Made by a program: the position numbers and the translations under genes
Shown: piece by piece, positions 1 to 53,268 of the stretch
How positions within the stretch are numbered: position 1 is the first letter of the stretch
How the letters are laid out: each line of letters begins with the position of its first letter
Notes under the pieces: generated by a model
The model's database searches: none
What the model was told of the DNA's origin: nothing
Seen by the model: only the letters and a program-made list of their open reading frames with translations
Sequence record: OR327751.1
Source: Escherichia phage Ecp_YSF
DNA: 53,268 bases
Reading direction: 5' to 3' (one strand)

Positions 1-141
1 AAGTTCAGGCTTTCGTTTGGGTTACTCCTCATCCCGAAGTTAGCTGGATTCAAAATCCAGACTATGTTCCTATACACATGAAATATGCAAGTCGAGGGTT
101 CTTAATGTTCAAACATGATGCGAGCATTGAGCGGGTTTATA
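1..141. repeat. 141-bp terminal sequence identical to 53128..53268 (direct terminal repeat or circular-assembly overlap)
   Basis: Read directly: bases 1-141 equal bases 53128-53268. Contains the hairpin CTGGATT-CAA-AATCCAG at 44-60. Confidence 0.95.
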
Positions 142-306
142 CTTTTCCCCGATGGTCCCCATAAACAAGGCTGATTCACTTGGGCGGTTCGAATCAAATT
201 TAATAAGTGTCTTGGCCGCAGTGGAAACACCATTTAAGCCAATGTTTTGTAATGTCCGTAATAGTCCACGTCAGGGCACTTACTTAAATTTTAACTGGAG
301 AGAAAC

Positions 307-528
307 ATGAAAACTGCTGAAATTGCCGAAGAGATTTATAAGGCCGTAATAGCCAACCAAATTACCAGTGAAGTCCTGCACTTGGATATTGAAGAAGTTC
401 GCAATGCCTTTGGTGGTTTTGCAATCTTGTCAATAGAAGCTGCGGAAGCACTGACAAACACGTACAATCAACGCGAATATGAAAAGCGTTCTGTACTAAA
501 TGCGTCGCTACAGGCGTCATTAAAATAA
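307..528 (+). CDS. hypothetical protein (73 aa)
   Basis: ATG 307 is preceded by GGAG (297-300). No recognisable motif. Confidence 0.6.
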   Translation: MKTAEIAEEIYKAVIANQITSEVLHLDIEEVRNAFGGFAILSIEAAEALTNTYNQREYEKRSVLNASLQASLK

Positions 529-584
529 TACCATTATCATGGTGCGGAGCTAATTAATCTCCCACCATATGAACCGGAGAGCAA

Positions 585-1235
585 ATGATTACTGCAACAC
601 TCGTTGACCACATGGGCAGCGACCTTACAACTGTTAATGCTGCACGAGTTTCTTACGGTGCAGAATCCCACGAAATGTCGCTTCGTGATGAGAAGCTGAT
701 TGAGTTTCTTGCCAAGCACAAACACATTACGCCGTTCCGTCATGCACAAGTAACTCTTCGTTGCAAAGCTCCAATCTTCATTGCACGTCAGCTTGGCAAA
801 CACCAAACTGGCTTTAGTTGGAATGAGGTAAGCCGTCGTTACAAAGATGGTGAAGCAATTTCAATCGAATGCTTTGTTCCGGAAACCGTGTTTGCACGGC
901 CCCAGAAGTTAATGACCCAGGCTGCACAAGCTGTTGAGCCAGAGGTGGCAAAAGCAATCTCAGAAATTATTGAGTATGCAAACCGTCGGGCTGTCCGAGA
1001 ATATAAATCCTTAGTTGGATTGGGTGTTGCTCCAGAGCAAGCTCGCATGGTGTTGCCACAATCCATGATGACTGAATGGGTTTGGACCGGTTCCCTTTAT
1101 GGCTGGGCATCCATGTATAATCAACGTTCCTCCGAACATGCGCAATATGAAGTTCGCTTGTTTGCGGAAGAAGTGAATAAAATCATGTCAGAACTGTTCC
1201 CAATTTGTTGGAAGGCTCTGACCAACCAGGAATAA
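585..1235 (+). CDS. thyX: FAD-dependent thymidylate synthase ThyX
   Basis: 216 aa. FRHAQ...ARQLGKHQTGFSWNEVSRRY resembles the ThyX RHRxxSxxxxSxRY signature region. RBS GGAGAG lies upstream. Confidence 0.8.
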   Translation: MITATLVDHMGSDLTTVNAARVSYGAESHEMSLRDEKLIEFLAKHKHITPFRHAQVTLRCKAPIFIARQLGKHQTGFSWNEVSRRYKDGEAISIECFVPETVFARPQKLMTQAAQAVEPEVAKAISEIIEYANRRAVREYKSLVGLGVAPEQARMVLPQSMMTEWVWTGSLYGWASMYNQRSSEHAQYEVRLFAEEVNKIMSELFPICWKALTNQE

Positions 1236-1239
1236 ATAA

Positions 1240-3003
1240 ATGAACGTCAAGCAATGTGTGGCTAAGATTAAGCACGATGTACCAGACTGTAAATCCACAT
1301 CTGGCAAGTCTTTACAGGTTTGGTTGAATGTCGATGAAGCTGGTAATAAGAACTTCTCTGGTTACTGCTTTGCGTGTGGCGTTCTAGTACCAAATCCTTA
1401 TGGCAATAATCCGGACAACATTCCAGAGATTAAAGTCAAAACTCCAGAAGAAATTCAGGAAGAAGTTGATGAAATCACTGCTTGTCCTCCGTTTGATTTA
1501 ACCCATCGCAGCATCGAGCCAGACTTCTGGAAAGCTGCTGGTGTTCGACTTCTGTATTCAGAGTATGATGGGAAGACTCCAAATGCTCTGGCACATGGCT
1601 ACACCAAAAATGGTAAACTTGTTCGTTGGAAGATTAAACTTCTGAACAAGAAAGTTATGTGGTCAGTTGGCGACACCCAGGGTAACGACCCTTACAACTG
1701 GATGGCTGCAAAAGCAATTGGCGGTAAGACACTGTTCATCACAGAAGGTGAAGAAGACTGCATCGCATTGCGTCAAATCCTCAAAACTATGAACCGTGGT
1801 GGTGCATACGAAGATTTGGATTTTGCTGTAATTAGTTTGAGTGACGGAAGTGACTCCGTACACAAATGTTTGTCACCAGTTGCAGAAGAAATTAAGCAAC
1901 GTTGGGAGCAGGTTGTTATTGTATTCGATGATGATGAACCTGGACGTAAAGCTGCAAAAGAAGCGTGTCGATTGTTGCCTGGTGCAATGATTGCAACACT
2001 TCCAGCTAACGATGCCAACGATTGTTTGAAGCGTGGCTTGCTCAAAGCTACTCAATCTGCTGTTGTGTTCCGTGCTGCTCGTCCTCTGCCTACAGCACTT
2101 GTCAACAAAGAACTTCTTATGGAAGAGCTTGATGATGAGGTTGAACAGGGTGTGGATTATCCTTGGCCCAAGTTAACCGACTTAATGTTTGGTCAACGTC
2201 GAGCCGAAGTTATTACAATCGGTGGTGCAGAAGGTGGTGGTAAAACTACCCTGTCCCGTCAGATTGTGCATCACAACATTACCAAGCACGATTGGGGAGT
2301 GTTTACTGCATACATGGAGGAAACTCCTACAGAAACACTGCGCCGAATGGCTGGCCTTAATGACAACTTGCCATATTGGGAACCTGCGTTTACTCGTGAA
2401 GACCCTCGATATGATGAAGCTAAGTTCCGTCAAACTGCTGCGAAGATGCTTCGTAACATGGAGATTTGGGACCGCAAGCAAGCTGGAGAAGACCCTTATG
2501 AAACCTGGGATGGGTTAAAGACGATTCTTCGTCAGATTGGACCAGACATTGATATGTTTGTCCTTGATAACTTAACCTACTTATCGGAAGGGATTTCTGC
2601 CTCAGAGAAGAACGACTTCTTAGGTAAGCTGTATGCAGATATTACTAAGCTGGCAGACCAATACCAGTTCCATGTAAATATCTTGTCGCACCTTAACCCT
2701 GTGGCAAAAGGTCAACGACCTCATGAGGATGGTGGACGTATTAAGAAGTCAGACTTTACTGGCTCACGTGCTGCTGCTAAATATTCTCATGGCATGTTCG
2801 GCTTTGAGCGTAATAGCCAGGCAGTTGACCCAAACTGTTCTATCATTCGTTCCATTAAGGCTCGTAAGAGTGGTAAAACAGAAGGCTTCAAGACGTATTA
2901 TGACACCGAATCTGGTCGAATTATTCAACGTTCTTGGGACGACTCGCTGTTCGAAACCAAAGAGATTGTTCAACTTACTAAGAAGAACGGTCCACATCAA
3001 TAA
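1240..3003 (+). CDS. bifunctional DNA primase/helicase (T7 gp4-like)
   Basis: TOPRIM motifs ITEGEEDC and FDDDEPGRKAA. Walker A GGAEGGGKTT and Walker B-like MFVLDNLT in the C-terminal half. Confidence 0.9.
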   Translation: MNVKQCVAKIKHDVPDCKSTSGKSLQVWLNVDEAGNKNFSGYCFACGVLVPNPYGNNPDNIPEIKVKTPEEIQEEVDEITACPPFDLTHRSIEPDFWKAAGVRLLYSEYDGKTPNALAHGYTKNGKLVRWKIKLLNKKVMWSVGDTQGNDPYNWMAAKAIGGKTLFITEGEEDCIALRQILKTMNRGGAYEDLDFAVISLSDGSDSVHKCLSPVAEEIKQRWEQVVIVFDDDEPGRKAAKEACRLLPGAMIATLPANDANDCLKRGLLKATQSAVVFRAARPLPTALVNKELLMEELDDEVEQGVDYPWPKLTDLMFGQRRAEVITIGGAEGGGKTTLSRQIVHHNITKHDWGVFTAYMEETPTETLRRMAGLNDNLPYWEPAFTREDPRYDEAKFRQTAAKMLRNMEIWDRKQAGEDPYETWDGLKTILRQIGPDIDMFVLDNLTYLSEGISASEKNDFLGKLYADITKLADQYQFHVNILSHLNPVAKGQRPHEDGGRIKKSDFTGSRAAAKYSHGMFGFERNSQAVDPNCSIIRSIKARKSGKTEGFKTYYDTESGRIIQRSWDDSLFETKEIVQLTKKNGPHQ

Positions 3004-3010
3004 CAGAGCT

Positions 3011-3042
3011 GCTACGCTGCATGGTTCGCCCACCAGCGTAGC
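3011..3042 (+). promoter_or_regulatory. 9-bp perfect hairpin between the primase-helicase and polymerase genes (possible processing or attenuation site)
   Basis: GCTACGCTG (3011-3019) pairs with CAGCGTAGC (3034-3042) around a 14-nt loop. No U-tract follows. Confidence 0.3.
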
Positions 3043-3068
3043 CCTCACCAATCCATTGGAGCCATACT

Positions 3069-5003
3069 GTGTTGTATCCTTGGGAAAATATGTATGCCAG
3101 TGACATTGAAACAACTGGTCTGTTGGAGCAAATGCGTAAGCAAGCTGCACCACGTCTTCACAACATCGGGTATATCGATGTTCTGACTCGTGAAGAAACT
3201 GTAATAGAGTGGACCGACAGAAAGTCTATCCAGGCATTTCTGGATACAGGCCCAACATTAATCATGCACAACGGCGCAACCTTCGACTTTGAAGCACTGA
3301 GGTTCCTTGGTTACGACGTTTCAAAATGTACACTAATTGATACTTTGTTTATCAGTTGGTATCTGCAACCTCGTCGTGTTAAGCACGGCTTAGAAGGTTA
3401 CGGCGAAGAGTTTGGTGTGCCAAAACCAGTCATTGAAGATTGGGAAAATCAAACTCAAGAAGAGTACAACCATCGTGTGATGGAAGACTGCAAGATTCAG
3501 TTGAAGCTGTGGGAACAGCAATACATTCAACTCTTAAAGATTTATAAATCTCCTGGCGAAGTTAAACGCTTCGTTGAATATCTGATGACAAAAGCTCGTC
3601 AACAGGTTATTCAGCAACGAACTCGCTGGAAGTTAAACATTGAGAAGGCACTGGCATTTAAGGCCAAGCTGGAACCAATGATTAAAGAGAAGACGGACGC
3701 ATTGGAAGCATCAATGCCGCGTGTTCCGGAATATGTTATCAAAACCCGTCCAGCTAAATGCCACAAGATGAACGGGCAACTGTCTGCCACTGGAATTAAG
3801 TGGAAGGCTATTTGTGATGCAAACGGTTTGGACTGGAAAGACCCAGACCTGGCTATAAAAGTTCTTAAAGGCTATAAGAAGCCTAATGCTGGTTCACATG
3901 TTCAAATTAAAGACTGGTTGTTCAGCCTAGGTTGGGAACCAGAAACCTTTAAGTTTGACCGTAATAAGGAAACAGGTGAAACTCGCCAGATTCCACAAAT
4001 CACTGTGAAGGATGAAGATGGCAATCCTGAAATATGTCCGAGCTTGCATAAGCTGGCGGAAAGAAACCCCGACTCTGGTATTCAACATCTTATTGGGATG
4101 GGCGTGTATAAACACCGTCTGTCTGTTGTTAATGGCTTCCTTCGCGACGTCGATGAAGATGGGTTCCTTACTGCACGATGTGGTGGCCTTACCAATACTT
4201 TACGCCTTAAACATCGCGAACTTGTTAACCTCCCTTCTATTCGTGTATTTGGCGGTGAAGAACTGCGTTCAATGTTGGAAGCGTGGCGCGAAGATTACGA
4301 ACAGTTAGGCTCTGACTTGTGCTCACTGGAAGACCGTTGTAAGCACCACTTCCAGTGGATGTATGACCCTGAATACGTTAAGAAGCAGTTGGCACCAGAC
4401 TATGATGCTCACCTTGCAATTGGCGTAATTGGCGGATTTATTACCGAACAGGAATCTCAGGACCACAAGGACGGGATTAAGAAGTGTAAACAACGTCCAA
4501 TGTTTAAGACTACAAACTATGCTTGTCAGTATGGTGCTGGTGTACCAACTGTAGCTCGTTCTGCTGGCTGTGACCAGACTACTGCTGCACGACTGCATAA
4601 AGCATATTGGGACTTGAACTGGTCTATTAAAGAGATTGCTGCCAACACCAAAGTTGTAACAATTGATGGTCAGATGTGGCAACAGAATCCAGTAAACAAA
4701 TTCTGGTATTCGTTGCGTACAGAGAAAGACCGCTTCTCCACATTGTGTCAGGGCACTGGTGCATATGTGTTTGATGTTTGGTGTAACAACATCATTGCAA
4801 TTTGTAATGAACGTTGGGGCTGTGACCCGCTTCTGTCTGGACAATTCCATGATGAATTGATTCTCCAAGTTAAGAAAGGTTTCCGTGATTTGTGGACGGA
4901 CTTGCTTAATGAAGCAATGGACCGGACCAACAAAGAACTTAAACTCAATCGTGATTGTGCATGTGATGTACAATTTGGCGATAACTACGCAGAGATTCAC
5001 TAA
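3069..5003 (+). CDS. family A DNA polymerase with 3'-5' exonuclease (T7 gp5-like)
   Basis: Exo I motif DIETTGL. Polymerase motifs DLCSLEDR (A), KTTNYACQYGAG (B) and QFHDELILQV (C). GTG 3069 has GGAG at 3057-3060. Confidence 0.9.
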   Translation: MLYPWENMYASDIETTGLLEQMRKQAAPRLHNIGYIDVLTREETVIEWTDRKSIQAFLDTGPTLIMHNGATFDFEALRFLGYDVSKCTLIDTLFISWYLQPRRVKHGLEGYGEEFGVPKPVIEDWENQTQEEYNHRVMEDCKIQLKLWEQQYIQLLKIYKSPGEVKRFVEYLMTKARQQVIQQRTRWKLNIEKALAFKAKLEPMIKEKTDALEASMPRVPEYVIKTRPAKCHKMNGQLSATGIKWKAICDANGLDWKDPDLAIKVLKGYKKPNAGSHVQIKDWLFSLGWEPETFKFDRNKETGETRQIPQITVKDEDGNPEICPSLHKLAERNPDSGIQHLIGMGVYKHRLSVVNGFLRDVDEDGFLTARCGGLTNTLRLKHRELVNLPSIRVFGGEELRSMLEAWREDYEQLGSDLCSLEDRCKHHFQWMYDPEYVKKQLAPDYDAHLAIGVIGGFITEQESQDHKDGIKKCKQRPMFKTTNYACQYGAGVPTVARSAGCDQTTAARLHKAYWDLNWSIKEIAANTKVVTIDGQMWQQNPVNKFWYSLRTEKDRFSTLCQGTGAYVFDVWCNNIIAICNERWGCDPLLSGQFHDELILQVKKGFRDLWTDLLNEAMDRTNKELKLNRDCACDVQFGDNYAEIH

Positions 5004-5248
5004 TGGTTGTTGTATCTATATTCGACAAAGTGGACCATTTCCATTTTGTCAAGAAAGGTGAAGACGCACGGGAAGCTGTGCTGTCTGTAATTACCGAGAA
5101 TGCTGAAACATTATTTGGAAGTGGTTCTGCTACCAATTCAGTGTATCAGGCATTCATTAAAACTTTATCTGGTCCTGTCGTCAATGAGCAAGAGTTAATC
5201 TCTTGTATGAACGACCTGGACTTCTCCCTAGTTATCACTCAACTGTAA
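5003..5248 (+). CDS. hypothetical protein (81 aa)
   Basis: TAATG start/stop overlap with the polymerase gene. No motif. Confidence 0.55.
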   Translation: MVVVSIFDKVDHFHFVKKGEDAREAVLSVITENAETLFGSGSATNSVYQAFIKTLSGPVVNEQELISCMNDLDFSLVITQL

Positions 5249-5264
5249 TTTAAAGGTACTCAAA

Positions 5265-6131
5265 ATGGCATTTGCTGCTCCTACACTGGCCTCGAACAAG
5301 ACTCCTTCTGCTGCACCATTACTGGAAGCGGGTGGTTATCCTGCTCGTGTTTGCCGTATTATCGACCTGGGCTTACAGCCTGGTTCTGCTAAATATCCTA
5401 CTCCGTCCTTGAAACTTCTGGTTACTTTCGAACTGCTCGACGAGTACATGAAAGAAGTTGACAGTGAAGGTAAAATGGTCATGGTCCAAGACCCAGACGA
5501 AGATGACGGCATCATGATGGCGAAGAATCTTGAAGACAAGCCGCGTTGGTTTGACTTTGAGTTTACCTATAATGCTGACGGCTTCATGGGTGAGAACTCC
5601 CACATCTACAAATTCGCTAAGGCGATTGATGCACTGGAAGTTAAACCTAATCTGGAACAAGGCATCCAGGGCCATCCTGCCAAGAACCTGCCGGACTGGT
5701 TGGGCGAACCCCTGATTGTTGGCATTGTTCAGTATACCAAGCAGTCAGGTAAGAATGCTGGCCAGGTTGCAAACAAAGTTGCTACCTTCTCTCCGATGAA
5801 ATCTAAGGAGAAGAAAGAAGCTAAAGCTCTGGTTAACCCGACTGTCTTCTTTGACATGTCTGAGCCGGACTTAGAAGTATTCAACAAACTGCCAGGTGGC
5901 GAATCTCCGTATGCAATCAAGAACCGTATTACTTCCGGTGTTGATTTCTACAAGACTAAGCTGTCTGCACTGTTAGGCGGTAAACCTGCCGATGAAGGCG
6001 CTGTACCGAATCAGGCTTCTGATGAAGAAGTTGATGCAGCTATGAAAGCTGAACTGGAAGCACAGGCTGCTGCAAAAGCACAGCGTGAAGCAGAAGGTGG
6101 CGCTGCTGGCGGTACGGGTATGCCGTTCTAA
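5265..6131 (+). CDS. putative ssDNA-binding/annealing protein (T7 gp2.5-like)
   Basis: Lies between the polymerase and exonuclease genes. Strongly biased codon usage and a strong terminator just downstream. Ala/Gly/acidic C-terminal tail ends in an aromatic residue (..GGTGMPF). Function assigned by analogy only. Confidence 0.45.
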   Translation: MAFAAPTLASNKTPSAAPLLEAGGYPARVCRIIDLGLQPGSAKYPTPSLKLLVTFELLDEYMKEVDSEGKMVMVQDPDEDDGIMMAKNLEDKPRWFDFEFTYNADGFMGENSHIYKFAKAIDALEVKPNLEQGIQGHPAKNLPDWLGEPLIVGIVQYTKQSGKNAGQVANKVATFSPMKSKEKKEAKALVNPTVFFDMSEPDLEVFNKLPGGESPYAIKNRITSGVDFYKTKLSALLGGKPADEGAVPNQASDEEVDAAMKAELEAQAAAKAQREAEGGAAGGTGMPF

Positions 6132-6141
6132 TTATAAATAT

Positions 6142-6166
6142 GGCTCCTTCGGGAGCCTTTAATTTT
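6142..6166 (+). terminator. rho-independent terminator
   Basis: GGCTCC-TTCG-GGAGCC followed by TTTAATTTT. Confidence 0.8.
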
Positions 6167-6179
6167 GGAGCTTACCAAA

Positions 6180-7202
6180 GTGAGTAAGAAACGAGTTTTG
6201 TTGCTGGTTGACGGCGACATGGTTGCATTCAGTCACTGTGCTGCTGAGGAATACGGCAAAGATTCAGAAGATATTAACTTTGCTAAGATTCAAATGTCAA
6301 TGGATTCCAAGATGGAATTCCTTGCGAAACGTGTAGGAGCTACAGAAGTAGTTACCTGCATTTCACCATCCAAAACATTCCGTAACGTTCTTGCCGAAAA
6401 TTACAAAGGCAACCGTGATGATGTTTGGCGACCAGAAAACTTGAAGAATGCGAAAGCACATCTTATGGTTGCCTGGAATGGCGTATGGATGAAAGGTTTG
6501 GAAGCAGATGACCTCCTTGCCGTATTCGCACGTCATGAATACGAAATGACAATGGGTAAACGTAATGAGATTAAGAGCCTCAAGCGCATTGGTCCTTGCA
6601 CATATGATGAAGTCTGGATTGCGTCGCTGGACAAAGACTTGCGACAAATCGGGCAGAATGGTGGTGCTGGTCCAGTAATTAAACATTACCAATGGGAACG
6701 AGAAACCCAAAACATTGGCGAGAAGGTTGTAACTCCGCAGGATTACGGCGAACTCAAATTAATCATCAAGGACAATGGCAAATCGAAGAAGAAAGAAGTT
6801 AAAGGCAATGGCCCTAAATTCTTCTTGCACCAATTGCTTATTGGCGACTCAACGGATAACGTTATGGGTTGCGGAGTTCTTGAAGAAAGAATCTACAAAA
6901 CTGGTGCCAAAGCCGGAGAAACTTATTTCCGTCGTGACGGCATTGGTGCAGTCGCTTCATTCGAGATGCTGGATGGTACAACCTCCTATGCAGAAGGTTT
7001 GAAGAAAGTTATTGGTGCATACATTATGCGCTTCGGAGATGGTTGGGAACAAGAGCTACTCAAAGTGGGCCGTCTTGTTTACATGCACCATCAAATTGAA
7101 AAGGGTAATTGTGTTCGCTTATGGCATTACAAGAACATTAACGAATACTTTGACCTTAAAGAGAATCGTATCCTCACTCAAGAAGAGTACCTCCATAAAT
7201 AA
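6180..7202 (+). CDS. 5'-3' exonuclease / flap endonuclease (T7 gp6-like)
   Basis: Acidic FEN/PIN motifs LLLVDGDMVAF and GLEADDLLA. GTG 6180 has GGAG at 6167-6170. The ORF-track start, TTG 6165, lies in the terminator T-tract. Confidence 0.8.
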   Translation: MSKKRVLLLVDGDMVAFSHCAAEEYGKDSEDINFAKIQMSMDSKMEFLAKRVGATEVVTCISPSKTFRNVLAENYKGNRDDVWRPENLKNAKAHLMVAWNGVWMKGLEADDLLAVFARHEYEMTMGKRNEIKSLKRIGPCTYDEVWIASLDKDLRQIGQNGGAGPVIKHYQWERETQNIGEKVVTPQDYGELKLIIKDNGKSKKKEVKGNGPKFFLHQLLIGDSTDNVMGCGVLEERIYKTGAKAGETYFRRDGIGAVASFEMLDGTTSYAEGLKKVIGAYIMRFGDGWEQELLKVGRLVYMHHQIEKGNCVRLWHYKNINEYFDLKENRILTQEEYLHK

Positions 7203-7213
7203 TTGGAGTTGGA

Positions 7214-7738
7214 ATGGCTTACGGTTATTGTGGAACGGAAGCCAAGTTTGTATCTTGGCTCCAATCTGCTATTCGAAGTGTTTGGTCTAAACACCCAAGC
7301 AAACTTGCGCTGATACAATCTCGACGCATTGCATTGAAGGTCGGTGACTCAAAGAAACCAATCTTCCACATTCAATGCTACCATTGCAAGAAGTTGTATA
7401 AGCTCAAAGATATTGAAGTAAACCACAAAGTTCAAGTTGGTGGCCTCCTTAAGTTGGAAGACCTGCACCGCTTTGTGGACAACCTTCTACTGGTTCAGCC
7501 AGAAGATTTGGAATTGCTGTGTAAAGATTGTCACGGCATTATCACATACATGGAACGATATGGTGTATCACGACGTGATGCAGTCATTGAGAAGAAGTGT
7601 ATTGCGTTTGCCAAATTGTCTGACGAAGAGCAAGTTGCCAAGTGCAATCTTGCTAAAATAGAGCCAGTTCCTAAAACCAAAATCGGACGCAAGAATGCTG
7701 TTCGAGAATACCTGAGAAAGAATCTTAATGTCTATTAA
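7214..7738 (+). CDS. HNH endonuclease (free-standing, homing type)
   Basis: CYHCKK...EVNHK...CKDCH zinc/HNH pattern. Confidence 0.75.
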   Translation: MAYGYCGTEAKFVSWLQSAIRSVWSKHPSKLALIQSRRIALKVGDSKKPIFHIQCYHCKKLYKLKDIEVNHKVQVGGLLKLEDLHRFVDNLLLVQPEDLELLCKDCHGIITYMERYGVSRRDAVIEKKCIAFAKLSDEEQVAKCNLAKIEPVPKTKIGRKNAVREYLRKNLNVY

Positions 7739-8483
7739 GCTCCTCGATGATGGTACAAAATACACAAAGGCTCACGCACATGATTGGGAAGACCCAGATT
7801 GCCGTATCAAAGGGCGCTGTGAACTCTTCATCAAGATTGACGGAATTCGAGCTATCCGTAATAAATCAGGTAGTGTCTGGAGTCGTAATTCCAAACCCCT
7901 ACCTCATTTGGACCACTTACAGTTCAGAGATGCTGAGATATTCCGTAATAGTTGGAATGAGACTTCTAGCATCCTCGGACGTATTGACCCACCAAGCGTC
8001 CCTCTAACCCAGGACAATGTGTATGAGTTGAGCGATGGTGCGGTTGACCCACGCTTGTACATCGGCTGGTGCAAAGACCCAAGCAATGAAAACCTTAAGG
8101 CATTGATGGATAAATATCTGGCGCTTGGTCATGAAGGTATCATTGTCCGTGATGCAAAAGGTAAGTGGTGGAAGATTGTACCATATAAATATGCCGATGT
8201 GAAGATTACTGGTATGAAAGAAGGTACTGGTGCTCTTAAAGGTATGTGTGGTTCTATCTCCTCGAACTACGGCAGTGCTGGTTCAATGGTGAAGGATTGT
8301 CTGGCAGACCACGGTATTCCAGAATCTAACACATTGATTCGTAAGTGGTTGTGGGAACATCGCCACGAGCTAATTGGTTCGATTATGCAAGTTCGATATC
8401 GTGAGAAGACAGAAGCTGGCAAGTTCCGGTTCCCGTCACTCGTTCGTTTACGTGCAGACAAAAGTGAGGAAAGTTTTGATTAA
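7728..8483 (+). CDS. ATP-dependent DNA ligase (minimal, 251 aa)
   Basis: Motif I FIKIDGIR (KxDG), motif IV HEGIIVRD, motif V WWKIVPYK. Confidence 0.8.
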   Translation: MSIKLLDDGTKYTKAHAHDWEDPDCRIKGRCELFIKIDGIRAIRNKSGSVWSRNSKPLPHLDHLQFRDAEIFRNSWNETSSILGRIDPPSVPLTQDNVYELSDGAVDPRLYIGWCKDPSNENLKALMDKYLALGHEGIIVRDAKGKWWKIVPYKYADVKITGMKEGTGALKGMCGSISSNYGSAGSMVKDCLADHGIPESNTLIRKWLWEHRHELIGSIMQVRYREKTEAGKFRFPSLVRLRADKSEESFD

Positions 8484-9102
8484 GCGATTAGCTGTTATTC
8501 TCAATGGACCTCCTGGCTGCGGTAAAGATACCATTGCAAATAAGATTGTTGCTGCCGAGGAACCTTACTTTCTTGGCAGGCGCAAATTCATTAAACACCA
8601 GTTTAAGGATGCACTGTATGAGCATACTGCCAAACACTTTCAAGTTGATGTGGACAAGTTTATTCACTACGCTTCGGACCGTGACCTCAAAGACTCTATC
8701 TCCCTTGCAGGTCTTGGTGGCAGAACACCTCGTCAGGCTCTTATTCACGTTAGCGAAGATGTGTATAAGCCTCGCTACGGACAAGACTACTTCGGTAAGG
8801 TTGAAGCTGCTCGTGTTGAAGAACTCGCGGGGCGTATGGGTGGCATTATTAATGTCATTTATCCCGATGGCGGTTTTGGTGATGAAGTCGTTGCCATTGA
8901 GTCTGCTTATGATTTTGTCCTCATTGTGCGTTTGCATCGTGATGGTTTTGATTTCACGGGCGATTCTCGCAGATACATCAACCTCCCAGACACACCTACC
9001 CGCGTAACAGTGGATGAGCATCTAGTTGATGGTAAAGTGGGTGATTCTGTATTCAAAGTGTTCAACTGGATTGAACGCGTAACTTATCAAGTAGAGAAAT
9101 AA
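8476..9102 (+). CDS. putative deoxynucleoside monophosphate kinase (P-loop)
   Basis: P-loop ILNGPPGCGKDT. Start uncertain: TTG 8476 follows GAGGA, and GTG 8464 is an alternative. The ORF-track start 8374 would overlap the ligase gene by 110 nt. Confidence 0.55.
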   Translation: MIKRLAVILNGPPGCGKDTIANKIVAAEEPYFLGRRKFIKHQFKDALYEHTAKHFQVDVDKFIHYASDRDLKDSISLAGLGGRTPRQALIHVSEDVYKPRYGQDYFGKVEAARVEELAGRMGGIINVIYPDGGFGDEVVAIESAYDFVLIVRLHRDGFDFTGDSRRYINLPDTPTRVTVDEHLVDGKVGDSVFKVFNWIERVTYQVEK

Positions 9103-9104
9103 TC

Positions 9105-9626
9105 ATGTCTTGTATGACCCAAGTTGTTGCAGTTAAACGAGTGCATCCTAATGCGAAATTACCTGTGTACGCTACTTCTGGCGCTGCTGCTGCTGATGTT
9201 TGCACTATCTCCGATAGCACTGTTGTTATCAATCCCGGCTGCTCTGCTGTTTTCGATACTGGCCTCCAATTCGAGATTCCAGTTGGATACGAACTCAAAG
9301 TACATAGCCGTTCTGGTCATGGCTTTAAGTCTGGCATTCGCCTGGCAAACTGCACAGGAATTCTGGACTCCGATTATCGTGGCAATCTTATGGTTAAGTT
9401 GCACAACGACTCGGACACAGCCTTTGTGGTTCAGCCAGGTGAACGTATTTGTCAAGTGCAAGTTAGTAAAGCTACTCAACACCATTTCGTCGAAGTTGAC
9501 CGCTTGAATGCAACTGGTCGTGGTGAAGGTGGGTTTGGCTCAACTGGTCGTGTGGAACTCGGTCAACACGAAAGACCACATATTCCAGAAGGCTTGACAG
9601 TCCACAATCACAGTATTGCCAAGTAA
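9105..9626 (+). CDS. dut: dUTPase (trimeric type)
   Basis: Motifs SGAAAADV, HSRSGHG, GILDSDYRGNL, GERICQ and GRGEGGFGSTG. About 25 aa of C-terminal extension. Confidence 0.9.
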   Translation: MSCMTQVVAVKRVHPNAKLPVYATSGAAAADVCTISDSTVVINPGCSAVFDTGLQFEIPVGYELKVHSRSGHGFKSGIRLANCTGILDSDYRGNLMVKLHNDSDTAFVVQPGERICQVQVSKATQHHFVEVDRLNATGRGEGGFGSTGRVELGQHERPHIPEGLTVHNHSIAK

Positions 9627-9665
9627 TATTCGACATTCTCAGTAACCAATTGGAACCTATCTGAA

Positions 9666-9995
9666 ATGAAACTGTCCTCACCTGTTGTAGTAAATAACCG
9701 CAAAGTTAAATTTGCATATCTAAAGTCTAATGTCACCTCCACTGGTGGCGGGACTTATCTCACCCGTGCACTTGCAGTTCGCAACGAAACAGGTGCGGAT
9801 GTTATCGTTTTCATGCTTCCTCATGGTGAAAACACAATCAAGAACGTCGAACGTATCAAGCGTGGGCGCGAAGATTTAATGTCGGCTGTTAAGCCGCTGA
9901 TACTACCATTTAAGATTGTGGTGGTTGTTGGTTCTACCCAAGCATATCTGGAAGATTTCTATAAAGATATGGCCTGGAGCGATATTAAATATTAA
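9666..9995 (+). CDS. hypothetical protein (109 aa)
   Basis: ORF with phage-like codon usage. No motif. Confidence 0.5.
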   Translation: MKLSSPVVVNNRKVKFAYLKSNVTSTGGGTYLTRALAVRNETGADVIVFMLPHGENTIKNVERIKRGREDLMSAVKPLILPFKIVVVVGSTQAYLEDFYKDMAWSDIKY

Positions 9996-10012
9996 GCGAC
10001 ACGCGTAACTAG

Positions 10013-10040
10013 GGAGGCTATCTGGCCTCCTATCTTATTC
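10013..10040 (+). terminator. putative terminator hairpin
   Basis: GGAGGC-TATCTG-GCCTCC followed by TATCTTATTC. Confidence 0.5.
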
Positions 10041-10050
10041 GGAGTCGCTT

Positions 10051-10236
10051 ATGCGCACAATACAATGTCCTAACTGCCATTATGAAATTGCAGAAGATGA
10101 TTTCATAACGCAGCAATGTCCTATCTGTGATTCATACATGCCACTAAACCGCCTGTACTTAAAGGCCGATTCTGGTTTAGGCAGCATCATTCGCATCAAT
10201 CCCGTGCAAACTCAGCCATTAGTGGATTGTGATTAA
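10051..10236 (+). CDS. small zinc-ribbon protein (61 aa)
   Basis: CPNC...CPIC pair of CxxC knuckles. RBS GGAG at 10041-10044. Confidence 0.55.
   Translation: MRTIQCPNCHYEIAEDDFITQQCPICDSYMPLNRLYLKADSGLGSIIRINPVQTQPLVDCD
10211..10233 (+). promoter_or_regulatory. weak phage-promoter-like site ahead of the packaging genes
   Basis: ATTAGTGGATTGTGAT (10218-10233) matches the ATTAGTTGGATGTGAA core at 12 of 16 positions. Confidence 0.3.
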
Positions 10237-12274
10237 AAACAAAGAGAACGAATCAATGTCAAAGACTGATGACCTCGGACCGGAGTTTAATGATACAGTA
10301 GCCTCGTATCTTGCCAAGCACTACGGTGACGTATTAAAAGTCTCAAGAGAAAGATTCTGTATTCTATCTTTGCCATTGCTCCGTCGATATATTTCAGAAA
10401 ATACTGCAATAGTTGACAGCTATGAAGAACAAATTCAAGCAGAGTTAGAAGGCCAGGGTCTTGAAAACGATGCTGTATTGCGTTCCGTTTTCAGAGCACA
10501 ACTTGAGCGTCTTCGCTCTGGCGACAAGAAAGACTCGACTGCCTATGCAGATGAGTTGAAGAAAGGTATTCAAGCAGGTGTTACTGACCGTGTTGCAGGT
10601 TCCACATTAGAGGAGCCAAACTCGGAGCATGATAACACCGAGGAACTTGTAGACAAGATTCTGCATGACCCACATAACGTGGACCCAACTGTAATCCCTG
10701 CCAAGGTTGCAGAACGTGTTCGCAAAATCTTGATGAAAAGTTTCGAAGCCTTTGGTAAATGGCAGTTCCATATTCAGATGGGATTTCCATTTCAAGCACA
10801 AGACTTTCATGATGTAATATTCAGTGTTGGTCAGAAGGTTGTTGATGGTGAGATTGACCGCTTAATAGTGACCATTCCTCCACGACACTCTAAGACTCAG
10901 CTTATGAGTATTGCATTGCCCTTGTATTCATTTTGCCACAATGAATCGAGCCATAACATTATCACCTCGTATGCAGAAGACGTTGTTCTTGAATCGAGTG
11001 GTTACATCCGTGCTGTAATGATGGACCCACTGTTCCAACGAATATTCCCGAAGGTGAGAATCGACCCTAACAAACGTTCACTTGAACGCTGGGGTACAAC
11101 CAAAGCTGGAGTTATGCACGCAGTACCTACTGGTGGTAAGCTAACTGGTAAAGGTGCTGGACTTCTTGTTGCAAAATATTCCGGCTGTTTCGTGGTGGAT
11201 GACGTTATCAAGCCGAAAGATGCCTACTCTGACACAGTTCGAGCAGAAATCAACGACCGATTTGATAACACCTTTATGTCACGTCTTGCCAACGATGGTT
11301 GCATAACTGATTCGTACGGAAACCAAATTAAGTGTGCCCGTACACCAATGGTTATCATCATGCAGCGAGTTCATGACCAGGATTTAGTTGGTTACATACT
11401 CCGTGGTGGCTCTTCTGATAAATACCATTATCTCAATATCCCAGCGATTATTGAGAAAGGAGTTGGAAGTGCTGAGTGGTATGATAAGTTAATCAAGAAG
11501 CAGAACTACACTCATGCTATTCCCATTCTGTATAATTTGAACAGGAAGGAAGAGAAGTCTGCATTATGGCCTTCACGTAAGAGCTTAGAATCCCTGGAGG
11601 CAATGAAAGAGTCTAACCCATACACATACAATTCACAGTATGCTGGCGACCCATCTGCACAAGGCCACGGCCTTATCAAAGAAGATTGGTGGCAAGAGTA
11701 TGAGCCAGACGTTTTCGACAGAAGTCGCATAGTCAGAAGTTTTATTACAGCGGATACGGCATCAACTGCCAAATCCTATTCTGATTATTCGGTCCTTAAG
11801 CATTGGGGCGTGACTAAAGAGCGTGATGTTTATTGTTTAGATATTATGCTCGGTAAGTTTGAAACTCCAGAACTCAAGACTGCTATCATCGACTTCTGGA
11901 ACAAATGCAACAAGTTGGACTTGAAGTGTGTAGGCTGTATTCCTCGTGCATTGTACATGGAAGACAAGTCTGCCGGACAATTCTTGAACCAACAATTTAT
12001 CAGAGATGGGAGTGTCCGAGTTTTACCATTGCCTCGTGATGGGATTAATGGTAATGACAAGGTAACTCGATTCCTTAACGCAATCCCATATTTCTCACAA
12101 AAGAGAATATTCTTCCCTGCTGGTCATGAACACATCGACCACGTTAGACGTGAAATACTTGGATTCACTTCTTTGGGTAGTGGTACTGGACACGACGATT
12201 GTGTCGATAACGTTTCAGATATGGTTGCAATCGAATTCTCAGGCCCAAGTGCCAACTACTCCGCATGGATGTAA
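10229..12274 (+). CDS. terminase large subunit
   Basis: Walker A-like IPPRHSKTQ and Walker B-like CFVVDDVIKP, with a nuclease half. About 190 aa of N-terminal extension. The true start may be ATG 10256. Confidence 0.85.
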   Translation: MIKNKENESMSKTDDLGPEFNDTVASYLAKHYGDVLKVSRERFCILSLPLLRRYISENTAIVDSYEEQIQAELEGQGLENDAVLRSVFRAQLERLRSGDKKDSTAYADELKKGIQAGVTDRVAGSTLEEPNSEHDNTEELVDKILHDPHNVDPTVIPAKVAERVRKILMKSFEAFGKWQFHIQMGFPFQAQDFHDVIFSVGQKVVDGEIDRLIVTIPPRHSKTQLMSIALPLYSFCHNESSHNIITSYAEDVVLESSGYIRAVMMDPLFQRIFPKVRIDPNKRSLERWGTTKAGVMHAVPTGGKLTGKGAGLLVAKYSGCFVVDDVIKPKDAYSDTVRAEINDRFDNTFMSRLANDGCITDSYGNQIKCARTPMVIIMQRVHDQDLVGYILRGGSSDKYHYLNIPAIIEKGVGSAEWYDKLIKKQNYTHAIPILYNLNRKEEKSALWPSRKSLESLEAMKESNPYTYNSQYAGDPSAQGHGLIKEDWWQEYEPDVFDRSRIVRSFITADTASTAKSYSDYSVLKHWGVTKERDVYCLDIMLGKFETPELKTAIIDFWNKCNKLDLKCVGCIPRALYMEDKSAGQFLNQQFIRDGSVRVLPLPRDGINGNDKVTRFLNAIPYFSQKRIFFPAGHEHIDHVRREILGFTSLGSGTGHDDCVDNVSDMVAIEFSGPSANYSAWM

Positions 12275-12489
12275 ATATGGCGGTTATCACTCGTTTAGAT
12301 GCCCGCTCACGCAAGAACAACTCCTTCCAGATTCAAGATTTGGAAGGAAACATTTTATGTGTGATTGAGGCAGTTTCTACCACAGAGAGCGACTGTGTTA
12401 AGTTAAAGCACGAGTCAAATCTGCGACTCCACACCTCCGACAACATTCAAATTGTTAAGGGTAATGGAACTATTCTAAGGAAGAAATAA
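12265..12489 (+). CDS. hypothetical protein (74 aa)
   Basis: Small ORF between the terminase and portal genes. ATG 12277 is an alternative start. Confidence 0.45.
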   Translation: MDVNMAVITRLDARSRKNNSFQIQDLEGNILCVIEAVSTTESDCVKLKHESNLRLHTSDNIQIVKGNGTILRKK

Positions 12490-13805
12490 TGACTTCCAAG
12501 AAGAAAAACAATCTTTCTGTTAAAGTTGCAGATGGGTTAGAAAACCTCGTAACAGGGTTGGGCGGTCAGGCAGATAAGTCCACTTTTAACCAGTGGACTT
12601 TCTCAAACAAGAACGCGAACTATCGCGAACTTATGAACCGCTTCCGTGAGGACTGGGTTGCACAGAAAGTGTGTACCGTCATTCCTCAGGACATGACGCG
12701 TAAGTGGCGACATATTGATACCGAAGAAGGACGCAAAGCGGATAAGAAACTTCGTATCCGTAAGCTGTTCCGTGAAGCATATCAATGGGCCAGATTGTAT
12801 GGTACTTCATTTGTTCTGCTCGACCTGAAAGGTACGGGCAAACTTGATACACCATTGCGACTGGATAACTTGAAGACTGGATGTATTAAATCCATGAGAG
12901 TTATTGACCGCTCGCGCTTATTTGCCGCAGGGACTATGGTTCTGGACCCTATGAGTCCTCACTATGGTTTGCCAGAGTATTACACTTTGGCTGGATATCC
13001 CGGCTATATCCACTACACTCGTTTTCTTCGGTTCGAGGGTACTGAACTGCCGCTGTTCGAATTCCAACGTAACATGTGGTATTCCGATTCGGTACTTATT
13101 CCACTGCTGAAAACGATTGACCAATTCTACACAACTGCCGCTGCTGCTGCCAGCCTTGCCCAAGAAGCCACCATTGATGTGGTAACTGTTGAAGGCTTAC
13201 AATCTCTGCTTACATCACCGGAAGGTGAAGCTGCTGTGATGAAGCGCTTCAAACTTATGAAGCTGGCAAAGAGTATTTATAACGTCTTAATTCTCGACAA
13301 CACTGAGAAGTATGACACCAAGTCAATTGCACTATCTGGTGTGAAAGATTTGATTTGGGAATACTTAAAGATAGTTGCTGCCGCAGTTGGTATTCCGGCT
13401 ACACGTTTCCTTTCTGCATCTCCAGACGGTATGAACGCTACGGGCGAATCTGACCTCGTAAACTATATCGACTTGTTGACAGGCTTGCAGACTTCTGTGT
13501 TCGACCCTCGTTTAGATGTGGTAGACAAGATTGTCCAGGCGCACTTTGGCATCGAAGAATATGACTACGAATGGTTAGATATCTTCCCTGAATCCAATGT
13601 TGAGAAAGCGAAGCGAGCTAAAGATTTGGCATTCGCTGTTGACCTGCTGGTTAACAATGGCACTATAACTACCGAAGTTGCAAACGAAGTCATGTTCCAT
13701 TCGGGCGTGTTCGGAACTTGTGACCTTGGCAAGCCAAATCCTAATCCTCCTAACATCCAAAAGGGTAACGCAAGTGAAGCAAAACCAAAACCTGGTTCAG
13801 CTTAA
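12489..13805 (+). CDS. portal protein
   Basis: 438 aa directly after the large terminase. The pattern resembles the DUF1073-type portal family (from memory). Confidence 0.75.
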   Translation: MTSKKKNNLSVKVADGLENLVTGLGGQADKSTFNQWTFSNKNANYRELMNRFREDWVAQKVCTVIPQDMTRKWRHIDTEEGRKADKKLRIRKLFREAYQWARLYGTSFVLLDLKGTGKLDTPLRLDNLKTGCIKSMRVIDRSRLFAAGTMVLDPMSPHYGLPEYYTLAGYPGYIHYTRFLRFEGTELPLFEFQRNMWYSDSVLIPLLKTIDQFYTTAAAAASLAQEATIDVVTVEGLQSLLTSPEGEAAVMKRFKLMKLAKSIYNVLILDNTEKYDTKSIALSGVKDLIWEYLKIVAAAVGIPATRFLSASPDGMNATGESDLVNYIDLLTGLQTSVFDPRLDVVDKIVQAHFGIEEYDYEWLDIFPESNVEKAKRAKDLAFAVDLLVNNGTITTEVANEVMFHSGVFGTCDLGKPNPNPPNIQKGNASEAKPKPGSA

Positions 13806-13818
13806 CGACGAAGATACC

Positions 13819-14838
13819 GTGAATGAAGTAGTTTTGTTGAACGACAAGGCTACTTTGACGACCCGTCGTTTACGTGACTCTGGCGAGATGATTGCAGAAT
13901 GCACCATCGCTCGTACTGGCATTATGCTGTACAAGGCGAAAGAACTTGGTGAAATCGCAAAACATCTAGACCCAGAATCTATTTGCCGTGTTCGTACCAA
14001 GCCGGAAGTATTATTTGACGAAGCAACCATCGAAGGCTGTCGTTCAATTCCGGTAACTATCGGCCATCCGAAAAATGATGTTAACATCAAGAACAACAAA
14101 GAACTCCAGAAAGGGTTCATCGAAGGGCGTCCAGTTGCAGACGGTTCTTTCTTGGCTGCATCAATCGTTTTGAATGACGAGCAAGCTATTCGATTAGTTG
14201 ATTCTGGTGTTGACCAAATCTCCTTGGGCCATAATGCCGAACTGGCTGTATCAGAAGATGATGAAGCCGACTTCGATAAAGTTCGCATTATCCCTAACCA
14301 TGCTGCAATTGTTGTTCGTGGTCGTGCTCAGACTACTCGCATTGGTGACTCTGGTGAAGAGATTGCCATTGTTGATAAGGCAACCTTTGACGTTGTTGAA
14401 GCAGAGCGTGATGCAGCGCTTGACAAGATTAGCGTCCTTGAACAGAAACTTGCTGATGCAGAAACTGCACGACTATCCGATGAAGCTATCCAGGCTGAGG
14501 TAGACAAACGTGTAGTTGCTCGTACAGCATTGCTTGTTGATGTGGCCCGTCTTGGCGACGAGTTCTCCAACCTCGATTTCTCCGGCAAGACCGATGCGGA
14601 AATTAAGTTGGCTGTAGTTAATAAATTGCATGACAAGGATTTCAGCGATAAGAGCGAAGACTATATCTCCGCCCGTTTCGATGCAGCTCTTGAAGATTGC
14701 GATTCCATTACTTTGGGAGATGCCCTGAATCAGTCTATGCAATTCTCTGCTAAGAAAGATTCAGAAGCTCGTAAACCTAAAGTTTCTATTTCCGAAGAAG
14801 CTAACAAACGTCGTTTAGAACGCTTCAACTCTTTATAA
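13819..14838 (+). CDS. head scaffolding protein (DUF2213-like)
   Basis: Lies between the portal and capsid genes. Coiled-coil, acidic C-terminal half. Start uncertain: GTG 13819, ATG 13888, or the ORF-track start 13678 that overlaps the portal gene. Confidence 0.5.
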   Translation: MNEVVLLNDKATLTTRRLRDSGEMIAECTIARTGIMLYKAKELGEIAKHLDPESICRVRTKPEVLFDEATIEGCRSIPVTIGHPKNDVNIKNNKELQKGFIEGRPVADGSFLAASIVLNDEQAIRLVDSGVDQISLGHNAELAVSEDDEADFDKVRIIPNHAAIVVRGRAQTTRIGDSGEEIAIVDKATFDVVEAERDAALDKISVLEQKLADAETARLSDEAIQAEVDKRVVARTALLVDVARLGDEFSNLDFSGKTDAEIKLAVVNKLHDKDFSDKSEDYISARFDAALEDCDSITLGDALNQSMQFSAKKDSEARKPKVSISEEANKRRLERFNSL

Positions 14839-14847
14839 GGTAAGACA

Positions 14848-15321
14848 ATGCCAAAGCAAGATTGGTCTATTAATACTGGTGAAGCATATGCAGGTGAACA
14901 ATATGGCCTGGCTACCACCAACTCCCAGCGCCTGACCTACGTTGCCGAAGAAGAAATGGCAAACTTTGGTCTGGCTGTTGTTCAAGGTACAGCTTCTAAT
15001 CAGGTTAAACCTGGTATTGGTTCTGATGGCACTGTTCTGGGCATTACCATGCGCCAGATTAATATCGAATCCGCTACTCGTCCTGGTGACGGTACTGTTG
15101 CAATCAAAGTTGGCTGGCCTCTGGGTGTTATGCTGTCTGGCCCAATCATGGTCAAACTGAAAACTGCAATCACCGACAAGAACATTGGCGTATCCACTAA
15201 AGGCGAATTTGGCGGTGTTGGTGCTGGGTATACTAAAGCAACCAACCTGACTGCCCTGCGTTATCCGGCTTCCGCTGGCGATGTTGTCCCGGTCATGATT
15301 AACGTAGTCCCAAAGCCGTAA
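14848..15321 (+). CDS. capsid accessory / putative head decoration protein, short isoform (157 aa)
   Basis: RBS AAGG lies upstream. Highly biased codon usage. Positioned between the scaffold and major capsid genes. Confidence 0.6.
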   Translation: MPKQDWSINTGEAYAGEQYGLATTNSQRLTYVAEEEMANFGLAVVQGTASNQVKPGIGSDGTVLGITMRQINIESATRPGDGTVAIKVGWPLGVMLSGPIMVKLKTAITDKNIGVSTKGEFGGVGAGYTKATNLTALRYPASAGDVVPVMINVVPKP

Positions 15322-15614
15322 CGCCACCTCCAGCCCCTACAGTATCTGCTGTAGCTGGAGTTGTAACGGCTGATGCGTCTTCTACTGATGCCACTGTAAC
15401 TGTAGACAAGCTGTTCAAGTTTGGGAACTCTACAGCAACAGATTATAACTTCGCTGTTACACCTCCTGTGACTGGTGTTTCTGTGGCGGCAAACGGCACT
15501 GTGACTGTCTTGAATGAGACGACCACAGAGACTTCTGCTACAATTAAGGCAACAAACAAAACAACCTCTAGCGTAACTGCGACCAAAGAAATTACCATTA
15601 CGCCGAAGGCTTAA
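14848..15614 (+). CDS. same protein, long isoform made by a -1 frameshift at C CCA AAG (15309-15315), adding a 99-aa Ig-like domain (about 255 aa)
   Basis: The -1 frame is open 15303-15611 and has no start codon. Canonical X XXY YYZ heptamer sits 4 nt before the stop. Hairpin at 15328-15360. The extension shows an Ig-like beta-strand pattern. Confidence 0.55.
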
Positions 15615-15669
15615 GTTGCAATGGCGCAATTAATGGTTGCGCCTCATCAAACAAAACGGATTAATTTAC

Positions 15670-16677
15670 ATGCCTAAGATGATTAAACTGGCGGACGGTT
15701 CTGAATTTGAACTGAACGACGCTATCACCCGTATTCAGGATTCTGGCACTGTTGTCCTGAATGACGACGATGCAGTATTCTTTCAACGCCAGCTTGAGTT
15801 CATTGAAGCTCAAACTTACGACACTCTGTATCCAGAACTGGAAGCTCGTGCTGCTTTCGGTGTGGACACCACTGGTGGCGCTGGCGTAAACACTCTGACC
15901 TACCGTTCCTACAACCATGTTGGCAAAGCCCAGGTAATTAACGCCCGTGCAACCGACCTGCCGAAGTCCAGCATTTCTGGTAAAGAATACAGCATCCCTG
16001 TTAAATCAGTTGGTACTGCATTCGACTACGATATTGACGAAGTAGCGTCTGCTGCTGTTACTGGCCTCCCGCTGGAAACTCGTAAAGCGAATGCTGCTAT
16101 TCGTGGTTACGAGCAGTATGTTAACTCTGCTGCATGGTACGGCGATAAAGCTAACGGCTTTGTTGGCTTCTTCGAAAACCCAGACATTACCAAAGCAACT
16201 GTTGCTCAGGGTGCTGGTGGTTCTACCAAGTGGGCCGAGAAGACCCCGACCGAAGTTATTGCCGACCTGACTGCTGCTGTGTCTGCAATGTATGCTTCTA
16301 CTCTGAAAATTATGCGCCCGGATGAAATCTGGATGCCTGTTGAGCATGAGCAGTACATCTTCAACACTGCACGTTCTGAACAGTCTGATAAGACGATTGG
16401 TCAGTTCTTCATTGACAACAACCAGTTCATCAACTCCCGCGATAAAATCAAGGGTCTGAACGCAATCAAAGGTCACGGCGATTCTGGCTCCGATTGCTTC
16501 GTTGTTGTTTGCCGCAATGCAATGGGCAACCGTACTTTCCGTCTGCGTGAGCCTCTGCCACTGACCTGGCAACCGGTACAGCTTCATGGTCTGGTTTATG
16601 AAGTTCCTGGCCGTGGTCGTTTCGCTGGCTTCCAAGCGATGTACCCGGCAGCAATCTCCATCAACTCCGGCATCTGA
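15670..16677 (+). CDS. major capsid protein
   Basis: About 335 aa with very strong codon bias, in the expected position. The ORF-track start TTG 15637 lies inside the hairpin GGCGCAA/TTGCGCC (15623-15643), so ATG 15670 is preferred. Confidence 0.8.
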   Translation: MPKMIKLADGSEFELNDAITRIQDSGTVVLNDDDAVFFQRQLEFIEAQTYDTLYPELEARAAFGVDTTGGAGVNTLTYRSYNHVGKAQVINARATDLPKSSISGKEYSIPVKSVGTAFDYDIDEVASAAVTGLPLETRKANAAIRGYEQYVNSAAWYGDKANGFVGFFENPDITKATVAQGAGGSTKWAEKTPTEVIADLTAAVSAMYASTLKIMRPDEIWMPVEHEQYIFNTARSEQSDKTIGQFFIDNNQFINSRDKIKGLNAIKGHGDSGSDCFVVVCRNAMGNRTFRLREPLPLTWQPVQLHGLVYEVPGRGRFAGFQAMYPAAISINSGI

Positions 16678-16683
16678 TAAATA

Positions 16684-16703
16684 GGGCGGGACTGTTCTCG
16701 CCC
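16684..16703 (+). terminator. stable hairpin after the capsid gene (partial terminator or RNA stabiliser)
   Basis: GGGCGGGA-CTGT-TCTCGCCC: 8 bp with one G-U pair. No clear U-tract. Confidence 0.4.
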
Positions 16704-16723
16704 ATAACTTAAGAGAAATAGTA

Positions 16724-17164
16724 ATGCAGATTAAGAACAACGAATCACGCAACCTTCAATTCTTCTTCTATAAGAAGGGAAAGTCTGGCAAATCTGAACT
16801 GGACTTTGTTCACATTCCTGGTGGCGCAACTGTAGAAATCGATGACGAAATCTACAAATCTCTTACGGCATCTCTGACGGAAGTTGAAGAACTGCGCGAA
16901 GAAGTGGTTCCGCTTGATGACGAGAATATCGGTGCTTCTGTTAAGACTGGTAAAGAAGCTCTTGTCATTAAAGAGTATTACAGCACTGGCAAAACTCGCA
17001 AAGTCAACCTGGTTAAAGAAGCAATCAAAGCTGGTTCTCTTACCATTGTTGAACGTGTGAAAGTTGGTATGCCTGACATTGATGCTATTCTGACTAAGAA
17101 TGGTATTGATATTAAGGGTATGCCGGAAGACGTTAAACTGGCACTCTACGATAAGTTGGCGTAA
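16724..17164 (+). CDS. hypothetical head-associated protein (146 aa)
   Basis: ORF within the structural module. No motif. Confidence 0.5.
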   Translation: MQIKNNESRNLQFFFYKKGKSGKSELDFVHIPGGATVEIDDEIYKSLTASLTEVEELREEVVPLDDENIGASVKTGKEALVIKEYYSTGKTRKVNLVKEAIKAGSLTIVERVKVGMPDIDAILTKNGIDIKGMPEDVKLALYDKLA

Positions 17165-17554
17165 ATGATAACACTAACCGATTTGGTGAAACGTTATCCG
17201 GCTATGGCTGACATGACCCAAGCACGTTTTGACATTTTAATTGAAGATGCAAAACTTGTGATGGGAACAATCGAATCGCGTTGGTGTGGGTTTTATGACC
17301 CAGCTATGGCATCACTTGTCGCGCACTGGTCTTCAACAATTGATGACTTAATGCCCGGTGATGCCGCAATGCCAGCTATGCCTGTAAGTCGTACTGATGT
17401 AGACGATGTTCAGGTAGAGTTCAGCGACCGAATCATTTCGACTATCCCATATATCGAAGCTGATTTCATGTCAACCGTGTACGGTCAACGTTATTTACAA
17501 TGGCGGCGCATGGCATTTGCTGGGCCGAGGGTAAGCCCTGGGTCACAGTTTTGA
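17165..17554 (+). CDS. putative head-tail adaptor/completion protein
   Basis: Assigned by position. The N-terminal pattern resembles DUF4054-type connector proteins (from memory). Confidence 0.4.
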   Translation: MITLTDLVKRYPAMADMTQARFDILIEDAKLVMGTIESRWCGFYDPAMASLVAHWSSTIDDLMPGDAAMPAMPVSRTDVDDVQVEFSDRIISTIPYIEADFMSTVYGQRYLQWRRMAFAGPRVSPGSQF

Positions 17555-17916
17555 TTAATCAACGCCTAGCTTTCAACAGGTACACAACCACGGGTCGTCC
17601 TACTCTTGCAGTATATGTAGAGGGTCACTACGACAATCTTAATAATTGGGTGGAAGATTCTTGGGAACCTCCAAAGAAATTCCGCTGTACTCCTATCGCA
17701 TATGGGGACAGGGATTCGGGCGTAGCTGGACAACAGCTTAAAGCAACGGATGTTGGCGAGCGTCAACCAGCATTCATGAAGATTCATAGTCGTACTGAGA
17801 TGCCGATGAAATCAATCATCACTGTTTATGGCATTCAGTATAAAGTTATAGCAATAAACGATTATGAAGATGCCGGATTCTTCTCTGTAATTGCTGCCCG
17901 CGTACTGGAGAAGTGA
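17551..17916 (+). CDS. putative head-tail joining protein
   Basis: TTG 17551 overlaps the upstream TGA (TTGA coupling). The ORF-track alternative, ATG 17500, would overlap by 55 nt. Confidence 0.4.
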   Translation: MINQRLAFNRYTTTGRPTLAVYVEGHYDNLNNWVEDSWEPPKKFRCTPIAYGDRDSGVAGQQLKATDVGERQPAFMKIHSRTEMPMKSIITVYGIQYKVIAINDYEDAGFFSVIAARVLEK

Positions 17917-18431
17917 TGGATATTCGACTCGAAGAACTACAATCCATGAAGGAGATTGTAGATGTGTGTGTAGGTATTCCGAAGTTTACCTACAACATGC
18001 AAATTAATGCTCCCAGACCTCATGGCGAGTATGCCGCAATCAAATGTCTATCAAGCACCAATCCGGGCTTTGACGAAAACAGAATAGTAACCATTAACGG
18101 TGAAGAGATGTTTCGTACCCGTGGCGTGCGCATCCTGACGTTTGCAATAATGTTTTCTCGTGAGGGTGATGAATTTATCAAGTTTGATAATTCGTTTTAC
18201 CGTCCCGATGTTCAAGCCAAATTGAAGCAGGAGAAGTTTGCTGCTCTTGGTAAAGAACCTTTAAATCTTGCCACCATACAAATGGAAACCAATTGGGAAG
18301 TTCGCCAAGCGGTTAAAATGCAATTCAATATTATACGTGAAGATTTGAGTCCTATTGGGGTCATGTCTGGCGCATATGTTGGTGGCAACTTCTATGATGG
18401 TAATTCACTCATCACAACCAAAAAGGTTTAA
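17913..18431 (+). CDS. putative tail completion/neck protein
   Basis: ATGA-type overlap with the upstream gene. Lies immediately upstream of the sheath gene. Confidence 0.4.
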   Translation: MMDIRLEELQSMKEIVDVCVGIPKFTYNMQINAPRPHGEYAAIKCLSSTNPGFDENRIVTINGEEMFRTRGVRILTFAIMFSREGDEFIKFDNSFYRPDVQAKLKQEKFAALGKEPLNLATIQMETNWEVRQAVKMQFNIIREDLSPIGVMSGAYVGGNFYDGNSLITTKKV

Positions 18432-18433
18432 TA

Positions 18434-19882
18434 ATGTCAATCCCAATTTCTGACTTAGTTCAGGTTGATATCGCAATCTCCCCGAACGCCATTGCGACTG
18501 ATGGTTTTGGGCCATTGCTCTTCATGAGCAAAGAGTTTGTACCATCTGTTGATATATATCCAGTTCGTTCTTACACCAGTTTGAAAGAAGTTCTGGCAGA
18601 TTTCCCTGGTGGCGAGATTGCCAAAGCTGCTACCACTTGGTACTCGCAGAAACCGACTCCGAAGACTTTCCTGGTCGGCGCTATCAAGAATGATACAATG
18701 ACTCCAGCAACTCCTGCCACTGTTACTGCTGCATCTGCTGGTGTACTGTCAACGATTAAGCTGGAAACTGCTGCAACCCTACAGTTGAGTGTTAGTGGTG
18801 TTCAGTATGTCACTGACCCGATTAACTTCTCTTCTGCCGGAGATTTTGAAGAAGTTGCAACCCTGGTGACTACTGCACTGTCTTCTGTTGGTGCTGGCGT
18901 AACTGTTACTCAAGATGCTGGCAAGTTTAAGCTGACTACCTCTGCAACTGGCGCTAACGCAACTATCAGCAACGTTGGTGGTAAAGTTGGGGAAGTGTTG
19001 AAGCTGCAATCTTCCGACAATGCAGTCACTGTTGATGGCAAGAACGAGTTGTCTATTTCCTCCGACCTGGCTGCCATTGCGGATGCTCCATTTAACTTCT
19101 TCTATGTGGGCCTTGACCGCAAGTATCGTGGCAAGTTTACTCCGGTAGACAACCAAATGTCTGTGGCGAAGTGGTGCGAAGCATCCAGCAAAGTATTTGG
19201 CTGGGGCGACAGCGACAAGAATATTCTTATCAACGGCACTAACAACAGTTTCCGCCGCGCTAAGAACCAGAACCTGCGTAACACTCTGTGTGTTTACGAT
19301 GCTTCTACAAATGGTGACGAATATCCGGAAATTTCTATTCTGGGTCGTGCATCAACTGTCAACTTTAATGTTGCAAACTCTGTCCTCACTCTGGCATATA
19401 AGAAAGGTCCAGGTGTTGCCACTGCTGACTTATCTTCTGGCCAGTTGAGCGCACTACTTTCTTGTGGCGGTAACGCATTCATCTCCGTTGCTGGCAACGT
19501 AATGTTCTACAACGGCCGTATGGCTGACGGTACGTGGTTCGACTCCGTACAAGGTGTTGAATGGCTTACCCAGAAAGTTCGACTGAATGTGTTCAACTTG
19601 TTCTACACCTCCAATACCAAGATTCCTTGGACAGACACTGGTGTAGCAATGGTTAACCAGCAAGTAACCCTGGCGCTCGAACTCGCTAAGACTAACGGCC
19701 TCATTGCCCCTGGCTACGATAACGAAGGCGTCTTCTACCCAGAAGGCTACAAAGTTATCTCCACTCCGTTAGAACTCTTGCAGTCGCAGAAGGGTGAACG
19801 TATTTGGGAAGGTACTTCCTTTATTGCTATCGGTTCCGGTGCAATCCAGGGTGCTGTAATCTCTGGCAACTTCATTCAGTAA
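18434..19882 (+). CDS. tail sheath protein
   Basis: 482 aa directly upstream of a 151-aa tube-sized gene. Strong codon bias. Pattern resembles DUF3383 (from memory). Confidence 0.7.
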   Translation: MSIPISDLVQVDIAISPNAIATDGFGPLLFMSKEFVPSVDIYPVRSYTSLKEVLADFPGGEIAKAATTWYSQKPTPKTFLVGAIKNDTMTPATPATVTAASAGVLSTIKLETAATLQLSVSGVQYVTDPINFSSAGDFEEVATLVTTALSSVGAGVTVTQDAGKFKLTTSATGANATISNVGGKVGEVLKLQSSDNAVTVDGKNELSISSDLAAIADAPFNFFYVGLDRKYRGKFTPVDNQMSVAKWCEASSKVFGWGDSDKNILINGTNNSFRRAKNQNLRNTLCVYDASTNGDEYPEISILGRASTVNFNVANSVLTLAYKKGPGVATADLSSGQLSALLSCGGNAFISVAGNVMFYNGRMADGTWFDSVQGVEWLTQKVRLNVFNLFYTSNTKIPWTDTGVAMVNQQVTLALELAKTNGLIAPGYDNEGVFYPEGYKVISTPLELLQSQKGERIWEGTSFIAIGSGAIQGAVISGNFIQ

Positions 19883-19891
19883 GGGTGAACA

Positions 19892-20347
19892 GTGAAGCAA
19901 TATTCGTTTTATAATACAGACCTCCTGATTGACGGTGCTCGTGTAGACGGTTTTCAGGCAGGGCAATCTGTAATTACGGCACGCTACAACGTGCCACAAC
20001 ATGTTCCTGTAATGGATGCTTACGGCAAACTTGCTGTAGCAACCACTGCTGACCAGTCTGGGGTTATTACTTTCCCTCTGCTGCAAACGGCAGACTGGAA
20101 CGAAATTCTGTATCAACGTGCGCAGCTTACTCGTGCAACTGGCCTGTCTGGTAATAAATCCCTGTGGGAACCTTTGCAGATTCAGTTGGTAGATAAGATG
20201 GGCGACGTTCTGGTTAACGGTGTTAACGGTGCAATCCTGCAACAGCCTGCTATTGTTCGTGGTGTAACCTTTACATCCAACATGTGGGCTATCTTTGTAG
20301 AGCGCCTCACCATCGTAACTGGCCAGTATCCAGAAATCGGCGTATAA
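19892..20347 (+). CDS. tail tube protein
   Basis: 151 aa between the sheath and chaperone genes. GTG start follows GGGTGA. Confidence 0.6.
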   Translation: MKQYSFYNTDLLIDGARVDGFQAGQSVITARYNVPQHVPVMDAYGKLAVATTADQSGVITFPLLQTADWNEILYQRAQLTRATGLSGNKSLWEPLQIQLVDKMGDVLVNGVNGAILQQPAIVRGVTFTSNMWAIFVERLTIVTGQYPEIGV

Positions 20348-20362
20348 CATTAAGGTAAGAGC

Positions 20363-20821
20363 ATGGCTTGTGAACTTCGTCAACGCGAGTTACAAGCCGA
20401 CTCTGGTGATGTAGTCTTGGTTGGTACTCGTCAATTGAGTGCCAGCCAAGCTCTTGACCTACAAGTCGAGCTTGTTCAGAAACTTGGAACTTCAATCTTC
20501 CCATTCGTTGAGAATAAATATAACTTTGCAGACATTATTTATTTAATGCAGCAAGGTGGGACGAGTAACGAAGTAACAGAATTAATTAAACGTGTAGTGT
20601 GTATGGCAACCATTGATGGTGTCGAAGTTACTCCACGCACTATGCAAATGAAATACAACGGCAACTTGATGCTTATGCACCATGTGTTTGCATTTGTTTT
20701 GGAATCGAACTTCCTTGATTTTTTCAAGCAAGGGCTCGAACTCAACGAACGCAGACGATTGGAGGCGGTGGAAGCATCCAAGATGGCCGAGCAGAAGAAT
20801 TCGAGTCCGGAAACGATTTAA
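20363..20821 (+). CDS. tail assembly chaperone, short form (152 aa)
   Basis: Lies just upstream of the tape-measure-position gene. Confidence 0.6.
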   Translation: MACELRQRELQADSGDVVLVGTRQLSASQALDLQVELVQKLGTSIFPFVENKYNFADIIYLMQQGGTSNEVTELIKRVVCMATIDGVEVTPRTMQMKYNGNLMLMHHVFAFVLESNFLDFFKQGLELNERRRLEAVEASKMAEQKNSSPETI

Positions 20822-20997
20822 CTGCAAAGTTCCCGGAAATAAAATACTTCTTGCACCGTCCTGTAATAGAGGACAGTTCACTCTGTTCTCTTAAAGAGTT
20901 ACAAGATGGGACCTACTCTATTATGGATTTGTTGACCTTCCACGCAATACTCGATTTGCGTAACGAATTAAAACCTAAAGAAGAAGACAATGGCTAA
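20363..20997 (+). CDS. tail assembly chaperone, -1 frameshift long form (slip at T TTT TTC, 20719-20725; about 211 aa)
   Basis: The -1 frame is open 20719-20994 and ends at TAA 20995-20997, overlapping the ATG of the next gene. No start codon of its own. Confidence 0.55.
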
Positions 20998-23900
20998 TAA
21001 CATAAAAGATTTGATGAGAATGTCCGAAGCCGAATTGATTGGCTTAGGCGCTCAATATGGTCTGTCGTTCAATCCAGGTATGCGCAAACGAGATATGGCA
21101 CAGCAACTTGAATCAAGTGCTGCATCTGGTTGGATGGAAACAAATTCGCAGCTTATGGAAGAAACCCATACAGAAGATGATGGCATCTCTTATGGCACTT
21201 CCGACATGATTTCAGACTCAGCCCACATTGCACAGATGATTTCTGGCGCTGGGCTGACTGAAACATTCCATGCTGCAATGAACGGTCCAAGTCACCATGT
21301 AGAAGCTATTCATGCCTACATGGAGAAATTAGGTGTATCCGCCGATGATGTGTGGATGCACATGCCCAAAGCAAACCCGAACAAACCGGAAGGTCATTGG
21401 GGAATGCTTAATGCGTACATGCGTGATACGCTGACAGGCCATCAAGATATAATGCCAGAGCTTCCTGGACATTATTCGGGCGACATTATGGGCGAGTATT
21501 CCACAAACCGTGGAGATATTGCCAAGTCGTTCGGCTATCTTGCCCACATGTATGTTGACCGTGAACAATACGACAACCCAGACCGCTATGCACGAGATGT
21601 TTATCGTGTAGCCAAACGTTTAGAATCAGAATTGCCGCAAAACTTCCGAGAAGTTGCTGCGGTATCTGCAATGAATGTAGGAAATAAGTCGGGGCCAAAA
21701 CTTTCATACATGGATTCATTGCCTAAACTTGGCTCTGAATCAATTGTTAGTGGTATCCAACACCCTCGACAGCCACTTAACGCATCTGGTTTACCACTTG
21801 GTTCATTTGGCAGCGGTATTAATGCCGAATACTCATTATCTGCATCCTTGTCTGGCTCGCCAGGCTGGTCTGATGTAAGTAGGACTCTGTACCAAGATGT
21901 TTCTAGCGTAGTTAAGTCTGCGGCAAAGGTCTATTCTGGTGATTCTGAAAGAGGAATGAACGCGTACCGCACTCAATCTTCTGACAGAGATTTGATTCTT
22001 GATTCTGCTTCCCGCTATGCAGACATTATAGATGTTCGTTCTGGGTATGAGAATCTTAAGAAAGATATTGGTGACGACCCTCGCTACTCTGGTGCATCCA
22101 TCCGTGGCGTACTTGAGAATGCTCACCAATATAATGAGGCAGAGGTAAGCAAGACATTTGACCCTGCTGAACGCTTAAGAAACACTGAACCTGCCGAACT
22201 AAGCCCTTCAACAGAGTTTATTACGCAACTCGATTCACCAACGAGTTGGAACTCTGCTCGCGCTCGTCGTGAGAGTATTGCTATATCTAACTTGGACTCT
22301 GCTCCACAACCAGCTCCGAAAGAAGGCCCAATCCATTATCACAACATGGAACAGGGAACTCAGGAATGGTTGGACTTCCGCAAACAATACGACATTACTG
22401 GCTCCACTGTTGGTTCGTTTCTTGGTAACAATGAATACACCCGACCTTGGGCTGCAATGATTGATAAAATTGGCCTACAACGCGGAAAGGGGCCAAGTGA
22501 ATTTACTAAAAGAATGTTCGAAGCAGGTCATCGGACGGAAGAAATTGCTCGTAACCGTGTCGCCAAAGAGTTTGGATTCGATATCGAGCAAGCTGGCGCA
22601 ATAACAAATGACAATTATCCGTCGTTCATGTATTCTCCAGATGGCCTTATCGGTGATGACGCGATTTGGGAACACAAGAATCCTGAAAGGGCTAAAAAGT
22701 TTTCTAATCTCTCTGCTGGCGAGCATAAGGACTATTTCGACCAAATTCAATTTGGCTTGCTTGTATCTGGCCGTAGTCGTGCACTGTTCTCTCAGACAAT
22801 CGGGGACAAGACGGTATCTGAGTGGATTGAGAAAGACGAGGGATGGTACGAGCGCAACAAAGATAAGATTGATTCTACTATTGGGCGTCTCAATGCTGGT
22901 CGAAAGTTTGTTGAAGATAATCCAGACTTACCTAATGATGAGTTAATCAAGGGTGCTCGTGCTGCAATGACTGGCGATGGCATCTGGAAAGATGTTAAGC
23001 AAAGGTCGACTCGTGGATATTCTGCCGCAGCTGGAACACCTGATGACCCATTCATAGGCAACCGCACTGATGCTGGAATTGGCGAGGCCACGACTTCTGC
23101 CGTAGGCTCTGACAGCACGACTGGCAATGACTCGATGGCAGTATCTGTCAAGAAAGGTATTCTTGCTGCACAGGAAGAAAACAAACTGCGCGGACAAGAT
23201 GCCGACTTTGGTGGAAATGATGGTCGTGGTGGCGGTGGTGGCTTCTGGGATACATTTGATGCCAGCAGTTATGGTATCAGCGGAGGTGGTTCTGGTGGCG
23301 GTGGTCGTGGTGGTTGGAGAGTTGGCGGTAGCTTCTCAGATGACTTCGGTCGTGCTGGTGGGGCATTGGCTGCTGGCGTAGCTGGTGGCAGTATTGGTTC
23401 ATTATCCAATGGCGCAATGAATGCCCTCATGATGACTCCTTGGGGTCGTGTAGCTGGCATGGCTATTGGTGCTGCCCAGATTGGAAACGAAGCTCTGGAA
23501 GGTCTGAACGACTTCTATGGCAATTCTTTAGATGCTGGTGTTAATAATCCTAACGAGTATTCTTCCATGACTCAGGGCATGGAAATGTTGGGACTTAACT
23601 CACAACAAGCCAATCGACTCAATCAAACCACACATAGTGCCTATAACACCCTCCTAAATGGCGACCCCAGCGGCGCTGTGAACATCGTTCAGGGAACCCG
23701 TGGTCTTATCACAATTGGCGACATTCGTGCGGCACAGGGCGACCCTGTGGCCCTAGCGCGGATAATGCGTGAGCGTGGTCAGGAACGGGGTTGGAGTCAG
23801 GCCCGTATTGCTGGTGCAATGCAAATGGCTGGTCTGGATGGTATGGCTCGTGCCTATGACCGTACAGAATACAGCATGGGCGAGGCTGAGGCGAACGTTA

Positions 23901-24661
23901 AGCGCGGAGCCGACTCAAACTATGCCGAAGGCGTTGCACAGCTAGGAATCGCGCAGACGGAGCGTGCTGGCGTACTGCCTGGATACGCTGTTCCGCAAGC
24001 TGCAATTTCATACGGCAGCACCTTTATTGAGGCAGGTGGTGACGCAGCCAGAGTGATGCGTATGACCTCCAACGGTACAGCCGATGCAGCACGTAATGTT
24101 TATGACTTTATCGCGGGAGAAGAGTCAGGGAACCGCGATTTTAACGCAGATGGTTCGGTAGTTACATCGCCAACTGGTGCTAAAGGTCGTATGCAAGTTC
24201 TTGATTCAACTTCTCGTGACCCTGGCTTTGGTGTTCGTCCTGCCAAAGATAACTCACTTGAAGAACGTGCTCGTGTTGGTCGTGATTATTACGATGCAAT
24301 GCTTAAGCGATATAATGGTGACGCTGAGAAGGCTATGGCGGCGTATACAGATGGTGCCGGGACTGTTGATGATGCTATCAACAAACATGGAACCGACTGG
24401 CTGAACGCTGTTCCACTACAGGCACAGAACCGTGTCAAGAAGTACCGCGAATGGGCTTCTCAGGGAGATTCTATTGCAGAAGGTGCAACTGGATTCACCA
24501 GAAACGGACTGTCCTATGGTCAGACACAGCCCACCATAGTTAACGTTGAAGTCAAAGCTACCGTAAACAACAAACAAGCGTCTGCAACCGTGTCAACTCC
24601 GAACGGTCAAACTGTTACCCAAACAATCAACATGGGTAATGGTGCAATGGAACGCAGATAA
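20990..24661 (+). CDS. tape-measure-position multidomain protein: HeH/Rho_N-like N-terminus, YqaJ-type PD-(D/E)XK nuclease domain, Gly-rich/hydrophobic segment, C-terminal lytic transglycosylase
   Basis: HeH pattern LMRMSEAELIGLGAQYGLSFNPGMRKRDMAQQL. YqaJ pattern QGTQEWLDFRKQYDITGSTVG...YSPDG...WEHK, with D551, E561 and K563. SLT pattern EESGNRDFN...GAKGRMQVLDST...AAYTDGAG. Confidence 0.7.
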   Translation: MANNIKDLMRMSEAELIGLGAQYGLSFNPGMRKRDMAQQLESSAASGWMETNSQLMEETHTEDDGISYGTSDMISDSAHIAQMISGAGLTETFHAAMNGPSHHVEAIHAYMEKLGVSADDVWMHMPKANPNKPEGHWGMLNAYMRDTLTGHQDIMPELPGHYSGDIMGEYSTNRGDIAKSFGYLAHMYVDREQYDNPDRYARDVYRVAKRLESELPQNFREVAAVSAMNVGNKSGPKLSYMDSLPKLGSESIVSGIQHPRQPLNASGLPLGSFGSGINAEYSLSASLSGSPGWSDVSRTLYQDVSSVVKSAAKVYSGDSERGMNAYRTQSSDRDLILDSASRYADIIDVRSGYENLKKDIGDDPRYSGASIRGVLENAHQYNEAEVSKTFDPAERLRNTEPAELSPSTEFITQLDSPTSWNSARARRESIAISNLDSAPQPAPKEGPIHYHNMEQGTQEWLDFRKQYDITGSTVGSFLGNNEYTRPWAAMIDKIGLQRGKGPSEFTKRMFEAGHRTEEIARNRVAKEFGFDIEQAGAITNDNYPSFMYSPDGLIGDDAIWEHKNPERAKKFSNLSAGEHKDYFDQIQFGLLVSGRSRALFSQTIGDKTVSEWIEKDEGWYERNKDKIDSTIGRLNAGRKFVEDNPDLPNDELIKGARAAMTGDGIWKDVKQRSTRGYSAAAGTPDDPFIGNRTDAGIGEATTSAVGSDSTTGNDSMAVSVKKGILAAQEENKLRGQDADFGGNDGRGGGGGFWDTFDASSYGISGGGSGGGGRGGWRVGGSFSDDFGRAGGALAAGVAGGSIGSLSNGAMNALMMTPWGRVAGMAIGAAQIGNEALEGLNDFYGNSLDAGVNNPNEYSSMTQGMEMLGLNSQQANRLNQTTHSAYNTLLNGDPSGAVNIVQGTRGLITIGDIRAAQGDPVALARIMRERGQERGWSQARIAGAMQMAGLDGMARAYDRTEYSMGEAEANVKRGADSNYAEGVAQLGIAQTERAGVLPGYAVPQAAISYGSTFIEAGGDAARVMRMTSNGTADAARNVYDFIAGEESGNRDFNADGSVVTSPTGAKGRMQVLDSTSRDPGFGVRPAKDNSLEERARVGRDYYDAMLKRYNGDAEKAMAAYTDGAGTVDDAINKHGTDWLNAVPLQAQNRVKKYREWASQGDSIAEGATGFTRNGLSYGQTQPTIVNVEVKATVNNKQASATVSTPNGQTVTQTINMGNGAMERR

Positions 24662-24666
24662 GAAAG

Positions 24667-24695
24667 TGCCGGGATTAATCTCGGCATTCTTCTTT
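24667..24695 (+). terminator. rho-independent terminator
   Basis: TGCCGGGA-TTAA-TCTCGGCA followed by TTCTTCTTT. Confidence 0.7.
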
Positions 24696-24736
24696 AACAT
24701 TATTTGAATATGTATTAATTTCAATAGGTGTATAAC

Positions 24737-25834
24737 ATGCCGTGGATGCGTGGTATAGAGATAGTTGTCTCAAGAAAGGATGACCCAGAAACCAAGTCTG
24801 TGTTTAAAGCACACAAGATTGATTTCACCATCCGGTCAACTGTTGGTTGGCCAGCAGATACTGCCGATATTACTCTATACAACCTGGGCGTCGATGAAGT
24901 TAAATTCCTTCAAGACAAGTCCTATGGTGATATGTATATTGAAATTCGTGCAGGATATTACGAAGACGAGCGTGTCGTTAATGCTGGTCATAATAAGTAT
25001 CAAAGCCCAGGTCAGATGGATTCGGAAGTAAGGGTTGAGATTGGCCAAGTCCTTCCAACAATCTTCTCTGGCATCGTAACAAACGCAGTGGGATTCAGAC
25101 GCCCTCCAGAACACATAACACAATTGTTTTGTATCTCCAAAGCCTATGGTGCATCTACTGAGTTTACTCAGATGAGGGACATTCCAAATGGGGCAACCTT
25201 GGAAGATGCCATTCGTTCTATGTGTGCTGACTATGGCTTCTCAACCATTTCATCTTTTGGTGTTGAAGAATCTGTATTCAAAACCAAGTTGAAGTTAGGT
25301 CGAGTATTCCATGACACATTCTTGGAAGAATTTCGGGCCTTGCTTGGGGAATATAATTTACTATTCTCAGTAACAACTGGTGAGATTCAAATCTTTCCAG
25401 ACACCTACGGCAATAAAGATGCTGTAGACAGAATGTCAAAAGACCGTGAACCAATCAAGCTGGATGCCAATCAGGTTATTGGGAACCCTATTGCTGGAAT
25501 TGCAACATACTCCTTGAATACATTTCTTAACGCCAGCTATCAGCCAGGAATGATTCTGGATGTATCTCCTTTGTTGGGAGAACAATTGCTGGCTAATGGC
25601 GTTACTTCGGTAAATGGAAAAGGTGTTGTATTAAACACAGACCAAAGCGTGTTCCGTTGGGCGATGGAAGATAAATACTTCATCACAGAAGTTGTCCATC
25701 ATGGCTCAACCCATGAAACTGTTTTCCAAACATCCATCACTGCAATGCTTGGTGGCAATACTGCAATGGGCGGTAAAGAAGCGGCTTGGCAGCAAGCCTA
25801 CTTAAACAGTGGAATGGCTATGGAGTCTTTCTAA
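24737..25834 (+). CDS. putative baseplate hub / tail protein
   Basis: ATG 24737 lies 6 nt after AGGTG. The ADITLYNLG-type motif recalls gpD/XkdQ-like hub proteins (from memory). Confidence 0.4.
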   Translation: MPWMRGIEIVVSRKDDPETKSVFKAHKIDFTIRSTVGWPADTADITLYNLGVDEVKFLQDKSYGDMYIEIRAGYYEDERVVNAGHNKYQSPGQMDSEVRVEIGQVLPTIFSGIVTNAVGFRRPPEHITQLFCISKAYGASTEFTQMRDIPNGATLEDAIRSMCADYGFSTISSFGVEESVFKTKLKLGRVFHDTFLEEFRALLGEYNLLFSVTTGEIQIFPDTYGNKDAVDRMSKDREPIKLDANQVIGNPIAGIATYSLNTFLNASYQPGMILDVSPLLGEQLLANGVTSVNGKGVVLNTDQSVFRWAMEDKYFITEVVHHGSTHETVFQTSITAMLGGNTAMGGKEAAWQQAYLNSGMAMESF

Positions 25835-26736
25835 TGGCATTAATTGATACAAGTCTTATTGGGGATGGATTATCATCCCTATCGAAAGCATTTAGTTATG
25901 GGCATAACCCGTCTGTGATTATGTGGTCTAATGGCCCATCGGTCCAGAAAGAAGACGAAGGATTGTTTGGTAAAGCCTTTGGTGGCATTGCTAAGACAAT
26001 GGAACCTCTTGTTACATCTTCGGCCCCAGAGAGTTTCAACTCTTTTAAGTTCGATGCAATTGTTAGTGAAGAGCACGATGCTCAGTCGGTCGTTACCAAG
26101 TTCCCTGTAAGTTCTGGCTTCATGGTTAGTGACCACATTATCAAACAAAACCGAATCTTAAAACTAACTGCTGTTGCAACAAACATGCAGAACGCTGCAA
26201 TGTGGACTGCTTCTGTTCAGGGTTTATCTGTTGCCACTGGTGCAATCTTTAACAACCCAATCATTCCCATCATCGGTGCTGCTGCTGGTGCTGTTGCCTC
26301 TGCATTTGAAACGAGCAATCGAATCCAGTCTACCTACGATTTGTTCAACAACTTTCGCTCAACCGGAACCAAGCTGTACATCTCCACTATCATCGGCCCT
26401 TATTTGAATTGTGTAGTAACTGGCATTCGAACTAAGACTGACAAAATGACTTCTGCAATTCTGGCTGTTGAAATTACACTGGAAGAGCTGCAAGTTATTG
26501 GTGAAGATGTTCTGGCAATCGAGGCTCGTAAAGCAATGCAGTCTATGACAGATTATTCAGAATTTGGGAAGATTGCTCAAAGTGCTGGTATAGGTGCTCT
26601 TGGCGGTGCTGGCGTAACTCTCCCAGGTCTGGGTGCAGTTGGCGCTACGGCAGTGAGTCAGCTTGGTACGTTAAAAGATAAACTTGCCAAACTGGAATCT
26701 CCTCTGTCCTCGGTTAAAGGGAAGCTGTTCAAATGA
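25834..26736 (+). CDS. tail/baseplate protein with Gly/Ala-rich hydrophobic segments
   Basis: TAATG overlap with the upstream gene, and GGAG at 25822-25825. The ORF-track start is 25786. Confidence 0.5.
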   Translation: MALIDTSLIGDGLSSLSKAFSYGHNPSVIMWSNGPSVQKEDEGLFGKAFGGIAKTMEPLVTSSAPESFNSFKFDAIVSEEHDAQSVVTKFPVSSGFMVSDHIIKQNRILKLTAVATNMQNAAMWTASVQGLSVATGAIFNNPIIPIIGAAAGAVASAFETSNRIQSTYDLFNNFRSTGTKLYISTIIGPYLNCVVTGIRTKTDKMTSAILAVEITLEELQVIGEDVLAIEARKAMQSMTDYSEFGKIAQSAGIGALGGAGVTLPGLGAVGATAVSQLGTLKDKLAKLESPLSSVKGKLFK

Positions 26737-27095
26737 CAGAACAACAAGCTATGCAAGAGATATTATCACTACTCCCACCAGGATATGTGAAGACTGTCCC
26801 ATACGATACCTCAAAGGATGTATCTTTCGAGTTTCGTGGTGTCACAGTTAAAATGTCTGCATTGTATTTAAACGAGTATTTAAACTGCTACATGTTTGAC
26901 CTTGCTTGGGGTTCATCTGAAAAGATTTATGGAATCCCTATTCGCGGAGGTGTTGATATTCTTAAGCAATACAGCACACCACTGCCAAACATGTACGTTA
27001 CGAATACTGTAAGTCCAGGAGAAGAGGTCTACACTTGGCGACAAATGTTCCTCTTCATTGTAGATGCGAGTGTACTTGAACGTGGCGAGTCATAA
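26733..27095 (+). CDS. baseplate-module hypothetical protein (120 aa)
   Basis: ATGA overlap with the upstream gene. Confidence 0.5.
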   Translation: MTEQQAMQEILSLLPPGYVKTVPYDTSKDVSFEFRGVTVKMSALYLNEYLNCYMFDLAWGSSEKIYGIPIRGGVDILKQYSTPLPNMYVTNTVSPGEEVYTWRQMFLFIVDASVLERGES

Positions 27096-27855
27096 CAACG
27101 ATGTAAAGTCTGCAACTGTTAATACAGGATACCCAGGCCATATTTATAACTTCGATGCTGTAACTCAAACCTGTGAGGTGCAGCTTGCAATCGAAAACCT
27201 ATTTACAGGCTACACCAATGCCTACACCTTAGAGAAGAAGAAGCGGCTCAGAAATGTTCCTGTGCAGTTCATCCAAGGTGGCGGCTGGAGTCTAACACAT
27301 CCGGTTCCAGATGGTACTCCTTGCTATGTTCATTTTGCTCAGCGCGGGATTGAACATTGGTTGGCAGAGAATAGAGACTCTGCTGGCATGATTGGTGGAA
27401 GACCTGCCCCAGCATTCAGTCAGTTGTTCTCCCACAACTCTGCTGTGTGCATTATTGGGATACAACCAATTCCAGGTGCAATACCAGGATTTAATGCAGG
27501 AGTTACTGAACTCCGAAATGCAAGTCGTGACCAACGTCTGACTCTTCATGGTGACGGAAAGGTAGAACTTATTACTGGTGCTGCAAAGATTACAATCACG
27601 AAAGATTCGGAGATAGTAATTGAAGCGACAGAAAAAGCGTCTGTTATCTCGCCGCAAATCCTTTTGGATGGCGACACCACAGTTACAAAATCGCTCACCG
27701 TTCTCGGAGGAATGTCAGTGTCAGGTGGCAGTGGTGGAACAATGTCAATTACGGGCGATATGGTTCAACAGGGTACGTTCACCATTAACGGAGTCACGGT
27801 TAACGAACACACCCACACTAACCCAGAAGGCGGCGATGTAGGGCCGATGAAATAA
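27064..27855 (+). CDS. baseplate central spike protein (P2 gpV / Mu gp45-like)
   Basis: C-terminal VNEHTHTNPEGGDVGPM motif is typical of gpV/gp45 spikes. Start uncertain. Confidence 0.55.
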   Translation: MRVYLNVASHNNDVKSATVNTGYPGHIYNFDAVTQTCEVQLAIENLFTGYTNAYTLEKKKRLRNVPVQFIQGGGWSLTHPVPDGTPCYVHFAQRGIEHWLAENRDSAGMIGGRPAPAFSQLFSHNSAVCIIGIQPIPGAIPGFNAGVTELRNASRDQRLTLHGDGKVELITGAAKITITKDSEIVIEATEKASVISPQILLDGDTTVTKSLTVLGGMSVSGGSGGTMSITGDMVQQGTFTINGVTVNEHTHTNPEGGDVGPMK

Positions 27856-28226
27856 TGGCTGGAAACTTACTGTTAGATTCTAACCACGATATTATTATTG
27901 GTCGTGGTGCAACCAGGGTCGGTGGTGTAGAAGAGGTTGCTCAAATAGTTAAGTGCAGATTACTAACAGTGTTCGGAGAATGGAAACATGACACGACCAC
28001 TGGCCTCCCTTGGTTCGAGGGAATCTTCACTAAGACTGTCAGAACTGCTGATATTGAAGCAGCCATCGCCAACGTCATTCGAAGCACCCCAGGTGTTCAA
28101 CAACTTATCTCTATAAATATTGATGCTGACTTCCGTGAGCGTGAAGTAAGAGTTTCATTCATTGCTATCTCAGATTATGGAAGTCTTGAGGATTACTTAA
28201 CATGGCAACAATCCAGTACGGCGTGA
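27855..28226 (+). CDS. baseplate wedge protein (gpW/gp25- or Mu gp46-like)
   Basis: 123 aa. LLTVFGEWKHDTTTGLPW pattern. TAATG overlap with the upstream gene. Confidence 0.5.
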   Translation: MAGNLLLDSNHDIIIGRGATRVGGVEEVAQIVKCRLLTVFGEWKHDTTTGLPWFEGIFTKTVRTADIEAAIANVIRSTPGVQQLISINIDADFREREVRVSFIAISDYGSLEDYLTWQQSSTA

Positions 28227-29356
28227 CTGAAAACGGGTTCGTACAGAAGCCTGTTCAAGAAATCGTGTCACACATTAATAGCAGATTCCGTAGCGTGTTC
28301 GGTGCCAACTTCGACATTAGTCCAGAAGGCCCAGATGGACAGGTTATTGGAATTATTTCAGAAGAAATTTCTAAGTGTTGGCAACAGGCTGAAATGGTAT
28401 TCAATGCCTATCGTCCTGGTGCAATGCAGAAGGTTGGTCTGGACAACATCTGCGAGCTAACCTTCACAAAGCGATTAGTCAATTGGCCATCTCGTGTTGG
28501 TGTTCGTTGTGCTGGTCAGGCTGGCACTCTTGTCCCTGCTGGCTCTATTGTCAGTGACGGGACGATGAACTTCAAAACACAGTATGATTGTATTATTCCA
28601 GGAACTGTTACGGCAGTAGCAACTGAGTCTGGCGAATATTACATTGCTGCTAACACTGTTAATAAAATTGTTACCACAGTCGCAGGTTGGGAATCAGTTA
28701 ACAACCCAGAGATTGGGCAAACAGGTGTGGATTATGAGTCTGACCCAGCACTTCGTATCCGCCGTGACAGAACTACTGCGCACAGCGGTTCAGCATTTGT
28801 TGAAGCTATTTACGCTGCACTCGCTGACCTTAATCTTTCTTACATTCGTATTCGTGATAATGATACCGGCGCTCCTATTGGGACTCAGCCTCCGGGTACA
28901 GTATTTGTTGTCGTAGAGGGTGGAACAGAGGACGAAATTGCTCGTCGAATTTACTCCTCCAAAACAGGCGGTGTTCCTACCCATGGTACTACATCCGTAT
29001 CTATCTACGATAGTAAAGGCTATCCGCACGAAATTAAGTTCAGTCGTCCAGAAGATGCAACCATTTATGTAACTGGTACATTCAAGCGTCGCCCTGGTTC
29101 TAATATTAGTTCCAACGATGCGGCACGCCAGTTGCAAACGGCTATGATGGAGTATATCAACTCCCTGAACCCAGGTGATTCTGTTATCTGGTCAGAATGT
29201 TTCAAGCCTATCATGGACGCTACTAACGGTGTTCAGGTTGATTCATTATTCATTGGTACTTCTGCAAGTCCAACTGGAATTGCTACAATCGAGCTGGACA
29301 TTGACAAGAAGGCTGTAGCCACATCTGCGTCTGTAGTTTTCACTGAAACACCATAA
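28202..29356 (+). CDS. baseplate J-like protein
   Basis: 384 aa following the W-like gene, in the canonical W-J-I order. Confidence 0.55.
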   Translation: MATIQYGVTENGFVQKPVQEIVSHINSRFRSVFGANFDISPEGPDGQVIGIISEEISKCWQQAEMVFNAYRPGAMQKVGLDNICELTFTKRLVNWPSRVGVRCAGQAGTLVPAGSIVSDGTMNFKTQYDCIIPGTVTAVATESGEYYIAANTVNKIVTTVAGWESVNNPEIGQTGVDYESDPALRIRRDRTTAHSGSAFVEAIYAALADLNLSYIRIRDNDTGAPIGTQPPGTVFVVVEGGTEDEIARRIYSSKTGGVPTHGTTSVSIYDSKGYPHEIKFSRPEDATIYVTGTFKRRPGSNISSNDAARQLQTAMMEYINSLNPGDSVIWSECFKPIMDATNGVQVDSLFIGTSASPTGIATIELDIDKKAVATSASVVFTETP

Positions 29357-29364
29357 GGTTAATA

Positions 29365-30009
29365 ATGGCTGGTAAATCTGGTTTAGATATGCTGCTAATG
29401 CAGTATAGCGATTCTCCAAACTTACGGGCGTACATTCAGATTTTCTTGGACGAGTTAAAGCTCGTCCAGAATGCTCAAGAAGAGTCTGTTAAATACCGAT
29501 ACCTTGCCGATTCATTTGGCGTTATGGTTGATGATATTGCATACCTCGTTGGTGCCAGCCGTACTATCTATGGTGCAGCACCACTTGGGTACTTCGGTTT
29601 CTATTCTGACCCAAGTGCATTCCCTGCCGGAGATGATAATAATCCTGGCGTTGGTGGCATTTTGAAATCAGATGGCGACCGGGACTCTGGTGACTTTGTT
29701 CGTACCGATACTCAACTTAAAGATGCAATACGTGCACGTATCCGCAAGGTTGTAGGAAGCTGCACAATCGAAGAACTGATTGTTTATGTGGACCTTGTTC
29801 TTGGTCGTAGCCTGAATCTTGAAATCATTGAAGGATTCCAGACTCTACATTACCAAGTGCATAACACGCTGTCAGTTGCAGAGAAAGTGTTGTTGGCTTA
29901 CATGCTTCCAGACTTTAAGCCTGTTGGCATCTCCATAACTCTTTCGGACAATGGTGGTGCTATTGAACTCCCATATGTTTCTAAAGTTTATCCACCGGAG
30001 AACCGATGA
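29365..30009 (+). CDS. baseplate/tail-fibre adaptor (gpI / DUF2612-like)
   Basis: N-terminal LLMQYSDSPNLRAYIQ...VGASR pattern and position. Confidence 0.5.
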   Translation: MAGKSGLDMLLMQYSDSPNLRAYIQIFLDELKLVQNAQEESVKYRYLADSFGVMVDDIAYLVGASRTIYGAAPLGYFGFYSDPSAFPAGDDNNPGVGGILKSDGDRDSGDFVRTDTQLKDAIRARIRKVVGSCTIEELIVYVDLVLGRSLNLEIIEGFQTLHYQVHNTLSVAEKVLLAYMLPDFKPVGISITLSDNGGAIELPYVSKVYPPENR

Positions 30010-31205
30010 CAAATCGTTTGAATTACGCAGAATATTGGGCGCAGGATGGCGAAGCACTTGACCCCGACTTGGATACGACTGCACCATCCTATATCCCAGA
30101 CCGATACGAAAATGTCGGCTGGGAAGCCGAAAAGCCTCCCGAACAATGGCAGAACTTCTTAACTCAAATCACTGACGTTAAGATTCGAGATATGTTGGTT
30201 GGTGGGATATTGCAATGGTGTGATACCGTAACATATTCGCTTGGCGCTTTTGCAATAGTTGATGGTAAGATTTATCAGAAGCGGGAAGAAGTTCCTGGCA
30301 ATATAAATCCTCCAACTTCTGGAAGTGGTTGGCAAGAGGTTCTTGAGACAAACCTTATTAAGTTTAATGAAAAGGTTCAATATCTCAAGAATGTGTTCAA
30401 TGCTCATATGGCAGAACAGAACCCTCACAAAGATACTGTAGACACAATTGTTGATGGGACATACCTTCAAGAATATGTGTACGACAGATTTGCCAGCGAC
30501 GAACGAGTTACAACAATCCCATACCACATCTCCAGAACCGGCGCATCTGTCCACAGGGTAACTCCAGAACAGCTTGGAACACTCCCAACATCTGGTGGGA
30601 CTTTCACAGGACCGATAACTTTCACCGAAGAAGCGTATGCTGGTGGTGGTGTTTCACAATATGTACACCGAAATGATTCGACTGGCATATTCGAATTGGT
30701 TAATGGAACCACTGCAATTGGTGTGGACAGCAGTGGTCATGCGTGGTTCATCAACTCCGCTGGTGCTTTTGAAATCATTACAGAAGCAAACTACAACAAG
30801 TTCAACATTAAGTATGGAAACCAGTTTGCACTCCCTGTGCCAATGCTTCGTGCTGACTTTCATGAAGACATTAATGATGCGGAGTCTGTTGGTTTATGGA
30901 CTGTTGAGACAACCGCTGCCCCAGAATTTTGGTATGGCGGATTTAACATCTCCAACAATGGGTTGAAGTTCTTTGGACCAACCTTTAATATCCCAACCAC
31001 AGTTGTTGTTGTAGTTACTACCGATGAAGTTGATGTAGTTATGCGAACTTCTAATGAAGATTCTTTCAGCTTTCCAGACGGACTTGACCTGAAAGACTAC
31101 ATTGATAACAAACTCTTTGCAGATAAGAATGTAATGGCCCTAAGATTCTTTGAGGTATATCCAAGACTTTCTGCTAACCAAATCTCTATGCTTGCGAGAC
31201 GATAA
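30006..31205 (+). CDS. tail fibre protein (proximal)
   Basis: Contains the NPHK fibre-repeat motif and GGTFTGPITF. Confidence 0.6.
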   Translation: MTNRLNYAEYWAQDGEALDPDLDTTAPSYIPDRYENVGWEAEKPPEQWQNFLTQITDVKIRDMLVGGILQWCDTVTYSLGAFAIVDGKIYQKREEVPGNINPPTSGSGWQEVLETNLIKFNEKVQYLKNVFNAHMAEQNPHKDTVDTIVDGTYLQEYVYDRFASDERVTTIPYHISRTGASVHRVTPEQLGTLPTSGGTFTGPITFTEEAYAGGGVSQYVHRNDSTGIFELVNGTTAIGVDSSGHAWFINSAGAFEIITEANYNKFNIKYGNQFALPVPMLRADFHEDINDAESVGLWTVETTAAPEFWYGGFNISNNGLKFFGPTFNIPTTVVVVVTTDEVDVVMRTSNEDSFSFPDGLDLKDYIDNKLFADKNVMALRFFEVYPRLSANQISMLARR

Positions 31206-32596
31206 TGTTAAGACCAAAACTTAATAGAGTCTGGACTTCAAACAATGCCAACCTGCGGCGTGACCCTGGGGATGCCAAGTATCTTCAAGGGTGGATTGCA
31301 GAAATCCCAACCTTCCAGGTTCTTAACTATTTGCAGTATAAGGTTGACACTACTCTCCTAGCACTGGCTGAGCGTGGTGTCTTCGAATGGGGAACCGATG
31401 TTCAGTATGGACTTGGTTCCCTCGTGTGGGATGATGCAACTCGAACTGTTTATGTTGCAACTGTTGGTTCTCCTAGCCGTACTTTACGTCCTAGTGAGAA
31501 CTTGGGGCAGTGGGCTGCAAGTGCTATTCAAGTATCTCGTTACGACTACGATGATATTGTTAGCAAGATTTCTGCACACATCGCAGATACCACTTCCAAC
31601 CCACATCGACTGACAGCCAACATGATTGGTGCATACAACAAAGCACAAATCGATTCGCTGATTTCTCAGTATAATGCCCTTGTTGCAAGTCATGCCAATG
31701 ACCGAAACAATCCGCACAAAGTAACTGCTGCCCAGGCAGGTGCTGTTCCTGTCACTGGTGGTACTTACACCGGACCTGTTACATTCCAGCAAGGTATGCT
31801 GTTTGATGTAAGCGGAACTTCTAAGTTGTCGTTTGGTCCTGCTGGCCTTTATATGCAGTCAGGTGACGAACGTATTGGGCTGGATGCCAGTGGTGTTCCG
31901 GTTGTTGGCAAGGCATCAACAAACACCAACTCCCGAATTATTACTGATGCAACATTTGCAGAAGTTAAGGCGCGAGAAGAGCCAAAGTATGCAGTACCTG
32001 CACCAAATTTCTGTCAGCACTTGATTGGTGATTTTAATATCAACTCTGGCAAGGGTGCAATCAATGCCTCCGACAGTCTATATTTTAACAACAATTATGG
32101 TGGCGCTCTGTACAGAACTGCCGGGCAGGATGTTCGAGAAACTCTTTACGAAGGTGCGGGATATGGATTTACAGACTGCACAATCTGTGTAGATGTTCTT
32201 TCCAACTCACCTCGTGCGCCGAGCAGTGACGACTCTGTTGGCGTATTCTTCTCCTTAAATGGATTGAATAGTGAGAACATAGACTTCTATTTGCAGAACA
32301 AGGGGCAGCTTAACCTTAACCGAAATGCCTCTGGTGCTAGTGACTGGATTTACTATAATCTCCCTAACCGAGTGAATCGCTGGTATCGTATTGCTGCAAC
32401 CCTAAGTACTACCACTGGACTTGAAATATACGTTGATGGTGTTCGTGTGGCTTCTGATGCCTCGCAGAATGGTGCGGCTGCATGTGTTGGCAGGTATCCT
32501 CAGATTCATTTCCAGCCAACATCAAGAAACTATGCTGTTCGCAACTTCCGAGTTTGGGATTTCAAAATGACACCAAACCAAATCTCTACTTTATAA
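31205..32596 (+). CDS. tail fibre protein with C-terminal lectin/LamG-like domain
   Basis: Repeated NPH(R/K) motifs and GGTYTGPVTF. C-terminal WYRIAATL...IYVDGVRV...FRVWD pattern. Confidence 0.6.
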   Translation: MLRPKLNRVWTSNNANLRRDPGDAKYLQGWIAEIPTFQVLNYLQYKVDTTLLALAERGVFEWGTDVQYGLGSLVWDDATRTVYVATVGSPSRTLRPSENLGQWAASAIQVSRYDYDDIVSKISAHIADTTSNPHRLTANMIGAYNKAQIDSLISQYNALVASHANDRNNPHKVTAAQAGAVPVTGGTYTGPVTFQQGMLFDVSGTSKLSFGPAGLYMQSGDERIGLDASGVPVVGKASTNTNSRIITDATFAEVKAREEPKYAVPAPNFCQHLIGDFNINSGKGAINASDSLYFNNNYGGALYRTAGQDVRETLYEGAGYGFTDCTICVDVLSNSPRAPSSDDSVGVFFSLNGLNSENIDFYLQNKGQLNLNRNASGASDWIYYNLPNRVNRWYRIAATLSTTTGLEIYVDGVRVASDASQNGAAACVGRYPQIHFQPTSRNYAVRNFRVWDFKMTPNQISTL

Positions 32597-32605
32597 GGTA
32601 ATGTA

Positions 32606-33958
32606 ATGGCTAAAGGTTGGTCATTTGGCGGCTTAATTGCCGCCTTAAAGTCTGCTGCATTCTTAAATGCAGGTACTGCTCGTGGTGAAGTAATCACTGT
32701 TGGACAAAAGAATGCCCAGATTCCAACCACAGCATTTGTAACAAACTTCAATTTCAATACATACACATTCACCAATGGTGAAGTTCTATATGTTGAGATG
32801 AACTCTGCTGTAAACGTTCCACCAGAGTTACAGAAGTGGGACCTTGGGAAGTTCAGTGGGGCATGTGTAATTATAACTGTGCTTGGAATTTCTGATAACA
32901 GCAATGCCTCCATCCTCGTAACGCATGGTGAGGCAGCACGACCTCCAATCATGTACTATTCTCGCGGACCGTCTGGTGGCAGGTCGTACACAGCGCAACC
33001 CCTAATGTCTTGCAAGGATGCCGGAAGCGCGAACATTAACCTGTTTACAGGTGCGTCAGATGTTGGTGTTTATTATCAAGAGTCTGATGCTGTTGCTGGC
33101 TCTGCTGGTGGCTATCCAGCAGCACATGCTGGCACACTGGAAGTTTTGCCAACTGCATATGGTGTACAGCAACGCTATACATCCATATATGGTAACGTTT
33201 GGGTTCGTAGTCGTACGCTTGATTCCTCGCAGAATTGGGCTGATTGGAGAGAGCTTGCACGAGTAAATCAGCGCGACCGCATCACAGAAGTTGGTGCAAT
33301 GGAGTTGTATAACGATATTCCATACATCGACTTCCACTATGCAAACTCTGGTTTAGACTACACTGCACGTATTATCGCAGAAGGATACAATCAGTTAGCT
33401 TTACGTGGAACTGGCACAGACTTCAAGCTGTTCCTGAATGGGCAGTATCGCGGCGTAACTTGGGGCCGTGGTTGGGGTCAAGAGACAGATGGGCACGTCC
33501 CTTATGGAGTGTACAACTGTGAAGTTGGTCCAGATGCCTGGGTCCCAATCTTGACACTCCAAACTGTAACATCTGGTCAAGGGTATGGAACTCATATTTC
33601 GTTTGGTGCGTACAGCAGAAATAATGATTTCTCAAATCCTGTAATCTCACGACGTGGTGATAATGGTGCTGTACATAACTGGACATTCCAGAATGACGGC
33701 AACATTGACTACACTGGCAATGGTGGTCCATTCCGTTTTGCACGGGAGAATTGGGTAAACGCTTCTTTCATGAGCGATATTCGCCTGGCCTCCTACCAAG
33801 AGACTACAACATGGCGTGGCTACGGGTATCGAGATGAATCTGGTTGGGTAATCACTGCTGTAATCAACCAAACTGCTGACGAATTCATCGACTACGTTGG
33901 TCGTCGTAAACTCCAGAAATATATGAATGGAACATGGTATGACAGCTATTCTGTGTAA
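32606..33958 (+). CDS. distal tail fibre / receptor-binding protein
   Basis: 450 aa directly upstream of a fibre assembly gene. Confidence 0.5.
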   Translation: MAKGWSFGGLIAALKSAAFLNAGTARGEVITVGQKNAQIPTTAFVTNFNFNTYTFTNGEVLYVEMNSAVNVPPELQKWDLGKFSGACVIITVLGISDNSNASILVTHGEAARPPIMYYSRGPSGGRSYTAQPLMSCKDAGSANINLFTGASDVGVYYQESDAVAGSAGGYPAAHAGTLEVLPTAYGVQQRYTSIYGNVWVRSRTLDSSQNWADWRELARVNQRDRITEVGAMELYNDIPYIDFHYANSGLDYTARIIAEGYNQLALRGTGTDFKLFLNGQYRGVTWGRGWGQETDGHVPYGVYNCEVGPDAWVPILTLQTVTSGQGYGTHISFGAYSRNNDFSNPVISRRGDNGAVHNWTFQNDGNIDYTGNGGPFRFARENWVNASFMSDIRLASYQETTTWRGYGYRDESGWVITAVINQTADEFIDYVGRRKLQKYMNGTWYDSYSV

Positions 33959-34469
33959 GTATGAAGGGTTTGTTGAGAATACGAACCTGACTGAAAGCCA
34001 ACAAGTGCTCAGGGACGAGCACAAGATTCTATTCGGATGCGATAAGAATGGAACATGTTGGTATAAAATTCGTGAGTCTTTAAAGGACGGTACAGCCAAA
34101 GTTGTATACGAAAATGATGGGACTATTCGACACATTGACTTTGGTCCTGGCGATACTGTGGCTACACCGCTGGGTGGAAACATAGTTGAGCTGGAGTCAC
34201 TGCCAGAGGGTGTCGAAGAAAACAGACACTTTTGGAAGTTTGATGGTGAGAAGTTTGTCGAGCATAAAGAAAACCGTGTGAAATATAACGAGTTTATGCG
34301 TAAGAAGAAACTTGCACCATTGACGGAAGAAATTGGCATTCTCACCGACATGGTTGAGCTTGGTATGGCCAAGAAGTCTGACAACGAACTGCTTGTTAAA
34401 CTTAAGAAGAAGCGTATCAAACTGTCTCAACTCGACCTAACCGAAACAATCGACTGGAATGAATTCTAA
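33927..34469 (+). CDS. tail fibre assembly protein
   Basis: The C-terminal region EFMRKKKLAPLTEEIGILTD...KLSQLDLTETIDW is typical of Tfa chaperones. ATG 33939 is an alternative start. Confidence 0.6.
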   Translation: MEHGMTAILCKYEGFVENTNLTESQQVLRDEHKILFGCDKNGTCWYKIRESLKDGTAKVVYENDGTIRHIDFGPGDTVATPLGGNIVELESLPEGVEENRHFWKFDGEKFVEHKENRVKYNEFMRKKKLAPLTEEIGILTDMVELGMAKKSDNELLVKLKKKRIKLSQLDLTETIDWNEF

Positions 34470-34810
34470 TGGATAGACAAACTTTCCAGATGATTTGGGA
34501 AGCAATGCACCAATACGGCGTTTGGCATGGGCTGTTGGCTGGACTGACAGCCTTAATCCGTGGTGCATATGAGAGTGAGGGTTTAAGCAAAGCGTTGCTG
34601 GATGCGACGCTATGCAGCTTAATCGGCCTGTTTGCATTTCAGGTCGCAGGTACATTTGAAACTTTCACAACTAACGTCACTATGCAGTTGGTGTTAGCTA
34701 TTGTGATTGGCGTCATTGGTGCCAACCTCATTATCACAACTGTCAGGGAAAGTTTCTCTGGCGCAATCAAACAACTTAATCCTTTGACGTGGTTCAAGAA
34801 GGCACGATGA
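34469..34810 (+). CDS. holin (three predicted TM segments)
   Basis: 113 aa with hydrophobic segments and a charged C-terminus. Lies immediately upstream of the endolysin gene. Confidence 0.55.
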   Translation: MDRQTFQMIWEAMHQYGVWHGLLAGLTALIRGAYESEGLSKALLDATLCSLIGLFAFQVAGTFETFTTNVTMQLVLAIVIGVIGANLIITTVRESFSGAIKQLNPLTWFKKAR

Positions 34811-34827
34811 AATGGTAAGGAACTCGA

Positions 34828-35382
34828 ATGTTATCATTCAAAGTCCTTGCACTTCTGACAGCTTTAGTTCACATCAACGCCCCAGCTTCGGTTGGGGCAG
34901 TGAATTCTGCTATTACAGATTTTGCAAGTCACTCTTATTTAAATGGAAGTCTGAAACTATCTTCTTCACAACGCAAAGAGCTAGAATGCTATACTAAAGT
35001 TATCTGGTATGAAGCTCGCGGAGAAGACAAACATGGAAAGATTCTGGTAGCTAATGTCGTCCGTAATAGAACTAAGTTCGGGAAGCCATTCGCTAACACC
35101 GTTTGTGATGTTGTCTATCAACGCAATCAATTTGCATGGACACGAGAAGCAAAGAAGAAGAATGCTCAATGGAAGCATGTAGCAAAGATTAATTATGCCA
35201 CAGAACAACAACAAGTTCTGGACACCATTAATGTTGCAATCTCTTTTGTACTATTCAATCAACCCTCTGTCACCAAAGCAACCCACTTTTGTACAGCATC
35301 GGAGAAGTGCAACTTCAAGAATGTTAAAGGTTTGGGACGTTATGGTGGCCATAAATTCTATGAGTATCTAGGAAATCTGTAA
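34828..35382 (+). CDS. SleB-type cell-wall hydrolase endolysin with N-terminal signal/SAR sequence
   Basis: [24 protein letters not shown]...[15 protein letters not shown] is the Hydrolase_2/SleB pattern. N-terminus [24 protein letters not shown]. Confidence 0.8.
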
Positions 35383-36482
35383 TGGCTTACACTACCTTTT
35401 CACAAACCAAGAATAACCAACTATTAGAACCAATGTTCTTTGGTCAGAACGTTAACGTTGCTCGATATGACCAACAGAAGTACAGCATCTTCGAGAAGTT
35501 AATCGAGAAGCAGTTATCTTTCTTTTGGCGACCTGAGGAGGTTGATGTTAGCCAGGACCGAATTGACTATGCTGGTCTTCCTGAGTGTGAGAAACACATT
35601 TTCACCAGCAATTTACGATACCAAATCCTGCTTGATTCCATTCAGGGGCGTGGACCAACTACAGTTTTGCTACCAATTGTGAGCATTCCTGAGCTTGAAA
35701 CTTGGATTGAAACTTGGTCATTCTCAGAGACAATTCATTCTCGTTCTTACACGCATATTATTCGTAATATCGTGACAGACCCAAGCGTAATTTTCGATGA
35801 AATTGTGGAGAATGAGCATATTAAAATGCGTGCAATTGGCATCTCCCAATATTATGACGAGCTTCAACACCTAACTTCCATGTGGCATCTGCATGAAGAC
35901 AAAGTTTCTCTTCGTGAGCTTAAGAAGAAGCTGTATTTATGCCTCATGTCTATCAATGCATTGGAAGCAATCCGCTTTTATGTCAGCTTTGCTTGCTCAT
36001 TTGCCTTCGCTGAACGCAAGTTAATGGAAGGAAATGCCAAGATTATTCGCTTAATTGCTCGTGATGAAGCACTCCATTTGACTGGAACTCAACACATGCT
36101 GAACCTTCTTGCAAGCGGTGTTGATGACCCAGAAATGGCCGAAATTGCTAAAGAATGCCGCCAAGAATGCCAAGAAATGTTCGAAAATGTGGCCCAACAA
36201 GAGAAAGATTGGGCTGATTATTTGTTCAAAGATGGCTCAATGATTGGCTTAAATAAGCAAATTCTGTGCGGATATGTGGAATATATCACGAATATTCGTA
36301 TGCAAGCAGTTGGATTGGATGCTCCATTCAAAGGTGCTACTAACCCGATTCCTTGGATTAACGCATGGTTGAATTCGGATGCTGTACAAGTCGCTCCACA
36401 AGAAACGGAGATTAGTTCGTACCTTGTCGGGCAGATTGATTCCGAAGTGGACACCAATGCTCTTGGCGGATTTGAGCTTTAA
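35382..36482 (+). CDS. nrdB: class Ia ribonucleotide reductase beta subunit
   Basis: Near-collinear with E. coli NrdB as I recall it ([11 protein letters not shown]...), including the C-terminal tail [11 protein letters not shown]. Confidence 0.95.
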
Positions 36483-36495
36483 CGATTATATGCGA

Positions 36496-36529
36496 GAAGA
36501 GATTCGATGCGTTAGCGTCGTTTCTCTTT
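36496..36529 (+). terminator. putative terminator after nrdB
   Basis: Two-part hairpin (GAAGAGA..CGATGC-GTTA-GCGTCG..TCTCTTT) whose 3' arm is T-rich. Confidence 0.5.
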
Positions 36530-36571
36530 GAGCTAGAATAAGACAAGTAAATTAAATATTTATTTATTCCC

Positions 36572-36588
36572 AATATTGCTACAATATT
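36572..36588. promoter_or_regulatory. operator-like near-palindrome AATATTGCTACAATATT
   Basis: Belongs to the AATATTGTGACAATATT family that recurs at 39.6-40.2 kb. Confidence 0.4.
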
Positions 36589-36627
36589 AAGAGTAATATT
36601 AGGAATGCGTAAAGTTAAAACCAAATG

Positions 36628-36651
36628 GTACATGGTCGGTCAACTGTACCT
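36628..36651 (+). repeat. 24-nt element GTACATGGTCGGT-N5-GTACCT (copy 1; copy 2 at 40113-40136)
   Basis: 19 of 24 positions identical, with identical spacing, between the two copies. Copy 1 forms the hairpin GGTACA/TGTACC. Confidence 0.6.
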
Positions 36652-36721
36652 AGACATAGACTTGTTCACAATCGGTCAGCTGTATCTAGCCGGAATTTGT
36701 TCGAACAGAAGTCCGACTATG

Positions 36722-36761
36722 TTATAAAAATTTTTATATAATTTTTTTTAATTTAAATATT
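36722..36761. other. 40-nt tract of pure A/T (candidate DNA-unwinding element)
   Basis: Read directly: no G or C between 36722 and 36761. Confidence 0.6.
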
Positions 36762-36855
36762 GTTACGGAATTAATGAGACTCAAATTGTTTCAATATTAA
36801 TGAGACTAGAATTGTAACGATATTGACGAGACTAGAATTGTGGCAATATTATAAT
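36759..36855 (+). repeat. four tandem 26-bp repeats (ATTGTnnCnATATTnAnGAGACTAG), iteron-like
   Basis: Units start at 36759, 36785, 36811 and 36837 with an exact 26-bp period. Confidence 0.8.
36823..36852 (+). promoter_or_regulatory. possible sigma70-type promoter upstream of the RNA polymerase gene
   Basis: TTGACG (36823-36828), an 18-nt spacer, then TATTAT (36847-36852). Confidence 0.3.
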
Positions 36856-37026
36856 TTTTATTTTGGGCCAGCGGGGGAGGGGAAGCCCAACGTCCTATCG
36901 GACTTAAATACGGTCCCTACTCCAACTTTTTCCTACAGCCTATCGGCTTTCAAACAACACCAAGTTAGGCGCTTCGCTTATGGGTCAAGGTCAAAGTCTC
37001 CGTGCTGTTGTAACAATGGCACAGGT

Positions 37027-37049
37027 TTGTGATATTAGTTGGTTGTGAA
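37027..37049 (+). promoter_or_regulatory. phage RNA polymerase promoter P1
   Basis: Core ATTAGTTGGTTGTGAA matches the family consensus at 15 of 16 positions. Lies 67 nt upstream of the RNA polymerase ATG. Confidence 0.65.
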
Positions 37050-37115
37050 TTGTGTAATGGCTACGCTATTATAATCCGTTTCAGTTAAATCATACACAAT
37101 CTTGGAGACTTACAA

Positions 37116-39056
37116 ATGATTACTATCACCACTCAAACTATCAAATCTGTTGTTCCTGCTATCACTGCTCTGGTATACCGTGCCAAAGAGAAGCAGAACT
37201 ATATGCAGCCTCAGACTTGTGCTATTGCTGCCCTAGCCATATTCAAGATGATGACGTCTTTCACTCGTGATGACGTTGTTCCTGCCATTGCGATGGTTGA
37301 GCTGGCTTCTGCTTCTATTGCTGATGCCAACCGCTACAACAACGATTTGAAAGCAATGCACTATGTTGACCCAGCTATCAACCTCATTGGTTTGGCTAAG
37401 CACTTTGGCTTCATCACCATGAACGAAGACAAGTCATTCCAGCAAACTGACACATGGGTTGAACTGGTTACAACCAAAGACACAGCAGTGCCATTCACTG
37501 AGCGTGTTACATCTGAATCTCGTCGCAAGCCTTTCGTTAAAGGTGGCAAAGTTAAGCCATCCAAAACTCTGAAAGCTGCAATCGAATTCCTGCAAGATAC
37601 TGAGTACCATGTGGAGACTGAGATGGTTCGCATCATCCAGTCCATGCTTGAGCAACGTACTTATGGTGGCTTGCAGATGCCAGAAGCAATCCAAACTGAA
37701 CTCCATGTTTGGAACAATGCTGTAGCAATGATGAATCAGGATAAGCTGTATTCTGACTACTTTGCTGATAACCGTGGTCGTCTGTATCATGTAGCATGTG
37801 CTGGTCCTAACCCACAATCCTCTGACTTTGCTCGTTGCTTGTATTCTCACAATGTTGAGAACATCGTTAAGAAGTTTAACGAAGATGGTTCTACTACCAT
37901 TGCATACAACATGTTCATGGCAGAGCTGGAAGATATTTCCGGTGGTGAATGGTGCAGTGCTAAGCGTTTAACTTATGTTGCTCAGAATCCAGCTGGTTCA
38001 CTTGCTCGCATGATGAACATGCCTAAAGCTGAGCGTCCTTCTAAGCCATTCACTTATGTTCGTCTGGCTCTGGATTGGTTCAAGTTTGAGACTACAGGTG
38101 AATGCGATTCTCGTGTAGGCTTTGGCTTAGATGCTAAATGTTCTGGTACTCAATATCTGGCATTCATTGCTGGTAACATGGAAATGGCTCGTGCAACAGG
38201 TCTGGTTGATTCTGAGACTAAAGCATCTGACCCATACCAGTTGAGTCTTCGTGAACTGTTGAAGCTGCTGGACAAGTCTTCAATGAAACCATCTCCTGAA
38301 ATTATGGATGAATTCTTGAATCCGAAAGCTGGTCGTAAGTTTATCAAAACTCCATACATGGCTATCCAATATGGTGGTGGTAAAGCTGCACTAACTGGTT
38401 CTTCTGACTTTATCTCCTACATGACAGAAGCTCTCCAGATTCCTATGGAGAAAGCTGAGGCATTTGCTGAACTGTGTGTAGAAGCAATCCATAACGCATT
38501 GGGTGCTAAGATTAACATGTTCATTGAGAAAGCTGCTGATGCTGCATACAACCGTTGTGTTGAACTTGGTAAAGAGTACATCACATACCGTCACACTGAT
38601 GGTCAGGTTGTAATGAAGCCTTGCTTCCCATCTCGTGAAATCTGTGAGGCATTCAGCATTCGTGTTGACTCCCAAACTCGTGTTATCTTTGGTCAGATTC
38701 AGGAGAATAAGCCTTGGACCATTCGTGAATCCAATCCAACTAAAGAAGAATTCAAGCGTACTTTCGTTGTTAACTACATTCAAGGTATTGACGCACTGGT
38801 TGCTCGTACTGTTGCAGTTAAAGCTAAAGAAGCTGGTCTTCGTGGCTTTACTTCAATTCACGATTGTTTCCGTTGCTGCTTAGCTGATGCTCCACGTATG
38901 ATGGAAGTTATTCGTGCAGCATATGTTGAAATCTTCGTAACCAACAATCAATTCGAGAATCTGTCTAAGCAACTCGGTGGCATTCAGATGTATCATGAGA
39001 ACATCGTAACCGAAGAGCTTCTGATGAGCGAACACGCTTACTACTTCTGTCAATAA
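37116..39056 (+). CDS. single-subunit DNA-directed RNA polymerase (T7-like, compact, 646 aa)
   Basis: Motif A-like GLDAKCSGTQYLA, motif B-like KFIKTPYMAIQYGGG, motif C FTSIHDCF. RBS GGAG upstream. Confidence 0.9.
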   Translation: MITITTQTIKSVVPAITALVYRAKEKQNYMQPQTCAIAALAIFKMMTSFTRDDVVPAIAMVELASASIADANRYNNDLKAMHYVDPAINLIGLAKHFGFITMNEDKSFQQTDTWVELVTTKDTAVPFTERVTSESRRKPFVKGGKVKPSKTLKAAIEFLQDTEYHVETEMVRIIQSMLEQRTYGGLQMPEAIQTELHVWNNAVAMMNQDKLYSDYFADNRGRLYHVACAGPNPQSSDFARCLYSHNVENIVKKFNEDGSTTIAYNMFMAELEDISGGEWCSAKRLTYVAQNPAGSLARMMNMPKAERPSKPFTYVRLALDWFKFETTGECDSRVGFGLDAKCSGTQYLAFIAGNMEMARATGLVDSETKASDPYQLSLRELLKLLDKSSMKPSPEIMDEFLNPKAGRKFIKTPYMAIQYGGGKAALTGSSDFISYMTEALQIPMEKAEAFAELCVEAIHNALGAKINMFIEKAADAAYNRCVELGKEYITYRHTDGQVVMKPCFPSREICEAFSIRVDSQTRVIFGQIQENKPWTIRESNPTKEEFKRTFVVNYIQGIDALVARTVAVKAKEAGLRGFTSIHDCFRCCLADAPRMMEVIRAAYVEIFVTNNQFENLSKQLGGIQMYHENIVTEELLMSEHAYYFCQ

Positions 39057-39097
39057 CATTAATTGGGTCAAGGATGACCACAAACTTGGAGACTACA

Positions 39098-39298
39098 ATG
39101 AATACCATGCAAATCAATCAAATCGAAAACTGTTTCAATCCTCATCACACCTGTGACATGAGTGATTTATCTCGTCCTACGGTGGAGGAGACTAAAGACT
39201 TCTTAGAATTGTTATCAGAATATAAGCAAGAGTCGCATGTATTATTGCACGCATTCTTGCATAATTCTGGATTCTTTGATACAGAAATACCGTTCTGA
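39098..39298 (+). CDS. small acidic protein ending in ..FFDTEIPF (66 aa)
   Basis: ATG 39098 lies 6 nt after GGAG (39088-39091). The ORF-track start ATG 39074 has no spaced RBS. Confidence 0.55.
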   Translation: MNTMQINQIENCFNPHHTCDMSDLSRPTVEETKDFLELLSEYKQESHVLLHAFLHNSGFFDTEIPF

Positions 39299-39303
39299 TA
39301 CTT

Positions 39304-39329
39304 GGGAGCTTCGGCTCCCTATTTTTGTT
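39304..39329 (+). terminator. strong rho-independent terminator after the RNA polymerase operon
   Basis: GGGAGC-TTCG-GCTCCC followed by TATTTTTGTT. Confidence 0.85.
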
Positions 39330-39367
39330 CTAATTAATCTTAGAGCTGGCTTCAATATTGTAGCCAG

Positions 39368-39390
39368 TTGTAACATTAGTTGGATGTGAA
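39368..39390 (+). promoter_or_regulatory. phage RNA polymerase promoter P2
   Basis: Core ATTAGTTGGATGTGAA matches at 16 of 16 positions. The hairpin AGCTGGC..GCCAGTT lies immediately upstream. Confidence 0.7.
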
Positions 39391-39633
39391 GTAACAGAAT
39401 ACGGAGAAGTATTCCGCATGTCATGTTGAAATCATTCTAGAAACATTTCAGCATGTCAACTAAACATACAGCGTTGTAATGATGTGGCAATCATTGAACT
39501 CCCTGTCTTTGGCCGGACAAAGTTCCAGCAACCATGTGTGAAGTAGGAATATCATTCGAAACTGTTCTTCAAATAAACATGACTTATCCCTAAAGAAGCT
39601 GGGACAGCTCATGTAGTACCAGCATGTTCAATT

Positions 39634-39661
39634 GTGACAATATTGCTCCATCTCCTATTAT
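39634..39661 (+). promoter_or_regulatory. possible sigma70-type early promoter
   Basis: GTGACA (39634-39639), a 16-nt spacer, then TATTAT (39656-39661). Confidence 0.35.
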
Positions 39662-40058
39662 AAAGGCCCACCCACAAGCCGGGAGATAACTTTGGTAATA
39701 TTGGAACTTTTGGACATGCTTCTTTCTTTCAATCAGAATTCGAAAGAAGAGAAGAGTCGGAGCAAAGCCGCGAAACTAATCCCGTAGCCCGCCCCGATTT
39801 TGAGCAACAAATATTGTGACAATTTTGTCGCAGTATGGCATGTAAATATTGCTACAAATTGGCATGTTGGAATGTGGCAGAATTGTTAGAGGACTAATCC
39901 CCTCGAAGATACAATCGTCTACCAATCTGGCATGTTATTTTTGTAACAGTATTTGTGCCAATTTCGCATGTATTAGCTGTATCAGTATTAACCCAATATT
40001 CTTGCAACCCGCATGAATACTGGCTTCCAGCCAAGCGAAGGCTTTATCATCGCATGTA

Positions 40059-40075
40059 AATATTGTGACAATATT
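40059..40075. promoter_or_regulatory. perfect 17-bp palindrome AATATTGTGACAATATT (operator-like)
   Basis: Read directly. Related sites lie at 39629-39645, 39810-39826, 39845-39860, 39937-39953 and 40207-40221. Confidence 0.6.
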
Positions 40076-40112
40076 GGGATAAAACCCTTTATTTAATTAG
40101 TTTTATTATGCT

Positions 40113-40136
40113 GTACATGGTCGGTTTTCCGTACCT
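40113..40136 (+). repeat. 24-nt element GTACATGGTCGGT-N5-GTACCT (copy 2)
   Basis: Matches 36628-36651. Confidence 0.6.
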
Positions 40137-40262
40137 GCTTGCTCCAATCTTAATGTGCCAAATACGTTAAGTATGGGAGTAAACCTGTAATTAATGGTGC
40201 ATGTTTAATTGTGACAAAATTCGTCTATTTGGCAGATGAATTAGTTGCAATTAAGCATGTTC

Positions 40263-40285
40263 ATTTATCATTAGTTGCATGTGAA
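40263..40285 (+). promoter_or_regulatory. phage RNA polymerase promoter P3
   Basis: Core ATTAGTTGCATGTGAA matches at 15 of 16 positions. A weaker copy, ATTAGTTGCAATTAAG, lies at 40240-40255. Confidence 0.6.
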
Positions 40286-40484
40286 TAAGACCAAATCTCT
40301 GTAAATTCTGCCGAAATTGTGTGACAGATTTTAGAGAGATTATGTCTCCAAGCTAATCATTGCAGTTTTTCGACACTTTGTGTGTCACATATAGCCTGTG
40401 AAAAACGTGTGGTATATTGCTGGATTGCGACGCGCCCACCAGACTAGGAAGTCACTGACGGCGGCACACACAGGAATACTATAT

Positions 40485-40555
40485 AACTCCCTACAACTTT
40501 AAGGTGGATTGAGGTAAGACAAGACCTCCACAATCGTTCTGTAGGGAGTTCTTTT
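40485..40555 (+). promoter_or_regulatory. structured leader element (11-bp basal stem plus T-run) just upstream of the first early gene
   Basis: AACTCCCTACA (40485-40495) pairs with TGTAGGGAGTT (40540-40550), followed by CTTTT. Confidence 0.35.
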
Positions 40556-40571
40556 AACTCAGGAGAATAAA

Positions 40572-40790
40572 ATGACTCGTTTTAAAGATTTGGTAGATGG
40601 TGCAATCTTCTTTACGCGTGGTGGGGAACATCTGCAAAAGGTTTTGGAAGATGACATTAATGTAAATGCTGTATTCGTTGGTGATTCTAACATTGGTGTT
40701 TTATTAAATGACAATGAAAGGACTTTTACCGAGGAGGAGTTTAAAGAAATCTCAGCCTCTGATTTAGTTCAAGAGCCAATTGAAGTTTAA
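40572..40790 (+). CDS. early hypothetical protein (72 aa)
   Basis: RBS AGGAG upstream of the ATG. Confidence 0.65.
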   Translation: MTRFKDLVDGAIFFTRGGEHLQKVLEDDINVNAVFVGDSNIGVLLNDNERTFTEEEFKEISASDLVQEPIEV

Positions 40791-40833
40791 TGCGTGGGAG
40801 GGGGAGTAAACCCTCCAAATTTGGAGAGCAGAA

Positions 40834-41064
40834 ATGAATTATGCACTGTATTGTTATTTAAACAAGCAAGGCTTTGTTAAGCACGCCCTAGTTAACATTA
40901 AAACTAAGGAAGTATTATTGGCCGACCAATCAATTGTTGATTTCAGATTGGTATGGAAGAAAGCAATGCATCCTGGACATGTTTGGGAAACAATTCAGTT
41001 GGATAAGCACCACAAAATTGTGGCAACTGCTACTCGTCCAGACCATATTCTACCAAGAGGTTAA
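40834..41064 (+). CDS. early hypothetical protein (76 aa)
   Basis: RBS GGAGAG. Confidence 0.6.
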   Translation: MNYALYCYLNKQGFVKHALVNIKTKEVLLADQSIVDFRLVWKKAMHPGHVWETIQLDKHHKIVATATRPDHILPRG

Positions 41065-41066
41065 TC

Positions 41067-41255
41067 ATGGACTTCATCGTCTACTTTAAGTTAAATGGTG
41101 TGGAGCAAAGATTGTACTTCAATTCTTTACTTCGTCTGCAACAGTGGGCGGAGAAGTTTGTTGGGTATGACTTTGAATACATCAACGCATGTACACCTGA
41201 CGAACATGAGGAAATCGTGTTCAGTTCATTGAGCCAAATTCTGGAGGCAAAATGA
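41067..41255 (+). CDS. early hypothetical protein (62 aa)
   Basis: Tightly packed ORF with RBS AGAGG. Confidence 0.6.
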   Translation: MDFIVYFKLNGVEQRLYFNSLLRLQQWAEKFVGYDFEYINACTPDEHEEIVFSSLSQILEAK

Positions 41256-41500
41256 CGCAGTTTAAATTGAAGGCCGACTTAATAGAGTTGGCCTCTTATG
41301 AAGAAAAGATTGAGTTCATACAAGAGCGTCTTGTTGTCAACTTTAATAATTGGATACACCTTCCAGTAAGTGATGTAGTTAAAGAAGTTAAAAATGATTT
41401 CGGCATCGAAATCACAAAAAGACAATTCAATAAAGATGTTATGACTGACCGAATCATGGACAGTTTGATTAACAACTTTATGTCCTACAAAGGTATGTGA
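41252..41500 (+). CDS. early hypothetical protein (82 aa)
   Basis: ATGA overlap with the upstream gene. Confidence 0.6.
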   Translation: MTQFKLKADLIELASYEEKIEFIQERLVVNFNNWIHLPVSDVVKEVKNDFGIEITKRQFNKDVMTDRIMDSLINNFMSYKGM

Positions 41501-41502
41501 TA

Positions 41503-41676
41503 ATGAACGACCAGCAATTCAACACATTCATGCAGCAAATTAATCATCAAGAATTGATGGACACTCTCAAAGGCAAGAAGCCAGTCGAACGTCAATATCG
41601 TAAAATTGATAATTATATGCCAACCATTATTGCATGTGTTGGATTTCTAATTGTTCTCTACTTCCTGGTGAAATAG
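41503..41676 (+). CDS. small membrane protein (57 aa, C-terminal TM; not in the ORF track)
   Basis: My own translation: MNDQQFNTFMQQ...PTIIACVGFLIVLYFLVK. It fills the gap exactly. Confidence 0.45.
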   Translation: MNDQQFNTFMQQINHQELMDTLKGKKPVERQYRKIDNYMPTIIACVGFLIVLYFLVK

Positions 41677-41760
41677 ATGGATATTGTAAAGAAACTAGTA
41701 TTCTGTATTATGATGTTCCCACTTGTGCTACTTGTTGTTGGCGCATTCATGTACTTTTAA
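41677..41760 (+). CDS. possible 27-aa hydrophobic peptide
   Basis: MDIVKKLVFCIMMFPLVLLVVGAFMYF. The ATG abuts the preceding stop codon. Confidence 0.25.
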   Translation: MDIVKKLVFCIMMFPLVLLVVGAFMYF

Positions 41761-41773
41761 TGCCGGAGTTATT

Positions 41774-42037
41774 ATGGCTACCAGAACAGGCATGATGATT
41801 GTCCCAAGCCGTAATAACTCTTTAAGCGGCTTTACACCATATAAAATCTATGAAGTGATTTCTGGCACTGGTGAAGCAAACCTGTCAGAAGTTGCTTTGA
41901 AGTTGGGCCGTATGGTCCATTCCGAAATCTCCTGTAACGTAGTTGATGATGAAGGTAAAATCCGTTTTGTAACAATGGATTTCTTTCGTGAATTTAACCT
42001 CAAATCTGAGATAGGTGTTTTATATCATGAAATTTAA
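41774..42037 (+). CDS. early small protein, paralog family member (87 aa)
   Basis: ATG 41774 follows GGAG. The ORF-track start is 41723. Confidence 0.6.
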   Translation: MATRTGMMIVPSRNNSLSGFTPYKIYEVISGTGEANLSEVALKLGRMVHSEISCNVVDDEGKIRFVTMDFFREFNLKSEIGVLYHEI

Positions 42038-42254
42038 ATGTGTTGCTTCAACCAAAGATTATGTTCCAGTTGGCTTCATCGTTGAGGGTGAAGCTATCTC
42101 GCCTTTGGAATTTAAAGTGACTAAATCTGCTGAGAATGTGTCTCCAGCATTTCGTAAAGGTGCTGTAGTGCCTATGAATGGTGCATTCTGGACATGGCAG
42201 CGTGACCATGAAGCAGAATTTGCAGATATTTGTGAACAAGGGTTATTGCAATGA
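42027..42254 (+). CDS. early small protein, paralog family member (75 aa)
   Basis: Begins MKFKCVAST.., similar to the next gene's MTKFKCVKST... Confidence 0.55.
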   Translation: MKFKCVASTKDYVPVGFIVEGEAISPLEFKVTKSAENVSPAFRKGAVVPMNGAFWTWQRDHEAEFADICEQGLLQ

Positions 42255-42481
42255 CAAAGTTTAAGTGCGTGAAATCGACCTCTTCATCTGAATACTCTCC
42301 GAAAGTTGGAGATGTGATTGAGGGGAGGATTATGCACGTAGAGCGGAGAGGCAAAATCGAGCCTCGCATACTCCTTTCAAAAGTCAGTGACCGTAAAGAT
42401 GCCAATGGCAATCCATACTTTGGTGAAGGAGAAAATATTCCTTTAGAGGGTGGAATCTGGTCCTGGGAAGAAGTTAAATAA
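42251..42481 (+). CDS. early small protein, paralog family member (76 aa)
   Basis: ATGA overlap with the upstream gene. Shares the KFKCV / G.V.EG / W.W pattern. Confidence 0.6.
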   Translation: MTKFKCVKSTSSSEYSPKVGDVIEGRIMHVERRGKIEPRILLSKVSDRKDANGNPYFGEGENIPLEGGIWSWEEVK

Positions 42482-42544
42482 TTTCCTCAACCATTCTTAT
42501 AATGAGAGTGGTTGCTGAATATTATTAATTAACTTGGAGCATTT

Positions 42545-42835
42545 ATGAAACAACGTACTCGTTTACAGCGTGACCCCGCCACAGGCCGCTTGTTACCAGC
42601 ATATTTGAAAGTTGGTGACTTAGTTTACACTCGTGACTTTGCTTTTGATATTTGCCCAAGCAAAGCATATGAAGTTCTCGCCACCAGCTTGTCTGGTCCT
42701 AAAGTAATATTTGGTGCTCTTGAGCCAATCCAGTTAACTGGAACTCAGTTTGTCATTAAAGATGAATCTGGTTGCAATCGTATCTTCAATCTCGAAGGTG
42801 GATTATCCAAATGGGAGAAGGTGAAGCGTGGGTAA
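42545..42835 (+). CDS. early small protein, paralog family member (96 aa)
   Basis: RBS GGAG. Confidence 0.6.
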   Translation: MKQRTRLQRDPATGRLLPAYLKVGDLVYTRDFAFDICPSKAYEVLATSLSGPKVIFGALEPIQLTGTQFVIKDESGCNRIFNLEGGLSKWEKVKRG

Positions 42836-43061
42836 GAATTATATCGAAATGTTTAAACGACTGACCGTCAATGGGCAGGAGTTCTTGCTGAATGATGCAA
42901 GGCAAGATATCGAATTGTCTGACAAGTATTCTTATTTTGACCAAAAGACAATTGTGAAGTGGACATTCTCTTACATGTCCGCCAATACTCCCGGAGAAAC
43001 GCTTGTGATTAGCGGCTCTGGTGATTCCGTATTATCCGCTTTGGAGAAACTAAAGCAATGA
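42828..43061 (+). CDS. early hypothetical protein (77 aa)
   Basis: GTG start follows GGGAGAAGG. Confidence 0.5.
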   Translation: MGKNYIEMFKRLTVNGQEFLLNDARQDIELSDKYSYFDQKTIVKWTFSYMSANTPGETLVISGSGDSVLSALEKLKQ

Positions 43062-43345
43062 ACAAGAATTCAGTCTTACGTTATGTTGGTAAAACAAATT
43101 ACAACTTTACCAACGGTAAGAAATACAAAATCGTCGCAGGTCGTGGTGACGGGGTTCCTCGCAACAACGGTACACTCGGTGCGTATATTCAATCTCCTTT
43201 GGGTTTTGTCGTTAATGACGATAACCGCAATTTATGTTATCGCACATTCTCCGATAATTGGGAACTTGTGAAAGATTCTGGTGAAGTTAGTTGGTATAAA
43301 CCTGAATCAAACATTGACCCAATTCCTGTATCGAAGGTGATGTGA
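43058..43345 (+). CDS. early small protein, paralog family member (95 aa)
   Basis: ATGA overlap with the upstream gene. Confidence 0.6.
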   Translation: MNKNSVLRYVGKTNYNFTNGKKYKIVAGRGDGVPRNNGTLGAYIQSPLGFVVNDDNRNLCYRTFSDNWELVKDSGEVSWYKPESNIDPIPVSKVM

Positions 43346-43470
43346 GGATTGAATATTAAATACCTAATACTGACACTTACTATTAGCGTTGTTATACTTA
43401 CGATTGTTATAGGCTTTGCCAACCTGCTGCTATTACAAGCAGGAATATAAACTGGCGCGTTAAATTAACA

Positions 43471-43493
43471 AGGAGCATTCATTGAGTGTTCCT
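43471..43493 (+). terminator. conserved hairpin immediately upstream of promoter P4 (terminator or processing site)
   Basis: AGGAGCA-TTCATTGAG-TGTTCCT. Covaries with the hairpin at 44071-44092. Confidence 0.4.
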
Positions 43494-43498
43494 GATTA

Positions 43499-43521
43499 AT
43501 CTGACATTAGTTGCGTGTGAA
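43499..43521 (+). promoter_or_regulatory. phage RNA polymerase promoter P4
   Basis: Core ATTAGTTGCGTGTGAA matches at 14 of 16 positions. Confidence 0.6.
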
Positions 43522-43542
43522 TAACAACTTTTGGAGGTATTT

Positions 43543-44064
43543 ATGTTTTACACTGGTGTGGGAAGTCGTGAAACTCCCGAGCATATTTGCGAACTGCTGA
43601 CTAAAGTAGCTTCCAAACTGGCCAGGCTTGGCTGGGTAGTTCGTACGGGAGGTGCTCAAGGTGCTGACGAAGCATTCCTGGCTGGCTGCAACGGAAGGAC
43701 AGAGAACTTTATACCTTGGAATGGTTTTGGAAGTTATGGTGGCGTAGTACCGGACCTGAATCGAAATTGGGAATACCTGCAAAGTGTTGAAAACGTAAAC
43801 CCGCTAATTCACAAGAAAGAAACCAGAAACCTCGACAAATACAGAGGATTTTGGAAACTGCAGGCACGAAATGTTAGTCAGGTACTTGGGCTTAACTTAG
43901 ACACTCCATCCAAGTTCTGTATCTTGTACGCTCTGACAACATCAACTGGTGTGAGCGGAGGCACCAACACTGCATATCAGGTTGCAGTGCAGTCTGGAAT
44001 ACCTTGTTTTAACCTGTTTGACCCTGCTGTAGTAGCAAGGTTTGAGAAATTTGTATCTGAGTGA
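43543..44064 (+). CDS. DprA/Smf-like Rossmann (SLOG superfamily) domain protein
   Basis: YTGVGSRETP...LARLGWVVRTGGAQGADEAF matches the GSR...sGGa.G.D..a pattern. ATG 43543 follows GGAGG. Confidence 0.5.
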   Translation: MFYTGVGSRETPEHICELLTKVASKLARLGWVVRTGGAQGADEAFLAGCNGRTENFIPWNGFGSYGGVVPDLNRNWEYLQSVENVNPLIHKKETRNLDKYRGFWKLQARNVSQVLGLNLDTPSKFCILYALTTSTGVSGGTNTAYQVAVQSGIPCFNLFDPAVVARFEKFVSE

Positions 44065-44070
44065 TTATCA

Positions 44071-44092
44071 GGGTGCATTTACGAGTGTACCC
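44071..44092 (+). terminator. conserved hairpin immediately upstream of promoter P5
   Basis: GGGTGCA-TTTACGAG-TGTACCC. Confidence 0.4.
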
Positions 44093-44095
44093 GAA

Positions 44096-44118
44096 TAATC
44101 CAATTAGTTGGATATGAG
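44096..44118 (+). promoter_or_regulatory. phage RNA polymerase promoter P5
   Basis: Core ATTAGTTGGATATGAG matches at 14 of 16 positions. Confidence 0.6.
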
Positions 44119-44189
44119 GGACAAAGCTATTCCGTGGTTAGCAATGTCACTGAAACTTAAACTGTAATTAACTTAAGAGAATCTTAATC

Positions 44190-44564
44190 ATGGCACAATA
44201 TTCAGATGTAAACACTGGCATTATCGGTCCTAACGGCTTCAAGAAAGACCCAAAACATCCTGACATTCGTGGGCGTATTAACGTTGACGGAATCTGGTAT
44301 TGGGTATCTGGCTGGAATAAGCAAGCAAATGGTAATGAATTTACCTCACTTGCATTAACCATCATGACCCAAGAACAGGTTGATGAAATGATGCGTAAGC
44401 GTGAAGAGAAAGCTAAAGCCAAAGCTCAACCTCAAGCTGCCGCTCAACAGCAACAGCAACGCCAGCAACCTTCTGCGCAACAGCAAGCTCCTACTCAACA
44501 ACAGCAGCAGAGCAACTATAACCCGAACGAGCCGAAAGATTTCGACGACGACATTCCGTTCTAA
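44190..44564 (+). CDS. small protein with a Gln-rich linker and an E. coli SSB-type C-terminal tip (DFDDDIPF)
   Basis: The last 8 residues, DFDDDIPF, equal the E. coli SSB C-terminus as I recall it. They follow the low-complexity stretch QPQAAAQQQQQRQQPSAQQQAPTQQQQQ. Confidence 0.65.
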   Translation: MAQYSDVNTGIIGPNGFKKDPKHPDIRGRINVDGIWYWVSGWNKQANGNEFTSLALTIMTQEQVDEMMRKREEKAKAKAQPQAAAQQQQQRQQPSAQQQAPTQQQQQSNYNPNEPKDFDDDIPF

Positions 44565-44576
44565 TGGAGATGCCCT

Positions 44577-44696
44577 ATGAAAATTCTATGTTTTATGGGG
44601 CTACATAATTGGGAAATTTCACACGAAAACGATTATGTAACCATTTGGGTTTGCAAACACTGTGCAGTAATGCGTGAGGAATATCATGGGAGCTAG
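44577..44696 (+). CDS. 39-aa zinc-ribbon-like peptide (not in the ORF track)
   Basis: MKILCFMGLHNWEISHENDYVTIWVCKHCAVMREEYHGS. GGAG lies 8 nt upstream. Confidence 0.4.
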   Translation: MKILCFMGLHNWEISHENDYVTIWVCKHCAVMREEYHGS

Positions 44697-45411
44697 AATC
44701 TTCGAAATTCCAGTAAATCTGGTTAAGAATGGTGATACACTTTGGTATGGAAATAAAGAGTATCCAATCGTAAATGTAGTACGTCTACGAGACTGCACAA
44801 CACTTAACTACTTATTGGGAAAAGACCAGAGCGGATACTTTAACTTCGAAAACAGTCGAATTGTTAAACTCATCGACAAACAAAATGAATTCAATATTCC
44901 TTACACTGCGGTGTCACCAACAATTGAGTTCCCTAATCAAATAAAACCAGCATTCCTTCCTGTGGAGGAGTTCAAGAAGCAGGAAATATCCGATGAAGAA
45001 GATGTTCTCGGAAAAGATGTGGAAGTTGGTGACGTTATTTGGTACAACGCCAATTGGGCAACTGTTACAAATGTGTACAAACATCCAAACTCGCCATACA
45101 ACAAAGTCAATATTGACTACGATGGTGTAAAAGGTTTGCAAGTACGACTAACGTTAACCGGAACTTACTCAAGAAAGGTAAGAGCAGTAATGGAAACATT
45201 AAATATTCAAAATGCAATCGAAGCACAACGAATTCTTCTGCAAAAGCTGGAGCAAATGCTGGAAGCAATCCTACTTGAGCCAGGAGAAGATGGCAAGATT
45301 GCGGTAGTAAACACATCGTTTCGTGTTGATAAGGCAACAGTTGTTAAAGTAACGCGAGATGAAATGAAAGCTGCCGCAAACAAATCCGCAGAGCTTATCA
45401 AGAAGCTGTAA
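44686..45411 (+). CDS. early hypothetical protein (241 aa) with two SH3-like GD.(L/I)WY segments
   Basis: ATG 44686 follows TGAGGA. The ORF-track start is 44674. Confidence 0.6.
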   Translation: MGARIFEIPVNLVKNGDTLWYGNKEYPIVNVVRLRDCTTLNYLLGKDQSGYFNFENSRIVKLIDKQNEFNIPYTAVSPTIEFPNQIKPAFLPVEEFKKQEISDEEDVLGKDVEVGDVIWYNANWATVTNVYKHPNSPYNKVNIDYDGVKGLQVRLTLTGTYSRKVRAVMETLNIQNAIEAQRILLQKLEQMLEAILLEPGEDGKIAVVNTSFRVDKATVVKVTRDEMKAAANKSAELIKKL

Positions 45412-45417
45412 TTAACA

Positions 45418-45443
45418 GAGGCCATTCCACTTCGAGTGGCCTC
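45418..45443 (+). terminator. putative terminator hairpin
   Basis: GAGGCCATTC-CACTTC-GAGTGGCCTC (10 bp) followed by GATTAATTATT. Confidence 0.5.
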
Positions 45444-45463
45444 GATTAATTATTGGAGGATTT

Positions 45464-45595
45464 ATGTGGGATATTTATCTTGAAGGTGTTGACGAGCCAA
45501 TTTCAACACTTAATACACAATTTATTGCAGTTGGGTGTGCAATTCTTTATAAAGGTAAGTTACACACTGTATCTAAAATCGTTCAGAGGTTTTAA
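45464..45595 (+). CDS. 43-aa hypothetical protein (not in the ORF track)
   Basis: A strong GGAGG lies 4 nt upstream of the ATG. Translation begins MWDIYLEGVDEPIS... Confidence 0.5.
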   Translation: MWDIYLEGVDEPISTLNTQFIAVGCAILYKGKLHTVSKIVQRF

Positions 45596-45597
45596 TT

Positions 45598-45957
45598 GTG
45601 AAACTTAAGTACATTATTATTTATACTTTAGCATTAATTGTTTTGGCATTCTTTAGCTTTGAGTCTAAAGCGTCAACAAAGAACTTCAAATGTGGAGCGT
45701 ATACTCTTGTAGTTGATAACATCGGAGACAGCCAACCTCTGATTGCGTCAATAATTCCTGAAGCTGGTGTTTGGATAGAGGTTCCAAGTGATGAACCCAA
45801 TCCTGCAACAGTTTTATTTTACAACATTAAAGATAGCAGGTTTGCTGCACTGTTTATAAATCATGAAGATAAACTTGTGCTACAGATTTTCCGTGATGGG
45901 GATTTCCTCAAAGCAAACTATCCTGTCTTGTCCACCAGCTGTACGGAGAAGAAATGA
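45598..45957 (+). CDS. secreted/periplasmic hypothetical protein (signal peptide)
   Basis: N-terminus MKLKYIIIYTLALIVLAFFSFESKAS. Confidence 0.55.
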   Translation: MKLKYIIIYTLALIVLAFFSFESKASTKNFKCGAYTLVVDNIGDSQPLIASIIPEAGVWIEVPSDEPNPATVLFYNIKDSRFAALFINHEDKLVLQIFRDGDFLKANYPVLSTSCTEKK

Positions 45958-46187
45958 CTTCAACAGAATTTATTATTGATGGGGTTCAATACCTGCTGGA
46001 ATCCAATTGCGAGTATCGCCATTGGGCAGTAATTCACGACCGAGTTGTAAAATACTTGGAACGTGTAGGGAAGGAAACTGCTAAATCTATGCTGTTTGAG
46101 GCAACAGTTCTTGGAACAACCTCAATCAATAAAGAATTAGTGTCTTTCAAATTAACCATTCACCCTAGTGGGAATAGCTTTCAATGA
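45954..46187 (+). CDS. hypothetical protein (77 aa)
   Basis: ATGA overlap with the upstream gene. Confidence 0.55.
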   Translation: MTSTEFIIDGVQYLLESNCEYRHWAVIHDRVVKYLERVGKETAKSMLFEATVLGTTSINKELVSFKLTIHPSGNSFQ

Positions 46188-46459
46188 TTTCAATAGACCA
46201 AGTTCCAGTTGAACTAAGTAAGGCAAAAGGTAAGCTAGATGATGCCAAATCTGACTTATCTACCTTTGATTTAAATGCTCCGGCCGATAAAGTTAAGGTT
46301 TTCATCGACTGTATTGATGGATGGGTGCTTATTGAGCATGGAGTCCTTCGAGCATTACTTGTTGATGAAGTTGCCAAGGCTCAGGAAGCATTTGACGAGA
46401 TTGATAACCTCAACACACTGTTAAACAACACTTTAAGCGATGCGCTAAAGGATAAGTAA
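46184..46459 (+). CDS. hypothetical protein (91 aa)
   Basis: ATGA overlap with the upstream gene. Confidence 0.55.
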   Translation: MISIDQVPVELSKAKGKLDDAKSDLSTFDLNAPADKVKVFIDCIDGWVLIEHGVLRALLVDEVAKAQEAFDEIDNLNTLLNNTLSDALKDK

Positions 46460-46854
46460 TGAATGTTAAGCTCGGTCAACGTTCTTTGGACCGACTTAAG
46501 GGAGTAAATCCTTCATTAGTTGCAGTTTTCAAACGTGCATGTGAAACGATGCCTTTTGATGTGACTGTTTTGGAAGGTTTACGCTCTTATGAACGTCAAC
46601 AAGAACTATTAAAACAGGGTGCAACCAAAGTTTCAGTTAGCCGACACATGTCAGGCAACGCTTTGGACATTGCGCCGTACCCAATTGACTGGAATGACCT
46701 TGAACGATTCCAAATTGTGGCTGAACACATGTTCAAAGCCGCAGAAGAGCTTGGAGTTGTTATTCGCTGGGGCGGAACATGGGAACGAACCTTCACTAAG
46801 CCAGTGAAATGGGCCAAGTTCCTTGATGCACCGCACTTCGAACTTCCGGCATAA
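46459..46854 (+). CDS. peptidase M15 (VanY / T5 L-alanyl-D-glutamate endopeptidase-like) peptidoglycan hydrolase
   Basis: Zinc-ligand pattern SRHMSGNALDIAP...DAPHFE (H..D...H). Confidence 0.8.
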   Translation: MNVKLGQRSLDRLKGVNPSLVAVFKRACETMPFDVTVLEGLRSYERQQELLKQGATKVSVSRHMSGNALDIAPYPIDWNDLERFQIVAEHMFKAAEELGVVIRWGGTWERTFTKPVKWAKFLDAPHFELPA

Positions 46855-46862
46855 CTTCATCA

Positions 46863-47153
46863 ATGGAGCATCCGATGGAATATCAGGAAATACCGAAAGA
46901 GTTAGAGCGTATGCAATCTCGCACATATCGTGCAGGGGCAGAACTCCACCAGCATTTGTCAAACTATGTGAACGATTCTCGAAATCTCAGGTCCGAAATT
47001 GCGGTTGATGGTTGTTGCTATCTGGTAACATACGACGAGAAGACCGCCATACTAGACATGCTAGTAAAGGGTGGAAAAGAGCGAATTGAACAGCTCAAAA
47101 TCCTTAATGCGGAACTTCAAGGCATGTGGGAGAAACTCAATGCAAAACGATAA
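46863..47153 (+). CDS. hypothetical coiled-coil protein
   Basis: ATG 46875 follows GGAG and is an alternative start. Confidence 0.5.
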   Translation: MEHPMEYQEIPKELERMQSRTYRAGAELHQHLSNYVNDSRNLRSEIAVDGCCYLVTYDEKTAILDMLVKGGKERIEQLKILNAELQGMWEKLNAKR

Positions 47154-47688
47154 CATTGCTCAAGCAGTAGAACAGCTTAAGTCCTGGCGTAGAGATGAAA
47201 CCTTATTGGTTCGTTTCTACACAGGCGAAACTAATTCTGAATTTGTAGATGCGTGGATTGATGGCCTGTCTTGGCGTCATTATGATTTCGACATGCGGGA
47301 GTATTTGCATGAAGAATATGGCATCGAGTATCCAGAATCCGGTACATACGACGTAATTGAATCGAATGAGGAAGATGTTACCGAAGTTTGCTTTGTTGAC
47401 GGGCTGTTCAGCATTCGTAAATATGACAAGTTCAACGAACTGCTTGTTGATACTGACTTGGACGTAATTCTTGCGGCATTCCGTAGCGGTGATATCGACA
47501 TTTTCACTGTAGACGATTTGAATGACAAGGTTATTTGCCGATGTGATTCAATTGCGGATTATTTCCAGCAATATGATGGCATAGAAGTTCCAGACCATCT
47601 TCGTCCATATATCGATTGGGATGCAGTTGCGAGAGATTACGGAAGTGATTACACTTTCTCCGAAGGGATACTATTCTCAAATGCGTGA
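47140..47688 (+). CDS. ArdA-like antirestriction protein
   Basis: Very acidic. The C-terminal VPDHLRPYIDWDAVARDYGSDYTFSEGILF matches the ArdA P....YxDyeAyARD....f pattern. ATG 47140 follows GGGAGA. Confidence 0.65.
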   Translation: MQNDNIAQAVEQLKSWRRDETLLVRFYTGETNSEFVDAWIDGLSWRHYDFDMREYLHEEYGIEYPESGTYDVIESNEEDVTEVCFVDGLFSIRKYDKFNELLVDTDLDVILAAFRSGDIDIFTVDDLNDKVICRCDSIADYFQQYDGIEVPDHLRPYIDWDAVARDYGSDYTFSEGILFSNA

Positions 47689-47920
47689 TTTAAATATCGC
47701 TGAACTTGAGGCTGGATTGATTGTCCACCACCAGCCTCGAAACACTTTCTATCGTATTCTTGGGCCTACAAAGATTAAAACTCATTGCGGAAGTTGGGTA
47801 GATGGGTTTGCTTACCAAGAAGTTAAGAAGTACGGGGACCATACTTTCTTAAGTATTGATTCTTCTACTATCTACACACGACCGAAAGAGTTATTTGACT
47901 CAGATTGGAAAACGCTATAG
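47681..47920 (+). CDS. DUF1653-like small protein
   Basis: Pattern HHQPRNTFYRILGP...YTRPKELF. Confidence 0.5.
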   Translation: MRDLNIAELEAGLIVHHQPRNTFYRILGPTKIKTHCGSWVDGFAYQEVKKYGDHTFLSIDSSTIYTRPKELFDSDWKTL

Positions 47921-47943
47921 TTCCAGGCGGGTTTCTTCGAAGT

Positions 47944-47971
47944 GCCAAGCGGGTTTTGTACTCGCATTGGC
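47944..47971 (+). terminator. hairpin between the early gene and promoter P6
   Basis: GCCAAGCGGG-TTTTGTA-CTCGC(A)TTGGC: 10 bp with one bulge. Confidence 0.35.
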
Positions 47972-47984
47972 CTTCGGCTTTAGT

Positions 47985-48007
47985 CTGAAACATTAGTGGG
48001 ATTTGAT
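47985..48007 (+). promoter_or_regulatory. phage RNA polymerase promoter P6
   Basis: CTGAAACATTAGTGGGATTTGAT. Confidence 0.5.
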
Positions 48008-48124
48008 TCTGACCACTTAGGGAAGAAAGGCATTATACACTTATCGCCAAATGGGTGTCAAGCACTTTCTTCATTTATTTAATTTATTCTTATTATTCTT
48101 TTTGTTTGGAATATTGGAATAATC

Positions 48125-48147
48125 CTGAAACATTAGTTGGAATTGGA
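48125..48147 (+). promoter_or_regulatory. phage RNA polymerase promoter P7
   Basis: CTGAAACATTAGTTGGAATTGGA, which abuts ATG 48148. Confidence 0.55.
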
Positions 48148-48324
48148 ATGATTAAAGTTCTGGAAAAAGATAACGTAACCTTCGCACGTCAGTGTGGAGG
48201 ATGTTTCTCTGTAGTATCTTACGTGTTCTCTGACTTAAAGATGTACACAGGAAAGAATGACCGAGGATACTTCGCATACAGATTCATTACTTGTCCTGTT
48301 TGCAAGAAGAGTATTCGGCATTAG
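48148..48324 (+). CDS. zinc-ribbon protein (58 aa)
   Basis: CGGC...CPVC. The ORF-track start 48055 gives an AT-rich, low-complexity extension. Confidence 0.5.
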   Translation: MIKVLEKDNVTFARQCGGCFSVVSYVFSDLKMYTGKNDRGYFAYRFITCPVCKKSIRH

Positions 48325-48335
48325 TTGGAATTGAA
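48313..48335 (+). promoter_or_regulatory. phage RNA polymerase promoter P8
   Basis: Core ATTAGTTGGAATTGAA matches at 14 of 16 positions. It overlaps the stop codon of the preceding gene. Confidence 0.6.
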
Positions 48336-48348
48336 ACAACATCAGATA

Positions 48349-48420
48349 AGAGCTTTGTAACTAGGTAGTCCGTCTGGTACCAAGACGTGTGAGAACGTTC
48401 GATTCGTTCTACAAAGCTCT
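48349..48420 (+). ncRNA. tRNA-like RNA element TL1 (acceptor/T-arm intact, reduced D arm, non-decoding anticodon-like loop)
   Basis: 11-bp stem 48349-59/48410-20. T arm GAACG-TTCGATT-CGTTC (48393-48409). Arm CGTCT-GGTACCA-AGACG (48371-48387). Lies 14 nt downstream of P8. Confidence 0.45.
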
Positions 48421-48969
48421 TTTCGATGGAATGTTTCCATCATATACATTTATCTTTTAACATAGGCCAAAGGGCCGGAATACTTATTCGCAGAAAAGCT
48501 ATTCACTTGTTATAGGCGATGTATTGGGATGAATTAGAACTAAATAAGCAAGCTGTTAGGGCTGAATAATTAGAGGGTTGTGCCTCATGCTTATGTTAGT
48601 CATTCGAAAATAGGTTTGTGCCACAAGCTGCTGGTGCTCTGAGGAAGTCGGACAAACAGGGCTTAGAGTGGCATAATCCGCACAAAACCGCGCCACCAGC
48701 TATGCCAAAGCAGGTGGATTGGGTGAATGTATTGGGAAGGGTTGCAAAGCCTCTGCGAGCACGGTATCGCGTATAATAAGTGACGTCTGCGCTGCGTGTA
48801 TCGCACCCTAACGGGAGTAACCCTTCGCCAATGCAGTTATCCAGAATTGACACAAACGGTAGGCAGTGGCCCGATTTTCGGCCTTCCTGTGCTACCCTGT
48901 GGCCTGTTTCATGGGCCAAAAGATGAGAAGAGAAGTCACAAACCCCGAATCGAAAATTGGAGAGTTCCT

Positions 48970-49260
48970 ATGATTCGCAAACATTCTATCCGGGTAATTA
49001 AGGCCCGTAATATTCACACAGGAGAGATGGAAGCATTCGCTTTCTTGGGTGGAAAGTTTTATTTATTTGGTTGGGAAGGAAGTGATTTAAAGTTTGAATT
49101 CTTTATGAATATGTACTCGATTAAAGAGTTGTTAAACAATGCGACCTACGGACCATCCTACATGGAATATTGTTTCGGCAAGCCAGTCGAGCATCTTCTG
49201 TCCAAATCTTTCATTTACAGCTGGACAACAAACCAACCAGTTTACGGAGTTCCATTTTGA
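48970..49260 (+). CDS. hypothetical protein (96 aa)
   Basis: ATG 48970 lies 7 nt after GGAG. The ORF-track start 48796 extends into ORF-free structured sequence. Confidence 0.55.
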   Translation: MIRKHSIRVIKARNIHTGEMEAFAFLGGKFYLFGWEGSDLKFEFFMNMYSIKELLNNATYGPSYMEYCFGKPVEHLLSKSFIYSWTTNQPVYGVPF

Positions 49261-49547
49261 ACTTACAAGACAAATCTAAAGAAGAGTTGATTGAGATTAT
49301 CCAGAAAGAGCACGAACTCGCTGGCATCACAATCAACTATGAACTCCGGGCAATGCAAGCTGTTGCTTTGGGTCATGGTCTAATGGCTACACTCATTCAT
49401 GCCAAGAATGTGTTAGGCATTGACAACGAAAAATACCAAATTCTGGAGAAAGCTGCGCAAGAGCGGATTTCGCAGTGCTTGGTGACATTAGTTGATTTGG
49501 GAATCGACGCAGAAACTGCGAACAAACGTATCCTACAAGGCCACTAA
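49257..49547 (+). CDS. hypothetical protein (96 aa)
   Basis: TTG 49257 shows TTGA coupling with the upstream stop, and GGAG (49246-49249) lies 7 nt upstream. Confidence 0.5.
   Translation: MNLQDKSKEELIEIIQKEHELAGITINYELRAMQAVALGHGLMATLIHAKNVLGIDNEKYQILEKAAQERISQCLVTLVDLGIDAETANKRILQGH
49480..49502 (+). promoter_or_regulatory. weak promoter-like site inside coding sequence
   Basis: GTGACATTAGTTGATTTGGGA. The core matches at 11 of 16 positions. Confidence 0.25.
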
Positions 49548-49548
49548 A

Positions 49549-50223
49549 ATGTCTTATCATGATGATGACAAAGAGATTGCACTATCAACGTGTAAGCAAT
49601 GGCTCAATGATAATGATGCCGTCTATCTTGCCAAGGAAGATGTTATCATTATGTGGGTCCATTTTAATCCAGAATCGAAGCGCGGTGAGTGGCAACGCTA
49701 CAAGATGAAAGAGGCTTGTCGCATAATTAAAGCCACACGCGCTGGCTTCTCTGCTATGAAATACATCAAGCCAGAGATGCTGATGCTTGCTGCACAGGAA
49801 GAAGAACGTGCATATAAGCAAGCTGTTAAATCTCGTTCAACTGTTCCTCCAGAGTTCTTTAATTTGGAGCGCGCTGGACACTTCAACAATTTAGAAATGT
49901 TGACACTGTGCCTGTTGCAAGAATTAGTTGGAAGAGGACAAAACATTGAAGCTGTTTGTCTTGGAGAACTTATGAAAGAGTTGTTCTCGGCAAAGGGCTT
50001 TGCTGTGCCAAATCGAACTTTACGCTGGAAATTGTTGCGAGCAGTCGCTCAAGAAGCTGGTGTAGTTGTTCGTGACAGAACAAACCGACTCACTGTAACT
50101 GGAGTTGGGCGTTTTGTAGCAATCCAGATTGAGGGTTATGACGAATCAATCATCACTGAACTCACTGTCGATGAGACAAAGGATTTAGTAAATAAAACAC
50201 TAGAACGATTCAATAGATACTGA
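49549..50223 (+). CDS. hypothetical protein (224 aa)
   Basis: First ATG after the upstream stop codon. Confidence 0.55.
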   Translation: MSYHDDDKEIALSTCKQWLNDNDAVYLAKEDVIIMWVHFNPESKRGEWQRYKMKEACRIIKATRAGFSAMKYIKPEMLMLAAQEEERAYKQAVKSRSTVPPEFFNLERAGHFNNLEMLTLCLLQELVGRGQNIEAVCLGELMKELFSAKGFAVPNRTLRWKLLRAVAQEAGVVVRDRTNRLTVTGVGRFVAIQIEGYDESIITELTVDETKDLVNKTLERFNRY

Positions 50224-50247
50224 GTCGTTTGACGAATCAGAGCAGTT

Positions 50248-50270
50248 CTGAAACATTAGTTGGATGTGGA
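50248..50270 (+). promoter_or_regulatory. phage RNA polymerase promoter P10
   Basis: CTGAAACATTAGTTGGATGTGGA, with the core matching at 15 of 16 positions. Hairpin at 50220-50240 just upstream. Confidence 0.7.
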
Positions 50271-50346
50271 AAGAGAAAGGCTCTTTAATTTTATCTAAGT
50301 CACGTCATCGTGGCGTGCAAAACTATTCAATATAAGGTATATACAA

Positions 50347-50685
50347 ATGGCTAAGATTGTAACCGTAACTCAGTACGAAGCTAACGATGGTTCCCTGTTC
50401 CTGACCGAAGCAGAGTGTAATGCACACGACTTCAAACTGGAAAACGGTGCTAAAATTGAGAAAGCTGCCGAAGCGTACCTGAACACCGTTGGCGCTATCG
50501 ACCGTTCTCGCTCCATGCAGAAGAACACCATCGAGCAGTTCCTGGCATTCTACCTGCCGTGGGTTGAAGCTGGTGAGCCGGAAGTTGAGCGTACTAAGTT
50601 CGATACTCCGAAAGAAGCCAAAGTTGCTGACGCAAGTGTTGCCGAAGCTGCCGAAGCTGCTGTTGAAGAAGCTCCGGTATTCTAA
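50347..50685 (+). CDS. abundantly expressed acidic protein of unknown function (112 aa; tail ..EEAPVF)
   Basis: Strongly biased, capsid-like codon usage. Has its own promoter, P10. Confidence 0.65.
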   Translation: MAKIVTVTQYEANDGSLFLTEAECNAHDFKLENGAKIEKAAEAYLNTVGAIDRSRSMQKNTIEQFLAFYLPWVEAGEPEVERTKFDTPKEAKVADASVAEAAEAAVEEAPVF

Positions 50686-51583
50686 GTTGCCGATGGCAAA
50701 CTTGAGAGACTAAGCTAAATCGATCTGGCATGCACTGGGAGATCTGCCAGTGCTGCCTTGAATCCCATTCCAGAGTGAGTGGGCTTCAATGAGCATTCTT
50801 GTGATTAGAGTTGGGAGGTAGGCCGATGCCCAAGCTCGTGGCCCAGACAAGAGTGTTCATTGAAGTAGTTTTCTGAGTCTTACGACGGGCCTAAACTGCC
50901 TGGAGTTATTGCGACTGTTTTATTCATTTAAAATAAATGCAAATGATTCTGAAATGCGAGTTGCGGCTTAATTAAATTTAAGTCCTCTCCGTGGTCTTCC
51001 AATCCCACGTAACCAAATTTGGCGCATTGTGGCTTCGAGATGTGATTAATAAATCGGAGCAATAATTAATTTGTATTCTGCGATGCAAAGCAGGCTTAAG
51101 TCCTCCAGTGCGCGTGGGGATGTGACAGAGTACAAACTTAATTATGCAGTTGGATATTTCTAGAGGACGGACGAGCACACTGGAATGTCTTCAATTGGTT
51201 TAGTGTGAGAAGCTATGCCAATTTGAAACGTAACTCCTTGGGGAAGTGCTCCTCTGGATTTCCCTCCACACAGGAATCTCAAGCCTGTGGCAGCGACTTC
51301 GAAGCTGCACTGCGTAACCTAATTCACCCTAAAGTGAGTTGCCCTGAGCATGGAAATAAACTGCTCTAACCGATGGTATCTACAAAGGTAGATTAAATCA
51401 GGTTGCCTGTTGGTACTTGGGTTCAACACCTGCTTGCACTCGCAAAGTAGTGCCTCGTACCTGAGATGAAGTGAGTCGGGACCATCAATCCCACGTTATG
51501 TCAAAACACAGTAGGCGACTCACAGATTCTACAAGCCTCGCAGTTCGGGAAAACCTGCGTTATCAAAACCCCCCCCTCAATTT

Positions 51584-51679
51584 GGACGAGTAGCTCAGAA
51601 GGTCTGCTCCAGAGCTTAGTCAGGTAGAGCAATCTGTTCGACAGATGTGTCGTTGGTTCGAATCCAACCTCGTCCACCA
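51584..51679 (+). tRNA. aberrant tRNA (probable anticodon UCG, Arg) with a 19-21-nt hairpin insertion in the D loop and encoded CCA
   Basis: Acceptor GGACGAG/CTCGTCC. T arm GTTGG-TTCGAAT-CCAAC. D stem GCTC/GAGC enclosing the extra hairpin 51599-51617. The anticodon arm is only 15 nt. Confidence 0.6.
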
Positions 51680-51706
51680 ACTCTCAATAATAAACATGGA
51701 GTCCTT

Positions 51707-51847
51707 ATGGACATTGATGCACTAGACAATTTGGACTTCGGTGCTGCCGAAGAAGCAATTGAAGAACTCAAGAAAAAGCAGGACGAAGAAGCAATCGTTC
51801 CTGGTGCTGGCGATAACGACTGCTCAAGTGGTGCGTGCGCCATCTAA
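51707..51847 (+). CDS. 46-aa acidic peptide with a Cys-rich end (..DCSSGACAI)
   Basis: ATG 51707 lies 5 nt after GGAG. The ORF-track start 51647 lies inside the tRNA. Confidence 0.4.
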   Translation: MDIDALDNLDFGAAEEAIEELKKKQDEEAIVPGAGDNDCSSGACAI

Positions 51848-51855
51848 GGTGATTT

Positions 51856-52092
51856 ATGCAACAGCTTAAATCAATAATTCTTGGCGTCCTGACTGCATTT
51901 GGTATTATCATTGCAGTGTTCCTCAAAGGCAAAAGCTCAGGCAAAGCCGAGGAGCGTCAGGAAGCCACAGAGAAGCAACTAGATTCATTAAAAGAATCTA
52001 TCGAGATTAAATCGCATGTTCAGAAAGAAGTGTCTAGCAGTTCTGATAGCAATGTCGATAGTGAGTTGCTCTCAAAGTGGGTTCGTAAGTGA
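51856..52092 (+). CDS. i-spanin (Rz-like)
   Basis: N-terminal TM segment IILGVLTAFGIIIAVFL followed by charged coiled-coil sequence. Confidence 0.6.
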   Translation: MQQLKSIILGVLTAFGIIIAVFLKGKSSGKAEERQEATEKQLDSLKESIEIKSHVQKEVSSSSDSNVDSELLSKWVRK

Positions 52093-52225
52093 TTATTGCT
52101 TAATTGCACAACCAATCTATTTGGATGTTGCAGAAGTGAAAATCTTATCACGCGAAACCAAAACACAGATTTTAGTCCACAATGAAACGTGGGCACAAAA
52201 GTGTTCGAAACTTACCCGACAGTGA
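52016..52225 (+). CDS. o-spanin (Rz1-like lipoprotein), overlapping the i-spanin gene in another frame
   Basis: Signal sequence plus lipobox LAVLIAMSIVSC. Confidence 0.6.
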   Translation: MFRKKCLAVLIAMSIVSCSQSGFVSDYCLIAQPIYLDVAEVKILSRETKTQILVHNETWAQKCSKLTRQ

Positions 52226-52239
52226 GTGAACATGGCCTA

Positions 52240-52255
52240 GCTAGTTGGTGGTGTA
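52240..52255 (+). promoter_or_regulatory. weak promoter-like site P11
   Basis: GCTAGTTGGTGGTGTA matches the core at 11 of 16 positions. Confidence 0.3.
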
Positions 52256-52546
52256 AAGACTGACCAAGGTGACGACAGCCAAAGTCGAGGGAGTGCGCGA
52301 CTTTAAATAACGAGACTCTAGCCACTTGTGGTATGGCAGGTGTAACTCCTGCAATTGCTCTGGGCATAACAATTAAAATTGCTGCCTCGTATTGAACGCG
52401 AGAAAGTTCAGGTGGTCACTTCCTAGAACAGTGTCCGAGAACACACTCGCCAAAGTGCTTGAGAACGTTAGCTCTGTCTTGCCAGCATTAATGGCACGTT
52501 GGCCGCGTAAAGGCCGCAACCTCAATCATATATAAGGTAGTCTTCT

Positions 52547-52747
52547 ATGGACAAAATTAGCATTCGTGCAATCATTCGTAACGCAATCATTAATAATGAG
52601 GTGCGTACATATCAGTATCAAGAAATTCAGGTAGCTCTAGGTTGTAGCCGACATAAGGCAAAGCAACTTTATTACGCATTTCTGTATAACGCAGGGGATG
52701 CATTTCTTCGCAAGAAGTTGACAGAACCTGATAGCGACCCTTGTTAA
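52547..52747 (+). CDS. hypothetical protein (66 aa)
   Basis: RBS AAGG upstream. Confidence 0.5.
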   Translation: MDKISIRAIIRNAIINNEVRTYQYQEIQVALGCSRHKAKQLYYAFLYNAGDAFLRKKLTEPDSDPC

Positions 52748-52789
52748 TCATCACAGCGTCTGGCCAACGTATCGGCCGCCAAATTCAAT

Positions 52790-52857
52790 GGGATTTTCGT
52801 ATGTACGGGCTTGACCGTGGTGAAACGACCTGACTGGTTCGATTCCAGTGAATCCCA
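52790..52857 (+). ncRNA. tRNA-like element TL2 (acceptor stem plus canonical T arm, degenerate lower half)
   Basis: GGGATTT (52790-96) pairs with GAATCCC (52850-56). T arm ACTGG-TTCGATT-CCAGT (52833-49). The middle 36 nt do not form canonical D or anticodon arms. Confidence 0.4.
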
Positions 52858-53127
52858 CGAACAATGGATTCGTAGAGTTAATTAAACCTGCACGATGGGA
52901 TAGGGATGAAGCATCCGAGGCCGACTGTGTAATTGTGAACTTATCGTTCACCGAATCCACCAAATACCCGGGAGAAAGTGCTGTGGACGATATTGTATCG
53001 TAGGTGGTCGCATTCCACCCTCCCAACTCTTACCAAACAGTTATGCCTCTGTTCAAAAGGCTCAAGAGAGCGTCTGGCATACCGTAGCGATACGGCTTAG
53101 TTGCGCTGATTGTGTTGTGCAGAAAGA

Positions 53128-53268
53128 AAGTTCAGGCTTTCGTTTGGGTTACTCCTCATCCCGAAGTTAGCTGGATTCAAAATCCAGACTATGTTCCTAT
53201 ACACATGAAATATGCAAGTCGAGGGTTCTTAATGTTCAAACATGATGCGAGCATTGAGCGGGTTTATA
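53128..53268. repeat. second copy of the 141-bp terminal sequence
   Basis: Identical to 1-141. Confidence 0.95.

Follow-up and report, generated by a model that had tools for sequence, protein, structure and literature searches.

[quoted passage not shown] Residues ~5–60 of the protein would form a small four-stranded β-sheet, most likely PC4-like and with a distant tie to DUF736, followed by a helix at 61–79. By analogy with PC4-like proteins this domain would pair into dimers, and conserved aromatic and basic residues (W36, Y37, W38, W42, K18, R27, and R29) would hold ssDNA on the sheet. A disordered linker of ~37 residues, rich in Q, P, and A, would then present the sequence DFDDDIPF, a copy of the docking tip of the host SSB, such that the coated ssDNA could recruit SSB-Ct-pocket proteins during phage replication and recombination. 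We infer that the recruited proteins would be host genome-maintenance enzymes and, possibly, the T7-like polymerase and primase-helicase of the phage itself.

The window falls within Carltongylesvirus (Chaseviridae) and is related to the Escherichia phages flopper, ST32, and phiEcoM-GJ1 (identity up to 94% over the region). The gene is already annotated as “ssDNA-binding protein” in the Carltongylesvirus group, with a putative SSB annotation dating back at least to the phiEcoM-GJ1 record (EF460875), and the paper describing ST32 does no more than count it as a replication gene (PMC6266442). The protein matches the profile of PHROG 7364 (‘single strand DNA binding protein’; E = 3.4e-42, residues 1–91), a label assigned by name to a putative function. 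As the NCBIfam SSB models match the linker and tip only, the SSB label in the databases may have been derived from the tail alone. The closest relative carries a T7-like set of a family-A DNA polymerase, primase/helicase, 5′-3′ exonuclease, ligase, and single-subunit RNA polymerase (RNAP), and no second annotated SSB was found in its gene set. A tblastn search of the window with E. coli SSB matched the tip only, identifying no further SSB by similarity. The coordinates of the gene, its parts, and the elements around it are given in Table 1.

Table 1. Coordinates of the SSB-like gene, of its segments and neighbouring elements in the window, and of homologues with a shared linker motif.
Feature	Coordinates	Strand	Basis
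SSB-like gene, complete with stop, 124 aa	44190..44564	+	ORF list and translation; ATG start
β core, residues 1–60, conserved ssDNA-binding-type unit	44190..44369	+	Predicted structure, family conservation
C-terminal α-helix, residues 61–79	44370..44426	+	Helix in both models
Intrinsically disordered Q/P/A-rich linker, residues 80–116	44427..44537	+	pLDDT 32–44; variable in homologues
DFDDDIPF tip, residues 117–124, SSB-Ct-type candidate docking peptide	44538..44561	+	Identity to E. coli SSB
Phage-promoter-like motif ATTAGTTGGATATGA	44103..44117	+	Perfect copy of a repeated motif; role inferred
Shine-Dalgarno-like TAAGAG	44174..44179	+	Read off the sequence, 10 nt before the ATG; weak, inferred
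Terminator-like hairpin	45418..45443	+	Consensus scan only; count not above chance expectation
Homologues with GPRTL[GS] in the linker	L005:5001-5336, L007:4992-5300, L134:501-824, L136:501-827, L137:492-794		

The final eight residues, which the sequence-only reading had named as the exact E. coli SSB tip, are identical at 8/8 positions to the C-terminus of E. coli K-12 MG1655 SSB (...SNEPPMDFDDDIPF, read from the genome record), an end shared by the PDB chains 1eqq, 4mz9, and 7f2n. The same reading had described a disordered linker rich in Q, P, and A (QPQAAAQQQQQRQQPSAQQQAPTQQQQQ), and this too was borne out, with residues 80–124 predicted to be disordered (AlphaFold pLDDT 32–44, all below 50). 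The protein has a predicted disordered linker followed by an acidic ...D-D-D-I-P-F end, as in bacterial SSB. Across 19 Chaseviridae homologues, F118, D119, I122, P123, and F124 are invariant (F-D-x-x-I-P-F), while the linker varies in both length and sequence. Tip statistics for the wider family were based on the best 149 of ~1,975 cluster representatives, leaving out one 1,158-aa repeat protein. Amongst these 149, an exact PF end was present in 96; an acidic ...[ILVM]-P-[FWY] end in 87; a variant acidic-aromatic end in 18; and the motif plus an extension in six. An acidic ...[ILV]PF-type end occurred in ~75%, with many of the remainder appearing truncated. The invariant tip residues of the Chaseviridae and the PF end in 96/149 distant representatives indicate that the tip is not a chance match. 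Some variants from E. coli phages bear DFDSEIPF or FDENIPF, rather than the tip of the host. Two near-identical Chaseviridae homologues (P0013 and P0014) run past ...IPF with APIGLQEGRRYLHCI, leaving the tip buried under a 15-aa extension; on the contig of P0013 (L012:1501-1905 and 2037-2375) agreement with the window DNA breaks off at the 3′ end of the gene, and the ORF that comes next is a different one of 112 aa, a pattern that suggests a mobile insertion masking the tip.

Phage tips vary with the host clade, as the tips of bacterial SSBs do. Three Acinetobacter phage homologues with differing linkers end in PADLDDDLPF, and a scan of reference genomes found genes ending in DLDDDLPF before the stop overwhelmingly in Acinetobacter and other Moraxellaceae; in A. 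baylyi and A. calcoaceticus the gene with this end is the canonical OB-fold SSB (...APADLDDDLPF). Closely related, syntenic homologues from Klebsiella and Pseudomonas phages end in PPM[DN]FDDDIPF, and the homologue of Vibrio phage QH ends in EPPMDFDDDIPF. Synonymous codon differences at 4/9 identical tail residues (window compared to E. coli ssb) and at 7/10 identical tail residues (Acinetobacter phage compared to host) indicate that tip identity has been kept at the protein level rather than arising from a fresh capture of host DNA, and on the same counts recent capture of the 3′ end of host ssb was ruled out. Judged from these comparisons, the tip is under selection and is matched to the tip of the host SSB. 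Together, the host-tracking and codon data are the best evidence here that the tip targets the proteins that read the host SSB tip, and the phage replisome could also make use of it. One stretch of the otherwise variable linker, GPRTL[GS], is conserved amongst the homologues of Klebsiella, Acinetobacter, and Pseudomonas phages and may be a second short docking motif.

An exhaustive profile search recovered 1,975 cluster representatives (E ≤ 1e-3; ~2,000 clusters counted at 50% identity), most of 70–140 aa, with a family consensus close to YDNTNxGxLFKNDRKExDxHPDYxGxINVxGVEYWLSGWxKxxxxGxxFLSL. Amongst 60 diverse members, G10, P24, G28, and W42 are invariant. Two subtypes were distinguished, one like the window protein with a helix after strand 4 and a larger, helix-less one in which strand 4 runs straight into the linker; in the Chaseviridae helix, V64 and D65 do not vary and M67 is almost invariant. 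Tandem two-domain versions also occur, for example in Vibrio phage QH, and tandem and single-domain members echo the intramolecular and intermolecular dimers of PC4-like proteins (PMC7549692). A search with tblastn placed the domain in 136 isolated phage genomes, mostly annotated as SSB, including Chaseviridae, the Vibrio podophages VP2, VP5, and QH, and phages of Klebsiella, Acinetobacter, Pseudomonas, Salmonella, and Burkholderia. The gene is therefore ordinary for its phage group, belonging to a family of ~2,000 clusters, and is not peculiar to one phage. The 1,158-aa metagenomic protein left out above (P0036) repeats a degenerate ~52-aa unit that matches profile positions 23–71 (...HHGYSRRQTRHTPGYWYSSWLQQTSD...) 21 times in tandem, and is probably a repeat or an assembly artefact.

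In several unrelated phages the gene lies in a replication module. The homologue adjoins DNA polymerase I in Klebsiella phage K21lambda1, Vibrio phage QH, and Acinetobacter phages Bhz20 and 2AB-P, and the polymerase-adjoining homologues of Klebsiella, Vibrio, and Acinetobacter phages fall within a helicase/primase-polymerase-X-PurZ/DatZ block. The homologue of Pseudomonas phage PSA28 is likewise beside DNA polymerase I, in a polymerase-X-adenylosuccinate synthetase order read from short flanks. Four loci (L005, L006, L007, and L136, from Klebsiella, Vibrio QH, Acinetobacter, and Pseudomonas phages) have the homologue beside, or in between, DNA polymerase I and genes annotated as a PurZ-type adenylosuccinate synthetase and a dATP triphosphohydrolase, and by gene content these clusters look like those of 2-aminoadenine (Z-genome) phages. 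A second setting is recombination. Three of four long temperate-phage contigs have the helix-less form directly after genes for ERF and a YqaJ exonuclease or HNH endonuclease, and in two of those three NinB is the next gene or the next but one; a fifth contig has a family member in a helicase-rich prophage region. The slot after the recombinase is the usual place of a phage SSB gene. Near the family member on two temperate-phage contigs (L010:9518-9874 and L011:5379-5603) there is an Acb2/Tad1 hairpin-domain gene, of the anti-CBASS/Thoeris sponge family, which on L011 is the very next gene.

The second setting raises the alternative that the protein is not a replicative SSB and instead is a recombination-specific ssDNA chaperone, protecting ssDNA or presenting it to annealers and mediators such as ERF-type SSAPs, NinB/Orf, or a DprA-like protein, with the tip serving for handover to these or to the loaders of host RecA. 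Such a role would suit the ERF, exonuclease, and NinB neighbourhoods, the gene with weak DprA/SLOG likeness immediately upstream in the window, and the T5 PC4-like protein, proposed to function in recombination-dependent replication (PMC7549692; PMC8545432). As the whole function it is unlikely: in the virulent Z-genome phages the gene is beside the polymerase and no recombinase was annotated in the flanks examined, and the Chaseviridae relatives are without another SSB candidate. Chaperone and replicative roles are not exclusive, since canonical SSBs perform both, and a recombination-only chaperone overlaps with the SSB model favoured here.

Of the two roles put forward by the sequence-only reading, a minimal phage SSB working with host partners and a decoy that titrates SSB-interacting proteins, the first is favoured and the second, as a pure decoy, was not supported. 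As a decoy, many free SSB-Ct tips would sequester host proteins such as ExoI, RecQ, PriA, and Pol III chi, with DNA binding secondary or absent, disabling host replication, repair, or SSB-dependent defences. A tip identical to that of the host, and tracking the host across phages, is what a decoy would need too, and the gene is a small one in the early region amongst probable host-takeover genes, behind a promoter-like motif. Nevertheless, a decoy needs neither a conserved aromatic-rich domain of nucleic-acid-binding type, kept across ~2,000 clusters, nor an SSB-like layout of domain, linker, and tip. It would also leave the position of the gene in replication modules and in the recombinase slot, and a T7-like replisome for which no other SSB was found, unaccounted for, making the decoy a rather improbable explanation, while some competition with host SSB is possible. 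The conserved aromatic-rich domain, the replication and recombination modules, the lack of another SSB, and the co-variation of the tip with the host together favour an SSB.

The sequence-only reading had also assigned the gene a phage promoter of its own. A motif, ATTAGTTGGAT[A/G]TGA, occurs in nine copies in the window at ≤2 mismatches (0.45 expected; 0/100 shuffles reach nine), with eight on the + strand (37035, 39376, 40271, 41157, 44103-44117, 47993, 48321, and 50256) and one on the − strand (38730), all restricted to 37–50 kb and often with (A)AC just before the motif. The perfect copy, ATTAGTTGGATATGA, is in the gap between the stop of the upstream gene (44064) and the ATG of the SSB-like gene, upholding the presence of the element, while its role as a promoter is only plausible. 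Judging by copy number and placement, the repeats are probably an early/middle promoter set for the phage RNAP, and it is plausible that they are phage-specific promoters for the single-subunit RNAP that such phages encode. A scan for sigma-70 promoters around the gene found nothing above chance. The early-region position of the gene, downstream from that for the phage RNAP, would also suit an ssDNA-binding transcription cofactor for the phage or host RNAP, like PC4, N4 SSB, or LUZ7 Drc; PC4-like proteins work in transcription (PMC7549692) and Drc, from N4-like phages, is a small RNAP cofactor that binds ssDNA (PMC7145618). This is very unlikely, as the family is also found in phage DNA replication or recombination modules and a tip matched to host SSB implicates the SSB interactome. 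To our knowledge, T7-type RNAPs need no such ssDNA-binding cofactor.

The domain that precedes the linker does not resemble that of bacterial SSB. The AlphaFold model of residues 1–80, based on a 60-sequence alignment, was confident (mean pLDDT, 94.5; pTM, 0.75) and has four antiparallel strands (9–14, 26–32, 35–46, and 49–58) ahead of the terminal helix, which was present in both models and is likely to be a dimerisation element by analogy with PC4-like proteins (PMC7549692). A Pfam scan of the protein gave no real match and no match to SSB (PF00436). The NCBIfam SSB models fell far under their cutoffs and covered residues ~40–124, with TIGR00621 at 23.4 bits (cutoff, 53.95) matching residues 40–124, the linker and tip. 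The topology of an OB fold is a five-strand barrel with a helix between strands 3 and 4; no five-stranded OB barrel is present in the predicted model, no OB fold appeared in any of the fold-search results, and hhalign of the family profile against the OB domain of E. coli SSB (residues 1–115) returned a probability of 0.2%. The earlier impression that the N-terminal ~75 aa are not a standard OB fold therefore held, and structure prediction and profiles, the comparisons by which a conventional OB-fold SSB could have been recognised, identified none. [quoted passage not shown] Searches of PDB sequences with the protein and with the family profile matched SSB through the tip alone, and a resemblance of residues 25–59 (44262-44366) to the Shiga toxin 2 B subunit (VDGKEYWTSRWN compared to VDGIWYWVSGWN; E = 0.1–0.8) was non-significant and taken as chance.

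The strand order and terminal helix of the predicted model agree with the published definition of PC4-like topology (PMC7549692), a superfamily that takes in PC4/Sub1, the T5 PC4-like protein, YdbC/DUF2128, Whirly, and Pur-alpha. Scores for structural similarity to solved proteins were marginal, ranking amongst propeller blades and NTF2 folds; Foldseek against the PDB returned nothing significant and hmmscan did not match PC4 (PF02229). In an independent profile-profile comparison, hhalign aligned residues 23–61 of the family profile onto PC4 core positions 12–50 (score, 26.0; probability, 62%), using a PC4 profile that was built mostly from vertebrate sequences and is narrower than ideal. As controls, 200 column-shuffled PC4 profiles scored 9.8 ± 2.3 (maximum, 18.2) and the reversed profile 12.2. 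The register did not change when all 152 domains were used (24.9) or only the helix-less ones (26.3; 71%), and the helix-bearing subset alone scored 19.1 (10%); the scores of 24.9–26.3 (58–71% probability), at a constant register, exceed all shuffles (maxima, 13.8–18.2). This register pairs HPD-x-x-G with PC4 VRDFKG, W-Y-W with E-Y-W, and F-T-S-L with G-I-S-L, and aligns W38 with PC4 W89, a DNA-stacking residue (PMC4350104). Overall, the balance tips towards remote homology to the PC4-like proteins, which is probable though unproven.

A second tie is to DUF736 (PF05284). The distant member P0076 reached 24.7 bits against DUF736 (gathering cutoff, 22.1), nine of 60 members matched it at E < 1, and JGI names many relatives ‘DUF736 family’. 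The window protein itself gave no match, falling short of the gathering cutoff, such that a tie between the family and DUF736 is likely at the superfamily level while the profile scores do not place the window protein in Pfam DUF736. Typical DUF736 proteins are ~100 aa long, carry additional N-terminal strands, and lack an SSB tip. Both DUF736 and the family occur on mobile elements, and mobile elements carrying either pass through ssDNA stages. Conjugative elements of the ICEMlSym type have DUF736 amongst their core genes (PMC8627217), and the searchable literature on DUF736 described neither a function nor a structure. A tblastn search of 72,556 plasmids with a typical helix-less member returned zero matches.

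Several known systems share parts of this architecture. The likeness to E. coli SSB (PF00436/TIGR00621) is in the succession of a core, a disordered low-complexity linker, and an acidic tip with the last eight residues identical, but the core of the window protein is non-OB and about half the size, and its linker is Q/A/P-rich where that of E. coli is G/Q/P-rich. The PC4-like protein of T5 (PDB 4bg7) has been proposed as the replicative/recombination SSB of T5-like phages; compared here by description, its C-terminus is presented as extra helices extending the dimer interface, and the part of that description drawn on mentions neither a linker nor an SSB-type tip. No direct sequence similarity of the window family to this protein, itself known here by description, was detected, and the window family is tied to DUF736 rather than to Pfam PC4. 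The core of T4 gp32 is an OB fold. So is that of T7 gp2.5 (DARNA preprint), unlike that of the window protein. The acidic C-terminal tails of T7 gp2.5 and T4 gp32 contact replisome proteins, the gp2.5 tail ending in Phe (DARNA preprint), and relatives of the window phage share a T7-like polymerase, primase-helicase, and RNAP; yet the gp2.5 and gp32 tails are specific to their phages rather than copies of the host SSB tip, and neither protein surfaced in the fold searches. AcrIIA22 (PDB 7jta), a helix-less PC4-like nickase and anti-CRISPR, is without a linker or tip, and its similarity score to the window protein was marginal.

The SSB label in GenBank, the PC4-like SSB of T5, and the acidic-tailed SSBs of T7 and T4 are already known, and nothing in them is overturned. 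Searches of the literature for phage DFDDDIPF, Chaseviridae SSB, DUF736, PC4-like SSB tails, and SSB-Ct mimicry did not find a characterisation of the family, and the combination of a non-OB PC4-like/DUF736-type core, a bacterial-style linker and tip, the size of the family, and host-tracking was likewise not found in the searchable literature. It is an evenly balanced proposition that the ~2,000 clusters are a phage SSB class unrecognised in the literature, with a PC4-like/DUF736-type sheet in place of the OB fold and a host-matched tip giving access to the SSB interactome, and, by extension, that the DUF736 proteins of conjugative elements are ssDNA-binding and PC4-like. If true, phages would have arrived anew at the three-part design of SSB, on a DNA-binding core that is completely different and far smaller, with the tip kept in step with the SSB of each host. 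The same tip on two unrelated cores would then be a natural experiment on SSB tip function and a minimal scaffold for recombineering and for studies of SSB partners, and a function would be provided for many proteins now called ‘hypothetical’, ‘DUF736’, or, by annotation transfer alone, ‘SSB’. Proteins of the family are also plausible triggers of SSB-sensing defences, such as Retron-Eco8 and DARNA.

Immediately around the gene, the upstream neighbour (43531-44064, + strand; 177 aa) encodes a protein that weakly resembles DprA/SLOG (PF02481; E = 6e-4, below cutoff), and its counterpart in phage flopper is annotated as a ‘DprA-like DNA recombination-mediator protein’; the DprA-like and SSB-like genes may be a functional pair. 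The terminator-like hairpin may mark the end of a transcription unit consisting of the SSB-like gene, a 39-aa ORF, and a 245-aa ORF. The 39-aa ORF (44577-44696, + strand; MKILCFMGLHNWEISHENDYVTIWVCKHCAVMREEYHGS) is directly downstream of the SSB-like gene and overlaps the start of the 245-aa ORF, and its product has a C...H...CxxC pattern and a weak match to the DUF1660 ‘prophage protein’ (E = 0.015).

Follow-up and report, generated by a model that had tools for sequence, protein, structure and literature searches.

A tRNA-like RNA element with a self-complementary loop at the head of a conserved, structured non-coding region in Chaseviridae phages

Results

Organization of the locus

The DNA analyzed here, referred to as the window, is a stretch of 53,268 nts from Escherichia phage Ecp_YSF (OR327751.1). 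All genes lie on the + strand, as do 13 of the 14 matches to a promoter motif for which 1.5 matches are expected by chance. One of these, cggCATTAGTTGGAATTGAA (48316..48335, + strand), is a putative promoter for an RNA polymerase of the T7-like, single-subunit type and the homologue of the 'putative phage promoter 5' of phiEcoM-GJ1 annotated in EF460875; the phiEcoM-GJ1 promoter was defined by sequence repetition. Three copies are present in tandem (47991, 48131 and 48319), preceded by a 90-bp AT-rich stretch with TGGAAT repeats. The promoter is followed by a purine-rich, unstructured leader, ACAACAUCAGAU (48336..48347, + strand), that is unpaired in every fold and invariant through ...AACAUC (48343) from E. 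coli phages to the Aeromonas phage phiA050.

Downstream of the leader lies an element that we termed TL1. Inspection of the sequence returned TL1 and its arms at the coordinates given in an earlier, sequence-only reading of this DNA. All parts are on the + strand. The closing helix CTTTGTA/TACAAAG (48353-59/48410-16) had been described as extended to 11 bp by flanking bases; the extension holds and the helix is 12 bp long (48348-59/48410-21). The 5' strand of this acceptor-like stalk occupies 48348..48359 and its 3' strand, UACAAAGCUCUU, occupies 48410..48421 and is followed by UUC, without CCA. The stalk encloses a D-like arm, ACU-AGGU-AGU, of 3 bp with a 4-nt loop (48360..48369), an anticodon-like arm, CGTCT-GGTACCA-AGACG, with a 5-bp stem and a 7-nt loop (48371..48387) that contains the self-complementary hexamer GGUACC (48376-48381), a variable-region-like linker of 5 nts, UGUGA (48388..48392), and a T arm, GAACG-UUCGAUU-CGUUC (48393..48409), with the pattern G53, U54 U55 C56 R57 A58, C61. 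The linker is unpaired in folds and almost constant among homologues (UGUGA, UGCGA or UGAGA).

A search for relatives with the downstream 224-aa protein returned close relatives only, the PHROGs matches of six neighbouring proteins were all families of unknown function, and the literature held no description of TL1 and no transcriptomes for phages of the phiEcoM-GJ1/ST32 kind.

A structured non-coding RNA downstream of TL1

TL1 is followed by a near-invariant hairpin, GAUGGAA-UGU-UUCCAUC (48425..48441, + strand). In 22 public phage genomes, as well as in related metagenome contigs, this second hairpin of the sequence-only reading is unchanged; L162 and phiA050 carry one A-to-G change that retains a G-U pair. 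The Shine-Dalgarno region of the next gene is complementary to the 5' arm of the hairpin, and a long-range pairing of 48428-39 with 48958-68 is predicted. From the hairpin to the ATG at 48970 extends a segment of about 530 nts (48442..48969, + strand) that shares 85-93% identity across about 25 phages and contigs and has a G+C content of 0.51-0.55, compared to about 0.42. A coding role was rejected, as the segment has no codon periodicity, indels of 1, 2, 5 and 11 nts and stops in all frames. It is a structured non-coding RNA, with 14 covarying pairs among 131 predicted ones; the divergent homologues phiA050 and L162 add another 14-16 compensatory pairs. In Rfam, whose models include ROOL, GOLLD, OLE and Y RNA, the window had no match at the gathering threshold, and the region 47900-49600 had none at E <= 10. 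The long RNA also has a second swap-tolerant stem, at about 48770-48825.

TL1 is the 5' module of this RNA. It forms the 5' end of a transcript region that is non-coding, about 630 nts long and continues into the next gene; transcription would start from the promoter at 48316..48335. The downstream block may be no more than a long 5' UTR with a regulatory role.

TL1 is a maintained RNA structure of the + strand

TL1 is a real, evolutionarily maintained RNA structure of the + strand. The minimum free energy of the segment 48348-48421 is -34.8 kcal/mol compared to -21.7 +/- 3.4 kcal/mol for shuffled sequences (z = -3.87), and none of 200 shuffles was equally stable. Covariation was analyzed in 12 distinct homologues from phiEcoM-GJ1/ST32-like Chaseviridae; because these represent just 12 sequences and about three lineages, independent covariation events are few. 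The alignment from the covariance-model search was left out of the pair counts, since matches on the - strand were mixed in. Among the 12 homologues, 96.3% of pair cells were paired, compared to 37-51% when the partners were slid. Eight pairs were changed on both sides and the observed covariation score was reached by 0 of 500 shuffles. The closing helix, in which 100% of cells are paired, contributes five of these pairs (of its 12), the anticodon-like arm two in addition to G-U wobbles, and the T arm one, a compensatory change from C-G to U-A. The helices proposed from the single sequence are thus supported by covariation in relatives, the D arm excepted.

The D arm had been read as ACT-AGGT-AGT. 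The sequence is as read; the comparative support is not there, as covariation sought in the 12 distinct homologues was not found in this arm. Its stem consists of two invariant pairs and a first pair that is broken in 6 of the 12, the GG of its loop is invariant and the linker at positions 8-9 is missing. The motif GGUAG of this arm is kept in classes A, B, 4HA13 and D of the elements found at this position.

The strand on which the structure acts was assessed from the nature of the pairs. The 300 pair cells of the 12 homologues include 11 G-U pairs and no A-C or C-A pairs. As the G-U pairs are confined to the + strand, TL1 acts as an RNA. A covariance model of the element scores 106.6 bits on the + strand compared to 27 bits on the - strand.

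The T arm of TL1 is canonical, and TL1 is not a decoding tRNA

ARAGORN detected no tRNA gene in the whole window or in 22 related loci; on TL1 itself it made no call at -ps, and only nonsensical calls at the -ps80, relaxed and mitochondrial settings. The Rfam tRNA model (RF00005) did not match TL1 even at E <= 10 in a 91-nt search, and at the same threshold no tRNA match was obtained with the versions of the element in BSBP01 and MLP1. TL1 has no 7-bp acceptor followed by a free discriminator base, and its loop, GGUACCA, places G at position 33 and C at position 37, where tRNAs have U33 and almost always a purine at 37. The loops of other versions are CGGCCGA and CGGCGCCGU; U occurs at position 33 only in GUGCACA, by accident. 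The proposal that TL1 is an RNA structure of the transcribed strand and cannot be an ordinary decoding tRNA therefore stands: the gene finder and the Rfam model reject it, and CCA and U33 are missing. The same phage genomes hold further non-canonical tRNA-like elements, some with a CCA end.

The T arm has the features of this arm in tRNAs (RF00005): a 5-bp stem, the G53-C61 pair and the loop U54 U55 C56 R57 A58. It had been called textbook, and this description was confirmed by its variation among homologues, as the loop varies solely at the positions that are free in tRNAs (R57, N59 and N60). A strict T-arm signature matches the window three times, compared to 0.27 matches expected per 53-kb window on both strands. 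A canonical T arm recurs in three independent families of elements found at this position (A/B/4HA13, E and G), and D has one mismatch. The covariance model also retrieved the BSBP01 version (E = 0.003), which is otherwise unrelated to TL1. On a 10-bp stalk it carries three arms: a D-like one (UCU-GGGU-AGA), one of 5 bp with a 7-nt loop, and a T arm.

The failure of tRNA finders on TL1 and its degenerate D arm are what would be expected of a decaying tRNA pseudogene or of a functionless chance fold. We consider this extremely unlikely given the z-score of the fold, the compensatory changes in three helices, the purifying selection on the T loop and the recurrence of palindromic loops.

Two functional proposals of the sequence-only reading were weakened or found no support. 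Firstly, the helix is not of the acceptor type: it is a continuous stalk of 9-16 bp across the versions of the element, without an unpaired discriminator base or CCA. The upper half was said to be retained for recognition by RNase P and the CCA-adding enzyme; however, the T loop lies at varying distances from the first interruption of the helix and no version has an RCCA tail. The stack is continuous over about 17 bp in TL1, consists of 16 + 5 bp in 4HA13 (21 bp) and of 4 + 4 bp (about 8-9 bp), then an internal loop, in BSBP01, a geometry that would argue against RNase P cleavage as a conserved role. Secondly, a decoy for anticodon nucleases is not supported, as the loops lack U33, are palindromes and resemble no host anticodon loop. 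We rank an RNase P/CCA substrate or an anticodon-nuclease decoy as less likely than a domain that caps and dimerises a longer transcript (see Discussion).

The loop of the anticodon-like arm is palindromic in different ways in different phages

The sequence-only reading had pointed to the palindrome in the 7-nt loop as capable of forming a kissing dimer. That it is meaningful is indicated by four different self-complementary hexamers found at the same loop in different phages, GGUACC, CGGCCG, GGCGCC and GUGCAC, followed by A in three versions. A random 7-mer holds a hexamer palindrome about once in 32 per lineage, by simple arithmetic. GGTACC occurs once in the whole window, and in 17 loci searched over about 3 kb no second copy of the loop palindrome was detected; the sole available partner is therefore another molecule. 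The 6-bp loop duplexes have predicted stabilities of -7.9 to -11.7 kcal/mol, a range into which GCGCGC also falls. A loop that differs between phages, is always self-complementary and has no partner in cis would, at the level of sequence, be the signature of a symmetric kissing dimer. The long RNA has an internal variable domain, which was also searched for recurrent palindromic loops; none was found.

Palindromes could also act in DNA, as sites of protein binding or cruciform extrusion, and the locus could then be a primary replication origin or a protein operator. The origin of T7 consists of tandem phage promoters plus an AT-rich stretch, to which the three tandem promoters after the AT-rich stretch with TGGAAT repeats bear an analogy, and in phiEcoM-GJ1 the locus lies about 20% into the genome, a position resembling that of the T7 primary origin. 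In addition, the hairpin at 48425-41 is operator-like, being almost invariant and a perfect inverted repeat of 17 bp. On the other hand, the helices of TL1 are kept via G-U pairs, which are mismatched in DNA and on the other strand. The loop palindromes change while the neighbouring proteins are conserved, which a protein site would not tolerate, and the palindrome is out of register with the symmetry axis of the stem. Such a DNA-level element, drawn by analogy with T7, is very unlikely.

TL1 occupies a slot for interchangeable cassettes

The region between the invariant leader and the near-invariant hairpin, which forms its 3' boundary, is a hypervariable slot occupied by at least eight unrelated cassettes, some of which are plain hairpins. 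Their only common feature is a closing helix of 9-16 bp that starts a few nts after AACAUC and ends a few nts before the hairpin. The cassettes of Pel53/Faunus, metagenome class F (a 9-bp hairpin only) and phiA050 are devoid of any tRNA features, and these, together with the class E cassettes, have no palindromic loop; loop dimerisation is therefore not essential to this phage family. Cassettes have been swapped between near-identical backgrounds (PYps3T vs Pel53, and L051 vs L155).

When metagenomes were scanned with the 17-mer hairpin, at least 120 stretches matched, nearly all of them by chance, and among the matches listed the promoter and leader were found upstream of the hairpin in only 8 contigs. 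Scans with a 26-mer of promoter plus leader gave nothing new in viral contigs and no match in bacterial genomes. An intrinsic terminator was considered for this region and rejected; a scan calls none, and the U run is missing in the 4HA13, BSBP01, MLP1 and class F versions.

The hypervariability of the slot among near-identical phages would fit an arms race and thereby a released tRNA mimic: RNase P and 3' nucleases would free a stable RNA of 70-80 nts, to which CCA would be added and which would titrate or divert a factor by which the host acts on tRNAs, be it a nuclease of a defence system, a toxin or an enzyme of tRNA modification. RNase P does process the phage regulatory RNAs P1 C4 and P4 CI, and the canonical T arm, the conserved GG of the D loop, the cloverleaf topology and the further tRNA-like elements of the same genomes all agree with such a mimic. 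However, neither RCCA nor CCA is present and the leader pairs with the trailer 3-5 bp past the 7-bp "acceptor". Stalk length and the distance from the T loop to the interruption are variable, the loops are unlike anticodon loops (U33 is absent except in GUGCACA, and position 37 is occupied by a pyrimidine or G), no cassette is accepted by the tRNA covariance model or by ARAGORN, and in some phages the slot holds no tRNA-like cassette. We regard a released mimic as unlikely.

That a closing helix is all that the cassettes have in common suggests a simpler explanation, namely a generic 5' structural or processing cassette. A stable helix near the start of the phage-polymerase transcript would suffice, as a stabiliser comparable to the T7 phi10 leader hairpin or as a double-strand-specific, RNase III-type processing site, and the tRNA-like interior would be a tolerated relic of a captured tRNA gene. 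The plain class F hairpin, the swaps between near-identical backgrounds and the swap-tolerance of the second stem in the long RNA are in agreement with this, and T7 has RNase III sites beside several of its late promoters. Yet a generic cassette leaves unexplained the tRNA-like constraint on the T loop in at least three independent families and the self-complementarity of four differing loops; moreover, TL1-like elements are missing after each of the window's other 12 copies of the promoter. We consider the generic cassette possible, with a chance well short of even.

Discussion

The reading that we favour, with a confidence that falls just short of even, is that TL1 is derived from a tRNA, adopts an L shape and, as a 5' domain, both caps a long phage transcript and dimerises it. 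An L-shaped fold with a tRNA-type elbow is probable, because TL1 combines a canonical T arm with a conserved GG in the D-like loop; as the D arm shows no covariation, the elbow has no support of this kind. In the proposed mechanism, the phage polymerase would transcribe the leader and the cassette first, and the long closing helix and compact tRNA-like fold would form co-transcriptionally, giving the long RNA a rigid, nuclease-resistant 5' domain. The exposed loop hexamer could then kiss, symmetrically, the identical loop of a second transcript, and this contact would join two copies of the long RNA.

TL1 was compared with several known systems. It shares with the canonical tRNA (RF00005) the order of a four-helix cloverleaf, a T arm that has a 5-bp stem, the G53-C61 pair and UUCGAUU as its loop, a third arm of 5 bp and 7 nts, a variable region of 5 nts and a D-like GG. 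Unlike a tRNA, it has no CCA, discriminator or 8-9 linker, its stalk is 12 bp long, its D arm has 3 bp and a 4-nt loop, and its anticodon-like loop has G33 and C37. Other tRNA-like RNAs, viral or not, are cut by RNase P: P1 C4, P4 CI, the T4 stable RNAs, MHV68 TMER and MALAT1 mascRNA. TL1 resembles these in being non-decoding and virus-encoded, in having an upper half like that of an acceptor and T arm, and in its place at the head of a longer transcript; however, they are defined by demonstrated processing and in some cases CCA addition, whereas the TL1 cassettes are known from sequence and have no conserved RNase P geometry.

The bacterial Y RNA YrlA, whose ends leave via the side of the anticodon stem and which binds Rsr, similarly joins a long stem of its 5' and 3' ends to a multibranched domain that contains a T arm and has GG in its D loop. 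In TL1 the ends exit on the acceptor side, and there is neither an Rsr/RtcB context nor an Rfam match. In T7, promoter-proximal RNase III sites and the phi10 5' stem-loop are irregular single hairpins; like them, TL1 is a stable structure directly after a single-subunit RNA polymerase promoter at the head of a gene block, but its fold, known from sequence, is branched into a cloverleaf in which one loop is a T loop and another is palindromic.

The kissing-loop hexamers of the HIV-1 DIS, GCGCGC or GUGCAC, lie in a 9-nt loop with 5' purines. TL1 likewise has a G+C-rich, self-complementary 6-nt loop sequence followed by A, BSBP01 has exactly GUGCAC, and the changes between lineages stay palindromic. 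In contrast to the DIS, the loop of TL1 has 7 nts, no 5' purines and a place inside a tRNA-like fold of a DNA phage, and its dimer is proposed from sequence.

ROOL and GOLLD are phage-encoded, adjoin tRNAs and assemble via conserved intermolecular kissing loops (PMC12286853). With ROOL, GOLLD and OLE (PMC12286853) the long RNA headed by TL1 shares the nature of a phage-encoded, structured, non-coding RNA of several hundred nts, an association with tRNAs or tRNA-like elements, variable domains beside a conserved core and a proposed self-association through kissing loops of conserved complementarity. It differs from them in having no Rfam match and in its 5' UTR position ahead of a gene, and its oligomerisation is suggested by one loop. 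A bolder version of the reading, which is speculative and unlikely to be right, would make TL1 the two-fold-symmetric dimerisation handle of a new Chaseviridae ornate RNA of about 630 nts (48336-48969). This RNA would be made in bulk from the tandem promoters and form a homo-oligomer like OLE, ROOL and GOLLD, with a tRNA-shaped connector and cassettes that set which transcripts pair.

These findings bear on how the genomes of these phages are read. Their annotations list "no tRNA" or one odd tRNA and leave about 0.6-1.1 kb empty at this locus, a space that holds a conserved structured RNA. The cassette slot is a natural experiment on the RNA features needed at the 5' end of a phage-polymerase transcript. 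Should TL1 dimerise, bacterial viruses would have their own counterpart of the kissing-loop dimerisation of retroviruses, set on a tRNA scaffold, and a system in an E. coli phage, tractable with T7-style genetics, would join the few large phage RNAs, such as ROOL and GOLLD, whose function is still unknown.

TL1 is a conserved RNA structure distinct from a decoding tRNA

The promoter-proximal element TL1 (48336-48441; cloverleaf proper 48348-48421) had been described, in a sequence-only reading, as cloverleaf-like. All bases and positions quoted for it were correct on re-checking and RNAfold yielded the same fold: a closing helix (48348-59/48410-21), a small D-like hairpin (48360-69), an anticodon-like arm of 5 bp with a 7-nt loop (48371-87), a T arm (48393-409) and a separate downstream hairpin. 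The minimum free energy was -34.8 kcal/mol compared to -21.7 +/- 3.4 for 200 dinucleotide shuffles (z = -3.87), none of which was as stable. Homologous stretches of 22 public phage genomes were pooled with those of related metagenome and viral contigs, and 12 distinct sequences were alignable with the window version. Standard pairs filled 96.3% of the pair cells of these 12 sequences, compared to 37-51% when the 3' partners were slid by 1-3 columns; double-sided changes occurred at 8 pairs of the named structure, and the observed covariation score was reached by none of 500 column shuffles. The closing helix (12 bp) was paired in every sequence and contained 5 covarying pairs (e.g. GAGC/GCUC to UAAC/GUUA), the anticodon-like arm contained 2 and the T arm one (C-G to U-A). 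Covariation in this alignment supported the helices except for the D arm, in which 2 pairs never vary and half of the 12 sequences have an A-A mismatch at the third. That TL1 is a pseudogene or a chance fold is contradicted by this covariation and is extremely improbable. G-U was found in 11 pair cells of the alignment and A-C or C-A in none, indicating that the pairing works as RNA and on the + strand only. A covariance model based on this alignment scored 106.6 bits on the + strand versus 27 bits on the - strand, and no + strand ORF of at least 40 aa covers 48325-48555.

The claim that TL1 is not an ordinary decoding tRNA was borne out on several counts. Neither the window nor any of 22 related loci yielded an ARAGORN call, lowered thresholds included, and a 91-nt search of TL1 with the Rfam tRNA model gave no match even at E <= 10. 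The stem previously taken for an acceptor is instead a continuous 12-bp stalk with neither a free discriminator base nor CCA. In contrast to a tRNA anticodon loop, the TL1 loop has G33 and C37, and the 8-9 linker of tRNAs is absent. A tRNA gene has been reported in ST32 and phiEcoM-GJ1 (PMC6266442); it is a separate locus ~3.4 kb downstream of TL1, with its window homologue at 51584-51679. Combined, these results firmly identify TL1 as an RNA structure conserved on the + strand that derives from tRNA as regards its T arm and overall order and is not a decoding tRNA.

The element at 51584-51679 (+) is a 96-nt non-canonical tRNA-like structure with a terminal CCA, homologous to the 95-nt 'tRNA-Arg with intron' of phiEcoM-GJ1/ST32; ARAGORN read the ST32 copy as tRNA-Leu(cag) with a long extra arm and did not call the window copy. 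Further tRNA-like pieces, unannotated and combining a 7-bp acceptor helix with a canonical T arm, were found at ~52790-52857 (+) in the window and in two relatives (L162, ~4610-4700 and ~5560-5650; L163, ~6520-6610), the relatives' copies ending in CCA. The 4HA13 paper reported no tRNA genes.

TL1 occupies a hypervariable slot

TL1 lies in a slot limited on the 5' side by an invariant leader (...GAAGAAACAACAUC), of which the GAA repeat is missing in the window, and on the 3' side by the near-invariant hairpin GAUGGAAUGUUUCCAUC (48425-48441), a perfect 7-bp inverted repeat. In different phages the slot is filled with unrelated cassettes. Cassette A (window type, loop GGUACCA) and cassette B (ST32 type, loop CGGCCG(A)) are homologous to each other and to that of 4HA13 (loop CGGCGCCGU, 16-bp stalk). 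Cassette D (BSBP01) is of different sequence, with a 10-bp stalk, UCU-GGGU-AGA, GCCCU-GUGCACA-AGGGU and a T arm with UUCGAGU; the TL1 covariance model recovers the same core in it (E = 0.003). Cassette E (MLP1, PYps23T, flopper) combines a 15-bp stalk, a plain hairpin and the T arm ACAGG-UUCGAUG-CCUGU, and cassette G (an IMG/VR contig) includes GGCCG-UUCAAUU-CGGUC. The others are a bent hairpin without T loop (C; Pel53, Faunus), a 9-bp hairpin only (F; four metagenome contigs) and a hairpin (H; Aeromonas phage phiA050). In Pectobacterium phage PP101 the promoter is present and is followed by other sequence. As unlike cassettes occur in phages with near-identical flanks, they are exchanged by recombination. 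The sole feature common to all cassettes is a closing helix of 9-16 bp.

The hypervariability of the slot is consistent with a role first suggested for TL1, a released tRNA mimic or decoy. We consider this quite unlikely: CCA is absent, the leader is base-paired with the trailer, RNase P geometry is not conserved and the loops resemble no anticodon loop.

The T arm and a self-complementary loop recur

The T arm called textbook in the earlier reading proved to be so, loop changes among A, B and 4HA13 being confined to R57, N59 and N60; judged from the alignment, this is the pattern of purifying selection known from real tRNAs. GG never changes in the D-like loop, and class D also has GGUAG. A strict T-arm signature (NNNNG-UUCRANN-CNNNN, five pairs) has 3 occurrences in the window, all on the + strand, versus 0.27 expected per 53-kb window on both strands. 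The independent cassette families A/B/4HA13, E and G all carry it, as does D if one mismatch is allowed.

The 7-nt loop contains, depending on the lineage, the hexamer GGUACC, CGGCCG, GGCGCC or GUGCAC. The palindrome is real and self-complementary in all four versions, and the kissing dimer proposed along with it is what we infer from this property. By our own arithmetic, a random 7-mer contains a hexamer palindrome with a chance of ~1 in 32; the recurrence of both the T arm and the self-complementary loop is well above chance. The palindrome lies off the symmetry axis of the stem and thus is not a stem extension, and internal pairing is impossible inside a 7-nt loop. No second copy of the hexamer was present within ~3 kb at any of 17 loci, which leaves the identical loop of a second molecule as the sole available partner. 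The window contains a single GGTACC, in the TL1 loop (48376-48381), versus 5.4 +/- 2.5 expected; GGCGCC and GGATCC do not occur in the window. The 6-bp loop-loop duplexes have calculated energies of -7.9 to -11.7 kcal/mol. Self-complementarity kept through sequence change is the expected signature of a two-fold homodimer interface.

If TL1 were a generic 5' stabiliser or a site of RNase III type whose tRNA interior is vestigial, the closing helix found in all cassettes and the cassettes that are plain hairpins would be accounted for, but T-loop selection and the palindrome would not; we regard this reading as somewhat unlikely.

A long structured RNA follows TL1

TL1 appears to be the head of a larger RNA. 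The block from the hairpin at 48425 to the ATG at 48970 shows 85-93% identity in ~25 phages and contigs. Several lines of evidence indicate that it is non-coding: its variable columns have no codon periodicity (67/71/70), indels are of 1, 2, 5 and 11 nt, each + strand frame contains 6-11 stops, G+C is 0.51-0.55 versus ~0.42, and public annotations hold nothing or inconsistent tiny ORFs, with gaps of 0.7-1.1 kb in PP101, Faunus, ST32 and EcoM1. RNAalifold predicted 131 pairs, 14 of them covarying, and one 12-bp helix was replaced as a whole, five of the pairs being compensatory. A second stem that tolerates swaps is located at ~48770-48825. The divergent full-length homologues of phiA050 and an IMG/VR contig added 14 and 16 compensatory pairs, respectively, and were 57-61% paired versus 31-50% in slid controls. 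No Rfam family matched the block. Conservation of the ~530-nt structured RNA (48442-48969, +) extends to phiA050.

In the predicted fold, the 5' arm of the hairpin (48428-39) pairs with the Shine-Dalgarno region (48958-68) of the gene starting at 48970, ~530 nt away. Both sides are almost invariant and the two phiA050 changes are compatible with this candidate pairing, which could act as a translational switch or close the whole RNA domain.

In phiEcoM-GJ1, ~500 nt of other sequence (1812-2327), annotated as a 134-aa 'putative exonuclease SbcC', replaces the middle of the block; 4HA13 and Faunus match it only at both ends or over just its first 200 nt. These replacements and partial matches show that the long RNA is modular.

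Promoters and the upstream region

The phage belongs to the Chaseviridae (Cleopatravirinae, Carltongylesvirus-like), and its region 47800-49000 shares 85-95% identity with Escherichia phages PO103-1, Mangalitsa, ST32, SA91KD and phiEcoM-GJ1, Yersinia PYps phages and others. The promoter motif CATTAGTTGGAnTnG has 14 matches in the whole window versus 1.5 expected, 13 of the 14 on the + strand, and phiEcoM-GJ1 'putative phage promoter 5' is homologous to the copy at 48319. Three putative phage promoter copies (47991, 48131, 48319) lie inside 330 bp and surround an AT-rich stretch of ~90 bp (G+C ~0.31) with TGGAAT repeats (TTTGGAATATTGGAATAAT), a layout (47991-48335) similar to the tandem promoters and AT-rich stretch of the T7 primary origin. 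A DNA-level origin or operator would agree with the tandem promoters, the AT-rich stretch with its repeats and the invariant 17-bp inverted repeat, but neither the G-U pairs nor the changing palindromes fit it, and we hold it to be very improbable.

A small Cys-rich ORF (48055-48324) between two promoter copies is missing from phiEcoM-GJ1. A perfect sigma-70 consensus (48061..48032, - strand; TTGACA, 18-nt spacer, TATAAT; 12/12 matches) is directed leftwards, antisense to early genes, at the boundary between the early and phage-promoter blocks.

A proposed role for TL1

Our tentative preference, which falls short of an even chance, is that TL1 forms the 5' domain, rigid and probably L-shaped, of a long putative phage-polymerase transcript, where it would protect and organise the 5' end and would join two transcripts via a symmetric loop-loop contact. 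Conserved intermolecular kissing loops are documented in ROOL and GOLLD, large phage-associated RNAs found near tRNAs (PMC12286853). The chief weakness of our reading is that several phages carry no tRNA-like or palindromic cassette, and the proposed role is therefore not essential for the family.

No description of TL1 or the long RNA was found in Rfam, the annotated records or the literature searched. tRNA-like viral RNAs, kissing-loop hairpins and large structured phage RNAs are already known kinds; what is new is their combination, in which a module shaped like a tRNA and bearing an evolving palindromic loop occupies an exchangeable promoter-proximal slot with a ~530-nt structured RNA behind it.

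Follow-up and report, generated by a model that had tools for sequence, protein, structure and literature searches.

Comparative analysis has shown that positions 48416-48969 of Escherichia phage Ecp_YSF (record OR327751.1) specify what is predicted to be a non-coding RNA of the transcribed (+) strand, composed of separately conserved folded modules that recur across genera of the Chaseviridae. The whole 53,268-nt record is called the window here, and all coordinates refer to this stretch. The source phage is a Carltongylesvirus (Chaseviridae, Cleopatravirinae) of the phiEcoM-GJ1 type. Chaseviridae are myoviruses with a T7-like single-subunit RNA polymerase, for which family promoters have not yet been established (ICTV profile). 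A BLAST search of phage records with 48300-49000 returned 50 records, 42 of them with at least 80% query coverage at 80-94% identity, and nearly all were Escherichia, Yersinia and Shigella phages of the Chaseviridae (Cleopatravirinae, Carltongylesvirus). One record, PP952070.1, is named "Staphylococcus phage Pel53" (host Staphylococcus hyicus) and is 84-86% identical to these coliphages across the region; its host label looks doubtful. The gene order was the same in all relatives examined: an anti-restriction gene and one or two small genes precede the RNA locus, all on one strand.

Close relatives were aligned in sets of 13 and later 15 sequences, and ORF integrity was compared in 12 of them. 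The more distant Chaseviridae compared were Sabourvirus 4HA13 (locus L003), Aeromonas phiA050 (L004), Erwinia Y2 (L005), Nougat, Aioli (L107), Faunus (L109) and Proteus Myduc; further labelled loci are Mangalitsa (L001), phiEcoM-GJ1 (L002 and L112), Erwinia phage Calisson (L111) and the metagenomic relative L094. IMG/VR and metagenome contigs were gathered by means of a conserved 16-21-mer of the motif A core (see below). The downstream protein was also considered as a route to relatives, but its alignment was too divergent for locus finding.

The first-pass annotation had described 48442-48969 as ORF-free, G+C-richer and helix-dense. Nine mechanically called ORFs of 30-107 aa overlap this stretch, and the ORF-free claim was borne out by frameshifts or in-frame stops in eight of these nine (all of at least 30 aa) across the 12 close relatives. 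The ninth, a 46-aa ORF on the minus strand (48556-48696), is frameshifted by an 11-nt insertion in two relatives and is otherwise intact only because the stretch is so strongly conserved (94-97% identity). GenBank records either leave the region blank or annotate small hypothetical proteins in it that are mutually inconsistent between records, for example at 2193-2678 in Erwinia phage Y2, at 3536-3631 in Mangalitsa and as ORF028/029 in PYps3T. The start of Y2 gp30 seems to be placed about 180 nt too far upstream, across domains D-E; the conserved Y2 protein starts at 2373, after the GTCACA and RBS junction described below.

The elevated G+C content was found for 48600-48930 (0.523, against 0.44 for the whole window), a value attained in just 1.3% of 331-nt windows, but not for the 5' third (48442-48599), which is A+T-rich (0.367). 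The helix density was confirmed. The + strand of 48535-48945 folds at -148 kcal/mol (z = -3.8), and none of 100 shuffled sequences folded as well, against z = -1.3 for the reverse complement. The proposal of a structured non-coding + strand RNA between the promoter and tRNA-like element and the next gene was upheld. In the close group 89 pairs were predicted, of which 98.9% are paired and nine show changes on both sides. G.U pairs make up about 140 of the 1333 paired cells of this group; the complementary strand would have A.C mismatches in their place, which points to the + strand as the one that folds. The alignment of the close group consists of near-invariant blocks alternating with short segments that occur in several unrelated versions: identity to the window is 94-97% at 48550-48700 and 58% at 48750-48800, compared to 75-93% in the upstream protein genes. 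The alternative that the sequence is unconserved filler is contradicted by the former value. Covariation analysis, suggested in the first-pass annotation as a check, revealed compensatory changes across genera in motif A (9 of 11 pairs changed on both sides), hairpin B (24 of 26) and domains D and E (38 of 59).

Motif A and hairpin B

In motif A (48542-48596, + strand) the closing helix P1 of 7 bp (48544-50 with 48588-94) and the hairpin P2 of at least 4 bp (48573-76 with 48583-86) frame an internal loop of 22 nt at 48551-72, AGCUGUUAGGGCUGAAUAAUUA, which is unpaired and near-invariant. Each of 30 loci contains a single match to a covariance model of this motif (R1), with scores of 40-77 bits, and the whole window has just one. 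When relatives from other genera were included, 89.5% of the cells were paired, compared to 32-50% with slid partners, and none of 500 shuffles attained the observed values. In P1, AAGCA/UGCUU of the window is AAUGA/UCAUU in Myduc and L036, AACCA/UGGUU in L022, AACGA/UCGUU in L094 and UACCA/UGGUA in Aioli. The 16-21-mer of the core is present in phages of Erwinia, Proteus, Pantoea and Aeromonas and in metagenomes, and the 22 unpaired bases are kept across genera whose neighbouring proteins share just 17-55% identity. A search of 5,426 E. coli genomes with motif A gave no match.

Genera differ in what lies 3' of motif A: the window has hairpin B, Myduc an RBS at a distance of about 25 nt, and Loessnervirus a terminator-like hairpin and a promoter-like site. 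Two covarying helices around a long invariant unpaired segment give motif A the look of a binding pocket, as in HK022 put and riboswitch aptamers. However, it matches no known aptamer class in Rfam, and an expression platform common to the genera was not found directly 3' of it. To our knowledge, elements of the put or aptamer type have no known action on a T7-like polymerase. The 7-bp closing helix is also reminiscent of a tRNA, but motif A has no T-loop.

Several short repeats were noted. A 15-nt exact copy of the 5' part of motif A (ATAAGCAAGCTGTTA) lies at 49814-49828 within gene 49492-50223 (E = 0.002 in the window) and may be due to chance. An 11-nt direct repeat, ATGTATTGGGA, is found at 48519-48529 and 48727-48737. 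The second copy is part of the 5' strand of the domain D helix, where it pairs with CCAAUGCA at 48826-33, and the first copy could be an alternative pairing partner. In other genera a related word, AUGUAGGG, precedes motif A.

Hairpin B (48613-48679, + strand) is an extended hairpin of three segments and 26 pairs, closed by a G(G/A)AAG pentaloop at 48643-47. The fold is based on RNAalifold and on pair counts in the 15 close relatives. Variation within this group is limited to T-to-C changes at 48629 (8 of 15 sequences) and 48640 (9 of 15), both of which turn a U.G pair into C-G. Covariance models were used for the comparison between genera, since MAFFT alone misaligned hairpin B. Model R3, built from the near-identical close relatives only, located the hairpin at the expected sites in phiA050 (42 bits), L059 (33), Faunus (26), 4HA13 (14) and phiEcoM-GJ1 (13). 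In the R3 alignment, of which two of the seven rows are probably spurious weak hits, 91.9% of the cells were paired, compared to 35-41% when slid; alignments fitted by a covariance model are biased towards the structure of the model. Hairpin B is missing in Y2, Myduc and L022. The resemblance of GAGGAAGUC in its loop to the conserved GGAAAGUCC of RNase P RNA was considered, and such a relation was rejected in view of the covarying local stem that closes the loop and the lack of an Rfam RNase P match.

The same two substitutions decide against the fold in the first-pass annotation, which placed a three-way junction at 48626-48711. One of its pairing strands, AGCTGCTGGTG, is indeed located at 48626-36, but its partner CACCAGCT is at 48694-701 and not at 48704-11. 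The T-to-C changes at 48629 and 48640 would give C.A mismatches in the AGCT/AGCT and CTCTGAG/CTTAGAG helices of that fold, and the partner bases never vary, while the same changes fit hairpin B. The earlier fold was therefore rejected; the actual three-way junction is domain D (48719-48844). Hairpin B and domain D are connected by segment C (48680-48718, + strand), a linker with a short hairpin at 48696-48714 for which the evidence is weak: its four predicted pairs are invariant in the close group, and a hairpin of the GCGCC-AGCCAA-GCGC type was seen by eye as its counterpart in other genera.

Domains D and E and the endonuclease cassette

The three-way junction of domain D (+ strand) is closed by an irregular outer helix of 26 pairs (48719-48746 with 48817-48844), which encloses a small CCC-UAAC-GGG hairpin (48806-15) and a hypervariable arm (48754-48805). 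In distant relatives 25 of the 26 outer pairs were changed on both sides, and the helix is paired at 100% in the 15 close relatives and at 93% in the distant rows. The arm occurs in at least five unrelated sequence versions among the 15 close relatives, with 58% identity between flanks of 90-97%, and forms a stem-loop in every version. The version of the window (..GCGUAUAAUAAGUGACGUCUGCGC..) recurs in the otherwise distant contig L094, which indicates that arm versions circulate by recombination.

Domain E (48858-48922, + strand) consists of E1 (48858-96) and E2 (48897-922). Two swapped versions of E1 exist, with GGUAG/CUACC and GGUUG/CAACC, respectively, and compensatory AU/UA and GC/UA changes in E1 were found within the close group. 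A model for D and E (R2), also built from close relatives only, matched L094 at 80 bits, 4HA13 at 68, phiA050 at 28, L022 at 20, Aioli at 15 and L059 at 11.5. Built on close relatives alone, the models thus reached homologues in other genera, among them phages of Aeromonas and Erwinia and metagenomic contigs, each in the syntenic position where it was expected. In the distant rows 91.8% of the D and E cells were paired, against 35-41% when slid, and helices 5-7 of domain E were paired at 94-100%. A two-hairpin unit analogous to E was seen by eye 3' of CAAACG in Loessnervirus, Faunus and L059.

Domain E is followed by a fixed junction at 48935-48972 (+ strand), with GUCACA at 48935-40, AAAUUGGAGA containing the RBS GGAG at 48959-62, and the ATG at 48970. 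GTCACAWWS occurs once in the window. The order GTCACA, TTGGAG and start codon is conserved in other genera irrespective of the gene. D-E always abuts the RBS, no matter which gene is first: MIRKHS in the window, MVQKYG in both phiEcoM-GJ1 (L002) and L098, and other genes in Aioli, Faunus and Calisson. A scan of the sequence between the promoter-like repeats and the ATG gave a single terminator-like site within E1/E2 (48891-48903), a weak one whose tail (CTGTTTCATG) is poor in T. A promoter-like site falls exactly on the 5' strand of the D helix in Loessnervirus and Faunus; the mRNA would there begin with D.

Long-range pairings proposed by eye were all rejected. Pairing of GUUAGGG in motif A with CCCUAAC of the D hairpin is broken in TH37 and TH26 with no compensating change, the alternative E1 version breaks the pairing of its loop with sequence 5' of the RBS, and pairing of GGAAG in the hairpin B loop with CUUCC in E1 was inconsistent.

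Two phages carry a gene within the locus. BLAST of the window against phiEcoM-GJ1 aligned 48319-48562 and 48829-48976; the 266 nt in between, 48563-48828, are replaced in phiEcoM-GJ1 by 583 nt including gp24, and BLAST detected no similarity between the two. The phiEcoM-GJ1 locus has a diverged motif A and retains B and E, and C-D is gone. In Calisson a homologous ORF directly follows a similarly diverged motif A and most of D is missing. These ORFs of 133-134 aa (1766-2167 in L002 and 773-1177 in L111), annotated "putative exonuclease SbcC", match PHROG 2340 "endonuclease" (E = 9e-10 for gp24 and 1e-11 for the Calisson ORF) and, weakly, an HNH family; Pfam gave nothing for gp24 or for the flanking small proteins. 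Relatives with a protein-coding gene at this site had been named beforehand as evidence against an RNA. Such relatives do exist, but the sequence of the window is not a decayed copy of their gene. Since the cassette replaces D with motif A, B and E staying around it, it is a mobile insertion and not ancestral to the sequence of the window, and the fact that phiEcoM-GJ1 and Calisson live without domain D indicates that this domain is dispensable. Both carriers, which belong to different genera, have the diverged motif A (GGCUUUUGGGGCC...), a pattern that would be expected if the endonuclease homes by cutting the standard motif A. TH37 and TH26 have a diverged motif A without the endonuclease ORF. 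The position of this ORF also led us to consider a group I intron, which would interrupt a gene with exon continuity and contain the conserved P3-P9 core. This was rejected: the upstream ORF is complete at 48324, translation of the downstream gene starts from an RBS and ATG of its own, and there was no Rfam intron hit (RF00028).

Promoter-like repeats and the tRNA-like element

The RNA region is preceded by three tandem copies of a phage-type promoter-like repeat, at 47991, 48131 and 48319 (direct-repeat family D1). The third, CATTAGTTGGAATTGAAA (48319-48336, + strand), is the P8 of the first-pass annotation. The repeat CATTAGTTGGAWKTG has 10 matches in the window, compared to 0.6 expected, and the phiEcoM-GJ1 record labels the identical sequence "putative phage promoter 4/5". 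The upstream ORF ends at 48324, and the promoter-like site and the tRNA-like element TL1 come after it. G+C content is 0.335 at 48000-48199. Within this stretch an A+T-rich segment (48060-48152, G+C about 0.34), just upstream of the second and third promoter-like sites, contains GGAATAAT and ATTGGAATRAT repeats, and denser arrays of the GGAATAAT-type word were read by eye in Faunus, 4HA13 and L059; these repeats may represent an array of operators or belong to an origin. On the minus strand 48032-48061 carries a perfect 12/12 sigma-70 consensus (TTGACA, 18 nt, TATAAT), directed leftward, away from the RNA region. The hexamers are present in other genera too, at a spacing that by eye is much shorter (~8 nt in Y2), so the site in the window may not be a promoter.

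TL1 (48350-48412, + strand) has a long acceptor-like stem and a T-arm GAACG-UUCGAUU-CGUUC with the canonical T-loop UUCGAUU, and occurs in at least four swapped versions among close relatives. ARAGORN and Rfam (RF00005) reported no tRNA anywhere in the window, TL1 included, but the homologous site in L094 (1668-1745, minus strand) is occupied by a tRNA that scores 49.3 bits in Rfam, above the cut-off of 29. ARAGORN also calls this tRNA, with an odd anticodon loop. TL1 is thus best described as tRNA-derived or tRNA-like, not as a tRNA. It is followed by a near-invariant hairpin, GAUGGAAUGUUUCCAUC (48416-48432, + strand), which is identical or has one change (GATGGARTGTTTCCATCA) in Carltongylesvirus, Sabourvirus 4HA13, Aeromonas phiA050, Faunus and IMG/VR contigs. 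A small GGCC-AAAG-GGCC hairpin (48465-48476, + strand) is predicted from the 13-sequence alignment and from single-sequence folds, and the variable segment 3' of it (~48478-48520) has at least two versions.

Similar gaps are seen elsewhere in these genomes. The phiEcoM-GJ1 reference (L112) has three further ORF-free gaps of 0.5-1.2 kb, at 2848-4046, 13557-14095 and 14961-16028, some directly after annotated phage promoters, and a tRNA-Arg annotated "that may contain an intron". There may be further structured RNAs in these gaps. The counterpart of this gap stretch in the window, ~50700-51500, is likewise G+C-rich.

Possible roles of the RNA

Rfam 15 (4227 models), the scan of which had been recommended at the outset, contains no match: there were no hits in the whole window at the gathering score, a search of 47900-49100 at E up to 10 gave only a chance miRNA hit inside the downstream gene, and eleven relatives searched at E up to 1 yielded nothing beyond the L094 tRNA, which occupies the TL1 site, and a chance hit to a snoRNA. 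The literature searched contains nothing on non-coding RNA, transcript maps, end-mapping or cleavage in Chaseviridae, or on these sequences. We class the region as one or more new RNA families whose general kind is already known. In function it comes closest to the T7 RNase III sites and to the tRNA-adjacent ROOL and GOLLD RNAs; membership in either is not supported.

In our view the RNA is most likely a leader that the phage polymerase transcribes ahead of the downstream operon and that acts mainly in cis, in processing, stability and translation; we put the probability of this reading at about 0.5. It draws on T7, like the Chaseviridae a phage with a single-subunit polymerase of this type and long same-strand polycistronic transcription, in its early and middle mRNA leaders. 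Host RNase III cleaves the long T7 transcripts at irregular helices, about two turns in length, that precede cistrons. The T7-like polymerase would transcribe the RNA from the tandem promoters at 47991, 48131 and 48319, and TL1 and the ~26-bp D helix would be processing sites of the host RNase P and RNase III type, respectively. The processed mRNA would then have a stable, folded 5' end, like T7 early mRNA at its RNase III sites, and E1/E2 with GUCACA and the RBS would act as a fixed translation-initiation cassette for whichever gene is first. Motif A would be the docking site of a conserved partner, either a protein or the polymerase, and the D arm and the body of TL1 would be peripheral and swappable by recombination. 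The same-strand promoter-like repeats just upstream and the single weak, T-poor terminator-like site before the ATG are in agreement with a leader, and the dispensability of D in phiEcoM-GJ1 and Calisson counts against it. The outer helix of D resembles T7 RNase III sites in being an irregular double-stranded helix of more than 20 bp just upstream of a cistron RBS, and its 26 pairs correspond to the ~two turns of dsRNA found between T7 cistrons. However, the T7 sites are single hairpins of ~60 nt, and helix D belongs to a three-way junction with a hypervariable arm in a chain of modules of more than 400 nt. Sequence similarity between the two was not seen, and cleavage of D, and the assignment of D and TL1 as processing or stabilising elements, is proposed by analogy.

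The main rival of the leader model is a stable stand-alone ncRNA, or several, cut from the transcript or separately transcribed and acting in trans, e.g. in host takeover or as an anti-defence decoy. We regard this as possible, at a clearly lower probability than a leader. The region begins with TL1, at a site where L094 has a true tRNA, and the RNA is conserved irrespective of the gene that follows. The persistence of the unpaired bases of motif A next to strongly diverged proteins would also fit a partner in trans. The arrangement in Loessnervirus fits a stand-alone RNA better than a leader: a promoter-like site opens an ORF-free stretch of ~450 nt that ends in motif A, and a terminator-like hairpin and a new promoter-like site come next. 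Motif A there looks like the 3' end of a separate unit. In the window, however, the modules are separated from the RBS by no other terminator-like site than the weak one at 48891-48903. The modules also come and go independently of each other (Y2, Myduc and L022 lack B, and phiEcoM-GJ1 and Calisson have a cassette in place of D), which argues against one integrated RNA machine. A complementary target was not found in the phage, where a search of the whole window for antisense targets of the motif A loop, the D arm, B, C and E gave only chance matches of 8-13 nt, and the E. coli genomes had no match to motif A. ROOL and GOLLD (RF03087, RF01998) are likewise phage-encoded multi-helix RNAs of several hundred nt, typically beside tRNA genes; their hosts are Firmicutes and the hosts here Gammaproteobacteria, there is no Rfam match, and independent gain and loss of modules running into an RBS make a single integrated particle less likely. 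In T4, too, non-coding RNAs (the stable species 1 and 2) share a transcript with tRNA or tRNA-like elements, so that release by host tRNA-processing enzymes is likely. They are only ~120-140 nt, lie within a real tRNA cluster and have no evident relation in sequence or structure to the RNA described here.

Two other explanations carry far less weight. The primary origin of T7 has tandem phage promoters next to an A+T-rich stretch and needs no RNA structure. The same combination is found in the window, with three promoter-like sites beside 48060-48150 and its GGAATAAT-type repeats, similar repeats in Faunus, 4HA13 and L059 by eye, and a location at ~20% of the phiEcoM-GJ1 map, downstream of the polymerase gene, that resembles the T7 layout. 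Transcripts from the tandem promoters might thus prime DNA synthesis, with the folded RNA shaping the primer as in ColE1 RNA II. We consider this improbable. The structure extends right up to the RBS. GC skew says nothing on an origin, because all genes run one way. Least probable of all, and by a wide margin doubtful, is that the region is a decayed protein gene (e.g. a phiEcoM-GJ1-type endonuclease) or decayed tRNA genes, or that it still encodes small proteins. The endonuclease-family ORF of phiEcoM-GJ1 and Calisson and the small hypothetical proteins in several GenBank records point in this direction. Against it, the ORFs are interrupted by frameshifts and stops and the annotated ones vary by record, 48563-48828 is dissimilar to the phiEcoM-GJ1 cassette, phiEcoM-GJ1 retains motif A, B and E around its gene, and the substitutions are compensatory in helices, which decay does not produce.

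More tentatively, and at odds somewhat below those of a stand-alone ncRNA, the region may represent an undescribed class, a large modular stable phage RNA linked to TL1, with motif A as a pocket, the D arm and TL1 as specificity determinants, and an endonuclease homing at motif A. If so, motif A would bind a conserved factor of the host or the phage in a new kind of pocket, and the versions of the D arm and TL1 would be under diversifying selection, e.g. in phage-phage competition or defence evasion. The endonuclease would then cut the standard motif A, from which phiEcoM-GJ1 and Calisson have diverged.

Chaseviridae are common coliphages and phages of Erwinia and Yersinia which are studied for biocontrol, and their transcription programme is essentially unmapped. 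The present analysis adds a set of covariation-supported RNA elements at a fixed genome position. Being 55 nt long, present once per genome and more conserved than the surrounding proteins, motif A is tractable for pull-down and mutation studies, and the swapped arms and the endonuclease replacement form a natural experiment on which parts are dispensable. Should the RNA prove to be stand-alone, it would bring phages of Gammaproteobacteria into the small group of large phage RNAs whose function is unknown.

Follow-up and report, generated by a model that had tools for sequence, protein, structure and literature searches.

The region at positions 50690-51583 of the 53,268-nt stretch of Escherichia phage Ecp_YSF DNA analysed here (OR327751.1; hereinafter designated the window) is a non-coding, probably early-transcribed mosaic in which conserved hairpin modules stand beside cassettes that can be swapped, and it contains a tmRNA-like core that the initial annotation missed. 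Judged from its sequence, the core (50865-51143) is homologous to the mRNA-like part of tmRNA and appears to descend from that molecule. Our preferred reading, to which we assign a probability of roughly 55%, is that the window carries a mosaic of RNA modules in which the core, the message half of a tmRNA, is used as a tagging template; the tag-bearing RNA is most likely a phage-specified template for trans-translation. The comparisons below establish homology of the core to the tmRNA message domain, covarying pseudoknots, translation-type constraint, a wide distribution and a lack of annotation.

Within the core, the resume context AAUAAAU and then GCA open a start-less frame for a degradation-type tag (Table 1), and alignment of the tag region with E. 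coli ssrA gives a score that 0 of 500 shuffles reach. The tag occurs in the family as 34 DNA variants encoding 19 peptides, every one of them 10 codons long, with an entropy of 0.64, 0.59 and 1.13 at codon positions 1, 2 and 3, respectively. Codons 1-3 and 10 vary in the third base only, codon 10 using all four GCN triplets, and the stop codon across the family is TAA, TAG or TGA. At least 70 of 93 loci have an in-frame stop 3-8 codons 5′ of the tag with no intervening ATG, GTG or TTG, which excludes ordinary initiation. Carltongylesvirus-like phages have an in-frame start 10 codons 5′ of the tag (TTG in the window, ATG in PO103).

Such starts, together with ORFs of 20-66 aa, some of which are annotated in database records, favor a reading in which the region encodes small proteins (GJ1 gp30, SA91KD_35, MLP1 gp54 or a 20-aa ORF at 50909-50971 running into the tag), which we consider hardly credible. 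The GGAG lies just 3 nt 5′ of the TTG at 50909, GJ1 and about three quarters of the family lack a start upstream of the tag and have an in-frame stop there, and the phiEcoM-GJ1 gp30 ORF, whose frame an indel disrupts in the window, sits in an optional cassette missing from three relatives. The longest start-codon ORFs in 50690-51583 measure 54 aa on the + strand and 66 aa on the – strand, and a PHROG search with the ORFs of this region matched 0 families, while the flanking gene matches at 1e-65. The initial annotation saw no credible ORF here, a view borne out by the lack of conserved ORFs and PHROG matches; the 16-codon ORF it singled out is present at 50826-50876, with GGGAGG at 50813.

Table 1. 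Features of the mosaic and the adjoining tRNA-like element, in window coordinates.
Feature	Coordinates	Strand	Remarks
Hairpin GCACTGG-N8-CCAGTGC	50732-50753	+	just 3′ of the upstream gene; terminator-like without U-run
Module A hairpin TTGAA-CCCATTC...GAGTGGG-TTCAA	50758-50789	+	conserved
Swappable cassette B	50791-50858	+	contains GGGAGG and the 16-codon ORF
5′ motif GTAGTTTTC of tmRNA-like module	50865-50873	+	candidate 5′ acceptor strand
Optional insert with CTGAGTCTTACGACGGG	50874-50905	+	CTGAGTCTTACGACGGG resembles E. coli tmRNA nt 5-24
Hairpin TTTATT-CATTTAA-AATAAA	50919-50937	+	directly 5′ of resume codon; read from sequence
Start-less tag frame GCA AAT GAT TCT GAA ATG CGA GTT GCG GCT TAA	50939-50971	+	ANDSEMRVAA, then stop
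Stop-codon hairpin GGCTTAA/TTAAG(T)CC	50965-50985	+	counterpart of tmRNA helix 5
Pseudoknot A stem 1 CGTGG/CCACG	50990-50994 with 51005-51009	+	pseudoknot span 50990-51022
Pseudoknot A stem 2 CCAA/TTGG	50999-51002 with 51019-51022	+	
Pseudoknot B stem 1 CGCATT/GATGTG	51023-51028 with 51039-51044	+	pseudoknot span 51023-51059
Pseudoknot B stem 2 CTTCGA/TCGGAG	51033-51038 with 51054-51059	+	
Long rod AATTAATTTGTA paired with TACAAACTTAATT	51064-51143	+	from the fold; encloses hairpins
Optional cassette D	51144-51325	+	absent in SA91KD, TH26 and BSBP01
Conserved module E	51326-51410	+	hairpin ATCTAC-AAAG-GTAGAT (51378-51393); outer stem AACCGAT/ATCAGGTT
Module F, two alleles	51411-51535	+	hairpin GCACT..AGTGC at 51436-51453
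Module F 8-bp helix GTGAGTCG/CGACTCAC	51471-51478 with 51516-51523	+	
Conserved module G	51536-51583	+	hairpin CGCAG-N11-CTGCG (51539-51559), then C-run
Interrupted tRNA-like element, tRNA-Arg(UCG) body	51584-51680	+	D-arm-region insert or duplication of ~20-26 nt

The start of the module is marked by RGTTTTC, conserved across 91 loci, and at some loci a promoter of the form TTGACA-N17-TAGATT directly precedes this 5′ motif. The optional insert that follows is missing from PO103, TH23 and PYps23T, and its local alignment with E. coli ssrA has a score equalled by 8 of 500 shuffles. Upstream of the tag, where pseudoknot 1 would be expected, only a simple hairpin is seen; its counterpart in the matching subtype of other phages is TTTATC/GATAAA, and RNAalifold finds no supported structure at this site. 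The stop-codon hairpin falls on the helix-5 pairs of RF00023 in the model alignment, and other subtypes have equivalent stop-codon hairpins of different sequence. Two similar segments noticed in the initial annotation are present at 50965-50994 and 51093-51117, and the first of them consists of the stop-codon hairpin plus the first pseudoknot stem of the core. The string CTGAAATGCGAGTTGCGG (50949-50966), initially read as a degenerate promoter, exists but is made of tag codons, spanning the 3′ end of codon 4 to the start of codon 10; its promoter reading was rejected, as it lies more than five mismatches from the phage promoter set.

Downstream of the tag, the core forms two H-type pseudoknots, for which 98% of cells are paired across 91 distinct sequences, with both-side changes in 11 of 19 pairs (219 cells). 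The observed values are matched by 0 of 500 shuffles, and slid controls are 28-47% paired. The stems of pseudoknot A are paired in 99.3% and 99.7% of cells, and six of its nine pairs show both-side changes (91 sequences). Stem 1 of pseudoknot B is 100% paired, its fifth pair being C-G in 58, U-A in 21 and G-C in 12 sequences, and other subtypes form stem 2 from GCCC/GGGC, CCCTGA/TCAGGG or CCCCG/CGGGG. That the GTGATTAATAA loop is invariant among the collected sequences is an artefact produced by the search pattern. Model R1 scores 114 bits at 50925-51063, the window itself being a seed member of R1. The rod that follows takes the position of the AGGTAAGAGC...GCTCTTTCC rods in other loci, and its inner hairpin TCCTC/GGGGA (51101-51120) is replaced in relatives by TCCCT/AGGGA, CTGC/GCAG or TCCTA/TAGGA.

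Existing models detect the tmRNA relationship weakly. Alignments to tmRNA families (6-27 bits) coincide in position between the window and six unrelated phages; in the window, RF04321 gives 20.5 bits at the tag region against a gathering threshold of 47, RF01849 14.6 bits against 50 and RF00023 6.1 bits against 47 (model positions 84-140). ARAGORN at default settings calls no tmRNA either in the window or across related loci totalling 1.09 Mb; at a 70% threshold it reports the window tag as a permuted type among obvious false positives, taking the last part of the protein gene upstream as acceptor piece. The resume string, ATAAAT followed by GCAAACGA, is shared with five bona fide ARAGORN tmRNAs. 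A scan of genome contigs (596 Gb) with the 14-mer ATAAATGCAAACGA returned, besides five real tmRNAs, mostly chance matches that carry no host-range information. RefSeq annotation does not recognise the element, blastn with the window region as query gives no match in E. coli genomes, and in the literature searched we found neither a link between tmRNA and Chaseviridae or Ackermannviridae beyond mentions of tools, nor any of six family tag peptides.

The element is present in more than 100 IMG/VR loci, and its carriers include Chaseviridae, Ackermannviridae, Aeromonas phages and a 48-kb Klebsiella phage. Among 5426 complete E. coli genomes, 137 have it, placed between the Q antiterminator and holin genes as in P22-like prophages, and a P1-like plasmid copy specifies the tag ANDDLMMVAA. 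The element always adjoins tRNA genes or tRNA-like modules, and the sequence common to other genera amounts to only 140-150 nt.

We aligned the region with 11 relatives, including PO103, TH23, TH26, PYps23T, BSBP01 and SA91KD. Modules B, D and F, blocks of 68-182 nt, are swapped or deleted among near-identical phages (>90% identity) with the rest left untouched, indicating that the helices are local and modular. Cassette B exists as two unrelated alleles, is deleted in BSBP01 and has an extra insert of ~210 nt in SA91KD. By contrast with these variable flanks, the tmRNA-like module is the one part kept in 11 of 11 relatives and in distant genera; module G is almost invariant in all 11 relatives, also where D and F are missing, and module E is present too in Pectobacterium phage PM1. 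The hairpin at 50732-50753, conserved in relatives with a G-U variant, is a terminator according to the annotation of phage SA91KD, and a simple terminator scan makes no call there.

Relatives also show that pairing outside the core is maintained. Compensatory changes, the covariation that the initial annotation had proposed to look for, are found at 50758-50789, 51101-51120 and 51378-51393 and in the outer stem around the last of these. The module A hairpin becomes CCCACTCT/AGAGTGGG in BSBP01, the module E hairpin CCCAT/GTGGG in PO103 and TTCCAC/GTGGAA in TH23, and in the module E outer stem GAT/ATC is replaced by AAC/GTT or AAT/ATT; the module F 8-bp helix is kept in the PO103 group with a one-sided U-A to U-G change. 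All sequence features listed in the initial annotation are present within 1-10 nt of its coordinates, the CGCAG..CTGCG hairpin ending at 51559 and not at 51569.

The structured character that the initial annotation gave to this region is supported: it is conserved, it is associated with tRNA-like sequence, and over the whole 894 nt the + strand has a minimum free energy of –293 kcal/mol where shuffles give –255 ± 8.7 (z –4.44; as low a value in 0 of 20 shuffles); on the – strand z is –1.58. The + strand value and the adjoining tRNA-like sequence would suit a single large ornate RNA of the GOLLD/ROOL type extending over most of 50690-51583, as was first suggested. This suggestion did not survive the comparison and now appears very improbable, in that relatives reveal a mosaic in which B, D and F are lost or swapped with the rest unaffected, and so short a stretch is common to other genera. 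Rfam 15 has no gathering-threshold match across the window, with no GOLLD, ROOL or similar family, and large ornate RNA families are absent from the matches up to E = 10 in 50200-53268.

The same mosaic architecture, with cassettes exchanged between closely related phages, is what would be expected of an array of RNase P, RNase III and RNase E processing signals and decaying tRNAs, in which the tmRNA-like piece is a functionless fragment captured by recombination. The interrupted tRNA-Arg and T-loop-like remnants, the long perfect rods, which suit RNase III, and the constant proximity of the element to tRNA genes or tRNA-like modules agree with this picture. A relic, however, would not preserve pairing across 219 double-sided changes, nor would it keep an intact 10-codon frame through 34 variants in at least five unrelated phage groups, and retention of the module in every relative and in distant genera amid variable flanks is likewise at odds with it; we therefore regard a relic as improbable. 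The related suggestion of a graveyard of decayed tRNA genes was right in so far as an interrupted tRNA-Arg (51584-51680) and T-loop-like strings at 51421 and 51478, GGGTTCAACACC and GGGACCATCAATCCC in module F, are present; because the modules maintain their pairing through compensatory changes, unlike decaying sequence, plain tRNA decay does not account for them.

The element at 51584-51680, initially called a tRNA, is tRNA-like, but ARAGORN makes no call and the Rfam tRNA model (RF00005) scores 27.9 bits against a gathering threshold of 29; it is callable as tRNA-Arg(UCG) only after deletion of ~20-26 nt. It is missing in BSBP01, its CCA is not conserved, and its anticodon loop reads TTCGA in the window and TAAGA in TH26.

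No canonical tRNA-like domain for the core was found in the window, where it is either missing or degenerate. A scan for a 3′ acceptor partner identified AAGCTAT-G-CCA (51210-51220, in cassette D), which can pair with GTAGTTT (50865-50871) and is preceded by a T-loop-like TTCAATT. The whole-window scan is noisy, and 51210 is the sole match with both a T-loop-like string and CCA. The candidate acceptor stem (50865-71/51210-16, plus GCCA) has A3-U70 and no G3:U70, the pair needed for alanine charging, and its T stem is weak and its T arm degenerate. The stem lies in a cassette that three of the 11 relatives lack and shows no covariation, and its 3′ end is not significantly similar to ssrA (144 of 500 shuffles reach the score). 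Among 93 loci, a partner is found in Carltongylesvirus-like phages only. Three other pairings were rejected: GTTTTCG/TGGAGGC matches are G-U-rich and lie inside another hairpin; the module 5′ UUCUGAG with a downstream tRNA-like CUCAGAA depends on a string absent in PO103-type relatives; and the module 5′ GATAGT with the ACTATCC 3′ strand of tRNA-Ser(GCU) involves complete tRNAs at four loci only.

The tRNA-like domain of related loci lies 3′ of the tag and is closed on itself, a topology unlike that of tmRNA. In an Erwinia phage, a 75-nt cloverleaf with CCA at its end follows the rod, and 24 loci have distinct tRNA-like domains closed by GUUGUGGUG/CACCACAAC; RNase P is expected to separate the tag part from such a closed 3′ unit. 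An Aeromonas phage copy has an ORF directly 3′ of the element.

The absence of a chargeable tRNA-like domain and of G3:U70 in the candidate acceptor raises the alternative that the core mimics the message and pseudoknot part of tmRNA, in this phage perhaps together with a non-chargeable tRNA-like end, is never translated and acts as a decoy or sponge, titrating a tmRNA-binding host factor such as SmpB, ribosomal protein S1 or RNase R and damping host trans-translation. The strong conservation of the pseudoknots is compatible with this role, and a published precedent exists in DS6A (Hudson et al., PMC4131195). Yet a decoy leaves unexplained the constant 10 codons, the third-position variation, the four alanine codons at codon 10 and the interchange of TAA, TAG and TGA, and the SmpB target is the tRNA-like domain, precisely the part that is missing. 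On these grounds we consider a decoy rather unlikely.

For the core as a tagging template, we infer transcription as a stable RNA, use by ribosomes and a delivery route as follows. A simple scan of 50200-51900 found no sigma-70 promoter or terminator, and the last phage-type promoter is at 50251. The transcript could arise by read-through from this promoter or from an unrecognised one, and the core RNA would then be trimmed out of the module array. Stalled host ribosomes would resume translation on it, so that unfinished proteins would receive the phage tag, which would replace or compete with the host tag ANDENYALAA. The tRNA function might be provided in one of three ways: by pairing of 50865-71 with AAGCUAU-G-CCA (51210-20), producing a one-piece RNA of 356 nt; by a separate tRNA-like partner just downstream, as in related loci; or by the host tmRNA-SmpB system. 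A more general proposal, which we advance tentatively and with considerable doubt, is that enterobacterial phages of many families (P1-like, P22-like, Ackermannviridae and Chaseviridae) carry an unrecognised split or topologically rearranged tmRNA, a message-domain RNA that reprograms rescue through a separate tRNA-like partner or host tmRNA-SmpB and puts a phage-chosen tag on stalled proteins of host or phage.

tmRNA counts as a housekeeping RNA of bacteria, and the only phage copies known, to our knowledge, are complete genes carried by mycobacteriophages, Bacillus phage G and huge phages. The element described here would put into well-studied groups of E. coli phages a conserved tag template that looks translated and lacks a canonical tRNA-like domain. 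If the preferred reading is correct, phages manipulate ribosome rescue and ClpXP/SspB degradation in an undescribed way or, alternatively, a different RNA architecture can drive trans-translation. It would also offer a candidate function for a portion of the long stretch without annotation that separates Q from the lysis genes of lambdoid prophages and for the ‘hypothetical protein’ calls that overlie the element in several phage records. The prediction is directly testable, as the product is a specific C-terminal peptide.

A parallel in setting is offered by the T4 species 1 and 2 RNAs, small stable RNAs of unknown role that share a transcript with phage tRNA clusters and are freed by the enzymes of tRNA processing; they too are non-coding and lie beside phage tRNA genes, but are not known to have a tag-like reading frame. 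One-piece tmRNA (RF00023, E. coli ssrA) resembles the phage element in the A-rich resume context followed by GCA, in a start-less 10-codon tag that begins with AND and ends with AA, in a stop codon placed in a hairpin (helix 5) and in the H-type pseudoknots that follow the tag; the likeness would extend, in this phage, to paired ends, an encoded CCA and a total length that may be 356 nt. By contrast, the phage element lacks a recognisable tRNA-like domain, its T arm being degenerate or absent, appears to have a plain hairpin in place of pseudoknot 1, has two downstream pseudoknots instead of the canonical three, scores far under the Rfam and ARAGORN thresholds, and sits within an array of modules in a phage genome.

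Two-piece permuted tmRNAs occur in alpha-proteobacteria, cyanobacteria and some beta-proteobacteria. Their models (RF01849, RF04321) give the best, though weak, Rfam matches, and coding and acceptor parts may be separate RNAs in both systems. Permuted genes encode the acceptor piece upstream and carry the 5′ acceptor strand on the coding piece, whereas the phage tRNA-like unit, where present, is downstream and self-closed, and scores are 20-27 bits against gathering thresholds of 47-50. No upstream acceptor piece was found, and the loci with a promoter have nothing transcribed upstream.

Phage-carried derivatives of tmRNA have been described as canonical genes in mycobacteriophages Bxz1, Catera and others, in Bacillus phage G and in huge phages (PMC4131195, PMC7162821); unlike the element in the window, these have full tRNA-like domains and are found by ARAGORN and Rfam. 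An exhaustive search of 543 phage genomes in 2014 reported ssrA in no enterobacterial phage (PMC4131195). Mycobacteriophage DS6A retains little beyond the tRNA-like domain of tmRNA, and a molecule of this type strongly inhibits tmRNA, perhaps through titration of SmpB (Hudson et al., PMC4131195). DS6A shows that a phage may retain a single half of a tmRNA, and the half kept in DS6A is the opposite of the one found here.

The initial annotation described 50690-51583 as an ORF-free, structured stretch. All the sequence features it listed are present, within 1-10 nt of the positions given, and the region holds no credible ORF: the longest that include a start codon reach 54 aa and 66 aa, with no PHROG match. 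This argues against small proteins encoded in the region, as does the fate of the GJ1 gp30 ORF, which we rejected as a gene since it is frame-shifted in the window and sits in a block missing from three relatives. The structure signal is real and strand-specific, because the + strand RNA has a folding energy of -293 kcal/mol versus -255 +/- 8.7 in shuffles (z -4.44) whereas the - strand reaches only z -1.58. The neighbouring 'tRNA', an interrupted tRNA-like element (51584-51680), cannot be called in its present form. ARAGORN reports no tRNA or tmRNA anywhere in the window, the Rfam tRNA model gives 27.9 bits (threshold 29), and the element is callable as tRNA-Arg(UCG) only after removal of ~20-26 nt of the D-arm region.

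The genome in the window is complete and belongs to a phiEcoM-GJ1-like myovirus (Chaseviridae, Carltongylesvirus); it has a 141-bp terminal direct repeat, and the region studied shares 94-98% identity with phages EcoM1, TH53, flopper and GJ1. Alignment of eleven Carltongylesvirus-like phages reveals a mosaic of conserved modules separated by blocks swapped for unrelated sequence or deleted. Three hairpins change among relatives with pairing kept: 50758-50789 becomes CCCACTCT/AGAGTGGG in BSBP01; TCCTC/GGGGA at 51101-51120 becomes TCCCT/AGGGA, CTGC/GCAG or TCCTA/TAGGA; and ATCTAC/GTAGAT at 51378-51393 becomes CCCAT/GTGGG or TTCCAC/GTGGAA, its outer stem being altered too. The mosaic and these two-sided changes exclude a single long-range 0.9-kb fold and speak against one large ornate RNA. 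The suggested graveyard of decayed tRNA genes fits poorly, because hairpins in which both strands change and pairing is preserved are unlike decaying pseudogenes.

Features of the region studied and of its tmRNA-like core (coordinates in the window)
Feature	Coordinates	Among relatives
Module A	50686-50790	conserved
Block B	50791-50858	swapped or deleted
Module C	50859-51143	conserved
Helix 5	50965-50985	
Pseudoknot A	50990-51022	
Pseudoknot B	51023-51059	
Long rod	51064-51143	
Block D	51144-51325	missing in SA91KD, TH26 and BSBP01
Module E	51326-51410	conserved
Block F	51411-51535	two alleles
Module G	51536-51583	conserved

At permissive settings, Rfam tmRNA models of the permuted and alpha-proteobacterial types match weakly at 50864-51026, and these alignments land on a short reading frame (hereinafter designated the tag), AAAAUAAAU GCA AAU GAU UCU GAA AUG CGA GUU GCG GCU UAA, which reads ANDSEMRVAA*. 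Across related loci, 34 distinct DNA versions of the tag encode 19 peptides, and the frame is 10 codons long in every one. Mean entropy at codon positions 1/2/3 is 0.64/0.59/1.13 over the 34 versions; codons 1-3 and 10 vary at the third base only, codon 10 being drawn from GCG, GCC, GCT and GCA, and the stop is variously TAA, TAG or TGA. An in-frame stop is found 3-8 codons 5' of the tag, with no ATG, GTG or TTG between, in at least 70 of 93 loci, GJ1 among them. The tag is a start-less reading frame under translation-type constraint, the hallmark of a tmRNA. The tag region aligns to E. coli ssrA better than any of 500 shuffles (0/500 as good), and five genuine tmRNAs, met by chance in a genome scan, share the exact resume string ATAAAT|GCAAACGA.

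The stretch from the end of tag codon 4 to the start of codon 10 (CTGAAATGCGAGTTGCGG, 50949-50966) also resembles the phage promoter consensus plus an upstream CTG (CTGAAACATTAGTTGGA); it has >5 mismatches to every annotated promoter 20-mer, in a comparison with the promoters at 47988, 48128, 49919 and 50251. The last promoter of the phage-type form, AAACATTAGTTGGATGTGGA, ends at 50251, just 5' of the gene at 50347-50685, which matches PHROG 17419. Two further stretches, 52225-52547 and 52750-53268, are ORF-poor and may represent more modules of the same kind; the second carries a perfect T-arm string, ACTGGTTCGATTCCAGT, at 52833-52849, followed by GAATCCCACG, and the motif AATCCCACG recurs at 51001 and 51488 besides this downstream stretch. 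Bases 1-141, which contain a T-arm-like CTGGATTCAAAATCCAG, are copied exactly at 53128-53268; the copy marks either a complete linear genome with a terminal direct repeat or an overlap left by assembly. HNH endonuclease genes interrupt the equivalent region in phages 4HA13 and Pel53; the recorded host of Pel53 is Staphylococcus hyicus, yet its Chaseviridae-like genome is ~91% identical to coliphages, and the host label may be wrong.

The structure around and 3' of the tag is conserved through covariation. In an alignment of 91 distinct sequences, we counted pairs in the closing helix of the stop-codon region, both stems of the first H-type pseudoknot and the first stem of the second: 98% of cells are paired and 11 of 19 pairs show changes on both sides (219 cells), values reached by 0/500 shuffles, and pairing falls to 28-47% when the partners are slid. 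RNAalifold independently recovered stem 1 of each pseudoknot. Stem 2 of pseudoknot B differs by subtype (GCCC/GGGC, CCCTGA/TCAGGG, CTTCGA/TCGGAG, and CCCCG/CGGGG in P1-like plasmids). A covariance model of the core has one match in the window (50925-51063, 114 bits), the window itself being a seed member.

By blastn, only ~140 nt around the tag are common to other genera, namely Erwinia and Pantoea Chaseviridae, an Aeromonas phage, ~157-kb Ackermannviridae and a 48-kb Klebsiella phage. These carry tags of the same form (ANDSEMRVDA, ANDNEMRAAA, ANDSEVLMAA, ANDDVVLMAA and ANEEVYLAVA), with the same weak tmRNA-model match at each locus. A pattern built from the structure 3' of the tag recovered at least 120 IMG/VR loci, and in all sequences searched a tag lies ~100 nt 5' of the pattern in 110 of 128 matches. 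The core occurs in 137 of 5426 complete E. coli genomes, always in an unannotated gap between the Q antiterminator and holin genes of P22-like or lambdoid prophages, and a more divergent copy in P1-like plasmids lies beside tRNA-Asn and tRNA-Thr (tag ANDDLMMVAA). A relic within a processing array would fit the mosaic architecture but neither the covariation nor this cross-family retention. The shortest version, in Aeromonas phage phiA050 (1981-2161, ~180 nt), stops after pseudoknot B with an SD-ATG ORF directly 3', and could serve there as a 5' leader. In Klebsiella phage Magnus (Ackermannviridae), whose record annotates many small 'hypothetical protein' ORFs over the non-coding array, an Rfam STnc100 match (3805-4019, 52.9 bits, threshold 47) sits 1.7 kb 3' of the module.

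In the window, the candidate for a tRNA-like domain is an acceptor stem that GTAGTTT (50865-71) can form with AAGCTAT (51210-16); G and CCA come after this 3' strand, and a TTCAATT loop and GGAC lie before it. This candidate has A3-U70 instead of G3:U70, a weak T stem, a 3' half within optional cassette D and no covariation. Similarity to ssrA is not significant at the 3' end (reached by 144/500 shuffles) and borderline at the 5' end (8/500), which is located in an insert that three relatives are without. In related loci totalling 1.09 Mb, ARAGORN at default stringency called no tmRNA. Since closed tRNA-like units follow the rod in other subtypes, a putative tRNA-like partner is a recurrent neighbour of the module, with a topology unlike canonical tmRNA. 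In the Erwinia phage this unit is a cloverleaf of 75 nt with CCA at its end and an 'anticodon' loop that is too long. In 24 distinct loci, a helix of 8-9 bp (GUUGUGGUG/CACCACAAC) closes a multi-branch domain; its first hairpin and its last one either form a true D arm and T arm or have the mutually complementary loops GGCUGA and AUCAGC. Through the T arm of this domain, ARAGORN at a 90% threshold called four loci.

The multi-branch domain spans 85-220 nt after the tag module and rod (loci L008, L013, L018, L047, L091, L097 and others), and its loop complementarity resembles a kissing-loop replacement for the elbow that D-loop and T-loop form in a tRNA. At least three copies of GTTGTGG and CCACAAC/ACCACAA are present per locus (L088/L129, L011, L012, L017): upstream of the module, immediately ahead of the resume codon, and following both the rod and the T arm; alternative, mutually exclusive pairings are therefore possible. 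In L084 (5689-5776; also L015, L024 and L096), a phage tRNA-Ser(GCU) 3' of the module starts GGATAGTTGG and has GATAGTT in common with the module's 5' end (AGATAGTTTTCG), which makes the tRNA's 3' strand (ACTATCC-G-CCA) a complement of that end.

Assignment of the element to the tmRNA family fails on the tRNA-like domain, a defining feature. The main rival, a pure decoy of tmRNA-binding factors, fits the missing domain and the precedent of DS6A (PMC4131195) but leaves the codon-level pattern unexplained. We favour the core as a putative trans-translation template that would write a phage-specified tag; on the tag evidence, the claim that the element would work like a tmRNA message domain stands.

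In the 543 phage genomes searched by Hudson et al., ssrA was confined to mycobacteriophages, with Bacillus phage G and DS6A in addition (PMC4131195); the tmRNAs of huge phages were ARAGORN calls (PMC7162821). In the literature searched, Chaseviridae and Ackermannviridae papers name tmRNA only as a tool target, and none of the six family tag peptides looked for appears in any paper; RefSeq annotates nothing at the family sites. Within this literature and annotation, the tag-module family is undescribed. Set against the E. coli system, the tag is ANDSEMRVAA in the window versus ANDENYALAA, and the candidate acceptor pairing would delimit a 356-nt RNA, near in length to E. coli tmRNA (363 nt).

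Follow-up and report, generated by a model that had tools for sequence, protein, structure and literature searches.

The DNA analysed here (the window, 53,268 nucleotides in full) is that of Escherichia phage Ecp_YSF (OR327751.1), a phiEcoM-GJ1-like coliphage of the Chaseviridae, and contains 2022 nt of non-coding DNA. The phage encodes its own T7-like RNA polymerase and carries short conserved promoter words, the final one upstream of the non-coding region lying at 50254 with no further copy of its core inside 50265-53268; scans for sigma-70 promoters and terminators returned counts not above shuffle expectation. Between the protein-coding genes lies an array of stable-RNA genes, and the sequence-only reading that had described the region as structured, tRNA-related RNA was correct. 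An Rfam search of the window at gathering threshold found nothing, and a permissive search gave local matches to tRNA and tmRNA and to no other family. The features discussed below are the following.

664..672, + strand: copy of AATCCCACG in coding DNA, GCA GAA TCC CAC GAA in the thymidylate synthase ORF 585-1235 (exact search)
50254..50264, + strand: CATTAGTTGGA, final phage-type promoter core upstream of the array, identical to the 'putative phage promoter' annotated in phiEcoM-GJ1
50766..50777, + strand: closing helix, 5' strand CATTCCAGAGTG (inverted repeat I7 with 51176-51187, 11/12 complementary)
50784..50865, + strand: long hairpin with 19-nt arms (50784-50802 / 50847-50865), directly before the leader (inverted repeat I1)
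50866..50938, + strand: leader with UAGUUUUC, GCGAC (50911-15) and the A/U-rich resume context AAAUAAAU (family-wide conservation; alignment with the permuted tmRNA gene L050)
50939..50971, + strand: tmRNA-like tag frame GCA AAT GAT TCT GAA ATG CGA GTT GCG GCT TAA, ANDSEMRVAA-stop
50966..50983, + strand: helix-5-like hairpin with the stop codon, GCTTAA 50966-71 / TTAAGT 50978-83 (sequence, by eye)
50990..51022, + strand: H-type pseudoknot (covariation)
51032..51060, + strand: hairpin GCTTCGA/TCGGAGC with conserved loop GAUGUGAUUAAUAAA (by eye across the family)
51176..51187, + strand: closing helix, 3' strand CACACTGGAATG (inverted repeat I7; comparison with the relative L109)
51471..51523, + strand: domain holding the second non-coding copy of AATCCCACG (MFE fold)
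51539..51559, + strand: terminal hairpin CGCAG/CTGCG, CAAGCCU before and UUAUCAAAAC after (conserved across Chaseviridae genera)
51584..51679, + strand: tRNA-Arg-like gene, D-loop insertion of ~21 nt, CCA encoded (Rfam tRNA 27.9 bits, 51613-51668)
52790..52860, + strand: TL2, a putative decayed tRNA (alignment, fold, acceptor/T-arm scan)

The array would probably be transcribed by read-through from the phage promoter at 50254, with host RNases probably excising the individual RNAs; cleavage would likely fall at the long hairpin (50784-50865) and where the tRNA-like gene begins, at 51584. That gene sets the 3' limit of the tmRNA-like RNA. Its GJ1 counterpart is annotated as a tRNA-Arg that 'may contain an intron', and its acceptor stem and T arm were recovered by our own T-arm/acceptor scan, with no ARAGORN call for it in the window.

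The main member of the array appears to be a homologue of the coding portion of permuted-type tmRNA; in it a resume context, a 10-codon tag, a hairpin-held stop codon and a pseudoknot would follow one another within a domain closed by a long-range helix. The tag frame has no start codon; it resumes at GCA (Ala), has a hydrophobic, Ala-rich C terminus and ends in a stop. Among the 35 distinct sequences of the family, every tag comprises 10 codons and a stop (35/35), codon 1 is always GCA and codon 10 is GCC, GCT or GCG. These 35 sequences encode 20 different peptides that all fit AN[DE]xxxx[AMVI][AVD]A, with synonymous changes in the third position of Ala, Asn and Asp codons, and neither of the other two frames has a constant stop across the family. 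A conventional small ORF was also considered and rejected: AUG-frame peptides vary in length, and the tag frame has no Shine-Dalgarno sequence and no conserved start. The tmRNA resume signal is A/U-rich and requires U at -5 and A at -4 (E. coli U85/A86). Both bases are present in AAAUAAAU, where AUAAAU lies directly 5' of GCA, and positions -5 to -1 are invariant across the 35 sequences. Upstream in the leader, UAGUUUUC is the analogue of the tmRNA D-loop motif GGUUUCGA, and the leader gives local matches to Rfam tmRNA_permuted and alpha_tmRNA.

The UAA stop codon sits in the hairpin at 50966-83, for which relatives have analogous hairpins (for example TAGCC-TAAC-GGCTA), and is followed by the pseudoknot at 50990-51022. 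Stem 1 pairs CGTGG 50990-94 with CCACG 51005-09, and stem 2 pairs CCAA 50999-51002 with TTGG 51019-22. Across the family 92.9% of cells are paired, both sides have changed in 8/9 pairs and 56 cells are compensatory; none of 500 shuffles was as good (0/500), and slid controls reached 30-67%. Dozens of other phages have a pseudoknot after the tag that is homologous to this one at each position, with a different word in place of the nine letters found here. The stems of the next hairpin, at 51032..51060, also covary (GCCCTGA/TCAGGGC, GCCCAC/GTGGGC, GACGGGAG/CTCCCGTC and CTTCCA/TGGAAG) around a loop that retains GTGATTAATAA. Further downstream, at 51076-51106, part of the tag end is repeated in degenerate form.

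A T-loop-like remnant, TTGAATCCC (50757-50765), directly precedes the 5' strand of the closing helix. In L109 this helix is formed by AAATACCTCAG (865-875) and CTGAGGTATTT (1136-1146), with 4 differences that are all compensated on the opposite strand, a comparison that spans two divergent lineages only. Hairpins similar to the long hairpin occur in L109 and in Kuttervirus phage dinky, and genuine permuted tmRNA genes (L050 compared) have an intervening hairpin at the same position; the long hairpin may be a processing stem. A second long-range complementarity, of 50802-18 with 53019-35, was not seen in L109, the one relative compared, and was set aside.

Permuted tmRNAs are known from phages, as in phage Melnitz (PMC9004378) and the IMG/VR loci L050, L015 and L026 used here. 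The permuted tmRNA (SsrA) of alpha-proteobacterial type (RF01849, RF04321; L050, L015, L026) shares with the element the resume context AAUAAAU followed by GCA AAY GA. Permuted phage tmRNAs have the same 10-codon tag ending Ala-x-Ala, a stop codon in a small hairpin, an H-type pseudoknot directly after it and, as here, a D-loop-like GUUUUCG upstream and a long hairpin in place of the intervening segment; they also have the GUAACAGAAU linker in common with Klebsiella phage Magnus (L002). Unlike them, the element has no 7-nt acceptor 5' strand ahead of the D-loop motif and no T arm, acceptor 3' strand, ACCA or G3-U70. No pseudoknot 1 was identified between helix 2 and the tag: relatives have a simple hairpin there (CGGGUUU-UUAG-AAACYG), and the window an A/U-rich stretch. 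The Rfam models tmRNA_permuted, alpha_tmRNA, beta_tmRNA and tmRNA give local matches on the tag region in the window and ~10 relatives (best E=3e-5), at scores below gathering (20.5 versus 47 bits for RF04321 and 14.6 versus 50 for RF01849 in the window; 31.1 bits in the best relative). The evidence for the predicted tmRNA homology consists of anatomy together with Rfam scores under threshold (20-31 bits, with gathering scores of 47-50).

No tRNA-like domain was found by ARAGORN, by Rfam covariance models or by our own scan for T arm plus acceptor pairs in tmRNA topology within 900 nt. There is no 7-bp acceptor with G3-U70, T arm and 3' ACCA, and the Rfam matches are confined to the tag region. 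Alignment to the genuine permuted gene L050 indicates that both strands of the acceptor stem are missing, and so there is no chargeable tRNA-like domain. Several candidates for the missing part failed. ARAGORN at default settings reports no complete tmRNA in the window or in 50 family loci; at 80% thresholds it proposes a permuted tmRNA at ~50528-51062, a spurious call that takes its tRNA domains from the upstream ORF and the long hairpin. The sole tmRNA-like topology in our scan, in dinky (GCUGUUU...AAACGGC-U-CCA), competes with the long hairpin, has U3-G70 and relies on the T arm of a distinct tRNA-like unit, 126 nt long, which in Klebsiella phage Magnus lies 850 nt from the tag. GGACGAG at 51169-75, a second copy of the tRNA 5' acceptor strand with a chance expectation of ~0.05, has the wrong topology because it lies downstream of the tag. 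The terminal hairpin at 51539..51559 stands where Klebsiella-phage versions have a T-arm-like hairpin, GCCGG..CCGGC, with CACCA; as a chargeable microhelix this was rejected, as it has no G3-U70, reads CAUCA in L096 and is absent as a hairpin from the window.

A phage-borne half of a tmRNA has a precedent in mycobacteriophage DS6A, whose 'TLD-only' tmRNA has been proposed to interfere with trans-translation rather than perform it (PMC4131195, PMC11915505). The halves are opposite: DS6A keeps the tRNA-like domain and has no tag, whereas the family described here keeps the tag and pseudoknot and has no tRNA-like domain.

About 800 phage records contain the tag and pseudoknot module, among them those of Felix O1-like, Vi1-like and P1/P7 phages, of Chaseviridae and of several sipho- and podovirus groups; P1-like plasmids carry it in 561/5426 E. 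coli genomes (~10% of complete genomes). In several groups it adjoins tRNA-Arg(UCU). Roche and Sauer are said to have shown in 1999 that the supply of tRNA-Arg(UCU) governs stalling and tagging at rare AGA codons; the position of the tag element beside this tRNA fits the ribosome-stalling theme. The module is essentially unannotated in these records. Among 232 Felix O1-like records no annotation of the element was present in the rows sampled, and we found no description of the family in the literature beyond ARAGORN mentions. A 'tmRNA (ssrA)' called by ARAGORN has been reported in Felix O1 and Citrobacter phage Moogle (PMC4319497, PMC4392139), and Salmonella phage Mushroom is said to lack the gene. 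The former is probably the same tag element as here, and Mushroom has the element at 99% identity. By default ARAGORN also calls a permuted tmRNA with the tag ANDNVFLAVA in the related phage Mordin (L172); its tRNA-like domain is spurious because it is assembled from a tRNA remnant and part of a tRNA-Lys gene, across three tRNA genes. A tag element without a tRNA-like domain explains the erratic tmRNA calls in Felix O1-like genomes.

The resume signal, the degradation-type tag of 10 codons, the hairpin-held stop and the covarying helices of the coding part are apparently under selection. We tentatively propose, as a possibility that we do not hold to be probable, that the RNA of tag, pseudoknot and hairpin has a function and has spread horizontally as a 'message half' of tmRNA without its own tRNA-like domain, acting as the coding piece of a split tmRNA or as a decoy. 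It is unlikely that the RNA is instead a remnant in decay, now functionless, of a phage tmRNA that was formerly complete. Such decay could account for the loss of both acceptor strands, for an upstream TTGAATCCCATTCCAGAG that resembles a decayed T arm, acceptor strand and ACCA, and for the degenerate duplicate of the tag end; against it, the module is kept in unrelated phage families and on the P1-like plasmids, its stems show compensatory change, and the constant 10-codon length of a tag with synonymous variation is not the pattern of neutral decay.

The two remaining structures that bear on the nine-letter word lie further downstream. In the domain at 51471..51523, an outer helix (GTGAGTC 51471-77 / GACTCAC 51517-23) encloses a hairpin of GGGA 51478-81, a CCAUCAA loop and TCCC 51489-92. 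The outer helix covaries (TTAGCG/CGCTAA in Pectobacterium phage PM1, TTGATATT/AATATCAA in L166, GTGAGTC/GGCTCAC in L109), and CGGGACYATCAATCCC is conserved in PM1, L109 and L166. Pairing of the CCAUCAA loop with an upstream GAUGG was tried and discarded, with no covariation in L109.

TL2 has a 7-bp acceptor stem (GGGATTT 52790-96 / GAATCCC 52850-56) stacked on a canonical T arm with a 5-bp stem and a 7-nt TTCRANN loop (ACTGG 52833-37, TTCGATT, CCAGT 52845-49); the discriminator is A52857, and the 3' end reads A-CGA, with CGA instead of CCA. ARAGORN makes no call for TL2, the Rfam tRNA model gives no match at E<=10, the D and anticodon arms are unrecognisable with the middle 38 nt forming a single irregular hairpin, and TL2 as a whole does not fold better than its shuffled versions (z=-0.33). 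It aligns over its full length with the tRNA-Cys at the same locus in PM1 and L109 (47 and 46 bits), with an identical T arm and shared flanks; in this alignment CCGTGG derives from the anticodon arm and ACG from N73-C-C. Among GenBank relatives TL2 is present only in PO103-1 and flopper and is missing from ~18/20 matching records, the gap in GJ1 and ST32 alignments being a clean indel between CAATGG repeats; in an Erwinia phage the locus is annotated as tRNA-Ser. Judged from these alignments, TL2 descends from a tRNA-Cys, has decayed and is dispensable. Like the tRNA pseudogenes and remnants of phage clusters it keeps an acceptor stem and canonical T arm at a tRNA locus, and it differs from cluster tRNAs in its unrecognisable D and anticodon arms, the change of CCA to CGA and the lack of a tRNA-finder call.

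The word AATCCCACG occurs exactly at 51001-51009, 51487-51495 and 52851-52859, all on the + strand, and the first two copies have CAATCCCACGT in common. The sequence-only reading had reported it nowhere else in the window, a claim that the exact copy at 664-672 contradicts; the ORF around it encodes thymidylate synthase (PHROG E=2e-72; synteny with GJ1 gp33). Four copies compare with 0.27 expected in the whole window, for a word picked after looking, and 292 different 9-mers occur at least four times genome-wide against ~66 in shuffles. In the 2022 nt of non-coding DNA, AATCCCACG is the sole 9-mer with at least three copies, and a triple of any 9-mer arises there in 4% of dinucleotide shuffles. 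With at most one mismatch there are 8 sites against 9.6 expected, so that near-copies are not enriched. Non-coding DNA is richer than expected in a shorter core, AATCCCA (4 sites versus 0.32 expected, the extra one at 50761), and also holds three of the five genomic copies of CCCACG. No family of direct repeats linking the copies extends past the 9-11 nt.

In homologous regions, one exact copy is found in each of GJ1, PO103-1 and PYps3T and two in ST32. At the position of copy 1, GJ1 and PYps3T read AATCCCATG, Erwinia phages GATTCCATG and L109 GACTCCTTG; the equivalent of copy 2 is AAT-CCACG in PO103-1, AATCCCGCG in L109, AATCCCATG in PM1 and AATCCCTGC in L166; and that of copy 3, lost with TL2 from most records, is AATCCCCCG in PO103-1. 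Sequence identity at orthologous positions is thus not maintained, each copy being changed or missing in close relatives, and AATCCCACG is not a conserved site because GJ1, ST32, PO103-1 and PYps3T retain just one or two exact copies.

We consider it likely that AATCCCACG is one short string that recurs in three registers on the 3' side of three unrelated stem-loops, and is not a functional unit. Copy 1 (51001-09) comprises the last two bases of a stem-2 strand, two loop bases and the 3' strand of stem 1, and would serve to close the pseudoknot after the tag frame. Copy 2 (51487-95) spans the last two loop bases, the 3' strand of the stem and three unpaired bases, and would supply the 3' half of a short, conserved hairpin that lies within the 3' domain of that same stretch of non-coding DNA. 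In copy 3 (52851-59) the word runs from acceptor bases 67-72 through the discriminator into CG, in keeping with its earlier description as the acceptor 3' strand and discriminator of TL2, and would include the mutated CCA. The core AATCC(C) resembles the 3' half of a T-loop/T-stem or a C-rich 3' stem strand and is enriched because this DNA is tRNA- and tmRNA-derived sequence; its extension to nine identical bases would be a coincidence in this strain. Weighing against coincidence are the occurrence of a triple 9-mer within 2 kb (p ~0.04), the share of CCCACG copies that falls in non-coding DNA, a CCGTGGT upstream of two copies and the 11-mer that two copies share. The word may have a strain-specific function.

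It is improbable that AATCCCACG is a reused site, such as a nuclease, RNase P/Z-like or CCA-adding enzyme determinant, that defines three RNA 3' ends. The three non-coding copies do all lie on the transcribed strand at the 3' side of a helix, clustered as described and with CCCACG enriched in the non-coding DNA, and in TL2 the motif spans the point at which the 3' end of a tRNA is generated. The proposal of a recognition or processing site falters on the relatives, in every close one of which the word is altered: each copy varies even among members of the genus, the changes are not the same at the different copies, and TL2 is mostly absent. Moreover, the covarying pseudoknot explains copy 1 base by base while its sequence is free to differ elsewhere, each copy has its own structural register, and the fourth is in coding DNA.

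No better placed, and by a little the less credible, is descent of the copies by duplication of one tRNA-like module, with copy 1 as TL2 minus its T arm. The CCGTGG hexamers upstream of copies 1 and 3 (50989-50994 and 52815-52820) are there as reported, the hairpins at copies 1 and 2 are loosely T-arm-like (GG..UUCCAAUCC and GGGA..CAAUCCC), and the region is rich in T-arm-like fragments. The proposed pairing of CCGTGG with CCACG holds at copy 1, where CGTGG 50990-94 and CCACG 51005-09 covary in 32 relatives; in TL2 it is not supported, an A-to-C change in PO103-1 breaking it and leaving the acceptor stem intact. Common descent is further opposed by the lack of any direct-repeat family reaching past the motif, and by the full-length match of TL2 to the tRNA-Cys at this locus in other genera, which derives its CCGTGG from an anticodon arm. 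Copy 1 belongs to stem 1 of a tmRNA-type pseudoknot whose homologues in dozens of phages carry a different word, and it is not TL2 minus its T arm because the pseudoknot loop pairs with 51019-22. A DNA-level signal (a promoter or terminator of the phage RNA polymerase, or a replication or packaging site) is very improbable: the phage has the polymerase and promoter words to invite it, but CATTAGTTGGA is unrelated to the motif and absent from within the array, and the motif is one-stranded, not conserved and embedded in covarying RNA helices.

As a probable coincidence of registers, AATCCCACG is unsuitable for marking either processing sites or a repeated module. The object of interest is the RNA that underlies two of its copies, a tmRNA-like RNA that has no tRNA-like domain, a part required for trans-translation. 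Phages that have been studied very thoroughly (P1/P7, Felix O1, Vi1-like and GJ1-like) carry it with essentially no annotation. If it is the coding piece of a split tmRNA, the acceptor piece would act in trans, possibly as a phage tRNA-like RNA, and the products of stalled ribosomes would receive a phage-specified tag; a tag template could then work without a covalently attached acceptor domain. If it is a decoy, it would divert or block the host trans-translation machinery (ribosomal protein S1, SmpB-tmRNA-ribosome complexes) during infection, and phages would manipulate ribosome rescue by means of an RNA decoy.

The 9-mer AATCCCACG lies at 51001-51009 (copy 1), 51487-51495 (copy 2) and 52851-52859 (copy 3), all three as the sequence-only reading had claimed; the 11-mer common to copies 1 and 2 and both upstream CCGTGG words are likewise real. 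The claim that the word occurs nowhere else in the window does not hold: the thymidylate synthase ORF contains a fourth exact copy, at 664-672. Comparing these 4 copies with the 0.27 expected over the whole window overstates the case because the word was chosen after looking, and 292 different 9-mers occur at least four times genome-wide versus about 66 in shuffles. No 9-mer other than AATCCCACG reaches three copies in the 2,022 nt of non-coding DNA, where one that does so arises in 4% of dinucleotide shuffles. One-mismatch copies show no enrichment (8 versus 9.6 expected) and no direct-repeat family reaching beyond the motif was found; a shorter core, AATCCCA, is enriched in non-coding DNA (4 sites versus 0.32 expected, with the extra site at 50761). 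Conservation in relatives, which had been proposed as a check, fails, with copies varying or missing. Exact copies in homologous regions number one in phiEcoM-GJ1 (GJ1), two in ST32 and one each in PO103-1 and PYps3T. The equivalent of copy 1 is AATCCCATG in GJ1 and PYps3T, GATTCCATG in Erwinia phages and GACTCCTTG in L109, a 53.6-kb IMG/VR contig. That of copy 2 is AAT-CCACG in PO103-1, AATCCCGCG in L109, AATCCCATG in Pectobacterium phage PM1 and AATCCCTGC in L166, and that of copy 3 is AATCCCCCG in PO103-1. As a motif, the word most likely recurs by near-chance coincidence against a background of T-arm-like sequence; its three copies demonstrably occupy three structural contexts.

The last 2.6 kb of the window is 94-97% identical to GJ1-like coliphages (Chaseviridae, Carltongylesvirus). 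Positions 1-141 and 53128-53268 are identical over 141 bases, reflecting either terminal redundancy or overlap of a circular assembly. The region is organized as follows.

Genes, ORF-poor stretches and RNA elements of the motif-bearing region
585-1235, thymidylate synthase ORF
49492-50223 and 50347-50685, two PHROG families of unknown function
50690-51700, 52230-52545, and 52750 to the window end running on at 142-306, ORF-poor stretches between genes
50766-77 with 51176-87, long-range helix closing the tag domain, 11/12 complementary
50966-83, small hairpin holding the tag stop codon
50990-94 (CGTGG) with 51005-09 (CCACG), stem 1 of an H-type pseudoknot, directly after the stop-codon hairpin
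50999-51002 (CCAA, in the loop) with 51019-22 (TTGG), stem 2 of the pseudoknot
51032-60, further hairpin with covarying stems and conserved loop GUGAUUAAUAA
51471-77 with 51517-23, 7-bp helix enclosing the copy-2 hairpin
51478-81 (GGGA) with 51489-92 (UCCC), copy-2 hairpin, 4 bp with a 7-nt loop
51584-51679, tRNA-Arg-like gene with acceptor stem GGACGAG/CTCGTCC, T arm and encoded CCA
51856-52092 and 52016-52225, Rz and Rz1 spanins
52547-52747, small ORF

Copy 1 falls in a region with weak tmRNA matches at 50864-51026 in a permissive Rfam search. Directly after AAAUAAAU, a frame at 50939-50971 (GCA AAU GAU UCU GAA AUG CGA GUU GCG GCU UAA) encodes ANDSEMRVAA-stop; the SsrA tag of E. coli is ANDENYALAA. 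Conservation in the region is widest across 50911-51052, a stretch that also matches unrelated phages. A MAFFT alignment of 32 distinct family members demonstrates covariation of the post-tag pseudoknot: 92.9% of cells are paired, 56 cells are compensatory and 8 of the 9 pairs change on both sides. None of 500 shuffles was as good, and sliding the partner lowers pairing to 30-67%. Stem 2 alone occurs as CCGA/TCGG, CCAA/TTGG, CCAG/CTGG, GTCG/CGAC, CTCCA/TGGAG and CTAG/CTAG. Copy 1 is therefore composed of the end of a stem-2 strand (AA), a loop (UC) and the stem-1 3′ strand (CCACG). Within the closing helix, the tag end, helix 5 and the stem-1 region are partly duplicated in degenerate form at 51076-51106 (TTCTGCGATGCAAAGCAGGCTTAAGTCCTCC resembles ATTCTGAAATGCGAGTTGCGGCTTAA..AAGTCCTCTCC).

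The tag frame and pseudoknot (the tag element) are widely distributed. Queried with the compact Klebsiella phage VLCpiS13b version, blastn matched 799 phage records, including Felix O1-like phages, Kuttervirus, Taipeivirus, P7, SSU5 and several groups of 47-73 kb, and a pattern scan of IMG/VR added dozens more. The tags, among them ANDNVFLAVA (Felix O1), ANDNTFLAVA, ANDDLMMAAA, ANDDVVLMAA and ANEEVYLAVA, vary in a coding manner: in 35/35 distinct sequences the tag is 10 codons plus stop, the five bases preceding GCA are invariant, codon 10 is GCC, GCT or GCG, and neither of the other two frames has a fixed stop. The P7/P1 version (tag ANDDLMMAAA; 1170-1420 of the P7 locus) is flanked by the Op(ban) operator and tRNA-Asn, in the leader of the C1-repressor-controlled ban operon. 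It is present in 561 of 5,426 complete E. coli genomes, almost always on P1-like plasmids; among the matches listed, none carries an RNA annotation at the site and most have no feature there.

In Felix O1-like and Klebsiella-phage groups the tag element lies directly upstream of tRNA-Arg(UCU). Felix O1 strain FO1a carries, about 75 nt downstream of it (1435-1516 of locus L171), a tRNA(UCU) that lacks a D arm (Rfam, 31.7 bits) and has acceptor stem CGGGGCG/CGCCTCG with G3-U70, A73 and encoded CCA, followed by an HNH endonuclease gene. G3-U70, A73 and CCA are alanine identity elements. UAB_Phi87 has an ordinary tRNA-Arg(UCU) in this place. Klebsiella-phage versions (L003 1573-1690; several copies in L018) have up to three copies of an ~18-bp bipartite-helix module around the tag element, CACAAC-AGG-TAAGAGCAYTG ... 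CAGTGCTCTT-TCC-GTTGTG with a variable insert; its outer part covaries (ACTATC/GATAGT) and inner-helix position 3 is often a U-U or C-U mismatch. A hairpin, GCCGG-AGAUCAGCA-CCGGC, followed directly by CACCAC, is conserved at about 1788-1812 of L003 and in many relatives, is compensated on both strands in L022 (GCAGG/CCTGC) and is absent from the window; it resembles a T arm fused directly to ACCA, with the acceptor strand missing. A 126-nt tRNA-like unit common to Kuttervirus and Taipeivirus (L006 1373-1498; L002 2365-2490) reads GCCGTTA ... TTGGG-TTCGACT-CCCTA-AAACGGC-T-CCA, and in Kuttervirus phage dinky a second tRNA-like element, whose acceptor helix extends to ~18 bp, comes after it; ARAGORN calls neither. 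The Chaseviridae-like L109 has two ORFs inserted between the tag and copy-2 domains (1147-1640), and the Shine-Dalgarno sequence (GAGG) of the first lies within the 3′ strand of the closing helix.

Rfam tmRNA models match the tag region of the window and about ten relatives, all below gathering thresholds; the best match is alpha_tmRNA in Klebsiella phage Magnus (E=3e-5). Genuine permuted two-piece tmRNAs called by ARAGORN in viral contigs have in common with the tag element the resume context, tag length and post-tag pseudoknot, and their GUAACAGAAU linker is also present in Magnus. The genuine gene in L050 runs T arm, acceptor 3′ strand, ACCA, long hairpin, GGGGUUG, ACCUG, GUUUCGA..., tag and pseudoknot, whereas the window runs T-loop-like remnant (TTGAATCCC, 50757-65), long hairpin (50784-50865), directly UAGUUUUC..., tag and pseudoknot. 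By this comparison, the 12 nt due to hold the acceptor 5′ strand are missing from the window, and the T arm, the acceptor strand and ACCA are not present in intact form. The closing helix has an equivalent in L109, AAATACCTCAG with CTGAGGTATTT, its four differences from the window all compensated. ARAGORN, Rfam models and a custom scan found no tRNA-like domain for the tag element. An ARAGORN tmRNA (ssrA) was reported in Felix O1 and Moogle, and Mushroom was said to be without one (PMC4319497, PMC4392139); Mushroom does carry the tag element, at 99% identity. At default settings we could reproduce such a call only in Mordin, related to those phages. Because that call reaches across three tRNA genes and draws its 5′ tRNA domain from within the tRNA-Lys gene, we reject it as an artefact set off by a real tag. 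No annotation of the tag element appears among the entries sampled from 232 Felix O1-like records. Surveys place phage tmRNAs mainly in mycobacteriophages, Bacillus phage G and marine phages (PMC4131195, PMC11915505, PMC9004378), and our literature search found no description of the tag-element family.

Copy 2 sits within CGGGACCAUCAAUCCC, and its 16-mer is kept in PM1, L109 and L166; the three bases 3′ of UCCC are variable. The outer helix covaries (TTAGCG/CGCTAA, GTGAGTC/GGCTCAC, TTGATATT/AATATCAA). Beyond this domain come a conserved terminal hairpin (51539-59) and, after it, the tRNA-Arg-like gene, which has a UCG anticodon in a stem permitting a loop of only 5 nt and a D-loop insertion of ~21 nt (CAGAAGGTCTGCTCCAGAGCT). 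ARAGORN does not call the gene in the window; it calls the GJ1 homologue tRNA-Leu(cag), which GenBank gives as a tRNA-Arg that 'may contain an intron'. The gene's 5′ acceptor strand, GGACGAG, recurs without mismatch at 51169-51175, 409 nt upstream and adjoining the closing-helix strand 51176-87 (chance expectation ~0.05).

Copy 3 covers, as had been proposed, the acceptor 3′ strand (bases 67-72) and discriminator (N73) of TL2, a tRNA-like element at 52790-52860, and runs on into the first two positions of its mutated CCA. The acceptor stem of TL2 is perfect over 7 bp (GGGAUUU/GAAUCCC), its T arm is canonical and its discriminator is A52857; CCA is replaced by CGA, and the middle part is unrecognisable. 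TL2 is called by neither ARAGORN nor the Rfam tRNA model, and it folds no better than shuffles. It aligns with tRNA-Cys(GCA) genes at the same locus in PM1 and L109 (47 and 46 bits), with an identical T arm and shared flanks, and in an Erwinia phage a tRNA-Ser is annotated at this place. Of the 20 GenBank records that match, only PO103-1 and flopper carry TL2; in the alignments read, those of GJ1 and ST32, its absence is a clean ~75-nt indel between two CAATGG repeats. We therefore identify TL2 as a decayed, dispensable tRNA. The suggested pairing of CCGTGG with CCACG stands at copy 1, as the covarying CGTGG/CCACG stem 1, and falls at TL2, where an A-to-C change in PO103-1 breaks it and leaves the acceptor stem untouched.

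At 48349-48425, a separate ORF-poor stretch holds a further tRNA-like element, whose T arm is GAACG-TTCGATT-CGTTC and whose 'acceptor' helix is extended to 11 bp (AGAGCTTTGTA/TACAAAGCTCT); no tRNA finder calls it. T-arm-like or tRNA 3′-end-like fragments at 52940-52965 (GTTCACCGAATCCACCAAAT) and 50757-50765 suggest that decayed tRNA or tmRNA pieces are scattered through the non-coding stretches. The long-hairpin loop (50802-50818) and 53019-53035 in the third non-coding stretch, 2.2 kb apart, are 88% complementary over 17 nt; this complementarity is absent in L109.

Transcription would read through from the phage promoter at 50254, as there is no promoter word farther on, and the RNA would be excised at the long hairpin, a putative RNase III-type substrate, and by RNase P at the tRNA 5′ end. 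The tag appears to be translated, for which an acceptor domain would be needed. A split tmRNA with its acceptor piece supplied in trans is one option, which we regard as unlikely. A decoy for trans-translation components seems to us similarly unlikely, and another structural or regulatory role of the RNA is a further option. That the element is a relic we hold to be improbable. The motif itself is of low interest; the DNA beneath it holds a tmRNA-like RNA, unannotated and with no recognisable tRNA-like domain, which belongs to a large phage family and is worth following up.
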